Under the pieces are notes generated by a model that was not told the origin of the DNA, made no database searches, and saw only the letters and a program-made list of their open reading frames with translations. From NCBI GenBank assembly GCA_963771275.1, contig CAVYSW010000003.1, forward strand, positions 1,024,001 through 1,088,000: a stretch of 64,000 nt of DNA, read 5' to 3'. Of the stretch, positions 1 through 64,000 are shown in pieces. Position numbers and translations under genes: made by a program. Source of the stretch: an uncultured Gemmatimonadales bacterium. Its GTDB lineage: Bacteria; Gemmatimonadota; Gemmatimonadetes; Gemmatimonadales; GWC2-71-9. How positions within the stretch are numbered: position 1 is the stretch's first letter; every line of letters starts with the position of its first letter.

Positions 1-2
1 AC

Positions 3-1115
3 CTGCTGTGGTACGGCACTGGCTACACCGCCGAGGAGGTCGTCACGCGCGCCCGCCACCTCGCCCCGGCGCGCGGGTTCCGCGAAGGCTACGGCTACTC
101 GAACCTCATGTTCATCGCGGCGGGCGAGCTCATCCCCGCCGTCACCGGCTTCCGCTGGGACGCCTTCGTCACGACCCGCATCCTGGAGCCACTCGGCATG
201 AGCGAGACCGTGACGTCGGTGAGCCAGCTCACCGGGCGCGCCAACGTCGCCAACCCCCATACGGAGAAGGACGGCCGGGTCGTCCCGGTTTCATGGTACC
301 CGTGGGACGCCATGGGGTCCGCGGGCGGGATCATCTCCTCCGCCCACGACATGGCCAAGTGGCTCATCCTGCAGCTGGGGCGCGGCGTGGTGAACGGCAC
401 GCGCCTGTTCAGCGAGGACCAGTCGCGGCGCATGTGGACGCCGCACATCCCCATCCCGATCGGCACCACCACCGAAAAGCGGTTTCCCTCGACCCACTTC
501 CAGAGCTACGGGCTGGGCTGGAGCCTGCGCGACTACCGCGGCCGGAAGATCGTGCTGCACGGCGGGGCGTACGACGGCATGTTCTCGCAGGTGGTGCTGG
601 TGCCCGAGGAGCGGCTCGGGCTCGTGATCCTCACCAACGCCACCACGAGCCTGCAGTCGGCCCTGTGGTACACGATCGTGGACGCCTACCTCGGCGCGCC
701 GGATGCCGACTGGAGCCGGGATTTCCTCACGCGGGCACGGCAGGAACGTCGCACGGAGATCACCCGCTGGGAGGAATGGACGGCAAAGCGCGTGGCGGGC
801 ACGGCGCCGTCACGCCGTCTCGCGGATTACGCCGGCACCTATGGCGGGCCGATGTACGGCGACGTGACCGTGACGCAGGAGCACGGCGGACTGGTGGTGC
901 GGTTCCTGCCGGCACCTGACTTCGTGGGCGACCTCACGCACTGGCACTACGACGTGTTCCGCATCCACTGGCGGCACGCGTTCCCCTGGTTCGGCGACGG
1001 ACTCGTGCAGTTCCGGCTCGACGACCAGGGAAACGTGACCGACATGCGGATCGACGTGCCCAACGACGACTTCTGGTTCACGGAGCTCGCGCTCACGCGC
1101 CGCGCGGCGCCGTAG
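3..1115 (+). CDS. Serine hydrolase, beta-lactamase class C/AmpC-like, with C-terminal DUF3471-like domain (5' truncated by window)
   Basis: Frame is open from base 3 (LLWYGTGY...GYGYSNLMF). It has the YxN motif, LGM..T, AGGIISSAHDMAKW, YGLGW and HGG motifs, and a C-terminal 'LADYAGTY' domain. Confidence 0.85.
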   Translation: MLWYGTGYTAEEVVTRARHLAPARGFREGYGYSNLMFIAAGELIPAVTGFRWDAFVTTRILEPLGMSETVTSVSQLTGRANVANPHTEKDGRVVPVSWYPWDAMGSAGGIISSAHDMAKWLILQLGRGVVNGTRLFSEDQSRRMWTPHIPIPIGTTTEKRFPSTHFQSYGLGWSLRDYRGRKIVLHGGAYDGMFSQVVLVPEERLGLVILTNATTSLQSALWYTIVDAYLGAPDADWSRDFLTRARQERRTEITRWEEWTAKRVAGTAPSRRLADYAGTYGGPMYGDVTVTQEHGGLVVRFLPAPDFVGDLTHWHYDVFRIHWRHAFPWFGDGLVQFRLDDQGNVTDMRIDVPNDDFWFTELALTRRAAP

Positions 1116-1126
1116 CCGCCGGCCCG

Positions 1127-1888
1127 CTATTTCCCCGCCAACGCCTTGATCTCGGGTGGCAGCGCGAAGACCGAATCCGGCGGCGGCGTGGTTTCGATTG
1201 ACGTAAACGTGGTGATGATCTGCTGCATGCCCATGATGTTCTGTACCGTCTTGAACGGCATCAGCACGCCGTCCACCGGCCGCCAGTCGGACGCGGTCGT
1301 CACCACCTCGATATTCCCCTGCGGGCTCGCTTGCTGGCGGATGCCGCCGACCTGCAGCCCGGTCTCCTTCTCGAAGAACTCGGTGTACTCCTCACCCCAG
1401 GTCGTGGTGACCTTGACCTTGTAGCACAGCTTGCCTTCGAACGTCGTGTCGGCCACCGTCTCGAGGGACTTGACCACACTGTCGGGGTAGAGCATCGTCC
1501 CGTAGAAGTCGGCCGCCTGCCGCATCTGCTTGAGCAGCAGCGAGTCGAGCAGCATCGGGCCGGTCATCGGGTTGCTGGACCAACCCACCGCTCCATCGTA
1601 GCCGGTGCGCATGGTGCCGATGCCGGCGATCGTCGCATTCTGGACCATCTTGTTGGGCGCTTCGGCCCAGAGATCGATGTCCCCGGACATGCCCTGCGCC
1701 GGGATCTCCAGCTTGCCCACCACGTGGCGCGCGGTCTGGCGCATGATCGCGTCGCGCCCCCCGATGGCCGTGATGAACCGCTCGATCACCGACCGCCCGT
1801 CGGGGAGCGCCTGCTGCGCCCGGCCCACTGATGGGACCGCCGCCAGCACCAGCGCGGCGAGGGTGATGGTGCTTCGCATCCGCTTCAT
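1127..1888 (-). CDS. Exported hypothetical protein, LolA-like/outer-membrane lipoprotein-sorting-like fold
   Basis: Signal peptide; 'IERFITAIGGRDAI', 'GYDGAVGW', 'DWRPVDGVLMPF' and 'DSVFALP' resemble this family. Start overlaps the upstream gene's stop (ATGA). Confidence 0.6.
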   Translation of the reverse strand: MKRMRSTITLAALVLAAVPSVGRAQQALPDGRSVIERFITAIGGRDAIMRQTARHVVGKLEIPAQGMSGDIDLWAEAPNKMVQNATIAGIGTMRTGYDGAVGWSSNPMTGPMLLDSLLLKQMRQAADFYGTMLYPDSVVKSLETVADTTFEGKLCYKVKVTTTWGEEYTEFFEKETGLQVGGIRQQASPQGNIEVVTTASDWRPVDGVLMPFKTVQNIMGMQQIITTFTSIETTPPPDSVFALPPEIKALAGK

Positions 1889-3243
1889 CGTCCATTCTCC
1901 TGTTCCGGTTGGCCGCCACGGCCGTGTTCGGCGTCGATCCAGGCCAGCGCCGCGTCGAGCGCGGGATCGCGGCCGGCGAGCAGGTCCGCCCGCCTGAGGG
2001 AGACCGGCTCGTCCGGTACCACCCCTCGTCCTTCCAAGTGTACCCCGGTCGCGGTCACGAATTCCGCGATCGCGTGATACAGCACATCGCCGTTCGGCAG
2101 CCGGTCGGTGATGGCGGGCAACACGCCGCCCACCGACGTCGCCCCGAACACCCGCGCGCGCCCGACGGCCTGCATGCCGCCGGCAAACACCTCGGACGCG
2201 CTACCGCTCGCCTCATCCACCAGAATCGCCACCGGCCCCGCGTAAGGCTGGACCCGCACCCCATCCGCCCGCACCAGCCGTGGGTTGGCGCGGATTTGGA
2301 GCGTGCTGCGGCGCGTCTGGAACGTGCCCAGCAGCGCGCGCTCGGTGAAGAAATGCCCCGCCACGCCGCTGATCATCCCGCCCACACCCCCACGGTTCCC
2401 GCGCAGGTCGATCACGATGCCGTCGAGCCCGCGGAACCGGTCCACGGCGTCGTCCAGCTGCCGGAGCAGGGGCGCCATCCAGAAATTGAACCACATCCAC
2501 CCCACCGCGCGGCCGGCGGGCGTCCGGACGGTCCGCTCGGCCGCGCGCGCGAAGAACGTGGGCAGGTTGCCGAACTTGACCGGCTCGCTCGGCTGGGAGC
2601 GTCGGGTCAGGTGGACCGACCGCCCCCGGTCGCTCGCGTCGCGCATGCCCAGCGCGCAGGGTGAGCCGACCGCGCCGTTCATGCGGCCCTGCGCCCAGCT
2701 CCACAGCAGGAACGCCGGCTTGAGCCGCGACACGCGCCCACGGAAGTAGGCCAGCATGGCCGCGACCGAGTCCTTGCCGATCGTGACCACGGCCCACCCC
2801 GGCCGGACCCCGGCGCTGTCCGCCGGCCCACCAGCCTCCACGGACGTCACGACGAGCGTGTCACCGATCAGCCGGACGTCGAGGCCCACGTCCCCGATGA
2901 CCACGCCTTCCGCCTCGTTCCGCGGGTCGAGCGTATCCACCATCTCCCGTGGAAACAGCGCGAAATGCGATTGTCCGAGCCGGCCCACCATGTCACCAAT
3001 CACGGCGCGCAGGGCCTCGGTGCTCGTCGCGGCAGCCGCCCGGGGGCGCAGCTCGTCGCGCAGGGCAAGCCAGTCGACCCCGTTGAACGTCGTGTCGAAA
3101 TGGGTCTCGTAGACGATCCGCCAGGCTCGGTCGAACGTCTCGATCCCGCGGGCGGAGTCGTACGGCGGCGCCACGGGCTGCGGCGCGGGCGCCGGGTGGG
3201 CACAGCCCAGCAGCCCGGCGACGAGAACGATCCCACGGTACAT
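1885..3243 (-). CDS. S41 family (C-terminal processing/tricorn-like) peptidase with PDZ domain, probable lipoprotein
   Basis: Start re-called at MYRGIVLVAGLLGC (lipobox). Motifs IDLRGNRGG, SGSASEVFAG and LEGRGVVPD; PDZ-like 'GGPADSAGVRPG'. Confidence 0.88.
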   Translation of the reverse strand: MYRGIVLVAGLLGCAHPAPAPQPVAPPYDSARGIETFDRAWRIVYETHFDTTFNGVDWLALRDELRPRAAAATSTEALRAVIGDMVGRLGQSHFALFPREMVDTLDPRNEAEGVVIGDVGLDVRLIGDTLVVTSVEAGGPADSAGVRPGWAVVTIGKDSVAAMLAYFRGRVSRLKPAFLLWSWAQGRMNGAVGSPCALGMRDASDRGRSVHLTRRSQPSEPVKFGNLPTFFARAAERTVRTPAGRAVGWMWFNFWMAPLLRQLDDAVDRFRGLDGIVIDLRGNRGGVGGMISGVAGHFFTERALLGTFQTRRSTLQIRANPRLVRADGVRVQPYAGPVAILVDEASGSASEVFAGGMQAVGRARVFGATSVGGVLPAITDRLPNGDVLYHAIAEFVTATGVHLEGRGVVPDEPVSLRRADLLAGRDPALDAALAWIDAEHGRGGQPEQENGR

Positions 3244-3250
3244 CCGCACG

Positions 3251-5764
3251 CTACCCCCGGTCTCCGGTTCGCTTGGAATCTGACACGTCCTGGCCCGCGG
3301 GGCCACAGCCTCCAAGCTCCGCCACCAGCTCCCCCTCGGACCCCGCGGAGAGCAGGCGCGTGCGGCGCGTGGGATCGGACAGCAGCCGGGCGACGTCCGC
3401 GAGGACGGCCAGGTGCTCTTCAGGCTGGTCGGTGGGACTGAGCAGCAGGACGACCAGCCGGGCGGGCCGCTCGATCCCCGCGAACACGGTGCCGCCCTCG
3501 CTCCGGCCGATGAACAGCTGCGGGGCCTTGAGGAAGTCGAGCCGGGCATGAACGACGACGACACCCGGGGCGATCTCCAGGGCCACGCCGCGACGACTGT
3601 GGAGCAACGCGCGGAGGATGTCGCGGCGCCCTCCCCGCACGTCGGGATACTCGCGTTCCAGGAGGGCGTCGAGCGCCGCGTGCGCCGACCGCCCGGGCAG
3701 AGACGTCACAATCCGCGCGCGGGACAGCGCGCGCGGCAGCGCCGGCTCCTCCACCGTGTGGCCGGCGCGGTCGACCCGCTCCGGCGGGTAGAGCATCAGG
3801 AAACTCTCCGGTACCAGCCCGGCGAGCCGGGCGGGCAACCGTTCGAGGTCGGGCCGCCATGACACGGTTCCGCGCCGCGCGCTGACGACCGCGACGAGGT
3901 CTTCTGCGCGCAGCGCCTCGCGCAGCACGGCCAGCGCCTCCGGCCACGAGCGGGCGGCACGCGCCGTCAGCGGGACTGGCGGCTTGAGCGCCTGGACCTG
4001 CCGCACGAGCGCCTCGCCATCGCCCTCGACGACCACGAGCAGCACGTCCGCGCTCAGCCGCCGGCTCAGTCGCTTGATCGTAGTGAACGCCTCGCCGAAC
4101 CCGGGGTGGTGATTCGCCCCCCGGGGCACGAGCGTGACCAGCCGTCGCGTGGTGTTCAACGGGTGGCCGAGCTTCGCCACGATCACGTGCTGTGTGCTCT
4201 GCTCCAGTACCTGGTCGAGCACGCTGCCGAACACCCAGCGGCGCGACGCCCGGCCGTCCCAGCCGATCACGACGGTGGTTGCGCGGGTCTCCACCGCGCC
4301 GCGCGCGATTCCGGTCGCGAAGTTCTGGTCCAGGCGCGTTACGGCGCGCACCGGGATTCCGGCGCCCACGGCGTAGGCGACCGCCTTGGACAGCATCTGC
4401 TCGGCCTCCGCGACGTACTCGGCCGAGGCGTTCTCCTCCGGCACGACCGTCAGCACGCGGATCGGCTCGCTCGAGCGCTCCTCCTGCAGCAGCAGCGCCA
4501 GGTCGAGCAGGGCCGGCGCCGTGCGGGGGTTCGCCATCGGCACGAGGAGGCGCGGCGGCCCCTCGGCTGACCGCACGGCGGGCTCGTGCTCTTCGCGCAG
4601 CGCCAGCACGCGCCCGTGCCGCTCGACGAGCCACGGCCCGAGGAAGCAGGTCGCCATCATCAGCGCGACGGCGCCGTGCTCGACCACCTGGTCGAGCAGC
4701 CCCAGCTTGAGCCCCACGAGGGCGATCGCCAGCGTGGCGGACGCGCGGGAAACCGACAGGCCGAACACCGTCCCGCGCTCCTCCCGCGCATGGCGGAACA
4801 GGCGTCCCGCCACGGCGGCCGCCAGCCACTTGCCGGCGATGCCGGCGACGAGCAGGCCCGCGATGACGAGCCACGCGCGCCCGCCGCCCGCCAGCACGCG
4901 GACGTCGACCAGCATGCCGACCCACAGCAGGAAGAACGGAATGAGGAATGCTTCGCCGACGAAATGCACGCGGTTGTTGAGCAGGCTGCCCGCCGGGATC
5001 AGGCGGTTGAGCGCCAGACCGGCGAGAAACGCGCCGACGATCGGCTCGACGCCGGCCAGATCCGCCAGCACGGCCGCCGTGAACAGCGCCGCCATGACGA
5101 ACACGAATGGCGCCGCGGCGCCCGTCGTCTCGCGCCGGAAGTACCAGCGGGCGAGGCGCGGCAGGCCGAGGAGGATTGCGCCGGCCAGCACGGCGAGCGA
5201 CACCACCAGCCGCACCCAGAACAGCGTGTCCAGCCCGCCGCTGCTGGCGGCGGCGACCACGGCGAGGACCAGCAGGGCGGCGGTATCGGCGATCATCGTG
5301 CCGCCCACCGCCGTGATGACGGCCGGGCTGCGCCCGATGTCCATGCTGAGCGCGAGAGGGTATGCGAGCAGCGTGTGCGAGGCGAGCATCGCGCCGATCA
5401 GCCACGCGCTCGCCGTCCCGAAGCCGAGCAGCCGCCCCAGCAGGAGGCCGAGGAGCAGCGGGATGGCGAACGACAGCGCGCCGAACACCACGCTCTCCGT
5501 GCGATGGCGCCGGAACCCGTGGAGATCGATCTCGACGCCGGCGAGGAACATCAGGTAGAGGAGCCCGACCGTTCCCAGCAGCACGATCGTGGCGTCGCGG
5601 TCCAGCAGGTGGAGGCCGTGGGGACCGACGATTGCGCCCGCGGCGATGATGCCGATGATGCCGGGGACCGCATAGCGCCGCATGATCAGCGGCGCCACGA
5701 GGAAGATCCCCATCGCCACGGCAAAGACCACCACCGGGTTGGTGAGGGGGAGGCGCAGATGCAC
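3251..5764 (-). CDS. CPA2-family cation:proton antiporter fused to USP-like domains and a C-terminal PTS EIIA (Ntr/Fru-type) domain
   Basis: About 12 TM segments with 'GLLYLMFLAGVEID' and 'IVGAFLAGLAL'; 'LLVPMANP..A' and 'FGSVLDQVL' (USP-like); C-terminal 'PGVVVVHAR...ARLVVLLLSP...EHLAVLADVAR' (EIIA-like). Confidence 0.85.
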   Translation of the reverse strand: MHLRLPLTNPVVVFAVAMGIFLVAPLIMRRYAVPGIIGIIAAGAIVGPHGLHLLDRDATIVLLGTVGLLYLMFLAGVEIDLHGFRRHRTESVVFGALSFAIPLLLGLLLGRLLGFGTASAWLIGAMLASHTLLAYPLALSMDIGRSPAVITAVGGTMIADTAALLVLAVVAAASSGGLDTLFWVRLVVSLAVLAGAILLGLPRLARWYFRRETTGAAAPFVFVMAALFTAAVLADLAGVEPIVGAFLAGLALNRLIPAGSLLNNRVHFVGEAFLIPFFLLWVGMLVDVRVLAGGGRAWLVIAGLLVAGIAGKWLAAAVAGRLFRHAREERGTVFGLSVSRASATLAIALVGLKLGLLDQVVEHGAVALMMATCFLGPWLVERHGRVLALREEHEPAVRSAEGPPRLLVPMANPRTAPALLDLALLLQEERSSEPIRVLTVVPEENASAEYVAEAEQMLSKAVAYAVGAGIPVRAVTRLDQNFATGIARGAVETRATTVVIGWDGRASRRWVFGSVLDQVLEQSTQHVIVAKLGHPLNTTRRLVTLVPRGANHHPGFGEAFTTIKRLSRRLSADVLLVVVEGDGEALVRQVQALKPPVPLTARAARSWPEALAVLREALRAEDLVAVVSARRGTVSWRPDLERLPARLAGLVPESFLMLYPPERVDRAGHTVEEPALPRALSRARIVTSLPGRSAHAALDALLEREYPDVRGGRRDILRALLHSRRGVALEIAPGVVVVHARLDFLKAPQLFIGRSEGGTVFAGIERPARLVVLLLSPTDQPEEHLAVLADVARLLSDPTRRTRLLSAGSEGELVAELGGCGPAGQDVSDSKRTGDRG

Positions 5765-5766
5765 CG

Positions 5767-7329
5767 CTAGAACTCGTACGCCTGGCCGAAGCTCACCACC
5801 CAGCGGCGTCCGGTAACGCCGTCGCCGAACTGGTAGGCCAGGTCGAGCCGGCCGACGTTGGGCCCGGTCGCCCGGGTGGCGCCGATGCGCAGCCCAATCC
5901 CCACATCGCCACCGAACCGCGGGTCCTCATCGGCGTACCAGGCGCCGCCGTAGTCGGCGAACCCCGCGAAGCCCAGGCCGAGCAGGCCGAGCAGGTCGTC
6001 GAGCACGAACACGCGATGCTCCGCGATGCCCCACACCGCGCGCGTGCCGGTGAACGCGTGCGGCTTGAAGGCGCGGGGCCCGAGGCCGTGTCCCAGATCG
6101 AACTCGCTCCCGGGATAGGGGTTCTTCTGCAGGCCCGCCTCCACGTGGAGCACCGTCGCCTGCCGCGGGATCATCCGCGACGCGAGCGTGATGCCGGCGT
6201 TCACCCGCCCCGAATCGAGGCCCGCCGAGGTCAGCAGGCCGTCGACCTGCACCCGGAGCCGCACGAAGGCGCTTGGGGTGCCCGCGCCGGTCTGCGCGTC
6301 CAGCGCGCCCCCGATTCCCGTGCGCGCGTAGCCGAACGCCGTAGGCGCCAGCAGCACCGTCATCAGCGCCCGGGTGCTCAAGTCGAAGTCCTCCTCCCGC
6401 GCGAACCCGTTGTAGTGCGTCACTTCGACGAAGCGCGGCCGCTGCGCCTCGAGCTGGAGCCCGACGACCCCCGTGATCGAGTCGGGGACCGTGAGACCCG
6501 TGTCCCGGACCGCCACGATCGCGTCGCGGCGCACGTGCCCGTACAGGCCCACCCGCACGTATCCGCCGGGGCCCGCCACCGGCGCCCAGCCGACCCAGGC
6601 CCGCTGCACCAGGCCGCGGCGCCACAGCGTGTCGCTCTCCACACCGTCCCGGAACAGCAGGATCCGCTGGTCGGCCGCGTCACCCGGCAGCCCGCCTCCC
6701 ACCCGGTCGCCGAACGCGCGGAACGGCACCTCCGGGGCCCACGCCCCCGCGCGGCCGTCGGACAGGTCGTCGTAGAAGCCGGCCACGACCGCCCGGCTGC
6801 CGAGCGCCCGGTTGAGCTGCCCGCGAAACCGCCACGCGCTGCGATCGGTCTCCTTGCGATAGCTCGCGCCCACGAGGTTCCCGGTCCCGAGCACGTTGCG
6901 CTCCGTGAGTCCGGCCGACCAGGTCACCACGTTGCCCGTGAAGCTCAGGGCGGTCTCGAGCGTCGTGGTCCAGCCGTCGTAGGTCACGATCCGGGCCACG
7001 AGCTTCCCGTCCACGCGGGTGGTGTCGATCACGACGCGCCGGAACAGGCCCAGACGCCGGAGGTTCCGCTCGGTCTCGGCCATGAGCCGCGGGTCGAGCG
7101 GCGAACCGGGGTGGAACAGGACTTCGCGCCGCACCACCCACGACTGGGTCTTCACGTGCAGCGAGTTCATCAGGCCGAACAGGAAGCTCCCCCGCGCTTC
7201 GGTCGAATCGACCATGTCGTGGGTCTCGATCGCGACGGAGTCGATCAGCGGGGGCGCCTGCGCGCGGAGGGCGGGCGGGCCGGCGGCGACGAGTGCGGCG
7301 GCGGCAATCACGAGAAGGCGACGTGTCAC
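5767..7329 (-). CDS. Omp85 (BamA/TamA)-family outer membrane protein with one POTRA domain
   Basis: Start re-called at GTG 7329 (signal peptide TRRLLVIAAAALVAAG). POTRA 'TQSWVVRREVLF...ETERNLRRLGLF', 'ERNVLGTG', 'PRAF' loop, C-terminal Phe (QAYEF). Confidence 0.8.
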   Translation of the reverse strand: MTRRLLVIAAAALVAAGPPALRAQAPPLIDSVAIETHDMVDSTEARGSFLFGLMNSLHVKTQSWVVRREVLFHPGSPLDPRLMAETERNLRRLGLFRRVVIDTTRVDGKLVARIVTYDGWTTTLETALSFTGNVVTWSAGLTERNVLGTGNLVGASYRKETDRSAWRFRGQLNRALGSRAVVAGFYDDLSDGRAGAWAPEVPFRAFGDRVGGGLPGDAADQRILLFRDGVESDTLWRRGLVQRAWVGWAPVAGPGGYVRVGLYGHVRRDAIVAVRDTGLTVPDSITGVVGLQLEAQRPRFVEVTHYNGFAREEDFDLSTRALMTVLLAPTAFGYARTGIGGALDAQTGAGTPSAFVRLRVQVDGLLTSAGLDSGRVNAGITLASRMIPRQATVLHVEAGLQKNPYPGSEFDLGHGLGPRAFKPHAFTGTRAVWGIAEHRVFVLDDLLGLLGLGFAGFADYGGAWYADEDPRFGGDVGIGLRIGATRATGPNVGRLDLAYQFGDGVTGRRWVVSFGQAYEF

Positions 7330-7409
7330 GGCGGAAACGTAAGCGGGGAGGACCGGCGAACGGAACGACGCCGGGCCTCCCCGCCCAACACCCTGCCAGC
7401 TGCGGTCGG

Positions 7410-8807
7410 CTAGTACTTCCCCAGGTACCGGTCGATCTCCCACTGATGCACCTGCGCCGAGTACTCCAGCCACTCCTGACGCTTCGCCTCGACGAACCGC
7501 TCGACGATATGATCGCCCAGCGCGTCGCGCACCAGCCGGCTCTTCTCCATCACGTCGAGCGCCTCGTGCAGGTCGCGCGGCAGCTCGGTGATCTTGTAGC
7601 GCCGCTTCTCCCGCTCGCTCATCGTGAAGATGTTCTTGTTCACCGGGGCCGGGGGCGTGAGCTTGCGCTCGATCCCGTCGAGACCGGCGGCCAGCATCAC
7701 GCCGAGCGCCAGGTACGGGTTGGCCGACGGATCGGGCATGCGCAGCTCGCACCGGGTGCCGTGGCCGCGTCGCTCGGGAATCCGGATCAGCGGCGAGCGG
7801 TTGCGCATGCTCCAGGCGACGTTGGTCGGCGCCTCGTAGCCGGGCACCAGCCGCTTGTAGCTGTTGACCAGCGGGTTCGTGATCGCGCAGAACGCGCGCG
7901 CATGCTCGAGCAGCCCGGCGATGTAGCTCAGCCCGACCTTCGAGATCTGCCACTCCGCCTTCTCGTCGTAGAACGCGTTGTGCGACCCTTTGAACAGCGA
8001 CTGGTGGGTGTGCATCCCCGAGCCGTTCTGTCCGAAGATCGGCTTCGGCATGAACGTCGCCAGGAAGCCGTTGCGGTGCGCCACGTTGCGCACGACGTGC
8101 CGGAAGGTCGCGATGTTGTCCGCCGTCTCCAGCGCGTCGGCGTAGCGGAAATCGATCTCGTGTTGCCCGACGGCGACTTCGTGGTGCCCCGCCTCGACCT
8201 CGAACCCCATGTGCACCAGGTCCTCGATGATCAGGCGCCGGATCGGCTCGGCCTTGTCGACCGGGGCAAGATCGAAGTAGCCGCCCGTGTCGTGGGTCTT
8301 GAGGGTCGCGTTGCCCTCCGGGTCGAGATGGAAGATGAAGAACTCCGCCTCGCAGCCCGCCATCATCTGGAAGCCGAGCTTCTTCGCCCGCTCGATCGTG
8401 CGCCGGAGCGTAGTGCGGGGGCAGCCCGGGAATACCGATCCGTCGGGCAGCAGGATGTCGCAGATCAGGCGCCCCACCCGTCCGCCGTCATCTTCGTACG
8501 CGTGGATCTTGAACGTGCCGAGGTCCGGACGGAGCAGCATGTCGCTCTCCTCGATCCGCACGAACCCTTCGATCGACGAGCCGTCGAACATCACCTCCCC
8601 CGACACGGCCTTCTCGAACTGCGAGCGCGGCACCTCGACGTTCTTGTTGACGCCGGTGATGTCGGTGAACTGGAGGCGGAGGAAGTCTACCTGCAAGTCC
8701 TTGCAGAGCTTCAGGATGTCGGCCTTACCGGCACTCTTCGTATCGATCACCAGGCCGCGCAGCGGCGGCTTCTCCGTTGAGGCTGTACCACGGGGTTTCG
8801 GGGGCAC
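7410..8807 (-). CDS. glnA: Glutamine synthetase type I
   Basis: FDGSSIEGF, HHEVAVGQHEI, TFMPKP..NGSGMHTHQS, NSYKRLVPGYEAP and ELRMPDPSANPY motifs. Confidence 0.97.
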   Translation of the reverse strand: MPPKPRGTASTEKPPLRGLVIDTKSAGKADILKLCKDLQVDFLRLQFTDITGVNKNVEVPRSQFEKAVSGEVMFDGSSIEGFVRIEESDMLLRPDLGTFKIHAYEDDGGRVGRLICDILLPDGSVFPGCPRTTLRRTIERAKKLGFQMMAGCEAEFFIFHLDPEGNATLKTHDTGGYFDLAPVDKAEPIRRLIIEDLVHMGFEVEAGHHEVAVGQHEIDFRYADALETADNIATFRHVVRNVAHRNGFLATFMPKPIFGQNGSGMHTHQSLFKGSHNAFYDEKAEWQISKVGLSYIAGLLEHARAFCAITNPLVNSYKRLVPGYEAPTNVAWSMRNRSPLIRIPERRGHGTRCELRMPDPSANPYLALGVMLAAGLDGIERKLTPPAPVNKNIFTMSEREKRRYKITELPRDLHEALDVMEKSRLVRDALGDHIVERFVEAKRQEWLEYSAQVHQWEIDRYLGKY

Positions 8808-8849
8808 GGCACCGCTCCTGTGGGGATGGGGGGCAGATTGGGAAGCGGG

Positions 8850-8878
8850 AAGCTACCTGGGAGGAGCACCGGCGTCAA
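8850..8878 (-). promoter_or_regulatory. sigma70-type promoter of glnA
   Basis: Minus strand TTGACG (8878-8873), 17-nt spacer, TAGCTT (8855-8850). Confidence 0.65.
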
Positions 8879-9051
8879 GCGAAAACCACCGTCCGCGCAC
8901 AATTCCTACGACATTGTGCAGGATTCTCCTTGATTTCGTCGAGAATGATCAGGCAAATCTGCACATGCGGCAGATTCTTGGCCGCACTAGCAGCGGCGGC
9001 TGGATCCGGCGAGCACCACGGCTTGGCGCGACGCGATCGGGCGGTGGGCGA

Positions 9052-9339
9052 TCAGCTGAGCGAGTCGAGCAGGTTCCAGAGCTCCTGCGGTGAGAACTCG
9101 GCGAAGCGCGTTTCGATGTCCTTGGCCGACCACTCGAGGAAGATCCAGCCGGAAATGCGGTGGGTGTGTCCGGACACGAAGTGGATCCGGCCGCGCAGGC
9201 CGCCGATCTCGTCGTCGCGGGCGAACTCGATCAGCACGTCCCAGCGACTGTCGCCCCGCAGCAGCTCGCCCAGCTGCCGAGCCTGGATTTGGCTCAGCGG
9301 AGGATCGAAGCGCTTGCTCGTGCGGGGCTCGCCGCTCAT
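9052..9339 (-). CDS. Hypothetical protein (95 aa)
   Basis: Globular-looking ORF with normal codon bias; a -10-like TAACGT lies 7 nt before the ATG. Confidence 0.7.
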   Translation of the reverse strand: MSGEPRTSKRFDPPLSQIQARQLGELLRGDSRWDVLIEFARDDEIGGLRGRIHFVSGHTHRISGWIFLEWSAKDIETRFAEFSPQELWNLLDSLS

Positions 9340-9451
9340 GGCGGCAACGTTAACGCCACCGCCACCCCACCGCCACTCGGTCCCGGCAATCTCTTGCCCC
9401 GGTTACATTTCCACTTCCCAACGGCCACCAGTCTGTCGGCGGAGCTTGCTC

Positions 9452-10210
9452 ATGAAGTGCCCCAATTGCGGCGCCAACGCGACCGGGAAGTTCTGCGCAT
9501 CATGCGGCGCCACCCTGAAGCCATTGAGCTGCGCGCGGTGCAGCGCGCCGCTCAACCCCGGCGCCAAGTTCTGCCCCACGTGCGGAGCCCCGGCGCACGG
9601 CGGGCCCGCCGGGCCCGTGGGCCGGGCGGCGAGTCCCGTGCCGTGGCTGGTCGCCGGCGGAGCGGTGATCACCCTACTGGTCGTGCTGACCATCACGCAG
9701 CTCAAGCCGGGCAGTAATCCCACGTCGCAGGCTCCGCCGGTTCCGGCGGCGGGCATGGGCGGCCCGGTGGACCTGAGCCAGATGACGCCGCGTGACGCCG
9801 CGGACCGCCTGTTCAACCGCGTGATGACGGCCTACGAGAACGGCGCGAAGGACACCGCCCAGTTCTTTGCCCCCATGGCACTCCAGGCGTACGGCATGGT
9901 GGAGTCGCTCGACGCGGACGCCCGCTACCACGTGGGCCTGCTCGACATGGTGAGCGACAACTACGACGGTGCGCTCGCCCAGGCCGACACGATCGCCCGG
10001 ACCGTGCCCGGCCACCTGTACGCGGCGGTGCTGCAGGCCGAAGCGGCTCGGGCCCGCGGCGATTCGACTGCCCTGCGCCGGGCCCAGCGCGCGTTCCTCG
10101 ACCATTATGACGCCGAAACCAAGGCGAACCGGCCGGAGTACGCCGAGCATCCGGGTCTGTTGGAGCGGTTCCGGACCGAAGCCCAGCAGGCCCTGGGCAA
10201 GACCCCGTAG
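9452..10210 (+). CDS. Double zinc-ribbon membrane protein with helical (TPR-like) C-terminal domain
   Basis: Start re-called at MKCPNCG. Four CxxC pairs (CPNC/CASC/CARC/CPTC), one TM helix, then a helical-repeat domain. Confidence 0.8.
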   Translation: MKCPNCGANATGKFCASCGATLKPLSCARCSAPLNPGAKFCPTCGAPAHGGPAGPVGRAASPVPWLVAGGAVITLLVVLTITQLKPGSNPTSQAPPVPAAGMGGPVDLSQMTPRDAADRLFNRVMTAYENGAKDTAQFFAPMALQAYGMVESLDADARYHVGLLDMVSDNYDGALAQADTIARTVPGHLYAAVLQAEAARARGDSTALRRAQRAFLDHYDAETKANRPEYAEHPGLLERFRTEAQQALGKTP

Positions 10211-10296
10211 CCGGCTCGGGTTGCAGGCCGGCCGATGCCGATTATCGTATCCATGCCCCGTCGCGCGGCGCATCCGTTGGAAGGAGCGCATCCGCA

Positions 10297-11373
10297 GTGA
10301 CCGCGACCCCGTCATCTGAGGCGATCAGCGCGCTCGTCGTCGACGACGAGGAGTCCCTCCGCAATGCGCTCGGTCAGTACCTGCGCTACCGCGGGTACCG
10401 CGTGCTGCTCGCCGATTCCGGGGCGGCGGCGCTGAAGCACCTACGCGAGGGGGGCGTGGACCTCATGCTGCTCGACGTTCGCATGCCCGGCATGAGCGGC
10501 GCCGATGTGGTCCCCGAGGCGCTCGACATCGACCCCGAGCTCGCGATCCTCATGCTCACGGCGGTGACCGACGCCACGACCGCGGCCCTCTGCATGCAGC
10601 GCGGGGCGTACGATTACCTCACGAAACCGATCGAGCTGAACGACCTCGGCGCCGCCATCGATCGTGCCCTGCGCCGCCGGGACACGCAGATCCAGAACCG
10701 CAACATCTCGGCGTGGCTCAAGGAGGAGGTCGCGCGTCAGACCGAGGAGCTGAGGGCGAACCAGCAGCGCCTCCAGCGCCTCACGACCGCGACGCTCGAG
10801 GCGCTGATCAACGCGCTCGAGTCCAAGAGCGAGTACCTCTCGGGCCATTCGGCGCGGGTCGCGGCGTACAGCGCCAACATCGCGCAGGAGATGGCGCTGC
10901 CCGATGAGGACGTCGAGCTGATCCGCGTGGCCGGCCGCCTCCACGACCTCGGCAAGATCGGCATCCGGGAAGAGCTGCTCCAGAAGCGCGGCCCCCTCAC
11001 CCCGGAGGAATTCCAGCACGTCACGCAGCACGTGACGATCGGCGCGCAGATTCTGGCGCCGCTGACGCATCTCGGGAAGGCCGTCGAGTACGTGCGCAGC
11101 CACCATGAGCATTGGGACGGGAGCGGCTACCCCGACGGGCTGCGCGCCGAGCGGATCCCGCTGGGCGGCCGGATCATCTGCGCGGCCGAGATCTACGACG
11201 CGCTCACGGCCCCGCGCCCTTACCAGGAGCGCCTCACCCCCGAGCAGGCCGTGGAGCGGATGCGCAAGCTGACCGGCTCGGTGCTGGATCCCACGGTGAT
11301 GGAGGCCTTCGCGGCATCGGTCGGCCGCCGCCAGACCCTGGTTTTTCTCGCCGAGGATCAGCTGGGCGCCTGA
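10297..11373 (+). CDS. Response regulator with HD-GYP c-di-GMP phosphodiesterase domain (RpfG-like)
   Basis: REC domain (VVDDE, LLDVRMPG, YLTKP); GHSARV, LHDLGKIG and HHEHWDGSGYPDGL motifs. Confidence 0.93.
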   Translation: MTATPSSEAISALVVDDEESLRNALGQYLRYRGYRVLLADSGAAALKHLREGGVDLMLLDVRMPGMSGADVVPEALDIDPELAILMLTAVTDATTAALCMQRGAYDYLTKPIELNDLGAAIDRALRRRDTQIQNRNISAWLKEEVARQTEELRANQQRLQRLTTATLEALINALESKSEYLSGHSARVAAYSANIAQEMALPDEDVELIRVAGRLHDLGKIGIREELLQKRGPLTPEEFQHVTQHVTIGAQILAPLTHLGKAVEYVRSHHEHWDGSGYPDGLRAERIPLGGRIICAAEIYDALTAPRPYQERLTPEQAVERMRKLTGSVLDPTVMEAFAASVGRRQTLVFLAEDQLGA

Positions 11374-11377
11374 CCAG

Positions 11378-11803
11378 CTAGCGCCGCCGCATCCGTCCCA
11401 AGCGAGAGGTCGTGAGCGTGTCCGCCGCCGTGCCACGCCGGAATATCAGCGTGGTGTTGGCCACCCCCCAACCGATGCCGTTCGGCGCGATCTCGATCAC
11501 GGGCCGGGTGACCGCCAGCGCCACGCCGAGCCGTGACGGCCCCGGCCGCACGAGAAACGTCGAGTCCGTGAGCCCTTCGTACACGGCCCTGAGCGTATCG
11601 GGGCCGAACTCCAGGCGGACGCGCGTGGCGCGGAGGATCGCGGCGTAGCGCGCCGTATGGTAGAACGACATCACTTCCCAGCTGGCCTCCCGCACCGCCG
11701 CCGACTCCCGCCAGCGCGCCAACGGTGGGACGGCGATGGCCAGCAGGGTGCCCGTGACACCGAGCACCACGACCAGTTCGAGCAGCGAGAACCCGCGACG
11801 CAT
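11378..11803 (-). CDS. Prepilin-type N-terminal cleavage/methylation protein (GspH/FimT-like)
   Basis: Start re-called at MRRG|FSLLELVVVL, a class III signal peptide with E5; C-terminal 'LTTSRLGRMR'. Confidence 0.85.
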   Translation of the reverse strand: MRRGFSLLELVVVLGVTGTLLAIAVPPLARWRESAAVREASWEVMSFYHTARYAAILRATRVRLEFGPDTLRAVYEGLTDSTFLVRPGPSRLGVALAVTRPVIEIAPNGIGWGVANTTLIFRRGTAADTLTTSRLGRMRRR

Positions 11804-11880
11804 GGACCGACGGTAGCGCCCGCCTGCCCTTCGTCCCGCACCGAAATCCCGCCGGGCGGCGCACCCTGCCGCAGCGGCGC

Positions 11881-11909
11881 TTGCCCCTCCGCGGGCCCGC
11901 GGGCATACT
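11881..11909 (+). promoter_or_regulatory. sigma70-type leaderless promoter of the MerR-family gene
   Basis: TTGCCC (11881-86), 17-nt spacer, CATACT (11904-09), then GTG start 6 nt later. Confidence 0.55.
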
Positions 11910-11915
11910 CTGCGC

Positions 11916-12506
11916 GTGACTGACCCCCTGCTCACCCTCCGCGACTACCGCCGGTTCGCACCGTGGAATGTGCGCGACCTCGCCGCCACGGCGGGCGCCA
12001 TCCTAGCCCGCTCGCGCGTGCGGCCGATCGCGGCGTCGGCGAGCGCCGCCCCGGCCGAGCGCACCATCCGGTTCTACGTCGCGCGGGGCTTGCTGGGCCG
12101 GCCCGAGGGGCGCGGCACGGCGGCCGCCTATTCCTACCGCCACCTGCTCCAGGTGCTGGCGATCAAGCTCCGCCAGATGGAAGGGGCCACGCTCAAGACG
12201 ATCGCGCGCGAGCTGGGCGAGTCCACGGGCGACGTGCTCGAGCGCCGCGTGGCGGCGGCCCTGGGCGACCGGCTGCCCACGCCCGACGAGTTGCCGGTGG
12301 CGGCGGCCGGTCGCGCATTCCATCAGGGCCCCGCCTCGGCGGACGCGCCGTCCCCCGGGCCCTGCTGGCGGCGCATCGAGGTGGCGCCGGGGGTCGAGCT
12401 CCATCTCAGCACGGCGTACCCGCTCGCCGCCTCCTCTGAGGTCGCCGACGCGGCCGCCGCCGCCGTGCGGACCGCGCTCGCCGCCGCCGCCCGCCGCAGC
12501 TCCTGA
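11916..12506 (+). CDS. MerR-family HTH transcriptional regulator
   Basis: 'ERTIRFYVARGLLGRPEGRGTAAAYSYRHLLQVLAIK' MerR_1 HTH; C-terminal 'WRRIEVAPGVELH'. Confidence 0.85.
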   Translation: MTDPLLTLRDYRRFAPWNVRDLAATAGAILARSRVRPIAASASAAPAERTIRFYVARGLLGRPEGRGTAAAYSYRHLLQVLAIKLRQMEGATLKTIARELGESTGDVLERRVAAALGDRLPTPDELPVAAAGRAFHQGPASADAPSPGPCWRRIEVAPGVELHLSTAYPLAASSEVADAAAAAVRTALAAAARRSS

Positions 12507-12572
12507 CGCCCGGCTCTTGCGGCGCTGGCCGCGCCAGTCACTTTTCACGGCATCCACACTCCGGAGTCCACG

Positions 12573-13160
12573 ATGTTCTGGATCCTGTTGATCGTACTCG
12601 CGGTCGTGATTGCCTGGGCGATCGCCGCCTATAACAAGCTGATCGCCCTGAAGGGCCAGACGCTCAACGCGTGGAAGCAGATCGACGTCCAGCTCAAGCG
12701 CCGGCACGATCTGATTCCCAACCTCGTGAACGCGGTCAAGGGCGCGATGGACTTCGAGAAGGAGACCCTCGAGGCCGTCATCCAGGCGCGCAACAGCGCG
12801 CTCCGGGCGCAACAGCAGGCGACGCCGACTGGTGGGGTCCAGGCGCTCGCCCAGGCCGAGGCGCAGCTTGGCGCCGCGCTCTCGCGGCTCAACGTCGTGG
12901 TCGAGCAATACCCGCAACTCAAGGCCACGGCCAACATCGGCCAACTGCAGGAAGAGCTCACGTCGACGGAGAATCGGGTCGCGTTCGCGCGGCAGCTCTA
13001 CAACGACACCGCAACCGACTACAACGTCAAGCAGCAGCAGTTCCCGTGGAGCCTCGTCACCGGCCTCGCGAAGGCCGAGCCCGTCGAGCTGTGGGAGATT
13101 CAGGAGCCGGGTGATCGTGATCTGCCCACGGTGGATCTCTCGATGAAGCCGAAGGCGTGA
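12573..13160 (+). CDS. lemA: LemA family protein
   Basis: N-terminal TM; AWKQIDVQLKRRHDLIPNLV, EQYPQLKA and ENRVAFARQLYN motifs. Confidence 0.95.
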   Translation: MFWILLIVLAVVIAWAIAAYNKLIALKGQTLNAWKQIDVQLKRRHDLIPNLVNAVKGAMDFEKETLEAVIQARNSALRAQQQATPTGGVQALAQAEAQLGAALSRLNVVVEQYPQLKATANIGQLQEELTSTENRVAFARQLYNDTATDYNVKQQQFPWSLVTGLAKAEPVELWEIQEPGDRDLPTVDLSMKPKA

Positions 13161-14176
13161 GCGAAGCCAGCCTTTTCGCCCAGCAGGAGCGCAATCGGCA
13201 CCGCTCGACGCTGCTCGTCGTGGTGTTCGTGCTGTTCTTCGCGTGGATCGGCTTCGGCGCCGACTACATCCTCCATCTGAGCACGGCCGATGCGCCGCCG
13301 AACGCCTACCACCACCGCATTCCGTTCGCCGGCCTCGCCGCCTGCGCGCTCGCCCTGGGGATGGCGTGGTTCAGCTGGCGGCGCGGGGCGCAGCAGGTGC
13401 TCTGGTCGACGCGCGCCTGGGAGCTGGTGAACGCGTCGACGCCCGAAGAGCAGCAGCTCGTCAACGTCGTGGAGGAGATGGCGATCGCGTCGGGACTGCC
13501 GAAGCCGAAGATCTGGATCGTGCCGGACGACGATCCCAACGCGTTCGCCACCGGCACCGACGAGCGTCACGCGCACCTCGCCGTGACCCAGGGGTTGCTC
13601 ACGACGCTGAGCCGTGACGAGCTGCAGGGCGTCGTGGCGCATGAGATGGCGCACATCAAGAACTACGACGTGCGCCTGATGACCTTGCTCGCGGCGCTGG
13701 TGGGGGTGCTGGCGCTGATTTCCGACGCCACGATGCGGTTCCTCTGGTTCGGCGGTGGCCGGGGCCGGGGCGGCGGCTCGAAGAAGGGCGGCAGCGGGCC
13801 GCTGCTGGCCATCCTGCTCGTCGTCTGGCTCATCACGGTGCTCCTGGCGCCCGTCGTCTCGCGGCTGCTCGCAATGGCCGTGAGCCGGAAGCGCGAGTAC
13901 CTCGCCGACGCCACCGGTGCGCAGTTCACCCGCAATCCCGGCGGTCTCGCCGGCGCGCTCGAGAAGATCGACGCCGCGGTAGCACCCACCAAGTCCATCA
14001 AGTGGGGCACCGCCCACCTCTGCATCACCGATCCGCTCGGCCGCCGGATCAACGCCAGGCAGGGCGCCGTCGCGAACCTGCTCGCCACGCATCCCCCGAT
14101 GGCCGTGCGGATCGCGCGGCTCAAGCAGATGGCCTACCAGTACCAGAAGACGGGGGTGCTGCCGGACGAGGGCTGA
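13157..14176 (+). CDS. htpX: M48 family zinc metalloprotease HtpX
   Basis: PNAFATG, ELQGVVAHEMAH, REYLADA and THPP motifs; GTGA overlap with lemA. Confidence 0.92.
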   Translation: MSEASLFAQQERNRHRSTLLVVVFVLFFAWIGFGADYILHLSTADAPPNAYHHRIPFAGLAACALALGMAWFSWRRGAQQVLWSTRAWELVNASTPEEQQLVNVVEEMAIASGLPKPKIWIVPDDDPNAFATGTDERHAHLAVTQGLLTTLSRDELQGVVAHEMAHIKNYDVRLMTLLAALVGVLALISDATMRFLWFGGGRGRGGGSKKGGSGPLLAILLVVWLITVLLAPVVSRLLAMAVSRKREYLADATGAQFTRNPGGLAGALEKIDAAVAPTKSIKWGTAHLCITDPLGRRINARQGAVANLLATHPPMAVRIARLKQMAYQYQKTGVLPDEG

Positions 14177-14228
14177 GCGGGGGGGGAGCCATGGCTGTTG
14201 AGCTAATGTGTTGCTATTATTGATATTA

Positions 14229-14249
14229 TATCATAAGCCGCTTATGATA
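14229..14249. repeat. Perfect inverted repeat (operator-like) in an AT-rich patch
   Basis: TATCATAAG-CCG-CTTATGATA within the AT-rich stretch 14203-14250. Confidence 0.75.
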
Positions 14250-14570
14250 CTGCGTGCGCGAAGGTTCCAGCGCGCGCTGCGCGCCACCCTCGCGGCGACG
14301 CCCAACGACGAGCGCTACCTCGTGGGGGCCGCCATGCATTTCGCCCCCACTTCGACCCGCTACAGCGACGCCAAGCACACGTGGGGCGACCAGCCCGTGA
14401 TGCCACGTGGCCATGAGAGCCTCACTGCCCAGGGTGTCGTGCCGCACTACGGCGCGCCAGGCGGCGTGCTGTCACGCGTCGCCGACGCACCCGTCGAACG
14501 GCCCCACGAGGGCGGGTAGCCCGCTCCCCGCACCATTGCCCCCCCATCGATCGGCGCGCACACTATCCGC

Positions 14571-16055
14571 GTGACCCCGCTCGACTGGGTGCTCCTGGCC
14601 ACGGCCGCCTTGCTCGCCGCCGGCCTCTCGCTCTGGCTCGTGCGGCGCACCCGCGAGGCGATCCGGGCCTGGTTCCGTCGGGCCGTGCTGCGCGTCGTGC
14701 ACCGCTTCCGCGTACGGCTCGACCGCTACAAGCTGGTGCGCCGGCAGACGGTGCGGGACGAGCTGCTGCTCGACGACCAAGTCCACGCCGCCATCCGGGA
14801 GCACTGCCGGACGCACGGCCTGTCCGAGGTCGAGGTGCGGGCCCGGGTCGAGGCGTACATCCACGAGATCGTCCCGTTCTTCAACGTCCTGTCGTACTAT
14901 CGGATCGGCTACAACCTCGCCCGCCTGCTGATCAACCTGCTCTACCGGGTGAGCGTCGCGCACGCCGACCGCCGGGCCCTCGACAACATCCCGCGCCGCG
15001 ACGTGGTCGTCTACCTGATGAACCACCGCTCGAACGCGGACTACGTCGTGCTGGCCTATGTGCTGGCCGAAGGGGTGAGCATCAGCTACGCCGTCGGCGA
15101 ATGGGCGCGGGTCTGGCCCCTGGAGTACGTGTTCAAGTCGTTCGGCTCCTATTTCATCCGCCGCCGCTACCGCGAGCCGCTGTACCACGCGGTGCTCGAG
15201 CGCTACGTGGAGCTGATCACGCGGAACGGGGTGACGCAGGGCGTCTTCCTCGAGGGCGGCCTGAGCAGGGACGGCGCGCTCCGCCCCGCGAAGATCGGGC
15301 TGCTCGACTACATCGCCCGCACGCTGCGGGAAGATGAGTTCGACCGCGATATCTGGCTGGTGCCGGTCGCGCTCAACTACGACCGCGTGCTCGAGGACCG
15401 CTCGCTCATCCGGGAGCTCGCCGAGGGCGTCGAGCGAACGGGCCGGGCGCGCCGGCTCGGCGGCGTCGCGCACTACTTCGGCTGGAACGTCCTCCGGCTG
15501 CTGACCGGCCGGCTGCAGCGCTATGGACGCGCGGCGGTGAACTTCGGGACGCCGCTCTCGGTGCGCGCCTGGGTCGCCGGCCGGCCGGGTGTGCTCGACC
15601 TCAAGCGCGAGGAGCGCCTGCCACAGATCCAGCACCTGGCCGATACGATGCTCGCCCGGATCGCCGACATCGTGCCGGTCACCGCCGTGCCGCTCACGGC
15701 CGCCGCGCTGCTCGCGTTCGGTGAGACTGCCGTGCGGCATGGTGACCTCGTCGCCAAGATCGCCACCTACCGCGACCACCTGCTGGAACGCGACGCCAAG
15801 CTGGTCCACGCGGAGCAGGATGCGACGGCGATCCTCGACCGGGCGTGGCGCACGTTCCGCATGCGCCGCCTGGTCGTGCGGGACGGCGACACCTACGTCA
15901 TCCTGCCGTCCCACCGACCGCTGCTCGAGTACTACGCCAACACGATTCGCCACCTGCTGCCGCGCGAGCGGCGCGTGAGCGAGCCACATCCGGCGCGGGA
16001 GATGGACGAGTCGCTGCCCAGACTGCGCCGGTCGGAGGACGGCCTGAAGGCGTGA
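14571..16055 (+). CDS. Glycerol-3-phosphate acyltransferase (PlsB-like)
   Basis: HxxxxD motif (NHRSNADY), GSYFIRR, FLEGGLSRDG and PVALNYDRVLE. Confidence 0.85.
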   Translation: MTPLDWVLLATAALLAAGLSLWLVRRTREAIRAWFRRAVLRVVHRFRVRLDRYKLVRRQTVRDELLLDDQVHAAIREHCRTHGLSEVEVRARVEAYIHEIVPFFNVLSYYRIGYNLARLLINLLYRVSVAHADRRALDNIPRRDVVVYLMNHRSNADYVVLAYVLAEGVSISYAVGEWARVWPLEYVFKSFGSYFIRRRYREPLYHAVLERYVELITRNGVTQGVFLEGGLSRDGALRPAKIGLLDYIARTLREDEFDRDIWLVPVALNYDRVLEDRSLIRELAEGVERTGRARRLGGVAHYFGWNVLRLLTGRLQRYGRAAVNFGTPLSVRAWVAGRPGVLDLKREERLPQIQHLADTMLARIADIVPVTAVPLTAAALLAFGETAVRHGDLVAKIATYRDHLLERDAKLVHAEQDATAILDRAWRTFRMRRLVVRDGDTYVILPSHRPLLEYYANTIRHLLPRERRVSEPHPAREMDESLPRLRRSEDGLKA

Positions 16056-16166
16056 CGCGTCGTTTTGCACCGGCGTGCATCCATCCCGTACGCTCGACCG
16101 GAGCGGCGCCTCGTAGGTTGCTCCATCCCGTTATCCCGTGATCCCACCATCGCCTATCTTCCTGCC

Positions 16167-17150
16167 ATGTCCACTCCCGTGAACATCCCGGCTCTCACCG
16201 TCGGTGAGCGGGTCCAGGGCGCGTTTCTGGTGCTTGACGTGGAACAGCACACACCGGAAACCGCCAATCCGTTCACCGTGCTCCGGCTCGGCAACCACAC
16301 GGGCGCGATCCCAAGTGAGCCCTTCTGGCTCGAGCGCGCCGCCGAGATCGCGGGGCTGCGCCGCGGGCATGTGGTGCAGGTGATCGGCGAGGTCGCGGAG
16401 TATCGCGAGCGCAAGCAGCTCAAGGTGACCTCGATCCGCGCGCTTCCCGCGGGCATGGTGGAGCTGGCCACGCTGCTGCCGTCGGTGGGTCCTGTCGAGC
16501 GCTACTGGGAGACGCTGGACGGCTGGCGGCGCGAGATCGCCAAGCCACGGCTCGCGCACGTGCTCGCCCTGTTCTACGAGGACGGTGACTTCCGCCGCGC
16601 CTACGAGCAGTGCCCGGCGGCGGTGCACGGGCACCACGCCGTCCTGGGCGGCTTGCTCAAGCACACCATCGAGGTGGCGGCGATCGCCCGCACGATCGCA
16701 CGGGCCTGCGGCGCGGACTGGGACCTCGTGCTTGCCGGCACGCTGCTGCACGACATCGGCAAGATCGAGGCGTACCGTTGGGACGGGCTGTTCGACCACA
16801 CCGCCGTCGGACGCCTGCTGGGGCACGTGGTGCTCGGCGCGTTGATGCTCGATCGGCGGCTGCACGAGGTGCGCGAGCCCCCCTGCACCATGCTGGAGCG
16901 CGACCTCCTGCTGCACATCGTCCTGGCGCACCACGGCCGGCTCGAGTTCGGCAGTCCCGTGCAGCCCATGCTGCTGGAGGCCGAGGTGATCCACTGGGCC
17001 GACAACGCGAGCGCCAAGACCGCGAGCTTTGCCGAAGCGCTGGCCGACGTGGAGGAGTTCCCCGATGGCCTGCTCTCGAGACCGGTGTGGGCGCTCGATC
17101 GACGGCGGGTTTTCAGGGGGACGAGCGACTGGGGGGGCCCGGGGGGGTGA
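16167..17150 (+). CDS. OB-fold + HD-domain 3'-5' exoribonuclease, YhaM/Cbf1 family
   Basis: Start re-called at MSTPVN. Motifs PAA..HHA..GGLLKHT, LLHDIGK, GRLLGHV, HIVLAHHGRLEFGSP and EAEVIHWAD. Confidence 0.9.
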   Translation: MSTPVNIPALTVGERVQGAFLVLDVEQHTPETANPFTVLRLGNHTGAIPSEPFWLERAAEIAGLRRGHVVQVIGEVAEYRERKQLKVTSIRALPAGMVELATLLPSVGPVERYWETLDGWRREIAKPRLAHVLALFYEDGDFRRAYEQCPAAVHGHHAVLGGLLKHTIEVAAIARTIARACGADWDLVLAGTLLHDIGKIEAYRWDGLFDHTAVGRLLGHVVLGALMLDRRLHEVREPPCTMLERDLLLHIVLAHHGRLEFGSPVQPMLLEAEVIHWADNASAKTASFAEALADVEEFPDGLLSRPVWALDRRRVFRGTSDWGGPGG

Positions 17151-17355
17151 CCTCAGCCGCCAACCGTTCTACGGCCCGCTCACCCCGGGTCACGGCCCGC
17201 AGGATGGCCAGGCCGAGCGGCTTGGCGGGCGGTGCTGCATCGCGCAGCAGCAGCTGCACGGCACAGCGGATCGCCGACAACGCCGCTCGCAGCTCCGCCA
17301 GCGCCGCGCGGCGCATGGCCACTCTGCCTTTCGGCATCAAGTACCGGGGTCCCAT
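17113..17355 (-). CDS. Small hypothetical protein (80 aa) resembling a His-less HisKA dimerisation helix pair
   Basis: Extended -10 (TGTTACCAT) lies 6 nt before ATG 17355. 'LAELRAALSAIRCAVQLL' resembles AHELRxPLxAI. Overlaps the yhaM-like 3' end by 38 nt. Confidence 0.5.
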   Translation of the reverse strand: MGPRYLMPKGRVAMRRAALAELRAALSAIRCAVQLLLRDAAPPAKPLGLAILRAVTRGERAVERLAAEVTPPGPPSRSSP

Positions 17356-17436
17356 GTCACGATGGTAACAGGCGGCCAACAGCCGCACGCCATCGTTCCT
17401 TCGCGGCGCGCAGCACTCGATCACACGGGGTTCACC

Positions 17437-17482
17437 ACAAAACGAAACGGCGGGCCGACCCTTGCGGGCTGCCCGCCGTCTC
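17437..17482 (-). terminator. Intrinsic terminator closing the candidate ncRNA
   Basis: Minus strand GAGACGGCGGGC-AGCCC-GCAA-GGGUC-GGCCCGCCGUUUC followed by GUUUUGU. Confidence 0.8.
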
Positions 17483-17866
17483 CGCACCAGTTACCCGGAG
17501 TCAGGGGATTCACTCCCTCTGTTCTTCTCCCCGTCGCCGCCGCGTGGACTGATGCGTCTGCGGTTGAGCGTCCGGGGGCTCCGGCTTCCATCCCCAAGCA
17601 GCCTGGCCGGGCCGCGAGGTTCGCCGGTGCGAGCGCTGCGAGTCGGATCGCGTCGCGGAGCGACCCTTCGCACTGCACGCCGAGGCGCCGCGTCGGCGTG
17701 GATGAGGCACGCGACTGGCCTCACCTGCCCGGGTCGGAGTCGCCACCCGGATCATCGGACGCCTGAGCCCTTGATTGCGTCGGCGCCCTCCCCGGAATTC
17801 CCGCCCGAGCCGTCACATAGGGCGTAATCGAGATAGAGAATCCCGACCCTTCCCCCGTGCAACCGC
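17437..17866 (-). ncRNA. Candidate ~430-nt structured ncRNA of unrecognised family
   Basis: Own promoter and terminator; 5' and 3' ends are complementary; nested long-range helices and four consecutive hairpins; no credible ORF. Confidence 0.7.
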
Positions 17867-17871
17867 ATGCC

Positions 17872-17899
17872 AATATAGGGGCGCGCCCGGACCCCGCAA
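17872..17899 (-). promoter_or_regulatory. sigma70-type promoter of the candidate ncRNA
   Basis: Minus strand TTGCGG (17899-17894), 16-nt spacer, TATATT (17877-17872). Confidence 0.65.
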
Positions 17900-17931
17900 G
17901 CGCCGCTGTTCCTTCGGTTTACGCCGCTTCA

Positions 17932-18049
17932 TGTGCATAAGATGTTGATCGCTAAACACCACGGCTCCGCGTGGTTGTGCCGCCTGTCCACAGGCTGTGG
18001 ACTTGTCGAGAACGGGCTGCTGGGGCCGTCAACATGATGTCGTGGACAA
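17932..18049. promoter_or_regulatory. Cluster of DnaA-box-like 9-mers with an IHF-like site
   Basis: TTATGCACA (rc 17932-40), CTGTCCACA (17984-92), AAGTCCACA (rc 17996-18004), TTGTCCACG (rc 18041-49); GATCAACATCTTA (rc 17938-50) versus IHF consensus WATCAANNNNTTR. Confidence 0.55.
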
Positions 18050-18090
18050 CCTGGCGTCCCGACCTGGAAGGACCGGGCTGCAGAGCCGGT

Positions 18091-18636
18091 TTACTGGGTC
18101 ACGACGGGCAGTTTGAAGCCCATGGCGGCGGCGAAGCGCGCGGCAGCGGATTGGTACACGGCGAGCAGATGCTGCACTTGGGCGGTGCGGTAGCGAGCCC
18201 ACTCGCGCACCGTGTCGGCTTGGGCCCCCGGCCCCGCTGGGCCAAGCCCGCGCACGCACTCTTGATCGAGGCCGGTGTCGAGTGCGCGAATCGCCATCCC
18301 GAGCGAGTCCCTCGCCGCGGCAAGTCGGACGCCTCCGCGCGCGCGCGCGAGGGCGGGGAGCGCCTCACGCAGCGGCGGGCGCGCCGCGGCGCAGGTGCGG
18401 GACAGGCGCTCCGCCTTCGCCAGCACCGTCGCGTCTCCCGCGGTCTGCAGGTCGCGTCGCAGCTCGTTGGCGCTGGTGGAGACGGCGTTCAATGCGTCGC
18501 GCAGCCCCTCGAGCATCCCGCGGTAGTACTGCGCCGCGCTGTCGAGTGGGGGGTCCTGCCTGGGGGGCGTCACCACCTGCAGCGCCTGCGACGAGGCCGG
18601 CCCGAGCACCGCGAGCAACAGGACCCAGGGCCTCAC
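18091..18636 (-). CDS. Exported helical hypothetical protein
   Basis: Signal peptide (RPWVLLLAVLGPASSQA); GTGA overlap with the upstream gene. Confidence 0.65.
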   Translation of the reverse strand: MRPWVLLLAVLGPASSQALQVVTPPRQDPPLDSAAQYYRGMLEGLRDALNAVSTSANELRRDLQTAGDATVLAKAERLSRTCAAARPPLREALPALARARGGVRLAAARDSLGMAIRALDTGLDQECVRGLGPAGPGAQADTVREWARYRTAQVQHLLAVYQSAAARFAAAMGFKLPVVTQ

Positions 18637-19250
18637 GTCTCGCCGCCCACTTCCTCGTACACGAACGGATCACCGCCGCGGCGCGGCGCGAACAGCATGC
18701 CGGCGGCGCTGACCGCGAACCAGCCGGCGATCAGTTGATTGGAGACCTGCGGTGGCTGTCCGTGAAACAGGGCGGCGAGCCAGCGTCTGACGTGGCGCAG
18801 CTCGGGCGCGCGCTTCGACAGCGCCGAAAGAACGGCCCCGCCGCCTTGAGTAGCCCGGAGGAAGTGGGCCAGCGCGTGTGCCCGCTGCGCGAACTCGAAC
18901 GCCCGGACGCCGGGCTCGTCATACAACAGGCTGCCTTCGTAGGGATCGGCGGGCGGTGCGTCCATCCGGGGCCCGATGTAGACGAACACCCGCCGGCCAT
19001 CGCGGCGTCGCTCGACCATCGCCGCGGCGGTCTCTCCGAGACGGGCCGCATGGACGTGGTCGTCCTCATTGAGGATCCCGACTGCCAGGGTCCACTCCAG
19101 CACGGCCAGCGCGTTATGCAGGGGACAGCCGACCTCGTCGTCGTACGCCACCAAGCGCGGCGCCTCTCCGGCCCGCTGGAAAAAATGCCCCAGCGCGTCC
19201 CCCCGATCGGTGAAGGTGAGCGTCGTGCGTGTCGCGGCTGGTACGGTCAT
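18633..19250 (-). CDS. Hypothetical protein with internal duplication
   Basis: Start re-called at MTVPAAT. Repeated unit FTDRGDALGHFFQRA / FAQRAHALAHFLRAT. Confidence 0.7.
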   Translation of the reverse strand: MTVPAATRTTLTFTDRGDALGHFFQRAGEAPRLVAYDDEVGCPLHNALAVLEWTLAVGILNEDDHVHAARLGETAAAMVERRRDGRRVFVYIGPRMDAPPADPYEGSLLYDEPGVRAFEFAQRAHALAHFLRATQGGGAVLSALSKRAPELRHVRRWLAALFHGQPPQVSNQLIAGWFAVSAAGMLFAPRRGGDPFVYEEVGGET

Positions 19251-19343
19251 GGCCCGAACAACATAACTACCCCTACCCCCCACCAGTAGATCGACCGGCC
19301 GCTCCGCGTGGACGCCGTGTTCCGGGCGCGATAGCTTGAGTGC

Positions 19344-19928
19344 ATGCGCCCGCTGCTCCTGCTCGGCCTGCTCGTGCTGGCCGGTGGCCGCCCCCTCCTC
19401 GCACAGCGCGACTCCGTGCTCGCGCACCGCTGGGTGGGCCTCCATCTCCGGCAGCCCCTCGAGTTCGAGTTCTACGGTGACACGATGCTCGTGGTGAACG
19501 ACGAGCACGTGCTCAACTTCCGGCTCACGAACGACTCGCTCATCGCCACCGGTGACACGTCGGTGATCGGTCGCTACCGGCTCGTGCTCAGCCGCCTGCT
19601 GTTCGAGACGTCCGAGGAGTTGGTGACGATGGCGATGCAGAGCCCGCTCGCCCGGCCCCTCACCGGCCACTGGACCGGTCCGCTCGGCACCAGCACCGCG
19701 AACGACGCGGAGCTGATCATCTTCACCTCGGGAATCGCCCGCTGGCGGCAGCTCCCCAACGGGCGATGGACGGACGGGGAGTGGGACCGGGAAACGCGCC
19801 TGATCACGTTCACGTGGGCCGACAGCACCGAATGGCACGGGCAGTACGATCCGGTCGGCAACGCGATCCTGTTCGAGCGGACCGTCGAGGGAGGCGAGAG
19901 CACGATCCTGCGCCGCTTCTTCCGCTAG
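19344..19928 (+). CDS. Exported beta-rich hypothetical protein
   Basis: Signal peptide (RPLLLLGLLVLAGG..AQ); TGGACG-17-TAGCTT promoter ends 6 nt before the ATG. Confidence 0.7.
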   Translation: MRPLLLLGLLVLAGGRPLLAQRDSVLAHRWVGLHLRQPLEFEFYGDTMLVVNDEHVLNFRLTNDSLIATGDTSVIGRYRLVLSRLLFETSEELVTMAMQSPLARPLTGHWTGPLGTSTANDAELIIFTSGIARWRQLPNGRWTDGEWDRETRLITFTWADSTEWHGQYDPVGNAILFERTVEGGESTILRRFFR

Positions 19929-20013
19929 CCACACGATTTCCCGCATTGCCTCCGCGCCGCCCGCAGGCTAATCTTGCCTCGCCCGCCCCGCATCTGACTG
20001 GGAGACCGCCGTC

Positions 20014-21147
20014 GTGTCGCTCGCTTCCCGCCTGATCGTTCCCGCCCTGTTGGCGTGCGGCGCCCTCAGCACGGGATGCAGCGGCGAGCGCGGGGCCATC
20101 CGGCTCGGGCTCGCCGGACCGTTTGCCGAGCCGCGTGGCCGGTCCATGCGGCTCGCCGCCGAGCTCGCGGTGGGCGAGATCAACGCCGCCGGTGGCGTCC
20201 GGGGTCGCGCGCTCGAGCTCGTTGTCCTCGACGACCAGGCCGATGCGGTGCGGGCCGTCAGCGTCGCCCGCCAGCTGTCCGATGATCCCTCCGTCGTCGC
20301 GGTGATCGGGCACCTCACCAGCGGGGCGACGATCGCGGCCAGCGCGGTCTACAACATGGGCCTCCACCCCGTCCCGGTGATTTCCCCGTCCGCGTCGAGT
20401 CCGCTGCTGAGCGGGGCCGGGCCCTACACGTTCCGCACCTGTCCGACCGATCTGGCCCACGGCACACGACTGGCGCAATGGGCCGTCGACCGGCTCCACG
20501 CCCAGCGTGCCGCCATCCTGTTTCTCAACGACGAGTACGGCCGCGGCGTGCGGGGGGTGTTCGCGCAGCAGTTCACGGGCCGCGGCGGACGGATCGTGGC
20601 CGACGACCCGTACCTCGACGAGTTGCCGAGCTTCGAGCCGTATCTCGAACGGATCCGGCGGCGCGGCGGCACGGATGTCCTGCTGATCGCGGGCACACGA
20701 CCGGGCACGGAACGCATCCTCCAGGCGCTTCACGCAGTGGGGTTGCGGCCGGCCGTGCTCGCGGGCGACGGCATTGCCGGCATCGAAGCGACCGGCCCGC
20801 TCGCGGAGGGGACGTTCGTTTCGGCGGCATACCTCCCCGACCAGCCTGGGCAGGCGAACGCCGAGTTCGTCCGCGCGTACCGGGCCGCCTACAACGGCCA
20901 GGAGCCCGACCACCGTGGCGCGGGGGCCTACGACATCGTGCAGCTGCTCGCCCGCGCGATTCGGGAGGTGGGACCTGATCGCGCGAAGCTGCGAGACTAC
21001 CTCGCGGGCGTGGGGTCCGCGACGGAAGCGTACGACGGCGTGACGGGGCGGATCGCGTTCGACGCCCACGGCGACGTGCCGGGCAGGGACGTGGTGATCG
21101 GCGTGGTGCGCGGCGGGCGCCTGGTATCCGCGCAGGACCGGCCGTGA
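20014..21147 (+). CDS. Branched-chain amino acid-type periplasmic binding lipoprotein (LivJ/LivK-like)
   Basis: Lipobox [34 protein letters not shown] and GVTGRIAFD motifs. Confidence 0.9.
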
Positions 21148-22856
21148 CGGGACCGTTCGCCGCCCTCAACACGATCCGCGGCCGGATCGTGATCGCCGGA
21201 GCCGCCGTCGCGGCGGGACTGGTGCCCATTGCGGTGATCGGCATCGGAGCCCTGTCCACGATCAGCTCGACGATCGGCACGGAGCTGGCGCTGCTGCAGC
21301 GGGTCTCGGGGCTCAGCAGCGCGCTCGCCGCGAACGTGTCGGACGAGATCCGCAGTGCCGAGCAGTACCTCACGGCGCGCGATCCGGAAACGGAGCAGCG
21401 ATTCCGCGAGGCCGCGACGGCGGTGTACGAGCTGCAGCACAGCCTGGCCGGGATCGCCGAGCTGGCCCCCGCCGAGCGGCGCGCCGCGACCCGCATTGGG
21501 ACGCTGCAGGCGCAGGCCGAGGTGCGCTACGAATACGCCCACGCGCTCACCGATCTCGGGCGGCCCGGCGAGGCGGTGGCCGCCGCCGCCAATGCCCGAG
21601 AGCCGGCCGACCGACTGGTCCAGGAAGCGCGGACCATCAGTGCAGCCCAGGCGCTCCGCTCCCAGTCTGCGGGCGAGCGGCTCGCGGCGGCGGCCGACGG
21701 GCGGCTCCAGGTGGTGCTCGCCGTCCTGGTGGTGACCGCACTCATCGGCGGTGGGATTGCCGTGGCATTGTACCGGTCCATCGACCGACCCCTGCGGCAG
21801 GTGGTTGACGTCGCCCATCGGTTCGGCGACGGCGATCTCCGACCGATGCCGATCGAGGCCGCCGCGATGCCTCGCGAGCTCGCCGACCTTGCGGGGGCGA
21901 TCGAGCGGGTCGGGAACCGGCTGCGCACGATGGTAGGCGGGCTAATCGCTGAAAGCGACCGGATGTCCGCGGCGGCGGGCGATCTGTCGGCCGTGAGCGA
22001 ACAGCTCGCCGCCTCGGCCAGCGAAGTGACGACCTCCATGATGGAGGTGACTGGGGGCGCCGAGCGCCAGGCGGCGGGACTCGATCGGGGGATGGCCCAG
22101 ATGGAACGGCTGGCGGCGGCGGCGGCGGCCAACGCGGAGCTGGCTCGGCTGGTGGCCCGTCAGGGCGCCGAGATCCACCGGTTGGCGGCAATCCACCAGC
22201 GCGATATCGCCGGGGCGGCAACCACCCTCGGCGAGGTCCAGGCGGTGGTCGAGCATAGCGCGACGCAGGTGGAGCATCTCGAGCGGCTCTCGGTGGCGAT
22301 CGACGACTTCGTCGACTTGATCAAGCGCATCTCGTCGCAGACGAACCTGCTGGCCCTCAACGCCGCCATCGAGGCCGCGCGCGCAGGCGAGCGGGGATCG
22401 GGATTCGCGGTGGTAGCTGAGGAAGTCCGCGAGCTCGCCGATTCGAGCCAGCAGGCGGCCGAGGAGGTCACCGCCACCATCCGCACCGTGCGCCAGCAGA
22501 CCGCGGAAGTCGCCAACACCATGGCGGTCGGCCGCACCAAGGTGTCGGGTATCGGACACGTTGCCACGGGAGCCGCCAAAGCGCTCGACCAGATGCTCAC
22601 GGGCATCCAGGAGATTGAGCAGGCCGCTCAGCGCGTGACGACCGAAGCGGAGACCAACCTCGCGGCCGCGCGCGAGGTGAGCGGCGTGCTCCGGTCGGTG
22701 TCCGAGGCCGCGAGCCAGCATGCCGCCGCCGCGGAGCAGGTCACAGCCGCCGCGGAGGAACAGGGCGCTTCGACCGAGGAAATGGCGGCCCAGGCGAACG
22801 AGCTGAGCCAGGTCGCCGAGCGGCTGCGCAAGCTGGTGGAGGGATTTACCGTCTAG
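21144..22856 (+). CDS. Methyl-accepting chemotaxis protein
   Basis: Two TM segments, HAMP domain, and signalling hairpin [37 protein letters not shown]. Confidence 0.95.
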
Positions 22857-23258
22857 CTAGCGGTGCTTCTTGGCGGGCTTGGCCCCGGCCTTCTTAACGG
22901 GTCTCCGCTGTGCGGCCTTCCGGGCCCGCGGCCTGCGACCCGGCCCCGTTCGCGGGGTCGCCTTCTGACCCTGCTGCCTAGCCGCCTTCTTCTCCGCCCG
23001 GGCCCGCCGACGCGCTTCGCCTTCGGCACCTCGGACATCCGCGAGCACCTGCTCACCTTCGGTGGCTCCAATGAGGCCCCGGCGGACCGAGTACTGGACC
23101 AACTCATCCGCCTCGGCGTACGCGAACGGCCGCAGTTGCGCCCCCGCGCGGATCATGTTCACCATGGCATCAGCCACCGGCGACCGCAGGACGTTGCGGA
23201 TGCCGGGCACACTCTCGAGGAGCGCGGAAATCTGTGACCCGCCTAGGTCGGCCGCCAT
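22857..23258 (-). CDS. Hypothetical protein with basic Lys/Ala/Pro-rich C-terminal tail
   Basis: SD GGAG upstream; tail KKAARQQ...KKAGAKPAKKHR; promoter TTGACG-17-TAGGTT on the minus strand (23332-23304). Confidence 0.75.
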   Translation of the reverse strand: MAADLGGSQISALLESVPGIRNVLRSPVADAMVNMIRAGAQLRPFAYAEADELVQYSVRRGLIGATEGEQVLADVRGAEGEARRRARAEKKAARQQGQKATPRTGPGRRPRARKAAQRRPVKKAGAKPAKKHR

Positions 23259-23381
23259 GCAGGCTCCTTCTCAGCCACGGCGAAGGACTTAATTCGAGGC
23301 GCCAACCTAGTCGGTCCGGGAGGCTACGTCAAGCCGGACGTTTTCGGCGGACATATCGCTAATAAATTGCAGGTCAATCAG

Positions 23382-23681
23382 TTACGTGCTGTCGGACTGG
23401 CCGACTGCGCGGGGGCGCCGCGACCGAGTCCGGTGCACCGGCCTGGGGCCAGGGGACGTGGCGCGCCGAGCGATCCGCCATTCCGACTGCGCCAGTAGCC
23501 CCGCCAGGACGCGCCGTGTGCGCAGATCGACCGGCAGGTCCAGATGCAGATCGAGCCGGTAGTCGGCACCGTCTGCGCCACGTCCGTCGAGCACGAACCC
23601 CGATGGGCTCGGCAGGACCGTATCCACTTCCACTTCGGCGACTGGCACGAAGGGTGGTGTGCCGTCTTCGCGGTTCTCCAT
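23382..23681 (-). CDS. Hypothetical protein (99 aa)
   Basis: SD AGGAG before the ATG; TTGACG-16-TATATC upstream on the minus strand. Confidence 0.6.
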   Translation of the reverse strand: MENREDGTPPFVPVAEVEVDTVLPSPSGFVLDGRGADGADYRLDLHLDLPVDLRTRRVLAGLLAQSEWRIARRATSPGPRPVHRTRSRRPRAVGQSDST

Positions 23682-23809
23682 GGCGTCGCTCCTGCGCGGG
23701 AGGACTCGCCGGGGATATACGCCTTAGCGGCGGTACGTCAAGGGGATAGCTCGATCTAGCGGTTTGCCCCGACCTGCCTCGCGGGATAGATTGGGTCGTC
23801 CGACCGCGT

Positions 23810-24097
23810 ATGGTTCCACTGTCGAAGGAGTCTCCCGTGGGACGTCGTGGCATCAAGGAGTATCGCGCCCCCGAGGCGCTGCAGCTGATCCTCGCAGACC
23901 GTGATCGCCTGCCGTTGATCTGCCCGTCGTGTGGCGAGGATTCAATCGAACGAACCCCGAAACGCCGTTCACGCCCGCTGGGGTGGGGGATTGACCGGCA
24001 CCAGGTCTCCCTGCGGTGCACCGCCTGCGGGCGTCACGCAGCGTACGTGCCCGAGGCGGTGACGCAGCCTTCGGAGCTGGAGCTCAGCACGTTGTAG
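23810..24097 (+). CDS. Small zinc-ribbon protein
   Basis: CPSC...CTAC cysteine pairs. The true start may be GTG 23837, after an AAGGAG. Confidence 0.6.
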   Translation: MVPLSKESPVGRRGIKEYRAPEALQLILADRDRLPLICPSCGEDSIERTPKRRSRPLGWGIDRHQVSLRCTACGRHAAYVPEAVTQPSELELSTL

Positions 24098-24147
24098 GCT
24101 GTGGCGGGGGGTGTCCGGGCGCCGGCTCCCGGCGTCCGGTTATCAGG

Positions 24148-24864
24148 TCATTCCGGTATTGAGAGAATCCGCTTCCAGCGCACGGCTGTGAGGAACGGTA
24201 GCGGGAGCGGTCCGTTCCGGTCATAGCTGTAGTAGACGAGAAACGGGTGGCCCCGAATGCGATCGCGGCCGAGGAACCCCCAATACCTGGAGTCGTAGGA
24301 GTCGTCGCGGTTGTCCCCCATGACGAAGAAGGAGTCGGGCGGCACGACGACCGGGCCCCAGGTCTTGAGGCTCGGGTGGTAGCCGGCCGCGTCGGCCCCG
24401 ACATAGTACGGCAGCTGCCACGCCCGCATGGCGGGGTCCGCCGGGTCCAGATCGGGGTTGCGTCGCTCGACGTACGGCTCCTCGACGGCGACCCCGTTGC
24501 GCCGGAGGACGTTGGCCCGCATCGCCAGGGTGTCACCGGCCACGCCGACGACGCGCTTCACGACCGTCAGGCCGGGATCCTCGACCGAGGCGAAGACCAC
24601 GAGGTCGCCGCGTTGCGGATCGCGAAGGGCCGGGAGGTGCTTCCGGACGACGGGGATCTCGGCGCCGTACAGGGCCTTGTTCACGAACAGGAAATCCCCG
24701 ATCAGCAGGGTCCGCTCCATGCTGCCGGACGGCCAGATGTGGAAGCCTTCGATCACGAACGTCCGCAGCACGAGGAACAGCGCCAGCGGCCCGATCAGCG
24801 ACCGCAGCAGCCGGCCGAGTCGCCGCAGAGCGCCTGCCGGGTGACCGGGCCGCCGCCGCGTCAC
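24148..24864 (-). CDS. lepB: Signal peptidase I (paralog 2)
   Basis: Start re-called at GTG 24864 overlapping the upstream stop. Motifs SGSM..TL..GD, VKRVVG.AGD and GDNRDDSYDSRYWG. Confidence 0.92.
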   Translation of the reverse strand: MTRRRPGHPAGALRRLGRLLRSLIGPLALFLVLRTFVIEGFHIWPSGSMERTLLIGDFLFVNKALYGAEIPVVRKHLPALRDPQRGDLVVFASVEDPGLTVVKRVVGVAGDTLAMRANVLRRNGVAVEEPYVERRNPDLDPADPAMRAWQLPYYVGADAAGYHPSLKTWGPVVVPPDSFFVMGDNRDDSYDSRYWGFLGRDRIRGHPFLVYYSYDRNGPLPLPFLTAVRWKRILSIPE

Positions 24865-25583
24865 GACGGTCGGTGGAGCAGGCGTCGCCACCGGATCGCC
24901 GTAAGGAACGGCAGCGGAAGAACGCCGTCGGGGTCGTAGCTGAAGTAGATGATCAGCGGGCGGCCGCGGATCCGGTCGCGCCCCAGGAAGCCCCAGTAGC
25001 GGCTGTCGTAGGAGCTGTCTCGATTGTCGCCCATCACGAGGAACGAATCGGGCGGCACGACGATCGGGCCCCAGTTCTTCAGCGTGGGCCGATAGGTGGC
25101 CGGATCCCGGTCCCGCGTCAGGTAGCGGATCTGCCACGCGCGCATCTTCGGGTCCTCGTGGTCCGCGAGGGGATCGGTCCGGATCACCCACGGCTCGTCC
25201 GCGCGCTTGGCGTTCACGAGGAGCTGGTTGTCCTCCATGGACAGCGTGTCGCCAGGCATGCCGACGACCCGCTTCACCACGGTGAGCCGCGGCTCCTCGA
25301 CCGACTTGAAGATCACGAGGTCATTGCGCCGCGGGTTGCGGAACGCGGGCAGGTGCACGCCGGTGAAGGGAATCTCCGCCCCGTACAGCGCCTTGTTCAC
25401 GAACAGCCAGTCGCCGATCAGCAACGTGTTCTCCATGCTGCCCGACGGGATCCGGAAGCCCTCAATCAGGAACGTTCGCACCACGAGGAAGATCGCCACC
25501 GCGATCGCCACGGACTTGATCCACTCCTTGAGCTTGGAGGGCTGGTCGCCGCCCTGTTCCGTCGCTGCCGTGCGTTTTGTCAT
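24861..25583 (-). CDS. lepB: Signal peptidase I (paralog 1)
   Basis: IPSGSMENTLLIGD, VKRVVGMPGD and GDNRDSSYDSRYWG motifs. Confidence 0.95.
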   Translation of the reverse strand: MTKRTAATEQGGDQPSKLKEWIKSVAIAVAIFLVVRTFLIEGFRIPSGSMENTLLIGDWLFVNKALYGAEIPFTGVHLPAFRNPRRNDLVIFKSVEEPRLTVVKRVVGMPGDTLSMEDNQLLVNAKRADEPWVIRTDPLADHEDPKMRAWQIRYLTRDRDPATYRPTLKNWGPIVVPPDSFLVMGDNRDSSYDSRYWGFLGRDRIRGRPLIIYFSYDPDGVLPLPFLTAIRWRRLLHRPS

Positions 25584-25592
25584 GATCAGCCG

Positions 25593-26681
25593 TCACTGCC
25601 CCTGCGGGTGTTCCACCCAGTCGGCGATGAAGATGTTCGTTTCCCCTGGCACCGATCCATAACGGTTCGACGCGAATACGAGTTTCGTCCCGTCGGGAGA
25701 GAAGATCGGGAATCCGTCGAAGTCGGGGTGGGTGGTGATCTGCGTGACGCCCGTGCCATCGAGATTCACCAGGAACAGGTCGAAGTTGCGGCCCTGCGGG
25801 TCGCGGTGATTGGACGCGAAGATGATCCGCTTGCCGTCGGGGTGGAAATACGGCGCGAAATTCGCGCCGCCCAGCGACGTCACCTGCCGCTGGTCGGACC
25901 CGTCCGCGTTCATCACCCAGATCTCCAGATCGGTCGGCCGGACCAGGCCCTGGGCGAGCAGTGCTCGGTACTGCGCCACCTCCGCGTCGGTCGTGGGGCG
26001 CTGCGAGCGGTACACGATCAGCCGGCCGTCGGGCGAGTAGAACGGCCCGCCGTCGTAGCCCACGCTGGTGGTGAGCCGCCGCACGTCGCTGCCGTCCACG
26101 TTCATCGTGTAGATGTCGAGGTCGCCGTCGCGGGTCGACGTGAACACGATCCGGGAGCCGTCGGGCGACAGCGTGGCTTCCGCGTCGTAGCCCGGGCTGT
26201 CCGTGAGTCGCTGGAGGTCGCTGCCGTCGGGCTTGGCGGTGTAGATGTCGAAGTCCGGGATCGCCCACACGTAGCCCTTCGAGTAGTCGGGCCGGGGCGG
26301 GCACGCGGGACTCAGGTTGAACGTGGAGGAATACAGGACGCGCGCGCCGCCGTCGTAGAAGTAGCCGCAGGTCGTCCGCCCGAGACCGTTGGAGATGCGG
26401 TGCAGTCCGGTCCCGTCGACGTTCATGATGTATTCCTGATCGCAGCTGGAGTCGGACTCGGTGCGTTGGAGGATCAGCCGTTTCCCGTCGGGCGAGAAGT
26501 ACGCCTCGGCGTTCTGGCCGCCGGCCGTGAGCTGGCGCAGGTTGGCGAGGTGGGTCTCGCCCGGCTCCGCCGCGCGCGCGACGGCCACTGCGGTCTCGGC
26601 CGCCGGCCGATGCCCGCAGGCGAGCACGCCGATCATGATCGCCGGCGCCAGCCGCCGGCCGAGTCTTCCAATGCGTGTCAC
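25593..26681 (-). CDS. TolB-like beta-propeller (PD40 repeat) lipoprotein
   Basis: Lipobox VLAC; repeated FSPDG/SPDG units, GYDAEA and GYDGGPF. Start approximate. Confidence 0.88.
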   Translation of the reverse strand: MTRIGRLGRRLAPAIMIGVLACGHRPAAETAVAVARAAEPGETHLANLRQLTAGGQNAEAYFSPDGKRLILQRTESDSSCDQEYIMNVDGTGLHRISNGLGRTTCGYFYDGGARVLYSSTFNLSPACPPRPDYSKGYVWAIPDFDIYTAKPDGSDLQRLTDSPGYDAEATLSPDGSRIVFTSTRDGDLDIYTMNVDGSDVRRLTTSVGYDGGPFYSPDGRLIVYRSQRPTTDAEVAQYRALLAQGLVRPTDLEIWVMNADGSDQRQVTSLGGANFAPYFHPDGKRIIFASNHRDPQGRNFDLFLVNLDGTGVTQITTHPDFDGFPIFSPDGTKLVFASNRYGSVPGETNIFIADWVEHPQGQ

Positions 26682-26775
26682 GGGAAACGTCCTTCCTCCG
26701 GGTGCCGGGCAGGGGGCGGCCGACAGAAGTATAACCGCGACCCGCACGAGGAGGACTCCGGGATTTCCCGGAGTC

Positions 26776-27690
26776 TCACAACAGCGTTTTGTCGAGCGCC
26801 AGGAGGCCGAGCACCACGGGCAGATAGGCGATCGAGACGACGAACAGGCGGCGGGCGGCGGGAACGCTGTGGCGCCGGGCGGCGGCGAGCGCGGCGCCGA
26901 GGAACCAGCCGCCGGCGAGCACCGCGCCTGCAAAATAGACCGGCCCGGCCAGTCCCAGCAGCGTGGGAAGCAGGCTCACCGGAAGCAGGGCCGCGGCGTA
27001 GAGCGCCGCCTGCCCGAACGTGCGCGTGCCGTCGGGATCGTCCGCGGTCAGCATCCGCAGGCCGGCTCGATGGTAGTCGTCGCGGTACAGCCAGGCGAGC
27101 GCCAGGAAATGGGGCAGCTGCCACAGAAACAGCATCCAGAACAAGGTCCAGGCCGGCAGGACGAGCGGGCTTCCCGATGCCGTCCAGCCGCCGAGGATCG
27201 GCAGCGCGCCGGGGACCGCCCCGATCAGCGTGTTGAGCGACGAGCGCTTCTTGAGCGGCGTGTAGAGGAGCACATACGAGAGCAGCGTCAGGGCGGCGAG
27301 CGCGGCGGTCACGGGGTTCACCAGTACGGCGAGGTACGCCGTCCCGCCAACGCCGAGCGCCGTGGCGAACACGGCTCCGGCACGCCGGCCCAGGCGGCCC
27401 GCCGGGATCGGGCGCGCCGCCGTGCGGCGCATCTGCCCGTCCACGTCCGACTCGGCCACCTGATTGAGCGCACCCGCCCCGGCTGCGACCAGCAGGGTGC
27501 CCACCAGCGTATGGAGCAACACGACCGGGCCGGCCCCACCCGGCACGGCGACGTAGAAGCCCACGGCCGTCGTCAGGGTGACGAGCAGCGCGATCCGCGG
27601 CTTCGTGAGCGCGAAGAAATCGGAGGCGCGCCCGACGCGCGCCGGCAGGGCGGGGCCGGTGGGCGGCGGGGCCACCCCGCCACCCGCCAC
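26776..27690 (-). CDS. cyoE: Protoheme IX farnesyltransferase (heme o synthase)
   Basis: LTKPRI, D..M.RT..RPIP.G, YTPLK and WQLPHF motifs (UbiA family). Confidence 0.93.
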   Translation of the reverse strand: MAGGGVAPPPTGPALPARVGRASDFFALTKPRIALLVTLTTAVGFYVAVPGGAGPVVLLHTLVGTLLVAAGAGALNQVAESDVDGQMRRTAARPIPAGRLGRRAGAVFATALGVGGTAYLAVLVNPVTAALAALTLLSYVLLYTPLKKRSSLNTLIGAVPGALPILGGWTASGSPLVLPAWTLFWMLFLWQLPHFLALAWLYRDDYHRAGLRMLTADDPDGTRTFGQAALYAAALLPVSLLPTLLGLAGPVYFAGAVLAGGWFLGAALAAARRHSVPAARRLFVVSIAYLPVVLGLLALDKTLL

Positions 27691-27703
27691 ACCCTCGACG
27701 CGG

Positions 27704-29332
27704 TCACTCAGCGTCTTGATAGGGATACCGGTACTCCGTGGCCGGGCCGAAGTTCTCCTTGATGGAGCGCGCCGACACCCAGCGCACGATGTTCAGCATC
27801 GAGCCGGCCTTGTCGTTGGTCCCGCTCGCCCTGGCGCCGCCGAACGGCTGCTGCCCCACCACGGCGCCCGTCGGCTTGTCGTTGATGTAGAAGTTGCCGG
27901 CGGCGAACCGCAGCGCGTTGGCCGCCTCGCGGATGGCGCGCCGGTCGTTCGCAAACACCGCGCCCGTGAGCGCGTACGGCGACGTCTCGTTCACCAGCCG
28001 CAGCGTCTCCGCCCACTGGCGCTCCGGGTACACGTACAGCGTGAGCACCGGCCCGAAGATCTCCTCACACATGGTCCGGTAACCCGGCGCCTTCGCCTGG
28101 ATCAGCGTCGGACGGATGAAGTAGCCCTCGGACGCATCCGCCTCCCCACCCACGAGAATCTCCGCGTCCGGGGAGCGGCGTGCCCCGTCGATGTACTCGA
28201 CGATCGAGTCGAAGGCGGGCTTGTCGATCACCGCTCCCATGAAGTTGGAGAAGTCGGCGATGTCGCCCATCGGGATCGCGGCGATCTTGTCGAGCAGCTC
28301 TCCCTTGATCGCCTGCCACATGGTATCCGGCACGTACAGCCGCGACGCCGCGCTGCACTTCTGACCCTGGTACTCGTAGGCGCCCCGGATGATCGCCGTC
28401 ACGAGCGCGGCCCGATCGGCGCTGGCGTGGGCGACGATGAAGTCCTTCCCTCCGGTCTCGCCAACCAGGCGTGGGTAGACGCGGTAGTTGGCGATGTTCT
28501 CCCCCACGGTGCGCCACATGCCCTGGAACACGCCGGTGGACCCGGTGAAGTGGATCCCGGCGAGATCGGGATCGCTCAGCACGGCGCTCGAGATCGCGCC
28601 GGCGTCGCCCGGCAGGAAGTTGATCACCCCCGGTGGCAGCCCGGCCGCCTCGAGCAGCCGGAAGTTGTAGTACGAGCTCAGAACGGCGGTCGAGGCTGGC
28701 TTCCACACCACGGTGTTGCCGACGATCGCCGGGGCGGTGGGCAGGTTGGCACCGATCGACGTGAAATTGAACGGCGTGACCGCCCACACGAACCCCTCGA
28801 GCGGACGGTACTCGATGCGGTTCCAGATCCCGCGATCCGAGACCGGCTGGTCCTTGAACAGCCGCTCGGCGAAGTACACGTTGAAGCGCCAGAAGTCGAT
28901 CACTTCGGCGGCCGCGTCGATCTCGGCCTGGTGCGCGGTCTTGCTCTGCCCCAGCATCGTCGCGGCGTTCAGCGTCTGGCGCCACGAGGTGGACAGCAGC
29001 TCGGCCGCCCGCAGGAACACCGCCACGCGGTCCTGCCAGCGCCACGAGGACCACTCGCGATGGGCTTCCCTGGCCGCGGCGATGGCCTGCTTGGCTTCCT
29101 CCACGCCAGCGCGATGCCAGGTGGCGAGCACGTGCCCGTGGCGGTGCGGCATGACGACCTGCTTGGTGCGGCCGGTGCGGATCTCCCGGCCACCGATGAT
29201 CACGGGAATCTCGATGGCGCTGGCGGCCATCCGGGCGAGCGTATCCTTCAGGGCGGCCCGTTCGGGACTGCAGGGGGCGTACGAATAGACCGGCTCGTTC
29301 GCCGGCTTCGGGATCCTGTATGCTCCACTCAT
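27704..29332 (-). CDS. pruA: L-glutamate gamma-semialdehyde (P5C) dehydrogenase
   Basis: Start re-called at MSGAYRIP. Motifs GQSKT..QAEID, TPFNFT, GETGGKDF, YQGQKCSAAS and FGGARASGTNDKAG. Confidence 0.95.
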   Translation of the reverse strand: MSGAYRIPKPANEPVYSYAPCSPERAALKDTLARMAASAIEIPVIIGGREIRTGRTKQVVMPHRHGHVLATWHRAGVEEAKQAIAAAREAHREWSSWRWQDRVAVFLRAAELLSTSWRQTLNAATMLGQSKTAHQAEIDAAAEVIDFWRFNVYFAERLFKDQPVSDRGIWNRIEYRPLEGFVWAVTPFNFTSIGANLPTAPAIVGNTVVWKPASTAVLSSYYNFRLLEAAGLPPGVINFLPGDAGAISSAVLSDPDLAGIHFTGSTGVFQGMWRTVGENIANYRVYPRLVGETGGKDFIVAHASADRAALVTAIIRGAYEYQGQKCSAASRLYVPDTMWQAIKGELLDKIAAIPMGDIADFSNFMGAVIDKPAFDSIVEYIDGARRSPDAEILVGGEADASEGYFIRPTLIQAKAPGYRTMCEEIFGPVLTLYVYPERQWAETLRLVNETSPYALTGAVFANDRRAIREAANALRFAAGNFYINDKPTGAVVGQQPFGGARASGTNDKAGSMLNIVRWVSARSIKENFGPATEYRYPYQDAE

Positions 29333-29411
29333 CAGAGGGCTCCTGGTTGGCTCCCGGAATCTACAGGCGGGACTCCGGAAGCCAACGGCGTCCCTGTGCG
29401 GGCCCGGTGGG

Positions 29412-30125
29412 TCAGGCCGCGCGCACCGCCTGCACCTGCACCGGTCCCGCAACCGGCGCCCGCACGTTCCACCGATACCCGGCCCAGATCAGGGCAAGGC
29501 CGAGAAACTCGGTGACGTACAGCACCTCCGTGTACCCCAGGCGGGTGGCCGTCCCGCCGATCCCCGGCAGCAGCGCGCCGACGGCGATCAGCACGTTGCC
29601 CACGAACCGGTGGTGCGTCTCGCGGCGGCGTGAGTACCGTACCGCGGAGGCAATCGCACCTCCGATGAGGAACACGACCGCGTAGGTGTTGATGAACGGG
29701 CTGAACAACCGGACCCACTGCCAGGCGAGCACCTTTCCCGTGAGGCGGTACGGCTCGACCAGCGCGGTGTCGACCGGCGACAACACGGCGGCGAGCGCCG
29801 CGACGGCGATGAACGTGACGAGCACCACCGACAGGCGGTTCGCCGTGCGCCGCGCGCACAGCAGGTAGACGGTGCCCTGCGCGAGCGGCGCCCCGCCGAG
29901 CAGCGCCCCCGTGATATACCAAGCCTTGAACAGCGCCAGGTGCCACCCGAACAGCGTGACCGACGCCTCGGTGAGGGTTCCCGCCGCGAAGGTGAGCACC
30001 CCCGCCGCCCACCACAGCAGGTGGGGGCCGGACCGGCGCTGGCGGTAGCGCTGGGCGATCACCAGCGCGAACGCCAGCGCCATCAGGCTGGTCCCGATCG
30101 GGATGTAGTCGACCAGTGGGCGCAT
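29412..30125 (-). CDS. Multi-pass membrane hypothetical protein
   Basis: About 7 hydrophobic segments; 'AWYITGALLGGAPLAQGTVYLL'; lies 3 nt downstream of the TonB receptor. Confidence 0.8.
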   Translation of the reverse strand: MRPLVDYIPIGTSLMALAFALVIAQRYRQRRSGPHLLWWAAGVLTFAAGTLTEASVTLFGWHLALFKAWYITGALLGGAPLAQGTVYLLCARRTANRLSVVLVTFIAVAALAAVLSPVDTALVEPYRLTGKVLAWQWVRLFSPFINTYAVVFLIGGAIASAVRYSRRRETHHRFVGNVLIAVGALLPGIGGTATRLGYTEVLYVTEFLGLALIWAGYRWNVRAPVAGPVQVQAVRAA

Positions 30126-30128
30126 GGT

Positions 30129-32318
30129 CTAGAACGTCACGTCGTAGGTGACGACGAGGCTGCGCTTGGGCTCCGGCCGGAAGAAGCTCACGTTCGAGAA
30201 TTCGGCGTAGAGCGCGTTGGTCAGGTTCGTGACGCCCAGGGAAAGGCGGTGCGCGAGCGTGCCGCGTCGCAGGACCGTCATGCCGGCGCGGATCGACATC
30301 GTCGTGAACGCCGGCAGCGTCGTGCCGATCGGGTTGCCCGGCGCGATCTCGGGATCCTTCCGCTCGAAGTTGTGCCGCGCGCGGTACTCAGCGAAGAACC
30401 GGTCGCTCGCGTCCTCGAACCGCACGAACCCCACGATCTGTGAGGAAAACGCGTCGCCGATCGGGTTGTTCTGGTCCTGGGTCACGTCCTTGGTGGCGAG
30501 GTGCGTGAAGTTGCCTCCCAGCGTGACCCCGACCGGCAGGCGCAGATCGCCGTTCAGCTCGATACCGCGTGCGCGCAGCCGGTCCACGTTGACGTTCTGG
30601 TAGACCGGCAGACCACCGATCACCGAGTCCGGCACCGCCTCGATCCGGATCCCGTTGGCGATCTGGTTCTGGAACACGAACCCCTCCACGAACACGAGCC
30701 GGTCGCGGTAGCGCAGGCCCAGGTCTCCATTGAGGCTCGTTTCGGCCTTGAGGCTCGTGTTCGGGATCTCGTAGCCGAACCCCTCGGGGGTCGGGCCGTT
30801 GAAGAACCGCTCGATCAGGTTGGGTGATCGGAACGCGCGCCCGAAGGATCCCACGAGACTCACCCGATCGGTGATGCCGACGATCGCGTTGACCGAGCCG
30901 ACGAGGGTCCGGTCGGTGGCGCTGACGGCGGAGCCGGTGACGCCGGGCGTCGAATCGGCGTGCGCGTGCACGTCCTGGTAGCGCGCGCCCACGATGAGCG
31001 AGGCGCGGTCGGCCAGACGGAACTCGCTCTGCGCGAACAGGCCCACGCTGCGGAAGCGCGCCCGCGGTACCAGCGGCGCCGTCGACGAATCGGTCATCAG
31101 CGGGCCGAAGCCGTACATCGTCGTCAAGTTGGTGTCGCTGTTCTGCGAGGCGTCACGGAAGATGTCGCCGCCGTACGTGAGCGCGACGCGGGAGCCCAGC
31201 AGCTTCTTCGCCTCCAGTCGGCCGCCGAGCGTCGCGATGTCGGTGAAGTTGCGCTGCGTGACGAGCAGGCCCGACGCCGTGTCGAACGGGATCCCGATAT
31301 CGAGCGACAGGCGCCGCCGGTTGGTCTGGCGGTAGCCGATCACCTCCACGCGGTCGGCGATCGGCAGCTCCAGGCTCACCCCGGTGTACCCGGCGGTCAC
31401 CTTGGTGAAGCGCTGGTAGGGATAGCGAATCTGGATGTCCGGCTCACCGGGAGCGTACGCCGCCGGATCCACGTATCCGAACGCCGCCGAGTCGGCGGCG
31501 TACCGCTCGTAGCGCACATACAGATCCTGCCCGCGCCCCAGCCGATACCCCAGGTACCCTTCTCCGCTGTAATCCCGGAGGCCGGTGTCGTTCACTCGCG
31601 TGTCGTTCGCGAGCGTAATGTCTCCAAAGCTCCCGGCCGGGGCGAAGTAGGGCGCCGTGTGCCGGAAGGCGCCCCGCCCGAGCAACGAAACGGCGCCGAA
31701 CCGCGCCGTGACGGCACCGCGAACGTTCTGCTGATCGTCGTCCGTGCTGTAGCGGTAGCCCGCCGTCCCGTGGAGGCCCTCGAGCTGCGGCCGCTGCGTG
31801 ATGATGTTCACCACGCCCCCGATCGCGTCGCTTCCGTAGAGTACCGACGCCGGCCCGCGGACGATCTCCACCCGGTCCACGCTGGCGATGTCGACCAGGC
31901 CGGGGATCTCGCCGAAGTCCGACTGGCGGCGGCTGTTGTTGAGCCGCAGCCCGTCTTCGAGCAGGAGCACGCGCTGCCCGCTCTGGCCGCGGATCACCGG
32001 GCGGACCTGGTTGGTCCCGACCCCGGTCACGTCCAGGCCGGCCAGACCGCGAAACAGGTCGCTCACCGAGTTCGGGACCCGCTGGGTGATCGCCCTCCGG
32101 TCGATCACGCTGACCGGCGTCGGGACGTCGAACACGCTGGTCTCGGTGCGGGTCGCCGTGACCGTGATCGGCGTGAGCCGCACGGCGGCCGAGTCGCGGC
32201 GCGTCGTGTCGCGCGCCGCCGCCCCACGCTGCGCCGCCACCGGCGCCGCGCCACTCGCCAGGAACAGGCCTGCCGCGATGACCCGGCCGGCCCGGCATTT
32301 CCACGATGAGAATGACAT
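30129..32318 (-). CDS. TonB-dependent outer membrane receptor (heme/cobalamin-like subgroup uncertain)
   Basis: TonB box 'ITVTATR', plug 'VEIVRGPASVLYGSDAIGGVVNIIT', FRSP...NTSLKAE, C-terminal Phe. Confidence 0.93.
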   Translation of the reverse strand: MSFSSWKCRAGRVIAAGLFLASGAAPVAAQRGAAARDTTRRDSAAVRLTPITVTATRTETSVFDVPTPVSVIDRRAITQRVPNSVSDLFRGLAGLDVTGVGTNQVRPVIRGQSGQRVLLLEDGLRLNNSRRQSDFGEIPGLVDIASVDRVEIVRGPASVLYGSDAIGGVVNIITQRPQLEGLHGTAGYRYSTDDDQQNVRGAVTARFGAVSLLGRGAFRHTAPYFAPAGSFGDITLANDTRVNDTGLRDYSGEGYLGYRLGRGQDLYVRYERYAADSAAFGYVDPAAYAPGEPDIQIRYPYQRFTKVTAGYTGVSLELPIADRVEVIGYRQTNRRRLSLDIGIPFDTASGLLVTQRNFTDIATLGGRLEAKKLLGSRVALTYGGDIFRDASQNSDTNLTTMYGFGPLMTDSSTAPLVPRARFRSVGLFAQSEFRLADRASLIVGARYQDVHAHADSTPGVTGSAVSATDRTLVGSVNAIVGITDRVSLVGSFGRAFRSPNLIERFFNGPTPEGFGYEIPNTSLKAETSLNGDLGLRYRDRLVFVEGFVFQNQIANGIRIEAVPDSVIGGLPVYQNVNVDRLRARGIELNGDLRLPVGVTLGGNFTHLATKDVTQDQNNPIGDAFSSQIVGFVRFEDASDRFFAEYRARHNFERKDPEIAPGNPIGTTLPAFTTMSIRAGMTVLRRGTLAHRLSLGVTNLTNALYAEFSNVSFFRPEPKRSLVVTYDVTF

Positions 32319-32434
32319 GTGCTCCTCAAGGCTGTGTGTCCGGCCCGCGCCAACCCGTGGCGCGGTCCAAACAGGCTAAAGGAGCGTGATTATCCGGGGT
32401 ATTCGTGAAGATCCGGGCGGGCGAGTCCGGAAAA

Positions 32435-33103
32435 CTACCGATCGTCCTCGCCTAAGAGGCCCGTTTCCAGTGCGAAGCGGGTCAGCTCCGCGACCGACCG
32501 CACCCCGAGCTTCTTAAGGATGTTCTCACGATGGGTTTCGACGGTCCTGTGGCTGATGCCGAGTTCCGTCGCGGTTTCCTTGTTGGTGCGCCCCGCCACG
32601 ATGCGGCGGAGCACATCCAGCTCACGCGTCGTGAGGCGCTCGCGCCGCTGGGCCTGCTCGCTCCGCTCGGCCTCCTGTCGCAGGGCGACGTTGAGCTGGC
32701 GCGTCGTGGCGGCGCTGAACGCACTCTCGCCCCGGGACACCCGGCGGATCGCGTCGCGCAGCTCCGCAGGGGACGAGTCCTTCAGCACGTACCCATCCGC
32801 TCCGGCGCGCACCGCTTCCAGCACGTACTCCGTATTGTCGTAGACGCTGAGCATCAGGATCATCGTGGTGGGCAGCAGCCGCTTGAGCCGGCGCGCCACC
32901 TCGAGACCAGACTCGCCCGGGAGCGACACGTCGAGCACGACGACATCCGGCACTCCGGCTTCAGCCTGGGTGATCGCCTCGTCGGCGTTCCCCGCCTCGC
33001 CGATCACCATGAAGCCCGCCTCCGCTTCGAGGACCTGGCGGATGCCCTGGCGAACGATCGCGTGGTCATCGACGACCAGCACGCGAATCCTGCCCTCGTT
33101 CAT
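32435..33103 (-). CDS. NarL/LuxR-family response regulator
   Basis: VVDDHAIVRQG REC domain; LTTRELDVL...TVETHRENI HTH. Confidence 0.95.
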   Translation of the reverse strand: MNEGRIRVLVVDDHAIVRQGIRQVLEAEAGFMVIGEAGNADEAITQAEAGVPDVVVLDVSLPGESGLEVARRLKRLLPTTMILMLSVYDNTEYVLEAVRAGADGYVLKDSSPAELRDAIRRVSRGESAFSAATTRQLNVALRQEAERSEQAQRRERLTTRELDVLRRIVAGRTNKETATELGISHRTVETHRENILKKLGVRSVAELTRFALETGLLGEDDR

Positions 33104-34869
33104 GACCGATCCTCCGCCCCCGTCGGGACCCGAACCCGCAGGCGGACGCCGCCCTCCGGCGCCGCCTGGACCGTCACGCTGCCGCCGAGCGCGCTGATGC
33201 GCTCCCGCATGCCCGCCAGGCCCATGTGTCCCCGCCGCTCAAACTGCTCCGCCGTCATCCCGGCGGGTAGCCCTCGGCCGTTATCCGCCACGTCGAGCTC
33301 CACCGCCGCGTCCCGCGCCTGCACCGTCACGTCCACCGTGGTGGCACCGGCGTGGCGCACGACGTTCGCCAGGCCCTCCTGGAGCGCGCGGAACAGCCCC
33401 AGCTCGGCCGCCTCCGACGTGGCCGGCAGGCTGGGCGGGGCATGCAGCCTGACGTCGAGATCGCCGCGGGCATCGAAGTCCCGCACCAGCGCCCGCAGCG
33501 CGGGCAGCAGGCCGAGCTCGTCGAGCAGCGACGGCCGCAGGTCGTTGGTCACGTTCCGGATGCTGCGGATGCCGGCGTCGATCAGCCCGAGCGAGCGGTC
33601 GAGGCGCGGCACCAAGGCCGGCGCAGCCTGCTCGCGCAGCAGGCCGAGCTCGAGTTTCACCGCCGCGAACACCTGGGCGGTCTCGTCGTGCAGCTCCCGC
33701 GACAGGCGGCGTCGCTCATCCTCATGCTGGTGCACCATTCGCGCGGCAAGCCGCTCGAGGTCGGCCGTCCGCGCCTCCAGCCGGCGGTCGAGGTCCGCGT
33801 TCTCCAGCGCCGCGCCCATTTGCTGTCCCAGGGCAACGAGGAACCGCGTGTCGAGCGCCGCGAACGGATCCCGCGCGTCGCCGACGATGACGAGTGCGCC
33901 CGTGACGGACGCCCCACGGAATATCGGAAGCGCCGCGGCGTAGGCGTAGCGCGACGCCCCGTCTGCCCCGGAGGCCCGCTGGCGAGCCACTTCCGGCTGT
34001 CCCGACCGCAGCGTGCGGCTGATCGCGTCGGCCGCGGCTGCGGACGGCTCCTGACCGGCCCAGCCGGCGCAGACGCCGGTGCCCTGCGCGTAGCGCCCGG
34101 TGGTCGCGGCGTACATCGCGGCTCCCCGCACGCCCGTGAGCTGGAGCGTGCCTTCGAGCAACGGCCGCACCACCTCGTGCTGACGGCCGCCCCCCTGCAG
34201 GCGGCCGGAGACGGCCGACAGCGCCTCGAGCCCGCGCTGGAGGTCTTCGAGGACCAGCAGGAGCGTCCCCGCGCCGACCCCCAGCACGAACAGCAGGTCG
34301 AGGTAGTAGCCCCACGGATTCCAGGCCCCGCGGGCCCGGAGGAACGGGTAGTCGAGATGGTGCACGCCCCAGAGAAACAGCACCACCGCGAGGGCGAGCG
34401 CCGCCACCGACCCCACGCGCTGGTGGTAGCGGAGGAACTCCCAGCCAGCCCACAACGTGGCCCCGGCGAGAAACACGACGGCCGGTGCGGCCGCCAGCAG
34501 GAAGTTCTCCATCTGATAGATCGCGACGTACGACCACAGCGGCGGAAACAGGACCACCAGGAGATAGCGGTGGCGCCAGCGGAGCTGCTGCGCGAACACC
34601 AGCGCCGCCCACAGCAGGGCCAGGGCGGTCCACCCCGTAACCACCTGATGCCAGTAGAGCCACGACCAATCCTGGGTCATCAGGAAGCTGATGATGGCGC
34701 CCAGGCGGAGCACGTACAGCAGCCACGCGAGCGCGAACCAGCCGAAGTACGGCTTGCGGTACCGGCGGTACAGGAACGTGAACAGCCCCGCCAGCCCCAG
34801 CATCACGGCCGCCTGGAGCAGGGCCGCGGCGAGTTCCGGGGGTGACAGGGCGGTGACGTCGGCCTGCAT
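33100..34869 (-). CDS. Membrane sensor histidine kinase (7TM + GAF + HisKA_3 + HATPase)
   Basis: ERRRLSRELHDE H-box; QEGLANVVRHA, DNGRG and GLAGMRER. ATGA overlap with the response regulator. Confidence 0.92.
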   Translation of the reverse strand: MQADVTALSPPELAAALLQAAVMLGLAGLFTFLYRRYRKPYFGWFALAWLLYVLRLGAIISFLMTQDWSWLYWHQVVTGWTALALLWAALVFAQQLRWRHRYLLVVLFPPLWSYVAIYQMENFLLAAAPAVVFLAGATLWAGWEFLRYHQRVGSVAALALAVVLFLWGVHHLDYPFLRARGAWNPWGYYLDLLFVLGVGAGTLLLVLEDLQRGLEALSAVSGRLQGGGRQHEVVRPLLEGTLQLTGVRGAAMYAATTGRYAQGTGVCAGWAGQEPSAAAADAISRTLRSGQPEVARQRASGADGASRYAYAAALPIFRGASVTGALVIVGDARDPFAALDTRFLVALGQQMGAALENADLDRRLEARTADLERLAARMVHQHEDERRRLSRELHDETAQVFAAVKLELGLLREQAAPALVPRLDRSLGLIDAGIRSIRNVTNDLRPSLLDELGLLPALRALVRDFDARGDLDVRLHAPPSLPATSEAAELGLFRALQEGLANVVRHAGATTVDVTVQARDAAVELDVADNGRGLPAGMTAEQFERRGHMGLAGMRERISALGGSVTVQAAPEGGVRLRVRVPTGAEDRS

Positions 34870-34929
34870 GGTCAGCAAACAAACCCGGCCTCGGCTCGCG
34901 AGGCAACGGGACGCCGGGAGCGGCGCGCT

Positions 34930-37900
34930 TCAGTCCGCGGCAGGGGGCCAATCCGGGGCGGGTCCGTCCAGGGTTTCCCGCACGCGGGTGAGCAACTCCG
35001 CGATGGCCCACGGCTTCGGCAGAAACGGGACGCCCGGCGCGATCTGCTCCTCCCAGGGCATCTCACCTTCCGCATAGCCGCTGGTGAACAGGAAGCGCGG
35101 CCGGTGCGGCATGCGGCTCACCGCCTCGAACAGCTTGCGACCCGAGAGCCGGGGCATGAGCACGTCCGCGATCACGAGCGCGATGTCTTTGCCGGAGGAT
35201 TCCAGCAGTCCGAGGGCCTCCAGCCCGTCGGCGGCGGCGAGCACGCGGTAGCCGAACTGCTCGAGCACACGCGTGGCCGACCGCCGGATGCTCGCCTCGT
35301 CCTCCACCAGCAGGAGGAGCTCCGTGCCCCCGCGCACCGTTCCGTCGGCCGGTCGCGCCGCCGGGTCCGGTGCCGGCGCGGCGCCGGCGGCGACGGTCGG
35401 GAGGTAGACGCGGAAGCTCGAGCCGTGGGCCATGCGGCTGTCGACCACGATGTAGCCGTGATGCTGCTTCACGAGCCCGTAGACCATCGCGAGGCCGAGT
35501 CCCGTGCCCTTGCCGATGGGCTTGGTAGTGAAGAACGGCTCGAAGACCCGCGCCCGCGTGGCTTCGTCCATGCCCGCTCCGGTGTCGCGCAGCTCCAGGC
35601 ACATGTAGCGGCCCCGCTGGCCGAACCCCCATTGCAGACACTGGGCGTCGTCGAGCTCGACCGGAAGCGTGACGATGTGCAGCAGCCCTCCCTCCGGCAT
35701 CGCGTCGCGCGCATTCGTGGCGAGGTTGAGGATGATCTGCAGGATCGCCCCGCGGTCGGCCCAGATTCGGTCCGCCGTGGGCTCGGCGGTCACGCGCATC
35801 TCGATGCTCTCGGGGAGCAGCCGGCGGAGCATGGCGCTCGCTTCGGACGCGACGATCGCCAGATCCAGTTGCTCGAGCGCGAGCGGCTCCCGCCGGCTGA
35901 ACGCCATCAGCTTGCGAATCAGCTCGGCGCCTCGCCCCGCCGCTGTCTTGACATCCTCGACGTCGCGGCGCAGCTCGGTGAGGTGTGCCGGCAGCGACGA
36001 GGCGATGTAGTCGGCGTTGGCGAGCACCGTCGTGAGGATGTTGTTGAAGTCGTGCGCGATCCCGCCGGTGAGCTGCCCGACCGCCTCCATCCGCTGCGAG
36101 TGGCGCAGCTGCCGCTCGAGCATTCTGCGCTCGGTCACGTCCTCCACGATCATCTCGAACGCTTCGATCTCGCCCGCGGCGTTGCGCACCTGCCGCCCAT
36201 TCAGCTGCACGCGGATCGGGCGCCCGTCCTTGCGAACCCAGTCCACCTCGACGCGCTCGACCCGGTCCGCGCCCGCGTAGCGTTGCATCAGCGCCGCGCG
36301 CTGACCCGGGATGGCGTAGACCTGTTCCATGCCGGCGGCAAGCAGCTCACCCACCGAGTCGTACCGCAGCATCTCTGCCAGCGCGGGATTCGCCATGAGG
36401 AGCCGGCCGGCCGGCGTGGAGCGGTACAGCCCGTAGGTCACGTGGTCGACGAGCGCACGGTAGTCGATTTCGGACGTCCGGAGCCGGTCCTCGATCGTGC
36501 GGCGGTGCCGGGCGGCGGCGAGCACGTGGGCAACCGTCTGGACGAACCCCGCATCCTCGGGCGTGAACGCGTGGACCGCGCTGCTGTGCGCGCCCAAGAC
36601 GCCGTGCGGGCGATCCGATGGCCCAATCACGACGCTGAGTCCACTGCGCACGCCATGGTCCTTGAGCAGCGGCGGCGCGCAGAACCGGCGCTCCGTGGCG
36701 AAGTCCGCCACGACCACGGGGCTCCCGACGCGGAGCGTATACCCCCCCTGCGAGCCTTCGTCAGCGGGAACCGTTGCGATCCCCACGGCGCCCGGACGCC
36801 AGCCGACCCCCGCGGTGAGTCGCAGGAGGTCGGCCTCCGCGTCATACGCCAGGATCTTCGCGAATTCGACGCCGAGGGTGGTCGCCACGAGTTGGACCGC
36901 GTGCATCTCGAGGCGGCCGAGGTCCGCCGACTCGAGCGCCGCCCGGCCCAGCTCGGCCACGGCGGCCTGCTGCCGCACCCGGGTCTCCAGCTCCGCCGCC
37001 CCGCGCTTGCGCTCGGTGATGTCGCGGTAGGTCCCGACGATCGCCTGCACGCTCGGATCGTCGAGCAGATTGACGCCGGCGGCTTCGACCCACCGCCACG
37101 TCCCGTCCTGGTGGCGGACCCGCAGCTCCATCGGCACACCCAGCTCGGGGGGGTCCCGCATGTCGCGAAACGCGCTGGTGACCAGGGCATGATCGTCGGG
37201 ATGGATGAAATCGAAGATCGAATGGTCGATGACGTCCGTGGGGCGATGACCGAGCACGCGCTCGACGGATGGCGTGATGTAGCGAATCCCGCCGTCCGCA
37301 TCGACCAGGTTGATCACGTCCCACCCGTGCTCGACGAGCCGGCGGAACCGTCGTTCACTGGCTTCCATCGCCGCCGTGGCGCGCTCGCGCTCGCTCAGGT
37401 CGCGGGCCACGGCGATGATGCGGCCGTCGGGCAGCCGTCGGAGGTTCGCTTCCACGCGCACCCGCGTGCCATCACGCCGCACGAACACGCGGCGGACCAT
37501 GACGGTCTGCTCCGGCTCCACCGCGTCGAGCCGCACCGGCTGCTGCGCGAGATCCTCAGGCGCCACCAGATCGGTGACGCGCTTTCCGATCAGCTCCTCG
37601 CGCGCGTAGCCGAGCAGCTCGCAGGCGGCGGGATTGACCTCGGTCCAGCGCCCATCCGGGTCCGCGAGGAAGATGCCGTCCGAGGCGTGATTCACCACGA
37701 GCTCGAGACGCTTGCGGCTCTCCCCCAGGGCGTGCCGTGTCGCCTCCTGCTCCGTCACGTCCCGCGCCGTGAGCACGATGGCCTCGACGGTGGGGTCGTC
37801 GAGCTGGTAGTTGGCGCTCACCTCGAGGAGGCGCCATGAACCGTCGGCGTGCCGCACGCGCAGGCGCACCGCCGGAGCCGGCCCCGCGACGTCGACGCGC

Positions 37901-38397
37901 TCGCTGAACCACCGGGTCACGCGCGCGACCTCGTCCGGATGCAGCAGGTCGAACACCGGGCGGCCCACCACGCTGCGCGGCTCGACCCCGAGCACCGCCT
38001 GGACCGCGGGGCTGGCGTACTCGATGCTGCCCGCCCGGTCGAGGCGGACTACGATGTCGAGCACGTTGGCCAGCAGCGAGCTGGCCCGACGCTCGGCGTC
38101 CGCCACGAGCTGGACGGCGCGGTTGGCGCGCTGGAAGACGGACCCGATGAGGACGGTCCCGACGAGCAGCAGCAGCGAGGTTCCCAGCGCCACGACTTCG
38201 GCGTCGAAGCTGGGCGCCGCGTGTCCCTGCAGCACGCTCCACAGCACGACGGCGCGATGCACGGCCATCAGTGCCATGGCCGCCGCGAGAAGCACCCACG
38301 GCGATCGTCGCCCTGTGAGACCGATCAGGCGCAACGCGAACACCGTTGCACCCATCTGGAACGCGATCGACAGCAGCAGCAGGGCCGTGACGCTCAT
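34930..38397 (-). CDS. Hybrid sensor kinase (TM-PAS x4-GAF-HisKA-HATPase-REC), CckA-like architecture
   Basis: Several HPD-type PAS domains; [14 protein letters not shown] and [14 protein letters not shown]-terminal receiver. Confidence 0.93.
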
Positions 38398-38628
38398 GAT
38401 CTGGCCTTCATGATAGCGATCGCGCGTCGCGCCGCCAGCCGACCCGAGCGCGGTCTCCCAATGCGCGATGCGCCACCGTACCGTCGCCGGATGGGGCGTC
38501 GTGCTGCGACGGCCGGGACCCGTTACCTTCCGGGGGCGGCGGTCTCACGAACCCACGAGGCAACCTGACATCCCAGCGCCGGACCCCCGGCGGCCGCAGG
38601 CGACCCCCAGCACAGCGATGGAGCGGCC

Positions 38629-38793
38629 ATGACGGAATCAAAGAACCGCCGCACCGGTACCGATCGCCGGAAGCGCCGCGTGCGCGACGCGACTCGGCGC
38701 AAGCAGCAGACCCCGATGTCGATCGAGCGGCGGTCGGGGATGGACCGCCGCGCGCGCGATCGTCGAACCGGCAAGGACCGCCGACGCGACTAG
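38629..38793 (+). CDS. 54-aa arginine-rich repeat protein with three RR(T/S)GxDRR motifs (not in ORF track)
   Basis: GGAG SD 6 nt before the ATG. Translation MTESKNRRTGTDRRKRRVRDATRRKQQTPMSIERRSGMDRRARDRRTGKDRRRD*. Its TAG overlaps the convergent gene's stop. Confidence 0.75.
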   Translation: MTESKNRRTGTDRRKRRVRDATRRKQQTPMSIERRSGMDRRARDRRTGKDRRRD

Positions 38794-40094
38794 GGTCCGC
38801 CGGGACCCTTGTAGACCACGCCGTCCTTCATCACGAAGAACACGCGCTCGAGCTCGCTGACGTCCGCCAGCGGATCGCCCCGCACCGCCACCAGGTCGGC
38901 GAGCGCGTCCGGCGCGATCACGCCGAGTCGACCGGACTGATCGAGCAGCGCGGCCGGCACGGAGGTCGCCGCCTTGATCACGGCCATCGGAGGCATCCCG
39001 TACTCCGCCATCAGGGTCAGCTCCTTCGCCTCGTTGATCGTCCAGGGGAATCCGCCCGCGTCGGTGCCCAGGGCGATCCGCACCCCCTGCTTCACCGCGA
39101 GCTGGAACGCGCGCTTCTCGGCCGCCACCAGCGCCGGCCACACGCCGCCGCGCGGCGTGACGTACACACCGACGAACATCGTGGGACACCAGTAGACGCC
39201 CTGTGCGATCACCCGGTCGATCAGGTCCTCTGTCAGCCCGTCGCCGTGTTCGATCGAGTTGACGCCCGCGCGGAGCGCCGCGTCGATCCCGTCCCACCCG
39301 ATCGCGTGCGCCGCCACGTTCCTGCCCAGGCGGTGGGCTTCCTCCACGATCGCCTTCATCTCCTCGTCGGTGTAGTTCACCCATGAGCGCACGCGCCCGT
39401 CGGGCGCCATGTAGTAGCGCCGGTCGGCGTAGAACTTGATCCAGTCGGCACCATACTTGACCTGTTCGCGGACCGCCTTCCGCAGATCGTCCGGCCCGTC
39501 CGCGATCTGCACACCGCTCGGCATCTGCAGCTCCCACGAGTAGCCCGTCACGGGGTACATGCCCGTCGGCGCGAGCGCCCGGGTCGACACGAACAGGCGC
39601 GGCCCCGGGATCACCCCGCGGTTGATCGCGGTCTTGACGTCCACGTCGGCGTACATCGCGCCTTCGGTTTCCACGTCGCGCAGCGCCGTGAACCCGTTCA
39701 GCAGCGCCGTGCGCACCGCGACCGTGGCGCGGATCGTCCGGTAGGGGGTGCTCTCCTTGAGGATCTGGTCGTCGTAGTCCTCCGACGTGATGTCGCCCTG
39801 CAGCAGGATGTGCGTATGGGCGTCGATCAGCCCCGGGAGCAGCGTCGCGTCGCCCAGGGCGACCTCCATGATCCTGCCCCGGGCACGGCGCCGCAGGTCC
39901 GCCGCCGCACCCACGGCCATGATGCGGTGGCCTTCGACGAGCACCGCCACGTTCTCGCGCGGCGCGTCGGACATGCCGTCGATCAGCCGACGTGCCGTGA
40001 CGAGGTACGAAGTGGGCGGCACAGAATCCTGCGCCGCGACCGGCAGCGGGACGCACGCGGTGGCGGCCATCAGGAGGAACGCACGACCCAGCAT
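38790..40094 (-). CDS. Exported metal-dependent amidohydrolase (Xaa-Pro dipeptidase-like)
   Basis: PGLIDAHTH, GADWIK, AAHA, SIEHG and GTDAG motifs; signal peptide. Confidence 0.92.
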   Translation of the reverse strand: MLGRAFLLMAATACVPLPVAAQDSVPPTSYLVTARRLIDGMSDAPRENVAVLVEGHRIMAVGAAADLRRRARGRIMEVALGDATLLPGLIDAHTHILLQGDITSEDYDDQILKESTPYRTIRATVAVRTALLNGFTALRDVETEGAMYADVDVKTAINRGVIPGPRLFVSTRALAPTGMYPVTGYSWELQMPSGVQIADGPDDLRKAVREQVKYGADWIKFYADRRYYMAPDGRVRSWVNYTDEEMKAIVEEAHRLGRNVAAHAIGWDGIDAALRAGVNSIEHGDGLTEDLIDRVIAQGVYWCPTMFVGVYVTPRGGVWPALVAAEKRAFQLAVKQGVRIALGTDAGGFPWTINEAKELTLMAEYGMPPMAVIKAATSVPAALLDQSGRLGVIAPDALADLVAVRGDPLADVSELERVFFVMKDGVVYKGPGGP

Positions 40095-40174
40095 GGCAGA
40101 CCCTCGGACTTGGAGACGCGCAGATTGTGGCGCCCGGGGCGCGGTCGCGCCAGAGGGCGGGAGGCGGAGATGCT

Positions 40175-40894
40175 TCAGAGCGAAGCGGCCAGCCCGTAGC
40201 GCTCCATCAGGGCCGAGTCCCCCGTGATGGCGGCGAGCGGGGCATCGGCTACGACGTGCCCCTCGTGCAGCACGATCCCGCGCCGGCAGAGTGCCCGGGC
40301 GACCTCGAGGTCGTGCGTCGCCGCGAGCAGCGTCTCCGGACGCGCGCGGAGCAAGCGCACGAGCTGCTGGCGGTGCCGGGCGTCGAGATCCCCGGTCGGC
40401 TCATCCAGGACGAGCAAGGCGGGACGCAGCACGAGCACGGTGGCCAACGCGGCGAGCCGCCGCTCGCCGCCGCTCAGATGGTGGGCTGCGCGATCGTGCG
40501 CGTGGTCGAGCCCGAGCGCCGCCAGGACCGCCCGGGCCTGCGCACCGGCTTCGGCGGGCCCCACCCCATCGTTGAGCAGGCCGAACGCGACGTCCTCCAG
40601 CAGGGTGGGCAGGAACAGCTGGTCGTTGGGGTCCTGAAACACGAGCCCCACGCGGCGGCGCACCGCCCGCACGGCACCGCTGTCGGTCAGCGCCATCCCG
40701 TCGACCCGCACGCTTCCTTCTGCGGGCACCAGCAGGCCATTGAGATGCTGCAGCAGCGTGCTCTTGCCGGAGCCGGTCGGCCCGAGCAGCGCCACCCGCT
40801 CCCCCTGCTCGATGCGGAACGACACCTGCGCGAGCGCGGCGGTGCCGTCCGGGTAGCGGAAACCGAGGCCGGAGACCTCCACCAGGGACGTCAT
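40175..40894 (-). CDS. cbiO: ECF transporter ATPase (CbiO/NikO)
   Basis: Start re-called at MTSLVEV. Motifs GPTGSGKST, FQDPNDQLF, LSGGE and LDEPT. Confidence 0.9.
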   Translation of the reverse strand: MTSLVEVSGLGFRYPDGTAALAQVSFRIEQGERVALLGPTGSGKSTLLQHLNGLLVPAEGSVRVDGMALTDSGAVRAVRRRVGLVFQDPNDQLFLPTLLEDVAFGLLNDGVGPAEAGAQARAVLAALGLDHAHDRAAHHLSGGERRLAALATVLVLRPALLVLDEPTGDLDARHRQQLVRLLRARPETLLAATHDLEVARALCRRGIVLHEGHVVADAPLAAITGDSALMERYGLAASL

Positions 40895-41664
40895 CAGAGC
40901 CCTCCGAGGTGGGCCGCTCCGCTCGTGACCGCCACCAGCGCAACAAGTGCGGCGAGCGCCAGGACGGTCTGCGGGCTCCAGACCCACGCTTGCAGGCTGG
41001 GGAGGTCGCCGCCGTAGCCACGCGCCACCATGGCGCGATGGGTTCGCTCGGCGCGGGCATACGCCCGCCCCAAGACGGCCGCCGACACGCCGATCACCAG
41101 GCGGCGACGCCCCGCATTGCCTCCGCCCGCGTTACGCGAACGGGCGGCCCGCTGCAGCCGCTCGATCTCGTCCACCAGGAGATAGAGCAGCCGGTACGCG
41201 AGTCCCAGGGCGGCCGTCACCACCAGCGGCAGGCGCAGGGTGCGCAGCGCGTGCAGCAGGTCCGGAAAGCTCGTGGTGCTGACCAGCACCACCGCCGAGC
41301 CCAGCGCGACGATCGCGCGTCCAACGACGAACCCGAAGCGGGCGATGCCCTCACGCGTCACCGCAACCGGTCCCACATGAGCGGCGGGCTCGCCCGGCAC
41401 CAGGACGAGCAGGCCGATCGACGCGAGCAGCACGAAGGCGAGTGGTCCCGCCATGCGGGCAAGCAGCCGGCGGAGCGGCAGCCGGGCGATGGCCGCCGCG
41501 GCGAGGACCGGCACCGCGAGGATGGCGAGCGGTCCCCAGGCGCCCTGCGGCAGGGTCGCGGCCCCGGCCGCCACGGCGGCGGCGCCGAGCAGTCGTGCCA
41601 CGGGCGGCGCCGCCGTGATCGGCGACGGCACGGTCGCGTACTGGTCGAGGTGGTGGAAGCTCAC
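40894..41664 (-). CDS. cbiQ: ECF transporter T component (CbiQ/NikQ)
   Basis: Start GTG 41664; 'AYRLL..LVDE..RLQRAARSR' and 'RAERTHRAMVARG'. Confidence 0.88.
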   Translation of the reverse strand: MSFHHLDQYATVPSPITAAPPVARLLGAAAVAAGAATLPQGAWGPLAILAVPVLAAAAIARLPLRRLLARMAGPLAFVLLASIGLLVLVPGEPAAHVGPVAVTREGIARFGFVVGRAIVALGSAVVLVSTTSFPDLLHALRTLRLPLVVTAALGLAYRLLYLLVDEIERLQRAARSRNAGGGNAGRRRLVIGVSAAVLGRAYARAERTHRAMVARGYGGDLPSLQAWVWSPQTVLALAALVALVAVTSGAAHLGGL

Positions 41665-42578
41665 GATCGCCGCCGGGCCGCCAGCCGGCTCACCGCCCAC
41701 GCGAGCAGGAACAGGACCGCCACCCCCACGACGGCAGCCACCCACGGTCCGCCGCGCGGCGCCGCGTATCCGGCGAACGGGGGCGTCACGCTGCTGGTCG
41801 CGCGACCGGTCAGCCCGAACCGCGCCGCCGCTGCCGTCAGCACGTCGGGGCGGGTGGAGGCGAGATACGCGGCGCCCACCGCCACCGCGAGAGCCAGCCC
41901 CAGCGTCACGAGGGCGAACCCCCGGGCCGCACGGCTCGGGGGACCCACGGCCGTCACCAGATCCGGCCGGCTCCGGATCACGAGCGTGAGGATGCTCCCG
42001 GTGAGGATTGCCTCCCCGATCCCCACGAGCACGTGCGCGCCGCCGATCAGCAGCACCGCCGGTCGCAGCGGGACGATGCCGGAAGCTGCCAGCTCCACGG
42101 CGACCGCGACGCCGACCAGCACCGTCGACCCGAAGCCGGCGAGCGCGGCGGCGACGGCGCGTCGCCCGGCGCCGTCCCCCACGAGCGCGAACACCCAGCG
42201 GTAGAGCAGGAAGCCGCCGCCGGCGCCGATCACGGCGAGATTCAGCGTGTTGGCGCCGAGCGCGGCGATGCCGCCGTCCTGAAACAGCAGCGCCTGAATG
42301 AGCACGACCGCGAACAGCACGAGCATGCCCGACCAGGGCCCGACCAGCGTCCCGACCAGCACGCCGCCCAGCAGGTGCGCGCTGGTGCCCGCGCCGAGCG
42401 GGAAGTTGAGCATTTGCGCCGCAAAGACGAAGGCCGTGAGCGCGCCGAGCAGCGGGGCTTCGCGCTCGGCGAGCCGCTGCCGGGAGCGTCTGGCGGCGAC
42501 CGCGAGGAAGACAGCGCTCGCGGCCGCCGTGCCAGCCACGACCGGGGCGCTCAGGAAGCCGTCTGGGATGTGCGCCAT
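41661..42578 (-). CDS. cbiM: ECF Ni/Co transporter S component (CbiM/NikM) with fused NikN/PDGLE-like C-terminus
   Basis: N-terminus MAHIPDGFL; FAAQMLNFP..GTSAHLLG and DGGIAALGAN; C-terminal 'ASTRPDVL' two-TM module. Confidence 0.9.
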   Translation of the reverse strand: MAHIPDGFLSAPVVAGTAAASAVFLAVAARRSRQRLAEREAPLLGALTAFVFAAQMLNFPLGAGTSAHLLGGVLVGTLVGPWSGMLVLFAVVLIQALLFQDGGIAALGANTLNLAVIGAGGGFLLYRWVFALVGDGAGRRAVAAALAGFGSTVLVGVAVAVELAASGIVPLRPAVLLIGGAHVLVGIGEAILTGSILTLVIRSRPDLVTAVGPPSRAARGFALVTLGLALAVAVGAAYLASTRPDVLTAAAARFGLTGRATSSVTPPFAGYAAPRGGPWVAAVVGVAVLFLLAWAVSRLAARRRS

Positions 42579-42703
42579 CGGTGTGCTAGCACGTGGCTTG
42601 GCGCCGGTTGGTGCGGTGGGAGATATCGAGCGCTCGCATCGACGTCAATGGGCGGCATGGTCGGTGGGCGCGTCCGGCGTCGGGGCAGACTCGGGCGGGG
42701 AGA

Positions 42704-42776
<73 letters not shown>

Positions 42777-42823
42777 CGGGGCGGAATAATAGCCGGGGCC
42801 CAGAGCAGGGACCACCCCGAACT

Positions 42824-43291
42824 TCACCTATCCGCCCCGCTCCACGGGCGGTCGTGGCGCGCGATCTCCGCGGCGTCCGGATACTTGCGGCGCACCGCTT
42901 CGAGGATCTCGCGTGCCCGCTCCGGCTCCTTCCGGATCGTCCGGTAGATCTCTGCGAGACGGATCGCCGCCTGGATCTCCACGTGGCGGTCGGCGCCGTG
43001 CGCCAAGTGGCTCTCGAGCAGCCGGATCGTGTCGTCGAGCGTCGGTCGGGTCGCCGCCGGCGCCTCGCCGACACCCTCGGTAAGCACCCGCGCGGCCCAC
43101 GCGCCGCCCGGTCCCAGCACGCGGTCCCACAACAGGTCCCACAGCGTCCACACCAATCCGAAGGCCGCCGCAGCGGCGAGCAGTCGAGGGGACCGAAGGC
43201 CCAGCCCGAGCAGCAGGAAGACCACGGTAGCCGCGGCGAAGACGGCGCGGACGACGATCCCGGGGTTGGTATACCGCTCGAACGCGCTCAT
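42824..43291 (-). CDS. Membrane hypothetical protein with C-terminal TPR-like helices
   Basis: Two TM segments followed by 'AAIRLAEIY..IRKEPERAREILE'. Confidence 0.7.
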   Translation of the reverse strand: MSAFERYTNPGIVVRAVFAAATVVFLLLGLGLRSPRLLAAAAAFGLVWTLWDLLWDRVLGPGGAWAARVLTEGVGEAPAATRPTLDDTIRLLESHLAHGADRHVEIQAAIRLAEIYRTIRKEPERAREILEAVRRKYPDAAEIARHDRPWSGADR

Positions 43292-43380
43292 GGGAGGGCC
43301 TGCGCTCGCGGCGCGGCGGGGGATCGGTTATTTATGGTCTAAATGACCGCGCCGCAACACACCCTGGAACCGCACCGTCC

Positions 43381-44448
43381 GTGCGCGTAGCCATCATTGG
43401 CGGTGGGCTCGCCGGCCTTGCCTGCGCCTTCGATCTCGTCGACGGCGGGGTGGATGTGACCGTGCTGGAGGCGGGCGACCGGTTCGGCGGGCAGGTCCGG
43501 ACGACGCTGGATCGCGGGTTCGTCGTCGAGGAGGGCGCCGACGGGTTCGACCCGATGAGCACGGCGCTCCGCACCCTGATTCGCGACCTCCGGCTGGCGG
43601 ACGACGTGCTCGTGCCGGAGTCGCTCCCGACGCTCCTGCTGGAGCGGGTCAACGGTACGCGCGCGCTCCGACCGGCGCGCGAGGTCCCGGAGGCGGCCGC
43701 ACCGCCCGCCACCCTCCGGGGCGGGATGTTCTCGCTCGTGCGTGGTCTGCTGCGTCGGCTCGAGGGGCGCGCGGACCTGCGCGTCGGCAACGCGGCCGTG
43801 GCGATCAGTCGCGCGGCCGATCATTGGGAGATCCACCCGGAGATCGGACCGTCTCTGAGCGCCGACGCCCTGGTTCTGTCGCTCCCGCCGCGATCGGCCG
43901 CCTGGCTCGTGCATGCGGTGTGTGCTCCCGCAGCCCGCGCCCTGTCGACCCTCGCCGCACGGCCCCTGATCACGGTCTCGCTGGCGTACCACCGCGCGGC
44001 CGTCGTGCACCCGCTCAACGCCGCCGGCTTCGTGGTGCCGCGCCAGCCGAGCGAGGGGGGGCTGGAGCTGTGCTCCTTCGTCACGTCGAACCTTGCCGGC
44101 CGCGCCCCGGCGGACACGGTCCTCGTCCGGGCGGTCCTGCGACCGGCCCGGGGCGAGCTCGTCGCGACGACGGATGAGGGCTGGGCCCACGGCGCGCATG
44201 CCGCGCTGCAGCCGATTCTCGGCCTCGGCGAAGCCCCCCTGGGAGCGTGGGTGGCCCGCTGGACCGACGCGATCCCACTGGTCGACGACCGTTACCGCAT
44301 GCTGGTCAGGGAGGCGGGCGCGGCGCTGCGCGCCACGGGGCTGATCGAGCTCGCCGGCGCGGCCTACGGCGCGTCGGGCCTGACCGGCGCACTCCATACC
44401 GGCACGGCAGCCGCGCGCCGGCTCCGCGCGGCGTTGAGCGAACCATGA
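43381..44448 (+). CDS. FAD-dependent oxidoreductase, HemY/HemG protoporphyrinogen oxidase-like (shortened)
   Basis: GGGLAGL Rossmann motif, 'DRFGGQVRT', 'EEGADGF', 'GFVVP', 'GRAP', 'RW..AIP'. Confidence 0.75.
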   Translation: MRVAIIGGGLAGLACAFDLVDGGVDVTVLEAGDRFGGQVRTTLDRGFVVEEGADGFDPMSTALRTLIRDLRLADDVLVPESLPTLLLERVNGTRALRPAREVPEAAAPPATLRGGMFSLVRGLLRRLEGRADLRVGNAAVAISRAADHWEIHPEIGPSLSADALVLSLPPRSAAWLVHAVCAPAARALSTLAARPLITVSLAYHRAAVVHPLNAAGFVVPRQPSEGGLELCSFVTSNLAGRAPADTVLVRAVLRPARGELVATTDEGWAHGAHAALQPILGLGEAPLGAWVARWTDAIPLVDDRYRMLVREAGAALRATGLIELAGAAYGASGLTGALHTGTAAARRLRAALSEP

Positions 44449-44627
44449 AGAAACCCATGCGCCAGTACGAGGTGGTGCTCGTGAAGCTCGCGGGCCGCAC
44501 GCGACCGGACGAAGAATCGCTCACCGATCTGCTGAACGAGCGCGCCCGGGCCGGGTGGCAGTTTCATACAGTGACGCCGCTCAGCCCCGCCCGGCTACTG
44601 GTCGTGTTCGCCCGCGATACGGCGTAG
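44445..44627 (+). CDS. Small DUF4177-like protein (60 aa)
   Basis: MKKPMRQYEVV...LLNERARAGWQF...VVFAR pattern; ATGA overlap with the upstream gene. Confidence 0.7.
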   Translation: MKKPMRQYEVVLVKLAGRTRPDEESLTDLLNERARAGWQFHTVTPLSPARLLVVFARDTA

Positions 44628-44640
44628 CCTGAACCACCCG

Positions 44641-45198
44641 ATGCCACCAGAGGAAGGCGAGCGGCTCGCCACCGAGCGGGCCTACGTCGGCCGCCTGTTG
44701 CGAGTCGACGTCGACACGGTCCGGATGCCGAACGGGACGCGTCTCGAGCTCGAGATGGTCCGCCACCCGGGTGCCGCGGCGGTGGTCCCGTTGCTCTCGG
44801 GCCCCGACACCGAAGACCCGCAGGTCCTGTTGCTGCGCCAGTATCGCTACGCGGCGGGAGGAATGATCTGGGAGGTCCCGGCTGGAGTGCTCGAGCCGGG
44901 CGAAGAGCCGATCGCCTGTGCGCGGCGCGAGCTGCGCGAGGAAACCGGCGCCGAGGCCGACACCGTCGAGTACCTCACCACCGTGTTCACGACCCCGGGG
45001 TTCACCGACGAGCGAATCCATCTGTTCCTCGCGACCGGCATTCGCGGCGGGCGCCCCACCCCCAACAGCGATGAGCTGATCGAAGTTCGTCCCCAGTTGC
45101 TCTCGCAGACCATGAAGATGATCCGGGACGGCGAGATCACGGACGCCAAGACCATCATTGCGCTGCTGTACGTGGCGGGATTTCGGATGCTGCTATGA
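44641..45198 (+). CDS. NUDIX hydrolase, ADP-ribose pyrophosphatase (NudF-like)
   Basis: HPGA, RQYRY, Nudix box AG.LEPGE....ARRELREETG, TPGF.DE and DAKT. Confidence 0.92.
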   Translation: MPPEEGERLATERAYVGRLLRVDVDTVRMPNGTRLELEMVRHPGAAAVVPLLSGPDTEDPQVLLLRQYRYAAGGMIWEVPAGVLEPGEEPIACARRELREETGAEADTVEYLTTVFTTPGFTDERIHLFLATGIRGGRPTPNSDELIEVRPQLLSQTMKMIRDGEITDAKTIIALLYVAGFRMLL

Positions 45199-45253
45199 GC
45201 CAATCTGTCCCCTCCGGAGGACAACTCGGCACGCGGGATGACACCCGAGCCTC

Positions 45254-45281
45254 GCAACCTTCGTAGGTACCCAAGCATCTA
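45254..45281 (+). promoter_or_regulatory. Putative ECF-sigma (autoregulatory) promoter
   Basis: GCAACC followed by GCATCTA resembles ECF -35 'GAAC' and -10 'CGTCTA' elements; lies upstream of the ECF sigma gene. Confidence 0.45.
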
Positions 45282-45391
45282 GTTCACAAGAAGTTGAGCC
45301 GCGCTTTCGCCAGGCAGGCCAGGCCGGCGACGATCGGTATGGATGTTGCCCTTTTGGGCTACTGACCTCATTGGAGGGCTCTGGAGCCGCC

Positions 45392-46021
45392 ATGTTGACC
45401 GGTACTGCCATGACGCCACGACCGCTCGAGGCGGCGTCGGCTGGCACACAGAACGACTCGAGTGTCGTCGCCGCCTACTTGGCGGGCGATCGGCGATCAT
45501 TCGACGTGCTGGTGGATCGGTACCAACGGCGGCTCCTCAATTTCGTCTACCGCACGATCGGCGACCGCGAGCGGGCGGAAGACCTGGTTCAGGAGGTGTT
45601 CATCCGGGTCCACCGGCATCTGCACCGCTTCGACCAGTCGAAGAAATTCTCGACCTGGATCTACACGATCGCCTCGAACCTGGCCAAGAACGAGCTGCGC
45701 AACCGGAGCCGCAATCCGCTGGTTCTGTTCCAGACGATCAGCAAGAAGGACGGGGAGTCGGACCAGCGGCCGCTGCAGTTCGAGGATCTGCATTCCCGGC
45801 CCGACGACCTGTTCCACAAGCGTCACCTGCGGGAGCTGGTTGAGGGAGCGGTCGCGCAGCTGCCCGAGCATCATCGGATCGTGTTCGTGCTGCGGGAGCT
45901 CGAGGGCAAGACATACGAGGAAATCGCCGAGATCACGGACTGCAACCTCGGCACCGTCAAGAGCCGCCTGAACCGGGCCCGCAACCGCTTCGCCCAGCTC
46001 ATCGCGCCGCTGGTCGACTGA
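45392..46021 (+). CDS. ECF RNA polymerase sigma factor (RpoE-like)
   Basis: AEDLVQEVF, FSTWIYTIA.N and YEEIAE....LGTVKSRLNRAR; SD GGAG before ATG 45392. Confidence 0.93.
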   Translation: MLTGTAMTPRPLEAASAGTQNDSSVVAAYLAGDRRSFDVLVDRYQRRLLNFVYRTIGDRERAEDLVQEVFIRVHRHLHRFDQSKKFSTWIYTIASNLAKNELRNRSRNPLVLFQTISKKDGESDQRPLQFEDLHSRPDDLFHKRHLRELVEGAVAQLPEHHRIVFVLRELEGKTYEEIAEITDCNLGTVKSRLNRARNRFAQLIAPLVD

Positions 46022-46095
46022 CCGGGGCTCCTCCCCTCGGGGAACATCCACGCGGCCCACCGGTAGAAGCAGGCCGATGACCGGTTGCCGCCCCG

Positions 46096-46590
46096 ATGAC
46101 TTGCGCTGAATTCCTGCGTCATTACTCGGAATACCGAGACGGCCAGGTGAGCAACGGACTGCTCCGTGGCCACCTTGAGGCTCACCTGCTGGCGTGTCGC
46201 CGCTGTGGCCGGCTCTTGGCGGCCATGGACCACGGGTTGGCGGCGCTGCGGGGCACCGAGGGCGTCGCGCCGTCATCGGGGTTCCGGGCGGAGCTGGACC
46301 GGCGGTTGCGGGCCGACGTGGCGACGCAGGACGCGGTGATGCCGGCCCACGCCGGGCTTGCGGCCACGTTCCTCGTCGCCGCGGCGGTGGCGCTGCTCCT
46401 GTACGAGGGCCTGTCGCATGCCGATTCCGCCGGGCCGGTGGCGCCGCTCGCGGCCTCACCGTTCCGGGCCCCTCCCCCTCCCGACCAACCGTTGCTCATC
46501 GACGTCACGCTGCCGGCCTTCACCCGCTCCGACCTCACCTTCACGAGCAGCCAGACGTCTCTCGGGTCCTTCGCGGCCTTCGGGCGCTAG
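46096..46590 (+). CDS. zf-HC2 anti-sigma factor
   Basis: MTC...HLLACRRC (Hx3Cx2C), one TM segment, directly after the ECF sigma gene. Confidence 0.85.
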   Translation: MTCAEFLRHYSEYRDGQVSNGLLRGHLEAHLLACRRCGRLLAAMDHGLAALRGTEGVAPSSGFRAELDRRLRADVATQDAVMPAHAGLAATFLVAAAVALLLYEGLSHADSAGPVAPLAASPFRAPPPPDQPLLIDVTLPAFTRSDLTFTSSQTSLGSFAAFGR

Positions 46591-46637
46591 CACCGGTCAC
46601 TTTCACAGGCACCAGGCGGCGGGTAATTTCCGCCGTG

Positions 46638-47690
46638 ATGGCCGGTCTATCTCTCGAGCGCGCGTACGGGGCTCTCAAGCAGGGTACCGTCGGGGGCGTA
46701 TACTATCTCACCGGCGGTGCCGAGATCCTCAAGGACGAGCTGATCGCGGCGATTGCGGACGCCGCGCTGGACCAATCGGCCAGGGACTTCAACCTCGATG
46801 TCCGGTCGGCGGGGGACCTGGACGGCGAGGCGCTCAACGCCTTGGTGGAGACGCCGCCGATGCTCGCCGAGCGCCGCGTCGTGGTGGTGCGCGGGATTGA
46901 CCAGTGGCGCAAGAACGCGAAGGTCTGGGACGTGCTGTACCGCTACGTCGAGCGGCCGTCGCCCACGACCGTTCTGGTCCTCACGCAGGCCGGGGACAGC
47001 GACCCCGACGCACGCATCATTGCGGCGTCGAGCCACCTGGCCCTGACCGGGCTCAAGCCCGACCAGGTGACGCGTTGGGTGGCGCACCGGGCCGCCCGGG
47101 CGGGCGTGACGCTCACCCCCGAGGCGGCGGCGCACCTGACGGCGGCCGTCGGCGGCGACCTGGGGCACCTCGCGGTGGAGCTGGAGAAGCTCGCGGCGGC
47201 GGCCGTGGGGGACGCTCCCGTCACGATCGCCGAGGTGTCGCGCCTCGTAGGGGTGCGGCGCGGCGAGACCGTGCAGGATTGGATGGATGCGATCCTGGCG
47301 CGGGACGCGCGCCGCGCGCTCGATCTGCTCGATGTCGTCCTGCTCCAGCCCGGCATGGGCGGAGTCCAGCTCGTCGGGGCGCTGGGTACGGCGTTCGTGG
47401 GCGTGCGGCTCGCCCGGGCGCTGGCCGATGCCGGAACCCCCTGGCCCCGGGTCGAAGCGGCCGTCTTCGCACAGATCCGCTCGGCCCGGCCGGGACGTCT
47501 CCGGAACTGGAGCGTCGAGGCGGCGGCCTGGACACGCGCCGCCCGGGACTGGTCGGCCGAGCATCTCGCGGCGGCGCTGGCGGCGGCCGCCGCCGCCGAC
47601 CGCCAGCTCAAGTCCACGACGATCACTGACGAACGCGGCATCCTGATATCGATGCTCCTGGCGTTTCCCCTTACGAGGGTGACAGCATGA
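46638..47690 (+). CDS. holA: DNA polymerase III subunit delta
   Basis: YYLTG.., DFNLD, TPPMLAERRVVVV, GGDL..LAVELEKL and D..LKST. Confidence 0.88.
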   Translation: MAGLSLERAYGALKQGTVGGVYYLTGGAEILKDELIAAIADAALDQSARDFNLDVRSAGDLDGEALNALVETPPMLAERRVVVVRGIDQWRKNAKVWDVLYRYVERPSPTTVLVLTQAGDSDPDARIIAASSHLALTGLKPDQVTRWVAHRAARAGVTLTPEAAAHLTAAVGGDLGHLAVELEKLAAAAVGDAPVTIAEVSRLVGVRRGETVQDWMDAILARDARRALDLLDVVLLQPGMGGVQLVGALGTAFVGVRLARALADAGTPWPRVEAAVFAQIRSARPGRLRNWSVEAAAWTRAARDWSAEHLAAALAAAAAADRQLKSTTITDERGILISMLLAFPLTRVTA

Positions 47691-48514
47691 GGCGAGGGCT
47701 CTTCCTGGTTGCGTGCGCGACCGTGTGGGTCGCGCGCCCCAGTGCGGCGCAGACATTTACCGACTCGACATTGGCCCTGGCCATCCGGCTCGTGTCGGAA
47801 GGTCAGAGCGACTCGGCCCGGGCGATCGTGCGTGCGAAGCTGGCGGGCCTTTCACGCACCGATTCACTCTATCCGGAAGCGCTGTTCGCGGCCGGCATGG
47901 TGGGTGGCAGCCTCGACAGCGCGCTCGCCGCGTTTCGCCGGGTGAGTCTCGATTACTCCGAGTCCCGCTGGGCCGACGACGCGTTGCTGCGCATCGCCCA
48001 ACTGAGCTATGCGGCCGGGGACCTCGCCACGGCCGAGCGCGCCGTCGACCGGATCCTGGCCGACTATCCGCTGAGCGACGTGCGCGCCCAGGCGGCCTAC
48101 TGGGCCGGACGAATCCGCATCAAGGAGGGGAAGGGCAACGAAGCCTGCCCGCTGCTGCAGCAAGCCGCGGACGGGGCGGGGGCGGACATCGAGCTGGCGA
48201 ACCGCGCTCGGTACTACCTGCAGAGCTGTCAGGTGCCGGCGGCCCCCACACCGGATACGACCGTCAAGCCCGCGCCGCCGCCAGGCACCATCTACGCCGT
48301 GCAGGTCGCTGCGGTGGCGACGGCGACGGCCGCCGACGAGATGATGCGCACCCTGAACACGGCGGGCTTTCAGCCCCGCGTCGTGCGTGATGCCGACGGG
48401 CTGTTCAAGGTCCGGGTGGGGCGGTACGCCACGCGCGCCGAGGCGCAGCAGCTCCAGGTGGAGATCCGGCGCAAGCTCGGCGGCTCGCCGTTCGTCGTCG
48501 AGGAGCAGCGGTGA
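47687..48514 (+). CDS. Exported TPR + SPOR domain protein
   Basis: Signal peptide, TPRs (YSESRWADDALL), C-terminal SPOR 'YAVQVAA...FKVRVGRY'. Confidence 0.85.
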   Translation: MRRGLFLVACATVWVARPSAAQTFTDSTLALAIRLVSEGQSDSARAIVRAKLAGLSRTDSLYPEALFAAGMVGGSLDSALAAFRRVSLDYSESRWADDALLRIAQLSYAAGDLATAERAVDRILADYPLSDVRAQAAYWAGRIRIKEGKGNEACPLLQQAADGAGADIELANRARYYLQSCQVPAAPTPDTTVKPAPPPGTIYAVQVAAVATATAADEMMRTLNTAGFQPRVVRDADGLFKVRVGRYATRAEAQQLQVEIRRKLGGSPFVVEEQR

Positions 48515-51102
48515 CCCGGAAGTCGCCGGGGGCGCCCGACACGCCCTTGATGCAACAGTACCGCGACATCAAGAACCGCCATGCGGACGCCATTCTGTTC
48601 TTCCGGATGGGCGATTTCTACGAGATGTTCTACGACGACGCGCGCCTGGCGGCCCGTGAGCTCGGACTCACGCTCACGGCCCGCAACAGCGGCGGCGCCG
48701 CCGACGTGCCGCTTGCCGGCGTGCCGGTCAAGGCCGCGACCGAGTATCTGCGGCGTCTCGTCGGCCTGGGCTACCGCGTCGCGATCTGCGAGCAGGTGGA
48801 GGATCCCCGGACCGCCAAGGGCGTGGTCCGGCGCGAGGTCGTCGAAACGGTGACGCCGGGGGCGATCCTCGCAGACGATCTGCTCGACGGCGTCGGGAAC
48901 AACTTCCTGATGGCCCTCGCCCCGGGAGTTCCGGTCGGCATCGCGGCGATCGACCTGTCGACCGGCGAGTTCGCGCTGGAGACCGTGGCGCCCGTCGACC
49001 TGGCCGGGGCGGTCGCGCGCTACGCGCCGCGGGAGCTGGTCGTTCCGGCGGGGGCGCCGTCCGCCGACCTGCCGTCCCCGGCGATGCGCACCACCCGTGA
49101 GGACTGGGAGTTCGACGCCGCGCTCGGCTGCGATGAGATCACCAAGCGGTTCGGGCTGGCGGGCCTCACCGGCCTCGACATCGGCGACCCCGACCGCCCC
49201 GCCCTGGCCGCGGCGGCGGCGCTGTTGCACTACCTGCGCGAGCTGCAGCCCGGCGGGGTTCCGCATCTCGCGCACCCGGTGGTGCGGCGCGCCGGGCGGA
49301 CCATGGTGCTCGACGAGATGACGCGTCGCAATCTCGAGCTCACCGAGACGATGCGGCCCGGCGAGCGGGGCACCACGCTGCTGTCCGTCCTCGATCGCAC
49401 GGTCACGCCGATGGGGACCCGCCTGATCCGCCAGTGGCTGCTCGCGCCGCTGCGCGATGCCGCGGCGATCCGGGCCCGGCATGACGCCGTCGAGGTCCTC
49501 GCACGCGACGGGCGGGGCCGCGACCGCCTGCGCGACGCGCTCGACGGCGTGCGCGACATCGAGCGACTCGCCGGTCGCGCCGCGGCGCGGCGGGCAACGC
49601 CGCGTGACCTCGGCGGGCTGCGCGACTCGCTGCAGCGCCTGCCCGACGTGCTGAGCGCGCTCCACGGACTGCCCGGACGCGAGGGCAGCGCGGAGCTCGA
49701 GCGCATCGCCCGCGCGTTCGACCTGCTCACCGAGTGTGCGGAGCCCCTCGCGCGATCGCTCGCGGAGCGGCCGCCGGCGACACTCGGCGACGGCGAGACG
49801 ATCCGGAGCGGCGTGGACCCGGCGCTGGACGAGCAGCGCGACCTGCGCGACGGCGGCAAGCGGTTCATCGCCAGCCTGCAGGCGCGCGAGCGCGAGCGCA
49901 CCGGCATCACGTCGCTCAAGGTCGGCTACAACCGCGTGTTCGGCTACTACCTCGAGGTCTCCAAGGCGAACCGTCACACCGTCCCGGCGGATTACGAGCG
50001 CCGCCAGACGCTGACCGGAGCCGAACGCTACGTCACGCCCGAGCTCAAGGAGTACGAAGCCCGGGTGCTCGGCGCGGAAGAGGCGGCGCTCCTCCGCGAG
50101 GGCGCGTTGTTCGACGTCCTGTGCGACGGGATTCGGGAGCAGCTCGCGCGGATGCAGAGCGTCGCCCGCATCCTCGCCGAGCTCGACGTGTACGGCGCCT
50201 TCGCGGACGCCGCGACGCGGGAGGACTACGTCCGGCCGCAGATGGCCGACGAGCCCGTGCTCGATCTGCGCGCGTCGCGCCACCCGGTGGTGGAGCAGCG
50301 GCTGCCGCGCGGCAAGTTCATTCCCAACGACATCTACCTGGATGACGCGCAGCGCGTGATCCTCCTGACCGGCCCCAACATGGCCGGGAAGTCGACGATC
50401 CTGCGGCAGGTCGGGCTCGCGGCCATCATGGCGCAGGCGGGCTGCTTCGTGCCGGCGGCGCAGGCGACGCTCGGCGTGGTGGACCGCGTGTTCACCCGCG
50501 TCGGCGCGAGCGACAGCCTCGACCTCGGCCAGTCCACGTTCATGGTCGAGATGAGCGAGACCAGCGCGATCCTCAACGCCGCGACGCCCCGGAGCCTGGT
50601 GCTACTCGACGAGATTGGCCGCGGCACCGCGACCTACGACGGCGTCGCCATCGCCTGGGCGGTGACCGAGTACCTGCACGATCAGGTGGGCTGCAAGACG
50701 ATCTTCGCCACCCACTACCACGAGCTGACGCAGCTCACCGAAGAGCTCCAGCACGCGCGCAACTGCAACGTGGCCGTGCAGGAGTCGGGACACGACATCG
50801 TCTTCCTGTACCGGCTCGATCCCGGCGGGGCCGACCGGTCGTACGGCATCCACGTCGGGCGGCTCGCCGGACTGCCGCCCGGTGTCGTCCACCGCGCCGG
50901 CGAGATTCTCGCCATGCTGGAAGCGGGCCACCACGTCGCGGGCCGGGTGCCGCCGCCGCCCCCCGACGCGGCGCAGCTCGCGCTGTTCACCCCCGAGCAC
51001 CCCGTGCTGCGGGAGTTGCAGGCCATCGACCCCGACACCATGACCCCCCTCGAAGCCCTGTCGCGGCTCGCGGAGCTGAAGCGACGGGCGGAGGAACGCT
51101 GA
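48511..51102 (+). CDS. mutS: DNA mismatch repair protein MutS
   Basis: TPLMQQY, FRMGDFYEMF, TGPNMAGKST, STFMVEM and DEIGRGT; C-terminal clamp motif QLALF. Confidence 0.98.
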   Translation: MTRKSPGAPDTPLMQQYRDIKNRHADAILFFRMGDFYEMFYDDARLAARELGLTLTARNSGGAADVPLAGVPVKAATEYLRRLVGLGYRVAICEQVEDPRTAKGVVRREVVETVTPGAILADDLLDGVGNNFLMALAPGVPVGIAAIDLSTGEFALETVAPVDLAGAVARYAPRELVVPAGAPSADLPSPAMRTTREDWEFDAALGCDEITKRFGLAGLTGLDIGDPDRPALAAAAALLHYLRELQPGGVPHLAHPVVRRAGRTMVLDEMTRRNLELTETMRPGERGTTLLSVLDRTVTPMGTRLIRQWLLAPLRDAAAIRARHDAVEVLARDGRGRDRLRDALDGVRDIERLAGRAAARRATPRDLGGLRDSLQRLPDVLSALHGLPGREGSAELERIARAFDLLTECAEPLARSLAERPPATLGDGETIRSGVDPALDEQRDLRDGGKRFIASLQARERERTGITSLKVGYNRVFGYYLEVSKANRHTVPADYERRQTLTGAERYVTPELKEYEARVLGAEEAALLREGALFDVLCDGIREQLARMQSVARILAELDVYGAFADAATREDYVRPQMADEPVLDLRASRHPVVEQRLPRGKFIPNDIYLDDAQRVILLTGPNMAGKSTILRQVGLAAIMAQAGCFVPAAQATLGVVDRVFTRVGASDSLDLGQSTFMVEMSETSAILNAATPRSLVLLDEIGRGTATYDGVAIAWAVTEYLHDQVGCKTIFATHYHELTQLTEELQHARNCNVAVQESGHDIVFLYRLDPGGADRSYGIHVGRLAGLPPGVVHRAGEILAMLEAGHHVAGRVPPPPPDAAQLALFTPEHPVLRELQAIDPDTMTPLEALSRLAELKRRAEER

Positions 51103-52898
51103 TGCGGCGCACTGCTACGCTCATCACCCTGGCCCTCACTGCCGCCGCGTGCGGGCGAGCGAGCCGGGACGCGGACGCGGCGAGCCCCGCCGCAACCTCC
51201 CGCGGGTTCGAGCCGCCCGTCATCACGAATCCCGAGTCGCCCGTCCGCTACCCGCCGGCGCTGTACGAGCAGCGGGTCGAGGGGACCGTGGTGCTGCGGT
51301 TGTACGTGGACGAGGCGGGCGCGGTGGACTCCGACTCGACCCGCATTGCCGAGGGCAGCGGTCACGCGTTGCTCGATTCCGCCGCCCTCGCGGGCGTCCC
51401 GGCGATGCGCTTCGCCCCCGCGCGGCTGGACGGCGTGCCCGTGGCCGCGGCCTTTCTCCAGCCGATCCAGTTCCGACACCCCGAGGCCAGCGGCCCGGGG
51501 GGGACCGCTGACATGCCCGCGCACCCTCGCCCCTACGACAACGTCCTCGAGACGATCGGGTGGACGCCGCTCATCCGCCTGCATCGCGTGACCGAAGGCC
51601 TGCGCACCCCGGTGTACGGCAAGGCCGAGTTCTTCAATCCCGGCGGCTCCGTGAAGGACCGCATCGGGATCGCGATCATCGAGGACGCCGAGCGCCGCGG
51701 CGCACTCAAGCCCGGCGGCGTGATCGTGGAGGGCACGTCGGGCAACACCGGCGTCGGCCTCGCGATCGCCGCGGCCATCCGGGGGTATCGCTGCATCTTC
51801 ACGCTGCCGGACAAGATGTCGAGCGAGAAGGTCCGCCTGCTCAAGGCCTTCGGGGCGGAGGTGATCATCACACCGACCGCGGTACCGCCGGATCACCCCG
51901 ACAACTACGTCATGAAGGCAAAGGCGATCGTGCAGCAGACGCCCGGTGCGGTCCTGGCCAACCAGTTCTACAACCAGGTGAATCCGGACACGCACTACCG
52001 CACGACGGGCCCGGAGCTGTGGGAGCAGACCGAGGGTCGGATCACCCACTTCGTCGCCGCTCCCGGCACCGGGGGCACCCTGAGCGGCGTCGGCCGGTTC
52101 CTCAAGGAGAGGAACCCCAAGATCCGCATCATCTCCGGCGATCCCGACGGCTCGATCTTCGCCGAGTACGCGCGGACCGGGAAGGTGGGCGAGGCCCACC
52201 CCTACAAAGTGGAAGGCATCGGGAACGACAAGATTCCCGGGACCTTGCACTTCCAGTACATCGACGAGTTTCACACCGTGACCGACGCCGAGGCATTCCA
52301 TATGACGCGGCGGCTGGTCCGGGAGGAGGGACTGTTCGTCGGCGGCTCGACCGGCCTCAACGTGACCGTCGCGCTGCGGGTCGCGCGCCAGGTGGACGAC
52401 CCGGCGGCCTGTGTCGTCGTGCTGCTGTGCGACACCGGGGAGCGCTACCTGTCCAAGGTGTTCAACGACGAGTGGCTGCAGGAGCACCAGCTGCTCTCGG
52501 CGCCACGCGTGACCGCGCGGACGCTGCTCGCCGGGAAGCCCGCCGGGGCGCCGCCGTTCGTCACCGTCGAGGCGGCGCAGACCGCCCGCCAGGCGCTCAA
52601 CCTGATGTCGACGTACAATGTGTCACAGCTCCCGGTGATGACCGGCGCCGAGTGCGCCGGAGCCGTCACCGAGGCTACGCTGATGGCCCGCGCGATCGGC
52701 GACCCCTCGTCGCTCGAGCGCCCGGTCCGGGATCAGATGGAAGGCCCCTACCCCGTCGTGGAGGCGGACGTGCCGCTCGAGCGCTTCAGCGCCCTGCTCT
52801 CCCGCGAGACGCCGGCGGTGCTCGTCCGGGCCGACGGCGCGTTCGTGGGGATCGTGACCCGCCACGACGTGTTGCATCACATGCAAGGGTTGCGATGA
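51102..52898 (+). CDS. TonB C-terminal-domain lipoprotein in frame with cystathionine beta-synthase (CBS catalytic + CBS pair); CBS probably starts at ATG 51513
   Basis: aa 1-137: lipobox AAAC and YP..A....VEGTV.L TonB_C. From M138: NPGGSVKDRI (PLP Lys), TSGNTG, GTGGT, YKVEGIG and a C-terminal CBS pair. Confidence 0.9.
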   Translation: MRRTATLITLALTAAACGRASRDADAASPAATSRGFEPPVITNPESPVRYPPALYEQRVEGTVVLRLYVDEAGAVDSDSTRIAEGSGHALLDSAALAGVPAMRFAPARLDGVPVAAAFLQPIQFRHPEASGPGGTADMPAHPRPYDNVLETIGWTPLIRLHRVTEGLRTPVYGKAEFFNPGGSVKDRIGIAIIEDAERRGALKPGGVIVEGTSGNTGVGLAIAAAIRGYRCIFTLPDKMSSEKVRLLKAFGAEVIITPTAVPPDHPDNYVMKAKAIVQQTPGAVLANQFYNQVNPDTHYRTTGPELWEQTEGRITHFVAAPGTGGTLSGVGRFLKERNPKIRIISGDPDGSIFAEYARTGKVGEAHPYKVEGIGNDKIPGTLHFQYIDEFHTVTDAEAFHMTRRLVREEGLFVGGSTGLNVTVALRVARQVDDPAACVVVLLCDTGERYLSKVFNDEWLQEHQLLSAPRVTARTLLAGKPAGAPPFVTVEAAQTARQALNLMSTYNVSQLPVMTGAECAGAVTEATLMARAIGDPSSLERPVRDQMEGPYPVVEADVPLERFSALLSRETPAVLVRADGAFVGIVTRHDVLHHMQGLR

Positions 52899-53278
52899 GC
52901 ACGTTCCTGCTCTCGACCGAGGCGACCTTCTCGGCGGCGCACACCCTCCCGGGCGTGGACATGTGCGCGCGGATGCACGGGCACAACTGGCGCGCGCGGG
53001 TGACCGTGACCTTCGATGCGGCCCGGCTCGACGGGCACGGGATGGGCGTGGATTTCCGCGTGCTGGAACAGATGACGCGGGATGCCGTGGCGGATTTCGA
53101 GCACCGCTACCTGAACGATCTGGCGCCCTTCGCTGAGTGCGCGCCGACGGCGGAGTCGATCGCCCGTGTCGTGGCGGAGCGGGTGGACACCCGACTGGGC
53201 GGCCACTCCTCGGGTGCGCGCGTCCTCGAAGTGGAGCTGTGGGAAATGCCTCAGTACCGCGTGGTGTACCGCCCATGA
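52895..53278 (+). CDS. queD: 6-carboxy-5,6,7,8-tetrahydropterin synthase
   Basis: FSAAH, C.RMHGHNW, DF..L, H.YLND, PTAE and LWE motifs. Confidence 0.9.
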   Translation: MSTFLLSTEATFSAAHTLPGVDMCARMHGHNWRARVTVTFDAARLDGHGMGVDFRVLEQMTRDAVADFEHRYLNDLAPFAECAPTAESIARVVAERVDTRLGGHSSGARVLEVELWEMPQYRVVYRP

Positions 53279-54303
53279 CGCGCGTCGCCGTTCTGACCGG
53301 GGGCTCAACCCCGGAGCGCGACGTCGCCTTTGCCGGAGCCGCGCAAGTCGTCGCGGTTTTGCGGGACCTGGGGTACGCGGTCACCGTGGTGGATACGACC
53401 GCAGGGGAACTCGACGGCGCCGCCGAGGCTCGCTGCCTCCGACCCGCGGTCGGCACGTCACCACCCGATCGGGACGAGCTGGCACGGCTCCGCGCGAACG
53501 AGCTGGGGTCTGCGCTGGTAGCGCTGCCGGCGGTGCGGGACGCCGATCTCGTCTTCCCGGTGCTCCATGGCCGGCAGGGCGAAGGCGGCGAGCTGCAGGC
53601 CCTGCTCGAGCTCGCCGGCGTGCCGTACGCCGGCAGTGGCCCCCTCGCAAGCGGCATGGCCCTGGACAAGGACATCGCCAAGCGGCTGTTCCGCGGGGCC
53701 GGGATCCCGACGCCGGACTGGTTGATGTGGCCGGCCGACCCGCATAGCGTCGCCGCCCTTGGCATGCCGCTCGTCGTCAAGCCGTCCAAGGTGGGCTCCA
53801 CCGTGGGGCTCACCGTGGTCGAGCGCACGGACGCGCTTCCGGCCGCGGTCGTTGAGGCGCAGAGCTATGATGACGAGGTGATGCTGGAACGGTTCGTGGC
53901 AGGCCGGGAGTACACCGTGGGGATCCTGGGCGACCGGGCGCTCGCGGTGGGCGAGATCATCCCCCAGCACGACGTGTTCGACTACGAGTGCAAGTACACC
54001 CCCGGGATGACGCGGGAGATCTTCCCCGCAGAGATCCCGAAGGCGCTCGAGACCCAGCTGCGCGACCTCTCGCTCGTGGCGCACAACGCGCTCAAGCTGC
54101 GGGATTTCTCCCGGGCCGACTTCCGCGTGACCCCGGCCGGCGAGCCGTACTGTCTCGAGGTCAATACCCTCCCGGGACTCACGCGGACGAGTCTCCTGCC
54201 GCAATCCGCCGCCGCCATGGGGATCGATTTCCCCACCCTGTGCGACACGGTCTGTCGCCGGGCCCTAGCGCGCGCGGCCGGCGGGAACAAACTTGTGTCC
54301 TGA
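53275..54303 (+). CDS. ddl: D-alanine--D-alanine ligase
   Basis: GG.TPER.V, LHGRQGEGG, VKP..VGST, FDYECKY and LEVNTLPG. Confidence 0.93.
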   Translation: MTRVAVLTGGSTPERDVAFAGAAQVVAVLRDLGYAVTVVDTTAGELDGAAEARCLRPAVGTSPPDRDELARLRANELGSALVALPAVRDADLVFPVLHGRQGEGGELQALLELAGVPYAGSGPLASGMALDKDIAKRLFRGAGIPTPDWLMWPADPHSVAALGMPLVVKPSKVGSTVGLTVVERTDALPAAVVEAQSYDDEVMLERFVAGREYTVGILGDRALAVGEIIPQHDVFDYECKYTPGMTREIFPAEIPKALETQLRDLSLVAHNALKLRDFSRADFRVTPAGEPYCLEVNTLPGLTRTSLLPQSAAAMGIDFPTLCDTVCRRALARAAGGNKLVS

Positions 54304-54331
54304 GGCAGTACAGTAGGGTGAGCCAAGGGAC

Positions 54332-55168
54332 ATGATGCCCGCCACGCCATTTCACCTGACCCCCTGGGTGCGCCGTCTCGTGGCGGTGAACGTCGGCGTG
54401 TTTCTGCTCTCGGCCACCGTGTTCACCGGCCCGTGGTTCCTCCAGACCGTGGCGTTCTCGCCCGCCGCCCTCGCGGACCGACCGTGGACGCTGTTCACCT
54501 ACTCGTTCGCGCACCGCGGCTTGCTGCAACTCACCGTCACCATGCTCGTGCTGGTCATCTTCGGGCCGGCCGTGGAGCGCCGCCTGGGCGGGTGGACGTT
54601 CCTGCGTTACTACCTGTTGTGCGGCCTCGGCGGGCCGGCGCTCGCCCTGCTGCTGTCGCTCGTCACGCAGGACGGGACCCCGCTCGTCGGGGCGACCGCC
54701 CCCGTGTTCGGCGTGGCGCTGGGGTTCGCGCTCGCATGGCCGCGCACGCACGTGCAGGTGTTCCCGCTTCCGTGGCCGATCCCCGTGGGCGCGCTCGTCG
54801 GGGGTCTGGCGGTGCTCGCGCTCGCACCGGCGCTGCTCGACGCGCAAGATGGCGTCAGCCGCCTCGCGCAGCTTGGGGGCTTCGCGGTGGGCTTTGCCTA
54901 TCTCTCGATCGCGAGCCTCGTCGAGCGCCACACCCGCGAGCAGCCCGCCCCGCCGCCGGAGACGCCCGCCCTGGTCGCGCACCAGTCCGCCGCCGCCACC
55001 GCTGACATGCCACCCGCGGAGCCCACACAGGCGGGCCCGCCGCGCAGCGACGTGGCGCTGGAGATGGACCGCCTGCTCGACAAGATCTCCCAGCAGGGCC
55101 TCACGAGTCTCACCGCCGCTGAGCGCCGGTTCCTCGACGAGATGAGCCGGCTGATGCGCCGGCACTAG
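54332..55168 (+). CDS. Rhomboid-family membrane protein (catalytic residues degenerate) with C-terminal DUF6576-like helices
   Basis: PWTLFTY.F.H and FG..VERRLG...FLRYY; GATA in place of GASG; AQLGG in place of AHLGG; '[17 protein letters not shown]'. Confidence 0.82.
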
Positions 55169-55172
55169 GCCG

Positions 55173-55673
55173 GTGGCCCCCCGCATCCGCGTGCGACAGG
55201 GTGACATCACCACGTTCGAGGGTGACGCGATCGTCAACGCCGCCAACGTCGACCTCAAGCTCGGGGTCGGGGTGGCCGGTGCCATCCGGCAGGCCGGTGG
55301 CCCCTCCATCCAGGCGGAGTGCGACCGCCACGGGCCGATCTCCCTGGGCGACGCGGCGGTGACCGGAGCGGGGAAGCTGCAGGCACGCTATGTGATCCAC
55401 GCGGCGATCATGGCCAACGAGAGCGAGCCGGTCACGCCCGACGTCGTCCGCCGCTGCACCGAGGCCGCACTCCGGGTGGCGGCGGAGCGGGGCGTCACGC
55501 GGCTCGGCGCGCCGATTCTGGGCTCGGGGGTCGGGCGCCTCCCGCTGCCCGAAGCGGCGCGCGTCATGCTCGACGCGATCGCGGCCTCGCCGCACGCGGA
55601 TGCACTGGATGTCATCGTGCTGTTCGGGTATCGGACGGAAGACGCCGAGACCCTCGAGGCGCTCGTGGGGTAG
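55173..55673 (+). CDS. Macro domain protein (ADP-ribose binding/hydrolase)
   Basis: GDIT...[22 protein letters not shown] and P.LGSGVG. Confidence 0.93.
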
Positions 55674-57661
55674 CGGCGCTCGCACTCGTTGCCACGCTGG
55701 GCCTGGCGCGCCCCGATTCCTCGATGCTCGCGCAGGCGGAGTCCCTCGTCGTCCACGGTCGACTCGCCGAGGCCCGCGCGATGCTCGAGCGCGCAGTGCG
55801 GCGGGATCCGACCGATGCCGCCGCGCTCATCCTGTTGGGCCGCGTGCACCTCGCCTGGCCCACGGTGGGACGGTTTCGGGCCTGGCGGCTGTTCGAGGAG
55901 GCCGCTCACCTGGACCCCACGAATCCGGAGCCCCGCTATCAGCAGGTTCAGGTCGGACTCGCGCTGGGCAGCGCGGACGGTGAGCGTTTGGCGCGCGACG
56001 CCATCTTCAAGATCCTCCAGATCGTCCCCGACTACGCCGACATCTGGCGCGTGTGGCGCCGGCTGTACGAAGGTGACGGGCACCGCCGCCGAGCCCTCCG
56101 CCTCCTGGCGCGGTTCGACGACCCGGCGAGCACCGTGCGCCGGGCCGATCTCCTGCTCGCCATGGAGGACTACCAGGCGGCCGACAGCCTGCTCGCCGCC
56201 GCAGCCCGGCGTCACCCCGACGACCCCGCAGTGCTGGCCCTCCGCGCGGAGGTCGCCTTCGAAACCGGCCGCGCGGCCGACGGCGAGTCGTACTACTGGG
56301 CGGCGGTGCAGCGGTCTGCCGCCGACAGCGCGGACCGCCTCTGGCGGCAGATCGAGGCGATCGCGAGCCCGGAGGAGGAGGGTTCCTATTGGGTCACGCC
56401 GGTGGACGAGCGCCCCCAGTATTTCCGCCGTTTCTGGGCGCGGCGTGAGCCGGACCTCACCACGCCGCTGAACGAGCGGCTGGCCGAACATTTCCAGCGG
56501 TTGCGACGCGCGCGCCGGGATTATGCCCTGGGGCAGCCGCTCAGCACCTTCCATCGGTCACCACTCTGGCGCGCGCTCCAGAGCGGATGGACGGCGGACA
56601 TCCTCCAGCGACTCGGCGACTTCACGTCGGCCAGCGGCGTCATCCCCGGACATTCAGCCCTCGAGGACGACCTGACTCGCGCCGGCCTGGGTGTGGACCT
56701 CCGCGACCTGCCCGAGCCCGACAGCGTCTCGCGGTACGCCCGGCTCGGGTTCGACGGGCGGGGCTTGATGTATCTGCGGTTCGGCGAGCCGCAGACCCGC
56801 CTGATCTCGGTCGGTCCCGGCATCGACGTCGAGGCGTGGCGTTACGTCGTGGACGGCCGCGCGGTCTCGCTCGTGTTCGCGCGAGCGACCGCAGGAGGCG
56901 GCAGCAACCCCGGCGGGGACTTCGTGCTGTACCCGACCAGCGCGCGCGAGCTGCACAACAGCGCCGTACTGCTCGAGCGGGACGCGCCCACGCGCGTGCC
57001 GCCATTGCCGCTCGCCACCTGGGTCGCGTTTTTCCGGGCCGCCGACTCCGCCGCCGCCAACGACGGATGCCACGACGTCGTGATCCGCACCAGCGGTGAT
57101 GCCGCCGCGGTGGCCGTGTGGGATCTCGGAGATCTGGAGATCGTCCGGTCGGTGGGGGTGGGTCCCCTCACGCTGCGCGTGCGCGACGGCGTGTACCGGT
57201 TCGGCGCCGACGCACACGTGGGGGACCGCCTGGGGAGCGTGCGCGGTCCGCTGGTCGTCCCCCCGCTCGGGCCGGGCTGGCTCTCCGTCTCGAGCCTGCT
57301 CGTCGCGGTGGTCGGCGACTCCGCGCCGGACCGCATGACCATGGCACGCGCGATGCCCGCGAGCCTGGCCATCGAGCGGCACGGCAGGCCGGTGACCCTG
57401 TACGCCGAGCTCTACGATCTGCCGGACCGACGCGGGACCGCGGAATACGACGTGGTCTACACGTTCGAGCCGGTCGGCCGCGGCGCGCGCGTGAGCTTCT
57501 CGTTCAGTCGCACCGTGCTGGCGACGACGACCGTGTTCGAGCGCCTGATCGTCCAGCCCGGCCAGGTGCCTCCGGGCCGCTACCGCGTGACGCTCGCGGT
57601 GCGCGATCGCCTTCTCGGCCTGCGCACCGGTGCCGTGTCGCTCGACGTGACGCTGCGCTGA
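55670..57661 (+). CDS. TPR + GWxTD-domain-like exported protein (start uncertain)
   Basis: N-terminal TPRs; '[21 protein letters not shown]' and '[15 protein letters not shown]'; C-terminal Ig-like '[12 protein letters not shown]'. Confidence 0.7.
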
Positions 57662-57714
57662 CGTCGCGCACCCTTGCCCGCGTCCCGTCGCCGGAGCAGA
57701 TTCGGGACGCCTCC

Positions 57715-58659
57715 ATGGTGATCAACCTCATCCCCGAATTCCTCGCCGCGCTCGCGACGCGCGATCCGTTCGACGCATACCGCCGGTACCTCGACGAGCA
57801 TCGCCTGGTCCTCGGCGCCTACTGGCGCAACTACGTGCTCGACCTCGAGAGCCCGCACGCCGACGCCGTGATCCGCCGCGCTCTCGCTGCCGACCGTCGC
57901 GATCTGCGGCAGCTGATGACCGACACGGACGTCGTGGCGCTCGCCGAGGAGACCGTGCGCACGGCCGAGCAGGTGCTGGAGCTCGATCACCCGGTCGATC
58001 TCTACCTCATGGTCGGGGTGGGCGGCGCCAATGCCGGCGAGCTGGTGGTGGAAGGCCGCGGCATCGCGTTCGTCTGTCTCGAGCACTTCACCGGGCGACC
58101 GAACCCCGACACGTACGGGCTGGGGCTCCACCCGCGGCTGCTGCCGTTGTGGATCGCCCACGAGATCGCGCACACGACCCGCTACACGTCCCCGCGCAGC
58201 GCGAGCGAGCTTGCCCAGATCGTCGCCGACGCCGGAGGCTTCTACGACTATTGGGAGAGCGGCAGCCGCGCGACGTTGCGCGAACTGCTGGTGAACGAGG
58301 GCCTTGCCGTGCTGGCCGCCCGCGCCGTCGCGCCATCGTTCGCGCCGTGGGACTACCTCGGGTACAGCCGGCGGCAGTACCAGCGTCTGCGCGAGCTGGA
58401 CGCCTTCCTGCGCCGCGCCACCCGGCCGGACCTCGACGAGACCGGGCTCGGGCTGCGGCTCCGTTACCTGTCCGGCGGCATGAGCCCGGCGCAGCGCCTG
58501 GTCGCGGGCAAAGTGATTCCCGAGCGCGCGGGGTACTACCTCGGCTACCGCATGGCCGAAGCGGCGGTCGCCGAGCGCGGGATCGCCACGGCCTTGCGAC
58601 TCAGCGCGCCGAGCGTCTGTGCGATCGAGGACGCGGTCGCCGGGGCGCAGAGCGCGTGA
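57715..58659 (+). CDS. Putative Zn-dependent (gluzincin-type, DUF2268-like) protease
   Basis: HEIAH, downstream NEGLA, and C-terminal 'RAGYYLGY'. Confidence 0.7.
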   Translation: MVINLIPEFLAALATRDPFDAYRRYLDEHRLVLGAYWRNYVLDLESPHADAVIRRALAADRRDLRQLMTDTDVVALAEETVRTAEQVLELDHPVDLYLMVGVGGANAGELVVEGRGIAFVCLEHFTGRPNPDTYGLGLHPRLLPLWIAHEIAHTTRYTSPRSASELAQIVADAGGFYDYWESGSRATLRELLVNEGLAVLAARAVAPSFAPWDYLGYSRRQYQRLRELDAFLRRATRPDLDETGLGLRLRYLSGGMSPAQRLVAGKVIPERAGYYLGYRMAEAAVAERGIATALRLSAPSVCAIEDAVAGAQSA

Positions 58660-58895
58660 GCCCCACGCCCCGCAAGCGGGCGCCGGCCGCGGCCCGGCCC
58701 GTACCAGCCAGCGATCGGCGCGCCAACCTCGGGCTGCGCGAGGCGCTTGAGGAGTTGGTCCAGCACGTCCGGGTCGTGGCCCGCACGGTGGACACGATGA
58801 CCCCCCCCGAGCGCGCCTTCGCCCAGGAGCGGCTCGAGTGGCTGGCGGACGAGCTGTGGCGCATCGCCCTCGAAAGCGAGGACGCCGAGCGGTAG
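58656..58895 (+). CDS. Small hypothetical protein (79 aa)
   Basis: GTGA overlap with the upstream gene; helical 'QERLEWLADELW'. Confidence 0.6.
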   Translation: MSPTPRKRAPAAARPVPASDRRANLGLREALEELVQHVRVVARTVDTMTPPERAFAQERLEWLADELWRIALESEDAER

Positions 58896-58896
58896 G

Positions 58897-60249
58897 CTAC
58901 TTCCCCACGCAGAACGCCGCGAACACGCGGTCGAGCACATCGTCCGACGTCACCAACCCGATCAGGTCCTCCAGCGCCGTGACGGCCGCCCGGAGATGCG
59001 TGGCGGCGACCACCGCGTCCACCTGCGCCGCGCGGGCGCGCGCGAACTCGTCGATCTCGGTCAGCGCACGGCCAAGCGCAAGCCGGTGCCGCTCCCGCGT
59101 CACCAGCGGGGCCGCGTCCGCCTGTGCGACCAGTCCCGCAAAGGCCGCGCGGGCGAGCTCCGCGCGCAGCGTGGCGATGCCCTCGCCGGCCAGCGCCGAC
59201 ACGGCCACCTCGGCGGTCCCGGGCGTCCACCCCGAATCGCGCGCCACCGCATCGAGCTTGGTACGCGCGACCACGACCGGCACCGCGAGCGCATCGAGGA
59301 AGGCCCGTTCCTCCGCACGCACCGCGCGGCCCGCTTCGATGCAGCAGACCACCACGTCCGCGGCCGCGAGATAGCGCCGGCTCACTTCGATCCCCAGCTG
59401 CTCGAGCCGGTCCCCGTGCTCGTGCAGCCCCGCCGTATCCACCAGGCGAAACGGGAAGCCGCCACACACCGCCGGCGCCTCGATGGCGTCCCGCGTCGTG
59501 CCCGGCACGTCGGTCACGATCGCGCGCGTAGCACCGAGCAGGGCGTTGAACAGCGAGGACTTGCCGACGTTCGGCGGGCCGGCAATGACCGCGAGCGCGC
59601 CATCGCGCAGCCGCTCACCCTCGCGCGACGTCGCCAGCAGCTCGGCGAGCGCCGCACGCAGTCCAGCGTGCGCCGCCGCCACCCGGGCGGCGGGCACCGG
59701 GCCGTCGTCCTCTTCCGGGAAGTCGATCTCGTAGCTCACCAGCGCCTCGAGCCCGAGCACCTGCTCGCGCAGCCGGCGGATCCGCTCGGACAGCCCGCGA
59801 TCCAGCTGGCCCAAGGCCGCGCGCCGCTGTGCCGTGCTCGTTGCATCGACGAGATCACCGACCGCCTCGGCCTGCAGCAGATCGACCTTGCCGTTGGCGA
59901 CCGCGCGGCGCGTAAACTCGCCTGGCGCCGCAAGGCGCGCCCCCGCGGCGAGTAGCGCCGCAAGGACCTCGACCGGGGCCATCAGGCCGCCGTGCGTCGA
60001 GATCTCGACCAGGTCCTCACCGGTGTAGGAGGCAGGCGCGGCAAACACCGCGTACAGGATCTCGTCGAGGGTCTCACCGCTCTCCGGATGGACCGCCCGC
60101 GCCCGCCGGACCACGCGCGGTCGGTCCGTGGCGAACGGCGTCACGACCCGGCCCGCGACGTCCCACGCGCCGCGGCCGGACAGCCGAACGACGGCGATGG
60201 CGGAGCGACCGGGTGGGGTCGCGATCGCGGCGATCGGGTCGGTCACCAT
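58897..60249 (-). CDS. mnmE: tRNA modification GTPase MnmE
   Basis: IAAIATP, SYTGED, GPPNVGKSSL, GTTRD, DTAG and C-terminal FCVGK. Confidence 0.97.
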   Translation of the reverse strand: MVTDPIAAIATPPGRSAIAVVRLSGRGAWDVAGRVVTPFATDRPRVVRRARAVHPESGETLDEILYAVFAAPASYTGEDLVEISTHGGLMAPVEVLAALLAAGARLAAPGEFTRRAVANGKVDLLQAEAVGDLVDATSTAQRRAALGQLDRGLSERIRRLREQVLGLEALVSYEIDFPEEDDGPVPAARVAAAHAGLRAALAELLATSREGERLRDGALAVIAGPPNVGKSSLFNALLGATRAIVTDVPGTTRDAIEAPAVCGGFPFRLVDTAGLHEHGDRLEQLGIEVSRRYLAAADVVVCCIEAGRAVRAEERAFLDALAVPVVVARTKLDAVARDSGWTPGTAEVAVSALAGEGIATLRAELARAAFAGLVAQADAAPLVTRERHRLALGRALTEIDEFARARAAQVDAVVAATHLRAAVTALEDLIGLVTSDDVLDRVFAAFCVGK

Positions 60250-60298
60250 GGCCGGATGCCAGGAAGGCGCCCGGCTGCGGGCCGCCGTACGGCTGGGC

Positions 60299-61969
60299 TC
60301 AGGTCTGCCTTCTGCTGCTGAGCCGCTTGGCCCGCTCCTTCGAGATGAGCCACTGCTGCGGCAGGCTCGTGAGGTTGCTCACGGCATAGTACAGATTGAG
60401 TCCGGAGGAGAATTTCAGGAAGAGGAACGTGAACATGCCGGGCATGAGATACATCATCATCTTGGTCTGCGGATTGGGTGGCAACCCTCGCTGCCCGATC
60501 CAGGACAGCGCGAACATCGACGCGCCCATCAGGATCGGTATGATGTAGGTCGGGTCCGCGCGCGACAGATCGGGCAGCCAGAGGAACGACACCCCGCGGA
60601 ACTCGATGGTGTTCGCGAACACGAAGAACAGCGCGAACAGCACCGGCATCGGGAGCAGCATCGGCAGGCAACCGCCGAGCGGGTTCACGCCGTGCTCGCG
60701 GTACAGCTTGAGCATCTCCTGCTGCAGTTTCTGCGGCTCGTTCTTGTACTTCTCCTGAATTGCCTTGAGGTCGGGCTGAATCGCCTGCATGGCCGTGGAG
60801 GACCGCATGGCCTTCTGGTTGAGCGGCCAGAGGAGCAGGCGCACCAGGATACCGAACAGGATCAGCACCCAGCCGTATGCGAGGCTGAGCCGCTCATGCA
60901 TCCAGAAGAGAATCGGCAGGATCGCGTAGTCCACCACCGGACGGATGATCGGGCGCAGAATCCACCCGTAGGGATTCACGTCGTTGAGATCATGCCCGAT
61001 GTGCGCGAGGCGGCGGTACTCCTGGGGTCCGAGGTACACGCTGTGCCGGAACCGGCCATCGGGTGACGGCAGGGACGCCGTGATTTCCACGTTGGTCTGG
61101 TACCGTCCGGGCTTCGGACCGCCCACGGCGACGGCTCCGCCGAACCGGGGCTCGCCTTCTTCCAGCGTAAGCACGGCGGCCACGAAGTACTTCGACTTGA
61201 TCGCGATCCATTCGAACGGCCCGACCAGGTCCCGCCGTTGGCCCGGCGAGAGCGAGCGAAAGTCGATCCGCTCGGGACGCCGCGCCTTCGTCACGACGCC
61301 GTAGCTGCGGAAATCGGTGATCGAATCGGCATCCACCGACCGCAGGCCGGGCCCGATGTCCACCGTGAGCAGGCCCTCCCGCGCCCCGACGATCTCCCCC
61401 TCGACTTCGAACCGATAGGTGCCGGGGCTGAAGCGGTAGGTGATCCGGACCTCGCGCCCGCCGCGCCGCGCAACCCAGTGGAGCGCGGTCCCCGGCTGCG
61501 TCACACGCAGTGTGTCCGCGTCCGGCTCGAAGGTCCAGTCGCTCAACCGCAGCGTGTCCGCACCGACCACGAATGCGTAGGCCAGGAACCGCGTGTCGGC
61601 CGGGAGAATCTGGGCCGCGCCGGTCTCACCCGGCGCGAATGATTGGTAGCGCAGCAACGCGGCGGAGATGGGACGAGCGCCGCGGGCCGAGAATGCGTAG
61701 CGGTACAGGTCCCCGGTGACGACCACGGTCCGGGCGACGGCCGTGTCGACCGTGCCGACGGGCTGTGCGGCGGCCGGGGTGGCGACCGGGACGGTGGTCG
61801 GTGGTGGCTGAGACGCGGGCTCGCTGGCGCCGGGCGGCGCCGCGTTTCCCGTCGTATCCGTCACCGCCCCGGCTGGGCTCGGGGCCCCGCGCTCTGGCGG
61901 AAAGAGAAGCGCCGGGAGCACGGCCACCACGACGATCAGGCCGATGGCGAGAAGAAGACGACGGTCCAT
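60299..61969 (-). CDS. yidC: Membrane protein insertase YidC
   Basis: YLGP, 'LYREHGVNPLGGCLP', FLWLPDLS..DP and SGLNLYY. Confidence 0.96.
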   Translation of the reverse strand: MDRRLLLAIGLIVVVAVLPALLFPPERGAPSPAGAVTDTTGNAAPPGASEPASQPPPTTVPVATPAAAQPVGTVDTAVARTVVVTGDLYRYAFSARGARPISAALLRYQSFAPGETGAAQILPADTRFLAYAFVVGADTLRLSDWTFEPDADTLRVTQPGTALHWVARRGGREVRITYRFSPGTYRFEVEGEIVGAREGLLTVDIGPGLRSVDADSITDFRSYGVVTKARRPERIDFRSLSPGQRRDLVGPFEWIAIKSKYFVAAVLTLEEGEPRFGGAVAVGGPKPGRYQTNVEITASLPSPDGRFRHSVYLGPQEYRRLAHIGHDLNDVNPYGWILRPIIRPVVDYAILPILFWMHERLSLAYGWVLILFGILVRLLLWPLNQKAMRSSTAMQAIQPDLKAIQEKYKNEPQKLQQEMLKLYREHGVNPLGGCLPMLLPMPVLFALFFVFANTIEFRGVSFLWLPDLSRADPTYIIPILMGASMFALSWIGQRGLPPNPQTKMMMYLMPGMFTFLFLKFSSGLNLYYAVSNLTSLPQQWLISKERAKRLSSRRQT

Positions 61970-61979
61970 GAGTCAGCCG

Positions 61980-62219
61980 TCACGGGACGGGGTCATAGCC
62001 GCTCCCGCCGAAGGGGTGGCACCGCAGGATCCGCCGGGCGCCGAGCCACAGCCCGCGTGCCGCTCCATGCCGCTCCACCGCCTCGAGCGCATAGCTTGAG
62101 CAGCTCGGCGTGAACCGGCAGGGTGACGGAAACGGTGACGCCGCGACCTGATAGACGCGGATCACGGCGGCAATCACGCGGCGGGGCCATGATGCTACGA
62201 ACGCAGCGAGGCGAGCCAT
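61980..62219 (-). CDS. yidD: Membrane protein insertion efficiency factor
   Basis: [10 protein letters not shown]...[14 protein letters not shown]. Confidence 0.95.
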
Positions 62220-62539
62220 CGTTCGAGGTCGGCCGCGATATCCCGTGCGGCTGCGTCATAGGCGGCGACCCGGGGCCGTACGATCATGTCGAAAGCAGGG
62301 ACCAGTGGCAGGATGAAGCGTCGCGCATGCTCGCGGACCCGGCGCCGCAGGCGGTTCCTGGCCACCGCCGAACGCCCGAAGCGGGACACCACGACACCGA
62401 GCCTCGGATGCCCCAGGGCGTTGGCTCGCCAGAGAATGTCAAGTCGGCCCGTGCGGCGGCGCGAGCCCGAGGTCAGCACCGCCCTGATCTCCTCCGCTCG
62501 GGTGAGACGCCAGTGCCGAGGGAGCCCCTCGGACGTCAG
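62195..62539 (-). CDS. rnpA: Ribonuclease P protein component (probable CTG start)
   Basis: RLGVVVS and [13 protein letters not shown] (RNR motif). The conserved N-terminal 'LP..WRL...EI' lies upstream of the track's GTG; CTG 62539 overlaps the rpmH TGA. Confidence 0.9.
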
Positions 62540-62697
62540 GCCGCTCCGTGCTTGGACGGACGCCGCACGGCCAAGCGCTTGCGTCCCTTCTTGCGCCGGC
62601 GGCTGAGCACGTCACGCCCCCAGCGCGTTTTCATGCGCGCCCGGAAACCGTGCTTGCGGATGCGCCGCTTGTTCCGCGGTCGGTAGGTCGGTTGCAT
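62536..62697 (-). CDS. rpmH: 50S ribosomal protein L34 (not in ORF track)
   Basis: Translation [59 protein letters not shown]. Confidence 0.97.
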
Positions 62698-62720
62698 GGC
62701 TGCCCTCAGTTGAGCCGCAA

Positions 62721-62782
62721 AAGCTACCCGCGCCAGGGCAGCCAGGTCAAGGTTGACTTTTCCACACGCGATGCGTTAACAT
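62721..62782. promoter_or_regulatory. Back-to-back rpmH and dnaA promoters with a DnaA box in the dnaA spacer
   Basis: Minus strand TTGACC(62750-45)-18-TAGCTT(62726-21); plus strand TTGACT(62753-58)-18-TAACAT(62777-82); TTTTCCACA at 62758-66. Confidence 0.7.
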
Positions 62783-62822
62783 CGGGCGCCCTTTCGGACC
62801 CCCACCTCGTTCTCAAGAGCAG

Positions 62823-64000
62823 ATGGACCTGTCAGTCAAAGAAGCGTGGACACGCCTGCTCTCTGAAGCTCGGCGTGAATTGCCCGACGCCACCATCAAA
62901 ACCTGGCTGGAGCCGGCGCGACCGGTCGCCTTCGAGGAAGGCAGGTTGGTCGTCGCGGCCCCGGACCAGTTTGCCGTCGAGTGGAACGCGTCGAAGCACG
63001 CTGGCGTGCTCTCCCGCGTTGCCGCCGAAGTGTTCGGCCGGCCGCTCGACATCGTCTTTCAGGTCCAGGAAGAGCGCGCCAGCCGCCCGCAGATGGACTT
63101 CTTCGTTCCGTCTGGCAGCACCGCTCCCGCTGCGGCAAACAGCCGAGCCACGCCACTCAACGAGCGCTACGTCTTCGAGACGTTCGTCATCGGGAAGTGC
63201 AATGAGCTGGCGGCGGCGGCGGCCCATGCGGTGGCCGAAGCCCCGGCCAAGACGTACAATCCGCTCTTCATCTATGGCGCCACCGGCCTCGGCAAGACGC
63301 ATCTCATGCAGGCGATCGCGCACGCCGTCCTGCGCCGTGACCCCGGGATTCGGGTGGCCTACATGGGTGCCGAGCAGTTCGTCAACGAGGCGATCGAGGG
63401 CATCCACGGCCGCACGATGCCGGACTTCCGGCGGCGCTACCGCAGTGAGATGGACATGTTCCTCGTGGACGACGTGCATTTCCTCGAGGGGAAGGAAATG
63501 ACCCAGGAGGAATTCTTCCACACGTTCAACGCGTTGCACGAGGCCAGCAAGCAGATCGTCCTGACGTCCGACCGGCCGCCCAAGGAAATCCCGGGGCTCG
63601 AATCCCGGCTGGTGAGTCGTTTTGAGTGGGGAATGGTGGCCGACATCGGCCAACCGGACCTCGAACACCGGATCGCCATCCTGCGGAAAAAGGCCGAGCA
63701 GGACCACCTCGAGCTCACGATCCCCGACGATGTGTTGCGGTTCATCGCCGAGCACGTCCGGAGCTCCGTCCGCGAGCTCGAGGGCTGCATCATCAAGCTG
63801 TTGCTGTACGCCTCCTTACGACATCGGGAGATCTCGATCGAGCTGGCGCGAGAGGCCTTGTCCGACAAGATCCGCCACAGCGACGGGGCCGCGCCGGACG
63901 CCGGCCGTGCGCTCCCGAGCGTCGCTCGGGTGCAGGAGGTGGTCGCCCGACGCTGGGGCGTCACTCCGGAAGGACTCCGTTCCAAGGTTCGCACCAAGAC
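62823..64000 (+). CDS. dnaA: Chromosomal replication initiator DnaA (3' truncated)
   Basis: MDLSVKEAW...TW; LNERYVFETFVIG; YNPLFIYGATGLGKTHL; VDDVHFLEGKE.TQEEFFHTFN; SDRPP; RELEG. Confidence 0.98.
   Translation, partial: MDLSVKEAWTRLLSEARRELPDATIKTWLEPARPVAFEEGRLVVAAPDQFAVEWNASKHAGVLSRVAAEVFGRPLDIVFQVQEERASRPQMDFFVPSGSTAPAAANSRATPLNERYVFETFVIGKCNELAAAAAHAVAEAPAKTYNPLFIYGATGLGKTHLMQAIAHAVLRRDPGIRVAYMGAEQFVNEAIEGIHGRTMPDFRRRYRSEMDMFLVDDVHFLEGKEMTQEEFFHTFNALHEASKQIVLTSDRPPKEIPGLESRLVSRFEWGMVADIGQPDLEHRIAILRKKAEQDHLELTIPDDVLRFIAEHVRSSVRELEGCIIKLLLYASLRHREISIELAREALSDKIRHSDGAAPDAGRALPSVARVQEVVARRWGVTPEGLRSKVRTK

Follow-up and report, generated by a model that had tools for sequence, protein, structure and literature searches.

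A gene for a large folded RNA with a pseudoknotted core in soil Gemmatimonadales and its association with an adjacent orphan protein gene

The window analyzed in this study is a 64,000-nucleotide stretch of DNA from an uncultured Gemmatimonadales bacterium. A sequence-only reading had proposed that its minus strand, between 17866 and 17437, encodes a large lineage-specific non-coding RNA with a topology like that of 6S or Ms1 RNA, possibly an RNA that binds RNA polymerase. The questions raised by this locus are whether an RNA gene is present, how its product folds, and with what it may work. The first part of that interpretation, a large RNA confined to one lineage, is borne out by the conservation of the region, by covariation, by the lack of an Rfam match and by a non-coding pattern of change; the 6S/Ms1-like topology did not withstand comparison with homologs, and the binding of RNA polymerase is not supported.

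A gene for a folded non-coding RNA of ~430 nt at 17866–17437 (minus strand) is almost certainly real, as judged from conservation, a consensus fold, the Rfam result and the indel pattern. Its length is counted to the end of the terminal U-run from a start at 17866–17864 that is inferred from promoter spacing only. A homolog search, which had been suggested as a check, found the locus in 32 of 41 relatives at 70–85% identity (BLAST), and the source genome carries a single copy according to a search of its own sequence. In a shuffle test, the minus strand folds beyond chance (z = -2.57, with 1 of 100 shuffles equally good); the same is not true of the plus strand (z = -0.16). At the gathering score, Rfam 15 gave no match anywhere in the window and, for positions 17000–18300, none of its 4227 families matched at E ≤ 10, so the novelty expected by the sequence-only reading stands, as does its statement that signatures of RNase P RNA, tmRNA and signal recognition particle (SRP) RNA are lacking here. 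Divergent versions of these three RNAs were considered and rejected because each is found elsewhere in the genome (271.6, 153.2 and 46.1 bits, respectively); OLE RNA (RF01071) and the other large RNAs in Rfam were likewise rejected, with 0 matches at E ≤ 10. A literature search found no paper on the family.

High-GC open reading frames of 77–245 residues overlap the region, and their translations match in relatives, as would be expected if the conserved element were a small protein-coding gene, or else a DNA site, and no RNA gene existed. However, indel runs across the homologs are multiples of three in only 12 of 509 cases (2.4%), the overlapping frames of the window remain open in just 7–45 of 99 homologs, no frame overlapping the RNA has a Pfam match, and two-sided compensatory changes occur throughout. 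The locus is therefore not protein-coding, and this explanation is scarcely credible.

The sequence elements proposed for the start and end of the transcription unit were located where they had been placed. The -35-like hexamer TTGCGG (17899–17894) and the -10-like hexamer TATATT (17877–17872; family pattern TAnnTT) are separated by a spacer of 16 nt, and both are conserved in 20 of 20 aligned homologs, all of which have CTTGCG or CTTGCA at the -35 position. At the other end, a putative intrinsic terminator (17482–17437) comprises a G+C-rich hairpin, in which 17482–17471 pairs with 17455–17444, followed by a U-run. Its stem is 92.7% paired over 99 homologs, 10 of its 11 pairs show compensatory changes, and aligned homologs also have U-runs after the stem. 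A simple promoter and terminator scanner called neither element; what supports them is therefore their conservation, not a match to consensus. Upstream of the -35 hexamer, alignments reveal a block at 17937–17900, TGCACA ... GTAAnCCGAAGnAA ... GGCRC, that is conserved across both families of carriers and may be an UP element or a site for a regulator. A search of the source genome with this pattern gave 3 matches as compared with 4 for a control pattern and indicated no regulon. A DnaA-box-like heptamer at -182, to which the earlier reading had drawn attention, is conserved within the genus only (4 of the 5 same-genus loci listed), and any heptamer of this kind is present within 260 nt upstream of the RNA in 22 of 81 homologs.

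Consensus folds were built on 20, 35 and 99 sequences. A raw mutual-information ranking, which is heavily contaminated by clade-level background, was used only to nominate pairs, and each pair was then checked singly. The covariation that had been named as a further check is abundant. The fold from 20 sequences has 107 pairs, 62 of them with compensatory changes; in the core structure from 35 sequences, 96.7% of cells are paired and two-sided changes are present in 29 of 38 pairs; 0 of 500 shuffles scored as high, and slid controls are 34–43% paired. Over 99 distinct homologs, 17 helical segments are each 87–99% paired, and 16 of the 17 contain compensatory changes. The resulting consensus consists of successive hairpins, two tertiary helices and a branched 3' domain. 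The 5' domain consists of H1 and H2. H1, the 5' hairpin (17857–17818), has a conserved GGGGAAGGGU/ACGCC internal loop; over the 99 homologs it is 87.5% paired, and 11 of its 12 pairs show compensatory changes. A possible K-turn within it was considered by eye. H2 (17810–17727) is a long interrupted hairpin of four helical segments, 96–99% paired in the same set, with a conserved CAAGGGC apical loop. It is followed by three shorter hairpins: H3 (17725–17701), which is paired in 99.1% of cells, H4 (17700–17676) and H5 (17672–17637), which is 98% paired, both values being from the 99 homologs.

The loops of these three hairpins take part in the two tertiary helices of the core, both of which are supported by covariation. 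The H3 loop GUCGCG (17715–17710) and the H5 loop CGCGAC (17657–17652) form a six-pair kissing interaction that is paired in 98.8% of cells on 99 sequences and in 96.2% on alignment A2; its outer pair is GC in 87 sequences, AU in 8, CG in 1 and GU in 1. The H4 loop GGCGC (17689–17685) pairs with the linker GCGCU (17636–17632) to give a five-pair pseudoknot. On alignment A2, all 175 of 175 cells of this helix are paired, as compared with 18–57% when slid, and the central pair is CG in 56 and UA in 43 of the 99 sequences; the nested pairing that competes with the pseudoknot shows one-sided change only. The 3' domain (17631–17483) is closed by H6, in which 17631–17623 pairs with 17491–17483, and encloses H7, H8, H9 and H10. 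Its helices are 93–99% paired, with compensatory changes in 8 of 9 pairs of H6 (99 homologs). Three genera do not have this domain, and a terminator comes after H7 in their copies. A third tertiary helix is possible between GGGC of the H2 loop and 17569–17566, which are 93.7% complementary and nearly invariant.

The locking of three hairpins by two tertiary helices, together with long invariant stretches in the loops and junctions, would be in keeping with a catalytic, doubly pseudoknotted core that processes itself or acts on another substrate, with the neighboring orphan gene discussed below supplying a cofactor or being irrelevant. Catalytic and ligand-binding RNAs are typically constrained this densely. 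However, we identified neither a match to any ribozyme family in Rfam 15 nor a conserved signature of a cleavage site, and a ribozyme of this kind is rather improbable.

Part of the fold proposed from the single sequence agrees with the comparative consensus, and part does not. Besides the promoter and terminator elements, three of the four hairpins claimed, GGUGAGGC/GCCUCAUC, CACGCCGA/UCGGCGUG and GGGUCGC/GCGAUCC, are present in the consensus. The fourth, CCGGGU/ACCCGG, was mispaired: it is 74.5% paired, and both of its arms pair elsewhere inside a long hairpin. The three long-range closing stems that had been the basis of the comparison with 6S RNA are paired in just 52.3, 51.5 and 67.8% of cells among 99 homologs, and the arms of these stems take part in different helices that do covary.

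These results bear directly on the proposal that the RNA resembles a large 6S or Ms1 RNA, binding RNA polymerase by means of a long, irregular closing stem that contains an open bubble. Like 6S and Ms1 RNAs, it appears to be a free-standing RNA gene with its own strong-looking, conserved promoter and a terminator at its end, and some genomes have two or three copies. 6S RNA also occurs in multiple copies (6S-1 and 6S-2); it binds the RNA polymerase holoenzyme and serves as template for product RNA, and Ms1 binds the core polymerase. In contrast with 6S and Ms1, the consensus has branches and pseudoknots in place of a rod containing a central bubble, and it lacks a conserved closing stem; the RNA also exceeds 6S RNA, the model of which has 187 positions, in length by a factor of two to three. 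The 6S model RF00013 gave no match in the window at the gathering score, in 17000–18300 at E ≤ 10, or in the whole source genome, which is 96.7% complete. Taken alone, the lack of a 6S RNA in this genome would be in keeping with a substitute for it, but RF00013 also finds nothing in 41 Gemmatimonadales genomes, including all 8 from a sister family that lacks the RNA, so 6S is undetected in carriers and non-carriers alike and there is no complementary pattern; in addition, as a control RF00013 matched no more than 5 of 14 well-known genomes, which makes a lack of hits hardly informative. An exoribonuclease neighbor, considered as a link to Ms1, is not borne out by PMC9130861. The gene order typical of Ms1, with a HAD-IB hydrolase and an oxidoreductase as described in that paper, is absent, the neighbors here being genes for a YhaM-like HD protein, a PlsB-like acyltransferase and two proteins designated geneA and geneB. 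Nor is the host actinobacterial: the named homologs of geneA and at least 54 confirmed RNA loci, among 80 of at least 118 loci in named records, all carry Gemmatimonad-type labels. With no conserved closing stem and no Ms1 synteny, binding to RNA polymerase lacks support, and a 6S/Ms1-like RNA is quite improbable.

Metatranscriptome contigs from two studies, retrieved with the RNA stretch itself as the query, give a hint of expression. They are confined to 17805–17486, with none in the flanks; one is 320 nt with 8 differences, and two pieces are identical to the window. Most continue into unlike sequence and therefore derive from relatives. Two raw-read RNA-seq runs, matched by species label alone, yielded 0 reads and do not amount to a test of expression.

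In the genomes searched, the RNA family is limited to two families of soil Gemmatimonadales, designated f1 and f3. A model of the RNA core (R1) and a profile of geneA match the identical 73 of 151 genomes of the phylum; by family, the two are found in 70 of 71 f1 genomes, in 2 of 2 f3 genomes and in 0 of 78 from ten other families. geneA (18633–19250, minus strand) encodes a 205-residue orphan protein that is the candidate partner of the RNA. Between it and the RNA is inserted geneB (18091–18636, minus strand), encoding a 181-residue protein with a hydrophobic N terminus that resembles a signal peptide by eye; it had no family match in NCBIfam, Pfam, PADLOC or PHROGs searches and has homologs in just 14 of 63 loci. 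On the other side, convergent with the RNA as had been described, is the HD/OB-fold YhaM-like gene (16065–17150, plus strand), assigned from its HD domain (Pfam, 1.2e-16) and the NCBIfam YhaM model (1.9e-38), although its score of 132 bits is below the 460-bit cut-off of the latter.

The sequence and predicted structure of geneA give few clues to its activity. It had no Pfam match at E ≤ 10, including TROVE, none in NCBIfam or PADLOC, nothing convincing from a PDB sequence profile, and a single non-significant row in PHROGs (E 0.085). In the ESM Atlas, the best result was 0.90 to an unnamed cluster with a recognition value of 1859, below the reliable level of that tool. For the AlphaFold model (pLDDT 84, pTM 0.81), neither Foldseek (best E 0.025) nor two VIA searches (best Z 5.4–5.9) returned a match that rose above noise, nucleic acid-binding folds included. 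In these fold searches, rows for CYTH/TTM triphosphate-tunnel proteins and Mediator Med18/20 recur at Z 3.9–4.6 and were not counted as evidence. The product is predicted to be soluble and is acidic, with a median pI of 5.5 (range 5.0–6.3) in 32 orthologs. In this respect it differs from most RNA-binding proteins. Close homologs number 1100, all unnamed, with only Gemmatimonad-type names among the few labeled rows, and a profile search of 1.84 billion representatives found 133 proteins, solely members of the same family. By these searches, geneA appears to be a narrow orphan family.

The preferred reading, which we hold tentatively at a probability of roughly 45%, is that the full-length RNA and the geneA product constitute an RNA–protein module. 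In 72 of 73 genomes, as determined by comparing coordinates by hand, the single-copy geneA is on the same contig as an RNA copy and within ~1.6 kb of it, and geneA adjoins the RNA in 57 of 63 loci. In f1, geneA precedes the RNA on the same strand, whereas f3 genomes have it on the opposite side and convergent. The adjacency has thus outlasted rearrangement between the two families. From this co-occurrence and adjacency we infer a physical or functional partnership.

Alternatively, the RNA may be a stand-alone structured molecule (a scaffold, sponge or regulator) unrelated to geneA, with the neighbors gained once in a common ancestor. All carriers are related, and the 73 co-occurring genomes are kin and represent few independent events; a single joint gain, a single joint loss and synteny kept by descent could account for the signal. 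The acidic geneA product has no recognizable RNA-binding fold, 21 core-only copies of the RNA have no geneA nearby, and one genome (G024, 99% complete) has the RNA core at 155 bits and no geneA at E ≤ 1. However, inherited synteny does not readily account for an adjacency that is kept in 72 of 73 genomes despite differing order and orientation while other neighbors are not kept: the YhaM-like gene accompanies the RNA at just 21 of 63 loci and plsB at 9 of 63. It also leaves aside the one f1 genome, 97% complete, from which the RNA and geneA are jointly absent, and the tracking of geneA adjacency by the 5' domain of the RNA. A stand-alone RNA is considered somewhat unlikely.

This tracking is evident from the additional copies of the RNA. 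Genomes contain one to three copies, the main one at a fixed syntenic site and the extras at unrelated sites. Among 82 distinct copies, 50 have both an alignable 5' domain and a neighboring geneA and 21 have neither; 8 have geneA only and 3 the 5' domain only. In the dispersed extra copies, H1 and the 5' domain are missing or cannot be aligned, and there is no neighboring geneA. Dispersal of this kind might suggest that the RNA serves a mobile element, as its guide or as a structural component, but no conserved gene, transposase or nuclease was found around 23 extra copies. The main copy stays in place, and the PADLOC and PHROGs results for geneA give no indication of such an element; this explanation is very improbable.

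For the module of RNA and geneA protein, the following scheme is proposed. The RNA would be transcribed from its own conserved σ70-type promoter and ended by the intrinsic terminator. It folds into three parts: the 5' domain (H1–H2), the core, and a branched 3' domain (H8–H10). The core comprises the three hairpins and H6/H7, locked by the H3–H5 kiss and the pseudoknot of H4 with the linker. A full-length copy would work with the geneA product, the 5' domain being the protein-specific part of the RNA. The pseudoknotted core may have an activity that is independent of the protein because core-only copies exist elsewhere, including one genome without geneA. A more specific version, in which a catalytic or ligand-binding RNA core is combined with a 5' domain that recruits the orphan protein to act on or with the RNA as a new ribonucleoprotein, is unlikely.

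Several known systems resemble this arrangement in part. OLE RNA is a large, ornate, lineage-restricted RNA of Firmicutes, ~600 nt in length, with its gene beside that of a dedicated partner protein, Oap. The likeness is that of a large lineage-restricted RNA adjoining the gene of a candidate partner. However, there is no match to OLE in sequence or structure, the host belongs to the Gemmatimonadota, the length is ~430 as compared with ~600 nt, and the neighbor is a predicted soluble, acidic protein of no known family. In the bacterial Ro60 (Rsr)/Y RNA system, a non-coding RNA gene is located beside the gene of its Ro60 partner, and a genome can contain several RNA paralogs. The present RNA gene is likewise kept beside a candidate protein partner and has multiple paralogs in some genomes, but geneA has no TROVE match and Y RNAs are much smaller than this RNA. 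It shares with GOLLD, ROOL, raiA and HEARO its discovery by comparative genomics, rich covariation, tertiary contacts and orphan status, and has no Rfam match to any of them. In contrast to the present case, most of these orphan large RNAs are not known to have a strictly co-occurring orphan protein gene. The new features here are the co-occurrence with geneA and the two tertiary helices backed by covariation.

Few bacterial RNAs are both large and intricately folded, and several of those have proved to be ribozymes, riboswitches or the cores of RNA–protein machines. The RNA described here is abundant in a major soil lineage, being present in nearly all sampled genomes of f1; no copy was detected in f2, the sister family. 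From its low contig counts, f2 may be the home of the cultured Gemmatimonas-type strains, which may explain why neither an Rfam entry nor a paper was found for the RNA. The core-only and the 3'-truncated copies are natural "deletion variants" of the RNA, and the naming of a candidate partner, a minimal core and a predicted correspondence between domain and partner makes its function testable. If the proposal is correct, the module would be a new RNA-plus-protein machine of these soil bacteria and not another regulatory small RNA.

The gap between a convergent gene for a YhaM-like HD-domain protein (16065–17150, plus strand) and two minus-strand genes contains, when read on the minus strand, the elements of an RNA gene (17866–17437). 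These comprise a −35-like TTGCGG (17899–17894), a 16-nt spacer, a −10-like TATATT (17877–17872), a G+C-rich body of ~430 nt, and a terminator in which a long G+C-rich hairpin (stem 17482–17444) is followed by UUUCGUUUUGU, ending at 17437. A consensus promoter and terminator scanner called neither signal, and the support for both therefore lies in conservation: in an alignment of 20 homologs, CTTGCG or CTTGCA together with TAnnTT is retained in 20 of 20, and the terminators vary in sequence yet always consist of a stem and then a U-run. The minus strand folds at −223.8 kcal/mol (z = −2.57; 1 of 100 shuffles equally good), and the plus strand folds no better than its shuffles (z = −0.16). Upstream of the −35 element, a block conserved in both families that carry the RNA (17900–17937, minus strand; TGCACA, then GTAAnCCGAAGnAA...GGCRC) may serve as an UP element or as a regulator site, and the same genome has two looser, partial copies (C3:846111–846132 and C10:446238–446259, both minus). 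Farther upstream (17995–18049), in the interval separating the neighboring gene geneB from the RNA promoter, the sequence resembles a DnaA box at TTGTCCACG and is palindromic at GTCCACAG-CC-TGTGGAC. The DnaA-box-like heptamer at −182 is present in four of the five same-genus loci listed, and 22 of 81 homologs have a heptamer of this kind; this putative site is not family-wide. Within the core of the RNA, only 12 indel runs out of 509 have a length divisible by three, and the overlapping ORFs of the window are closed in most homologs, being open in only 7, 19, 24, 25, and 45 of 99. Judged by these sequence criteria the region is non-coding, and the probability that it is not an RNA gene at all is negligible. 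The tblastn "hits" of an ORF at 17029–17766 reflect the conserved DNA. A 124-aa ORF (17113–17487, minus) situated between the terminator and the end of the yhaM-like gene matches no family, has a homolog in only one of 63 loci, and is probably not a gene.

A BLAST search of 41 related genomes matched the RNA region in 32, with 69–85% identity outside its own genome, where it has a single copy; the matches fall in two Gemmatimonadales families, f1 (23 of 24 genomes) and f3 (8 of 8), and are absent from the sister family f2 (0 of 8). Covariation, which the sequence-only reading proposed as a check, is extensive. RNAalifold places 107 pairs on the 20 homologs, with two-sided compensatory changes in 62. 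In alignment A2, the central 144 nt of 35 sequences (15 further copies added), 96.7% of cells are paired and 29 of 38 pairs show two-sided changes; 0 of 500 shuffles reach these values, and slid pairings are 34–43% paired. Among 99 distinct near-full-length homologs, 17 of 17 helical segments are 87–99% paired and 16 have compensatory pairs. Two genomes, G020 (locus L006) and G084 (locus L055), are flagged as unpublished. Each contributes one row to alignments A1 and A2 and to the set of 99 sequences, and one genome to the family and phylum counts; every such count falls by one when they are left out, and no claim depends on them alone. The fold comprises a 5′ domain formed by H1 (17857–17818) and H2 (17810–17727), the latter a long hairpin with an invariant CAAGGGC loop, followed by H3 (17725–17701), H4 (17700–17676), and H5 (17672–17637), and then the long-range helix H6 (17631–17623 with 17491–17483), all on the minus strand. 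H6 encloses H7 (17619–17593) and a branched 3′ domain in which H8 (17583–17579 with 17500–17496) encloses H9 (17577–17529) and H10 (17521–17502).

Two tertiary helices are supported by covariation. The H3 loop GUCGCG (17715–17710) kisses the H5 loop CGCGAC (17657–17652), with 98.8% of cells paired in the 99 sequences (outer pair GC 87, AU 8, CG 1, GU 1) and 96.2% in A2, where divergent copies show double changes. The H4 loop (17689–17685) forms a pseudoknot with the linker after H5 (17636–17632), paired in 175 of 175 cells of A2 versus 18–57% when slid, and its central pair is CG in 56 and UA in 43 of the 99 sequences. The nested alternative that RNAalifold offers for the pseudoknot bases shows one-sided variation only. 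A third complement, between the H2 loop and 17569–17566, is nearly invariant and is a candidate tertiary contact. Despite this elaborate core, we consider it distinctly unlikely that the RNA is a ribozyme.

The earlier proposal of a 6S/Ms1-like topology rested on three end-to-end closing stems around four hairpins. Three hairpins of that model (H3, H4, and the apex of H5) are retained, but CCGGGU/ACCCGG is paired in only 74.5% of cells and the closing stems in 52.3, 51.5, and 67.8%; the arms of all four helices belong instead to H1, H2, H8–H10, and H6. The RNA is thus not a 6S-like rod, and the 6S model (RF00013) is without a match in the same genome, where RNase P RNA (271.6 bits), tmRNA (153.2 bits), and small SRP RNA (46.1 bits) are all present elsewhere. 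A 6S/Ms1-like RNA is a very unlikely identity. The genome's RNase P RNA lies at C3:1091269–1091631 (minus), ~3.3 kb past the window end. At gathering scores, the sole Rfam 15 match in the whole window is a tRNA (42704–42776, minus, 68.9 bits), and at E ≤ 10 there are zero matches in 17000–18300. Full-text searches of the main text of freely accessible papers found no relevant paper on such an RNA in Gemmatimonad bacteria.

In the genomes searched, the RNA is restricted to one lineage, and it occurs in modular variants. R1, a covariance model of the core, matches 73 of 151 phylum-wide genomes (f1, 70 of 71; f3, 2 of 2; f2, 0 of 31; nine further families, 0 of 47), with two or three matches in many f1 genomes. 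When genome records that carry a name were scanned for motifs, at least 118 stretches matched. Among the 80 examined, R1 confirms 54 (103–164 bits), all with Gemmatimonad- names; of the other 26, which are read as chance motif matches, 25 come from other phyla and one from a Gemmatimonadales record. In three genera (L036, L039, and L041 of genomes G018, G022, and G013) the terminator directly follows H7 and the 3′ domain is missing; geneA, a 205-aa orphan ORF, still adjoins these truncated RNAs. The extra copies in multi-copy genomes begin to align with the family profile only around position 100–150 and hence lack H1 and most of H2, and the pseudoknotted core is the part common to all copies. 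Dispersed copies (L028, L034, L040, and L203–L222), of which many f1 genomes have one or two, comprise the core and 3′ domain without a recognizable H1 or H2, and they have neither geneA within 2.5 kb nor a conserved neighbor; that the RNA belongs to a mobile element has, in our estimate, a very small probability. In G091 the RNA beside geneA scores below the dispersed copy.

DNA of the stretch was found in runs labeled peat, soil, freshwater-sediment, and wetland metagenomes and under a coded label, "organism A"; the best-matching of these runs may be the sample of origin. Four runs, themselves selected with this stretch, were mapped to 17000–18300 at a likeness of at least 88%. Two are raw-read RNA runs with 0 reads there, which is no test of expression. 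Metatranscriptome X15 has one 320-nt contig over 17490–17805 with 8 differences, and X16, from another study, has eight pieces inside 17486–17791, two of which (88 and 113 nt) are identical to the window; most X16 contigs continue into unlike sequence and so originate in relatives. Neither has contigs on the flanking genes within 17000–18300. This coverage fits a discrete expressed RNA, although the contigs show neither ends nor strand.

geneA (18633–19250, minus) lies upstream of the RNA on the same strand. Between it and the RNA promoter is geneB (181 aa, 18091–18636, minus), which overlaps the geneA stop by 4 nt, has no family match, and has a hydrophobic, by eye signal-peptide-like N terminus. 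Homologs of geneA occur in 57 of 63 other RNA loci, as compared with 14 for geneB, 21 for the yhaM-like gene, and 9 for a plsB-like gene; geneB looks like a lineage-specific insertion into a geneA-RNA pair. The plsB-like gene (14571–16055, plus) encodes a 494-aa PlsB-like glycerol-3-phosphate acyltransferase, well below the NCBIfam cut-off, and its 9-nt gap to the yhaM-like gene directly downstream may indicate an operon. Among the relatives, geneA has the same family distribution as the RNA (f1, 23 of 24; f3, 8 of 8; f2, 0 of 8), and A3, a profile from 32 orthologs, finds it once in each of the same 73 of 151 genomes. By hand comparison of coordinates, it is on the contig of the RNA and within ~1.6 kb in 72 of these; in the exception, G165, the best RNA match is 614 nt from a contig end. 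Both are missing from G102 (f1, 97% complete), where the only match is noise at 18.6 bits. G024 (99% complete) has an RNA core (154.9 bits) that starts after H1 and no geneA at E ≤ 1, and in G006 (73% complete) geneA lies at the end of a contig and the RNA is absent. The RNA is convergent with yhaM in both families; geneA is upstream on the RNA strand in f1 but beyond the RNA 3′ end and convergent in f3, and the adjacency has therefore outlasted at least one rearrangement. That RNA and geneA are unrelated neighbors held together by inherited synteny only is a somewhat unlikely reading. Distinct RNA copies flanked by 1.5 kb or more (82 in all) were scored for an alignable 5′ domain and a nearby geneA: 50 had both, 21 neither, 8 geneA only, and 3 the 5′ domain only, counts that exceed the number of independent events because the carrier genomes are kin.

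Searches of Pfam (E ≤ 10), NCBIfam, and PADLOC give no match to the geneA protein; PDB sequences offer nothing convincing, and PHROGs gives one non-significant row (E 0.085). Its 1100 close homologs are all hypothetical or unnamed, those with an organism name being from Gemmatimonadota, Gemmatimonadales, or Gemmatimonadetes, and from 1.84 billion representatives its profile retrieves no more than 133 proteins, most of which are fragments belonging to this family. The AlphaFold2 model is a confident α+β structure (pLDDT 84.2, pTM 0.81), for which fold searches gave nothing above noise (Foldseek best E 0.025; VIA best Z 5.4–5.9). With a median pI of 5.5 the protein is acidic, which argues against a simple RNA-binding role. 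Among its invariant residues are a GCP motif, ER, GPR, and several Arg, Glu, and His, a set that would be compatible with an enzyme as well. We tentatively favor, with a probability of about 0.45, an RNA-protein module in which the full-length RNA and geneA would function together. The 5′ domain would be the protein-specific part of this module, and the core may have a role independent of the protein, because core-only copies and one genome without geneA exist.
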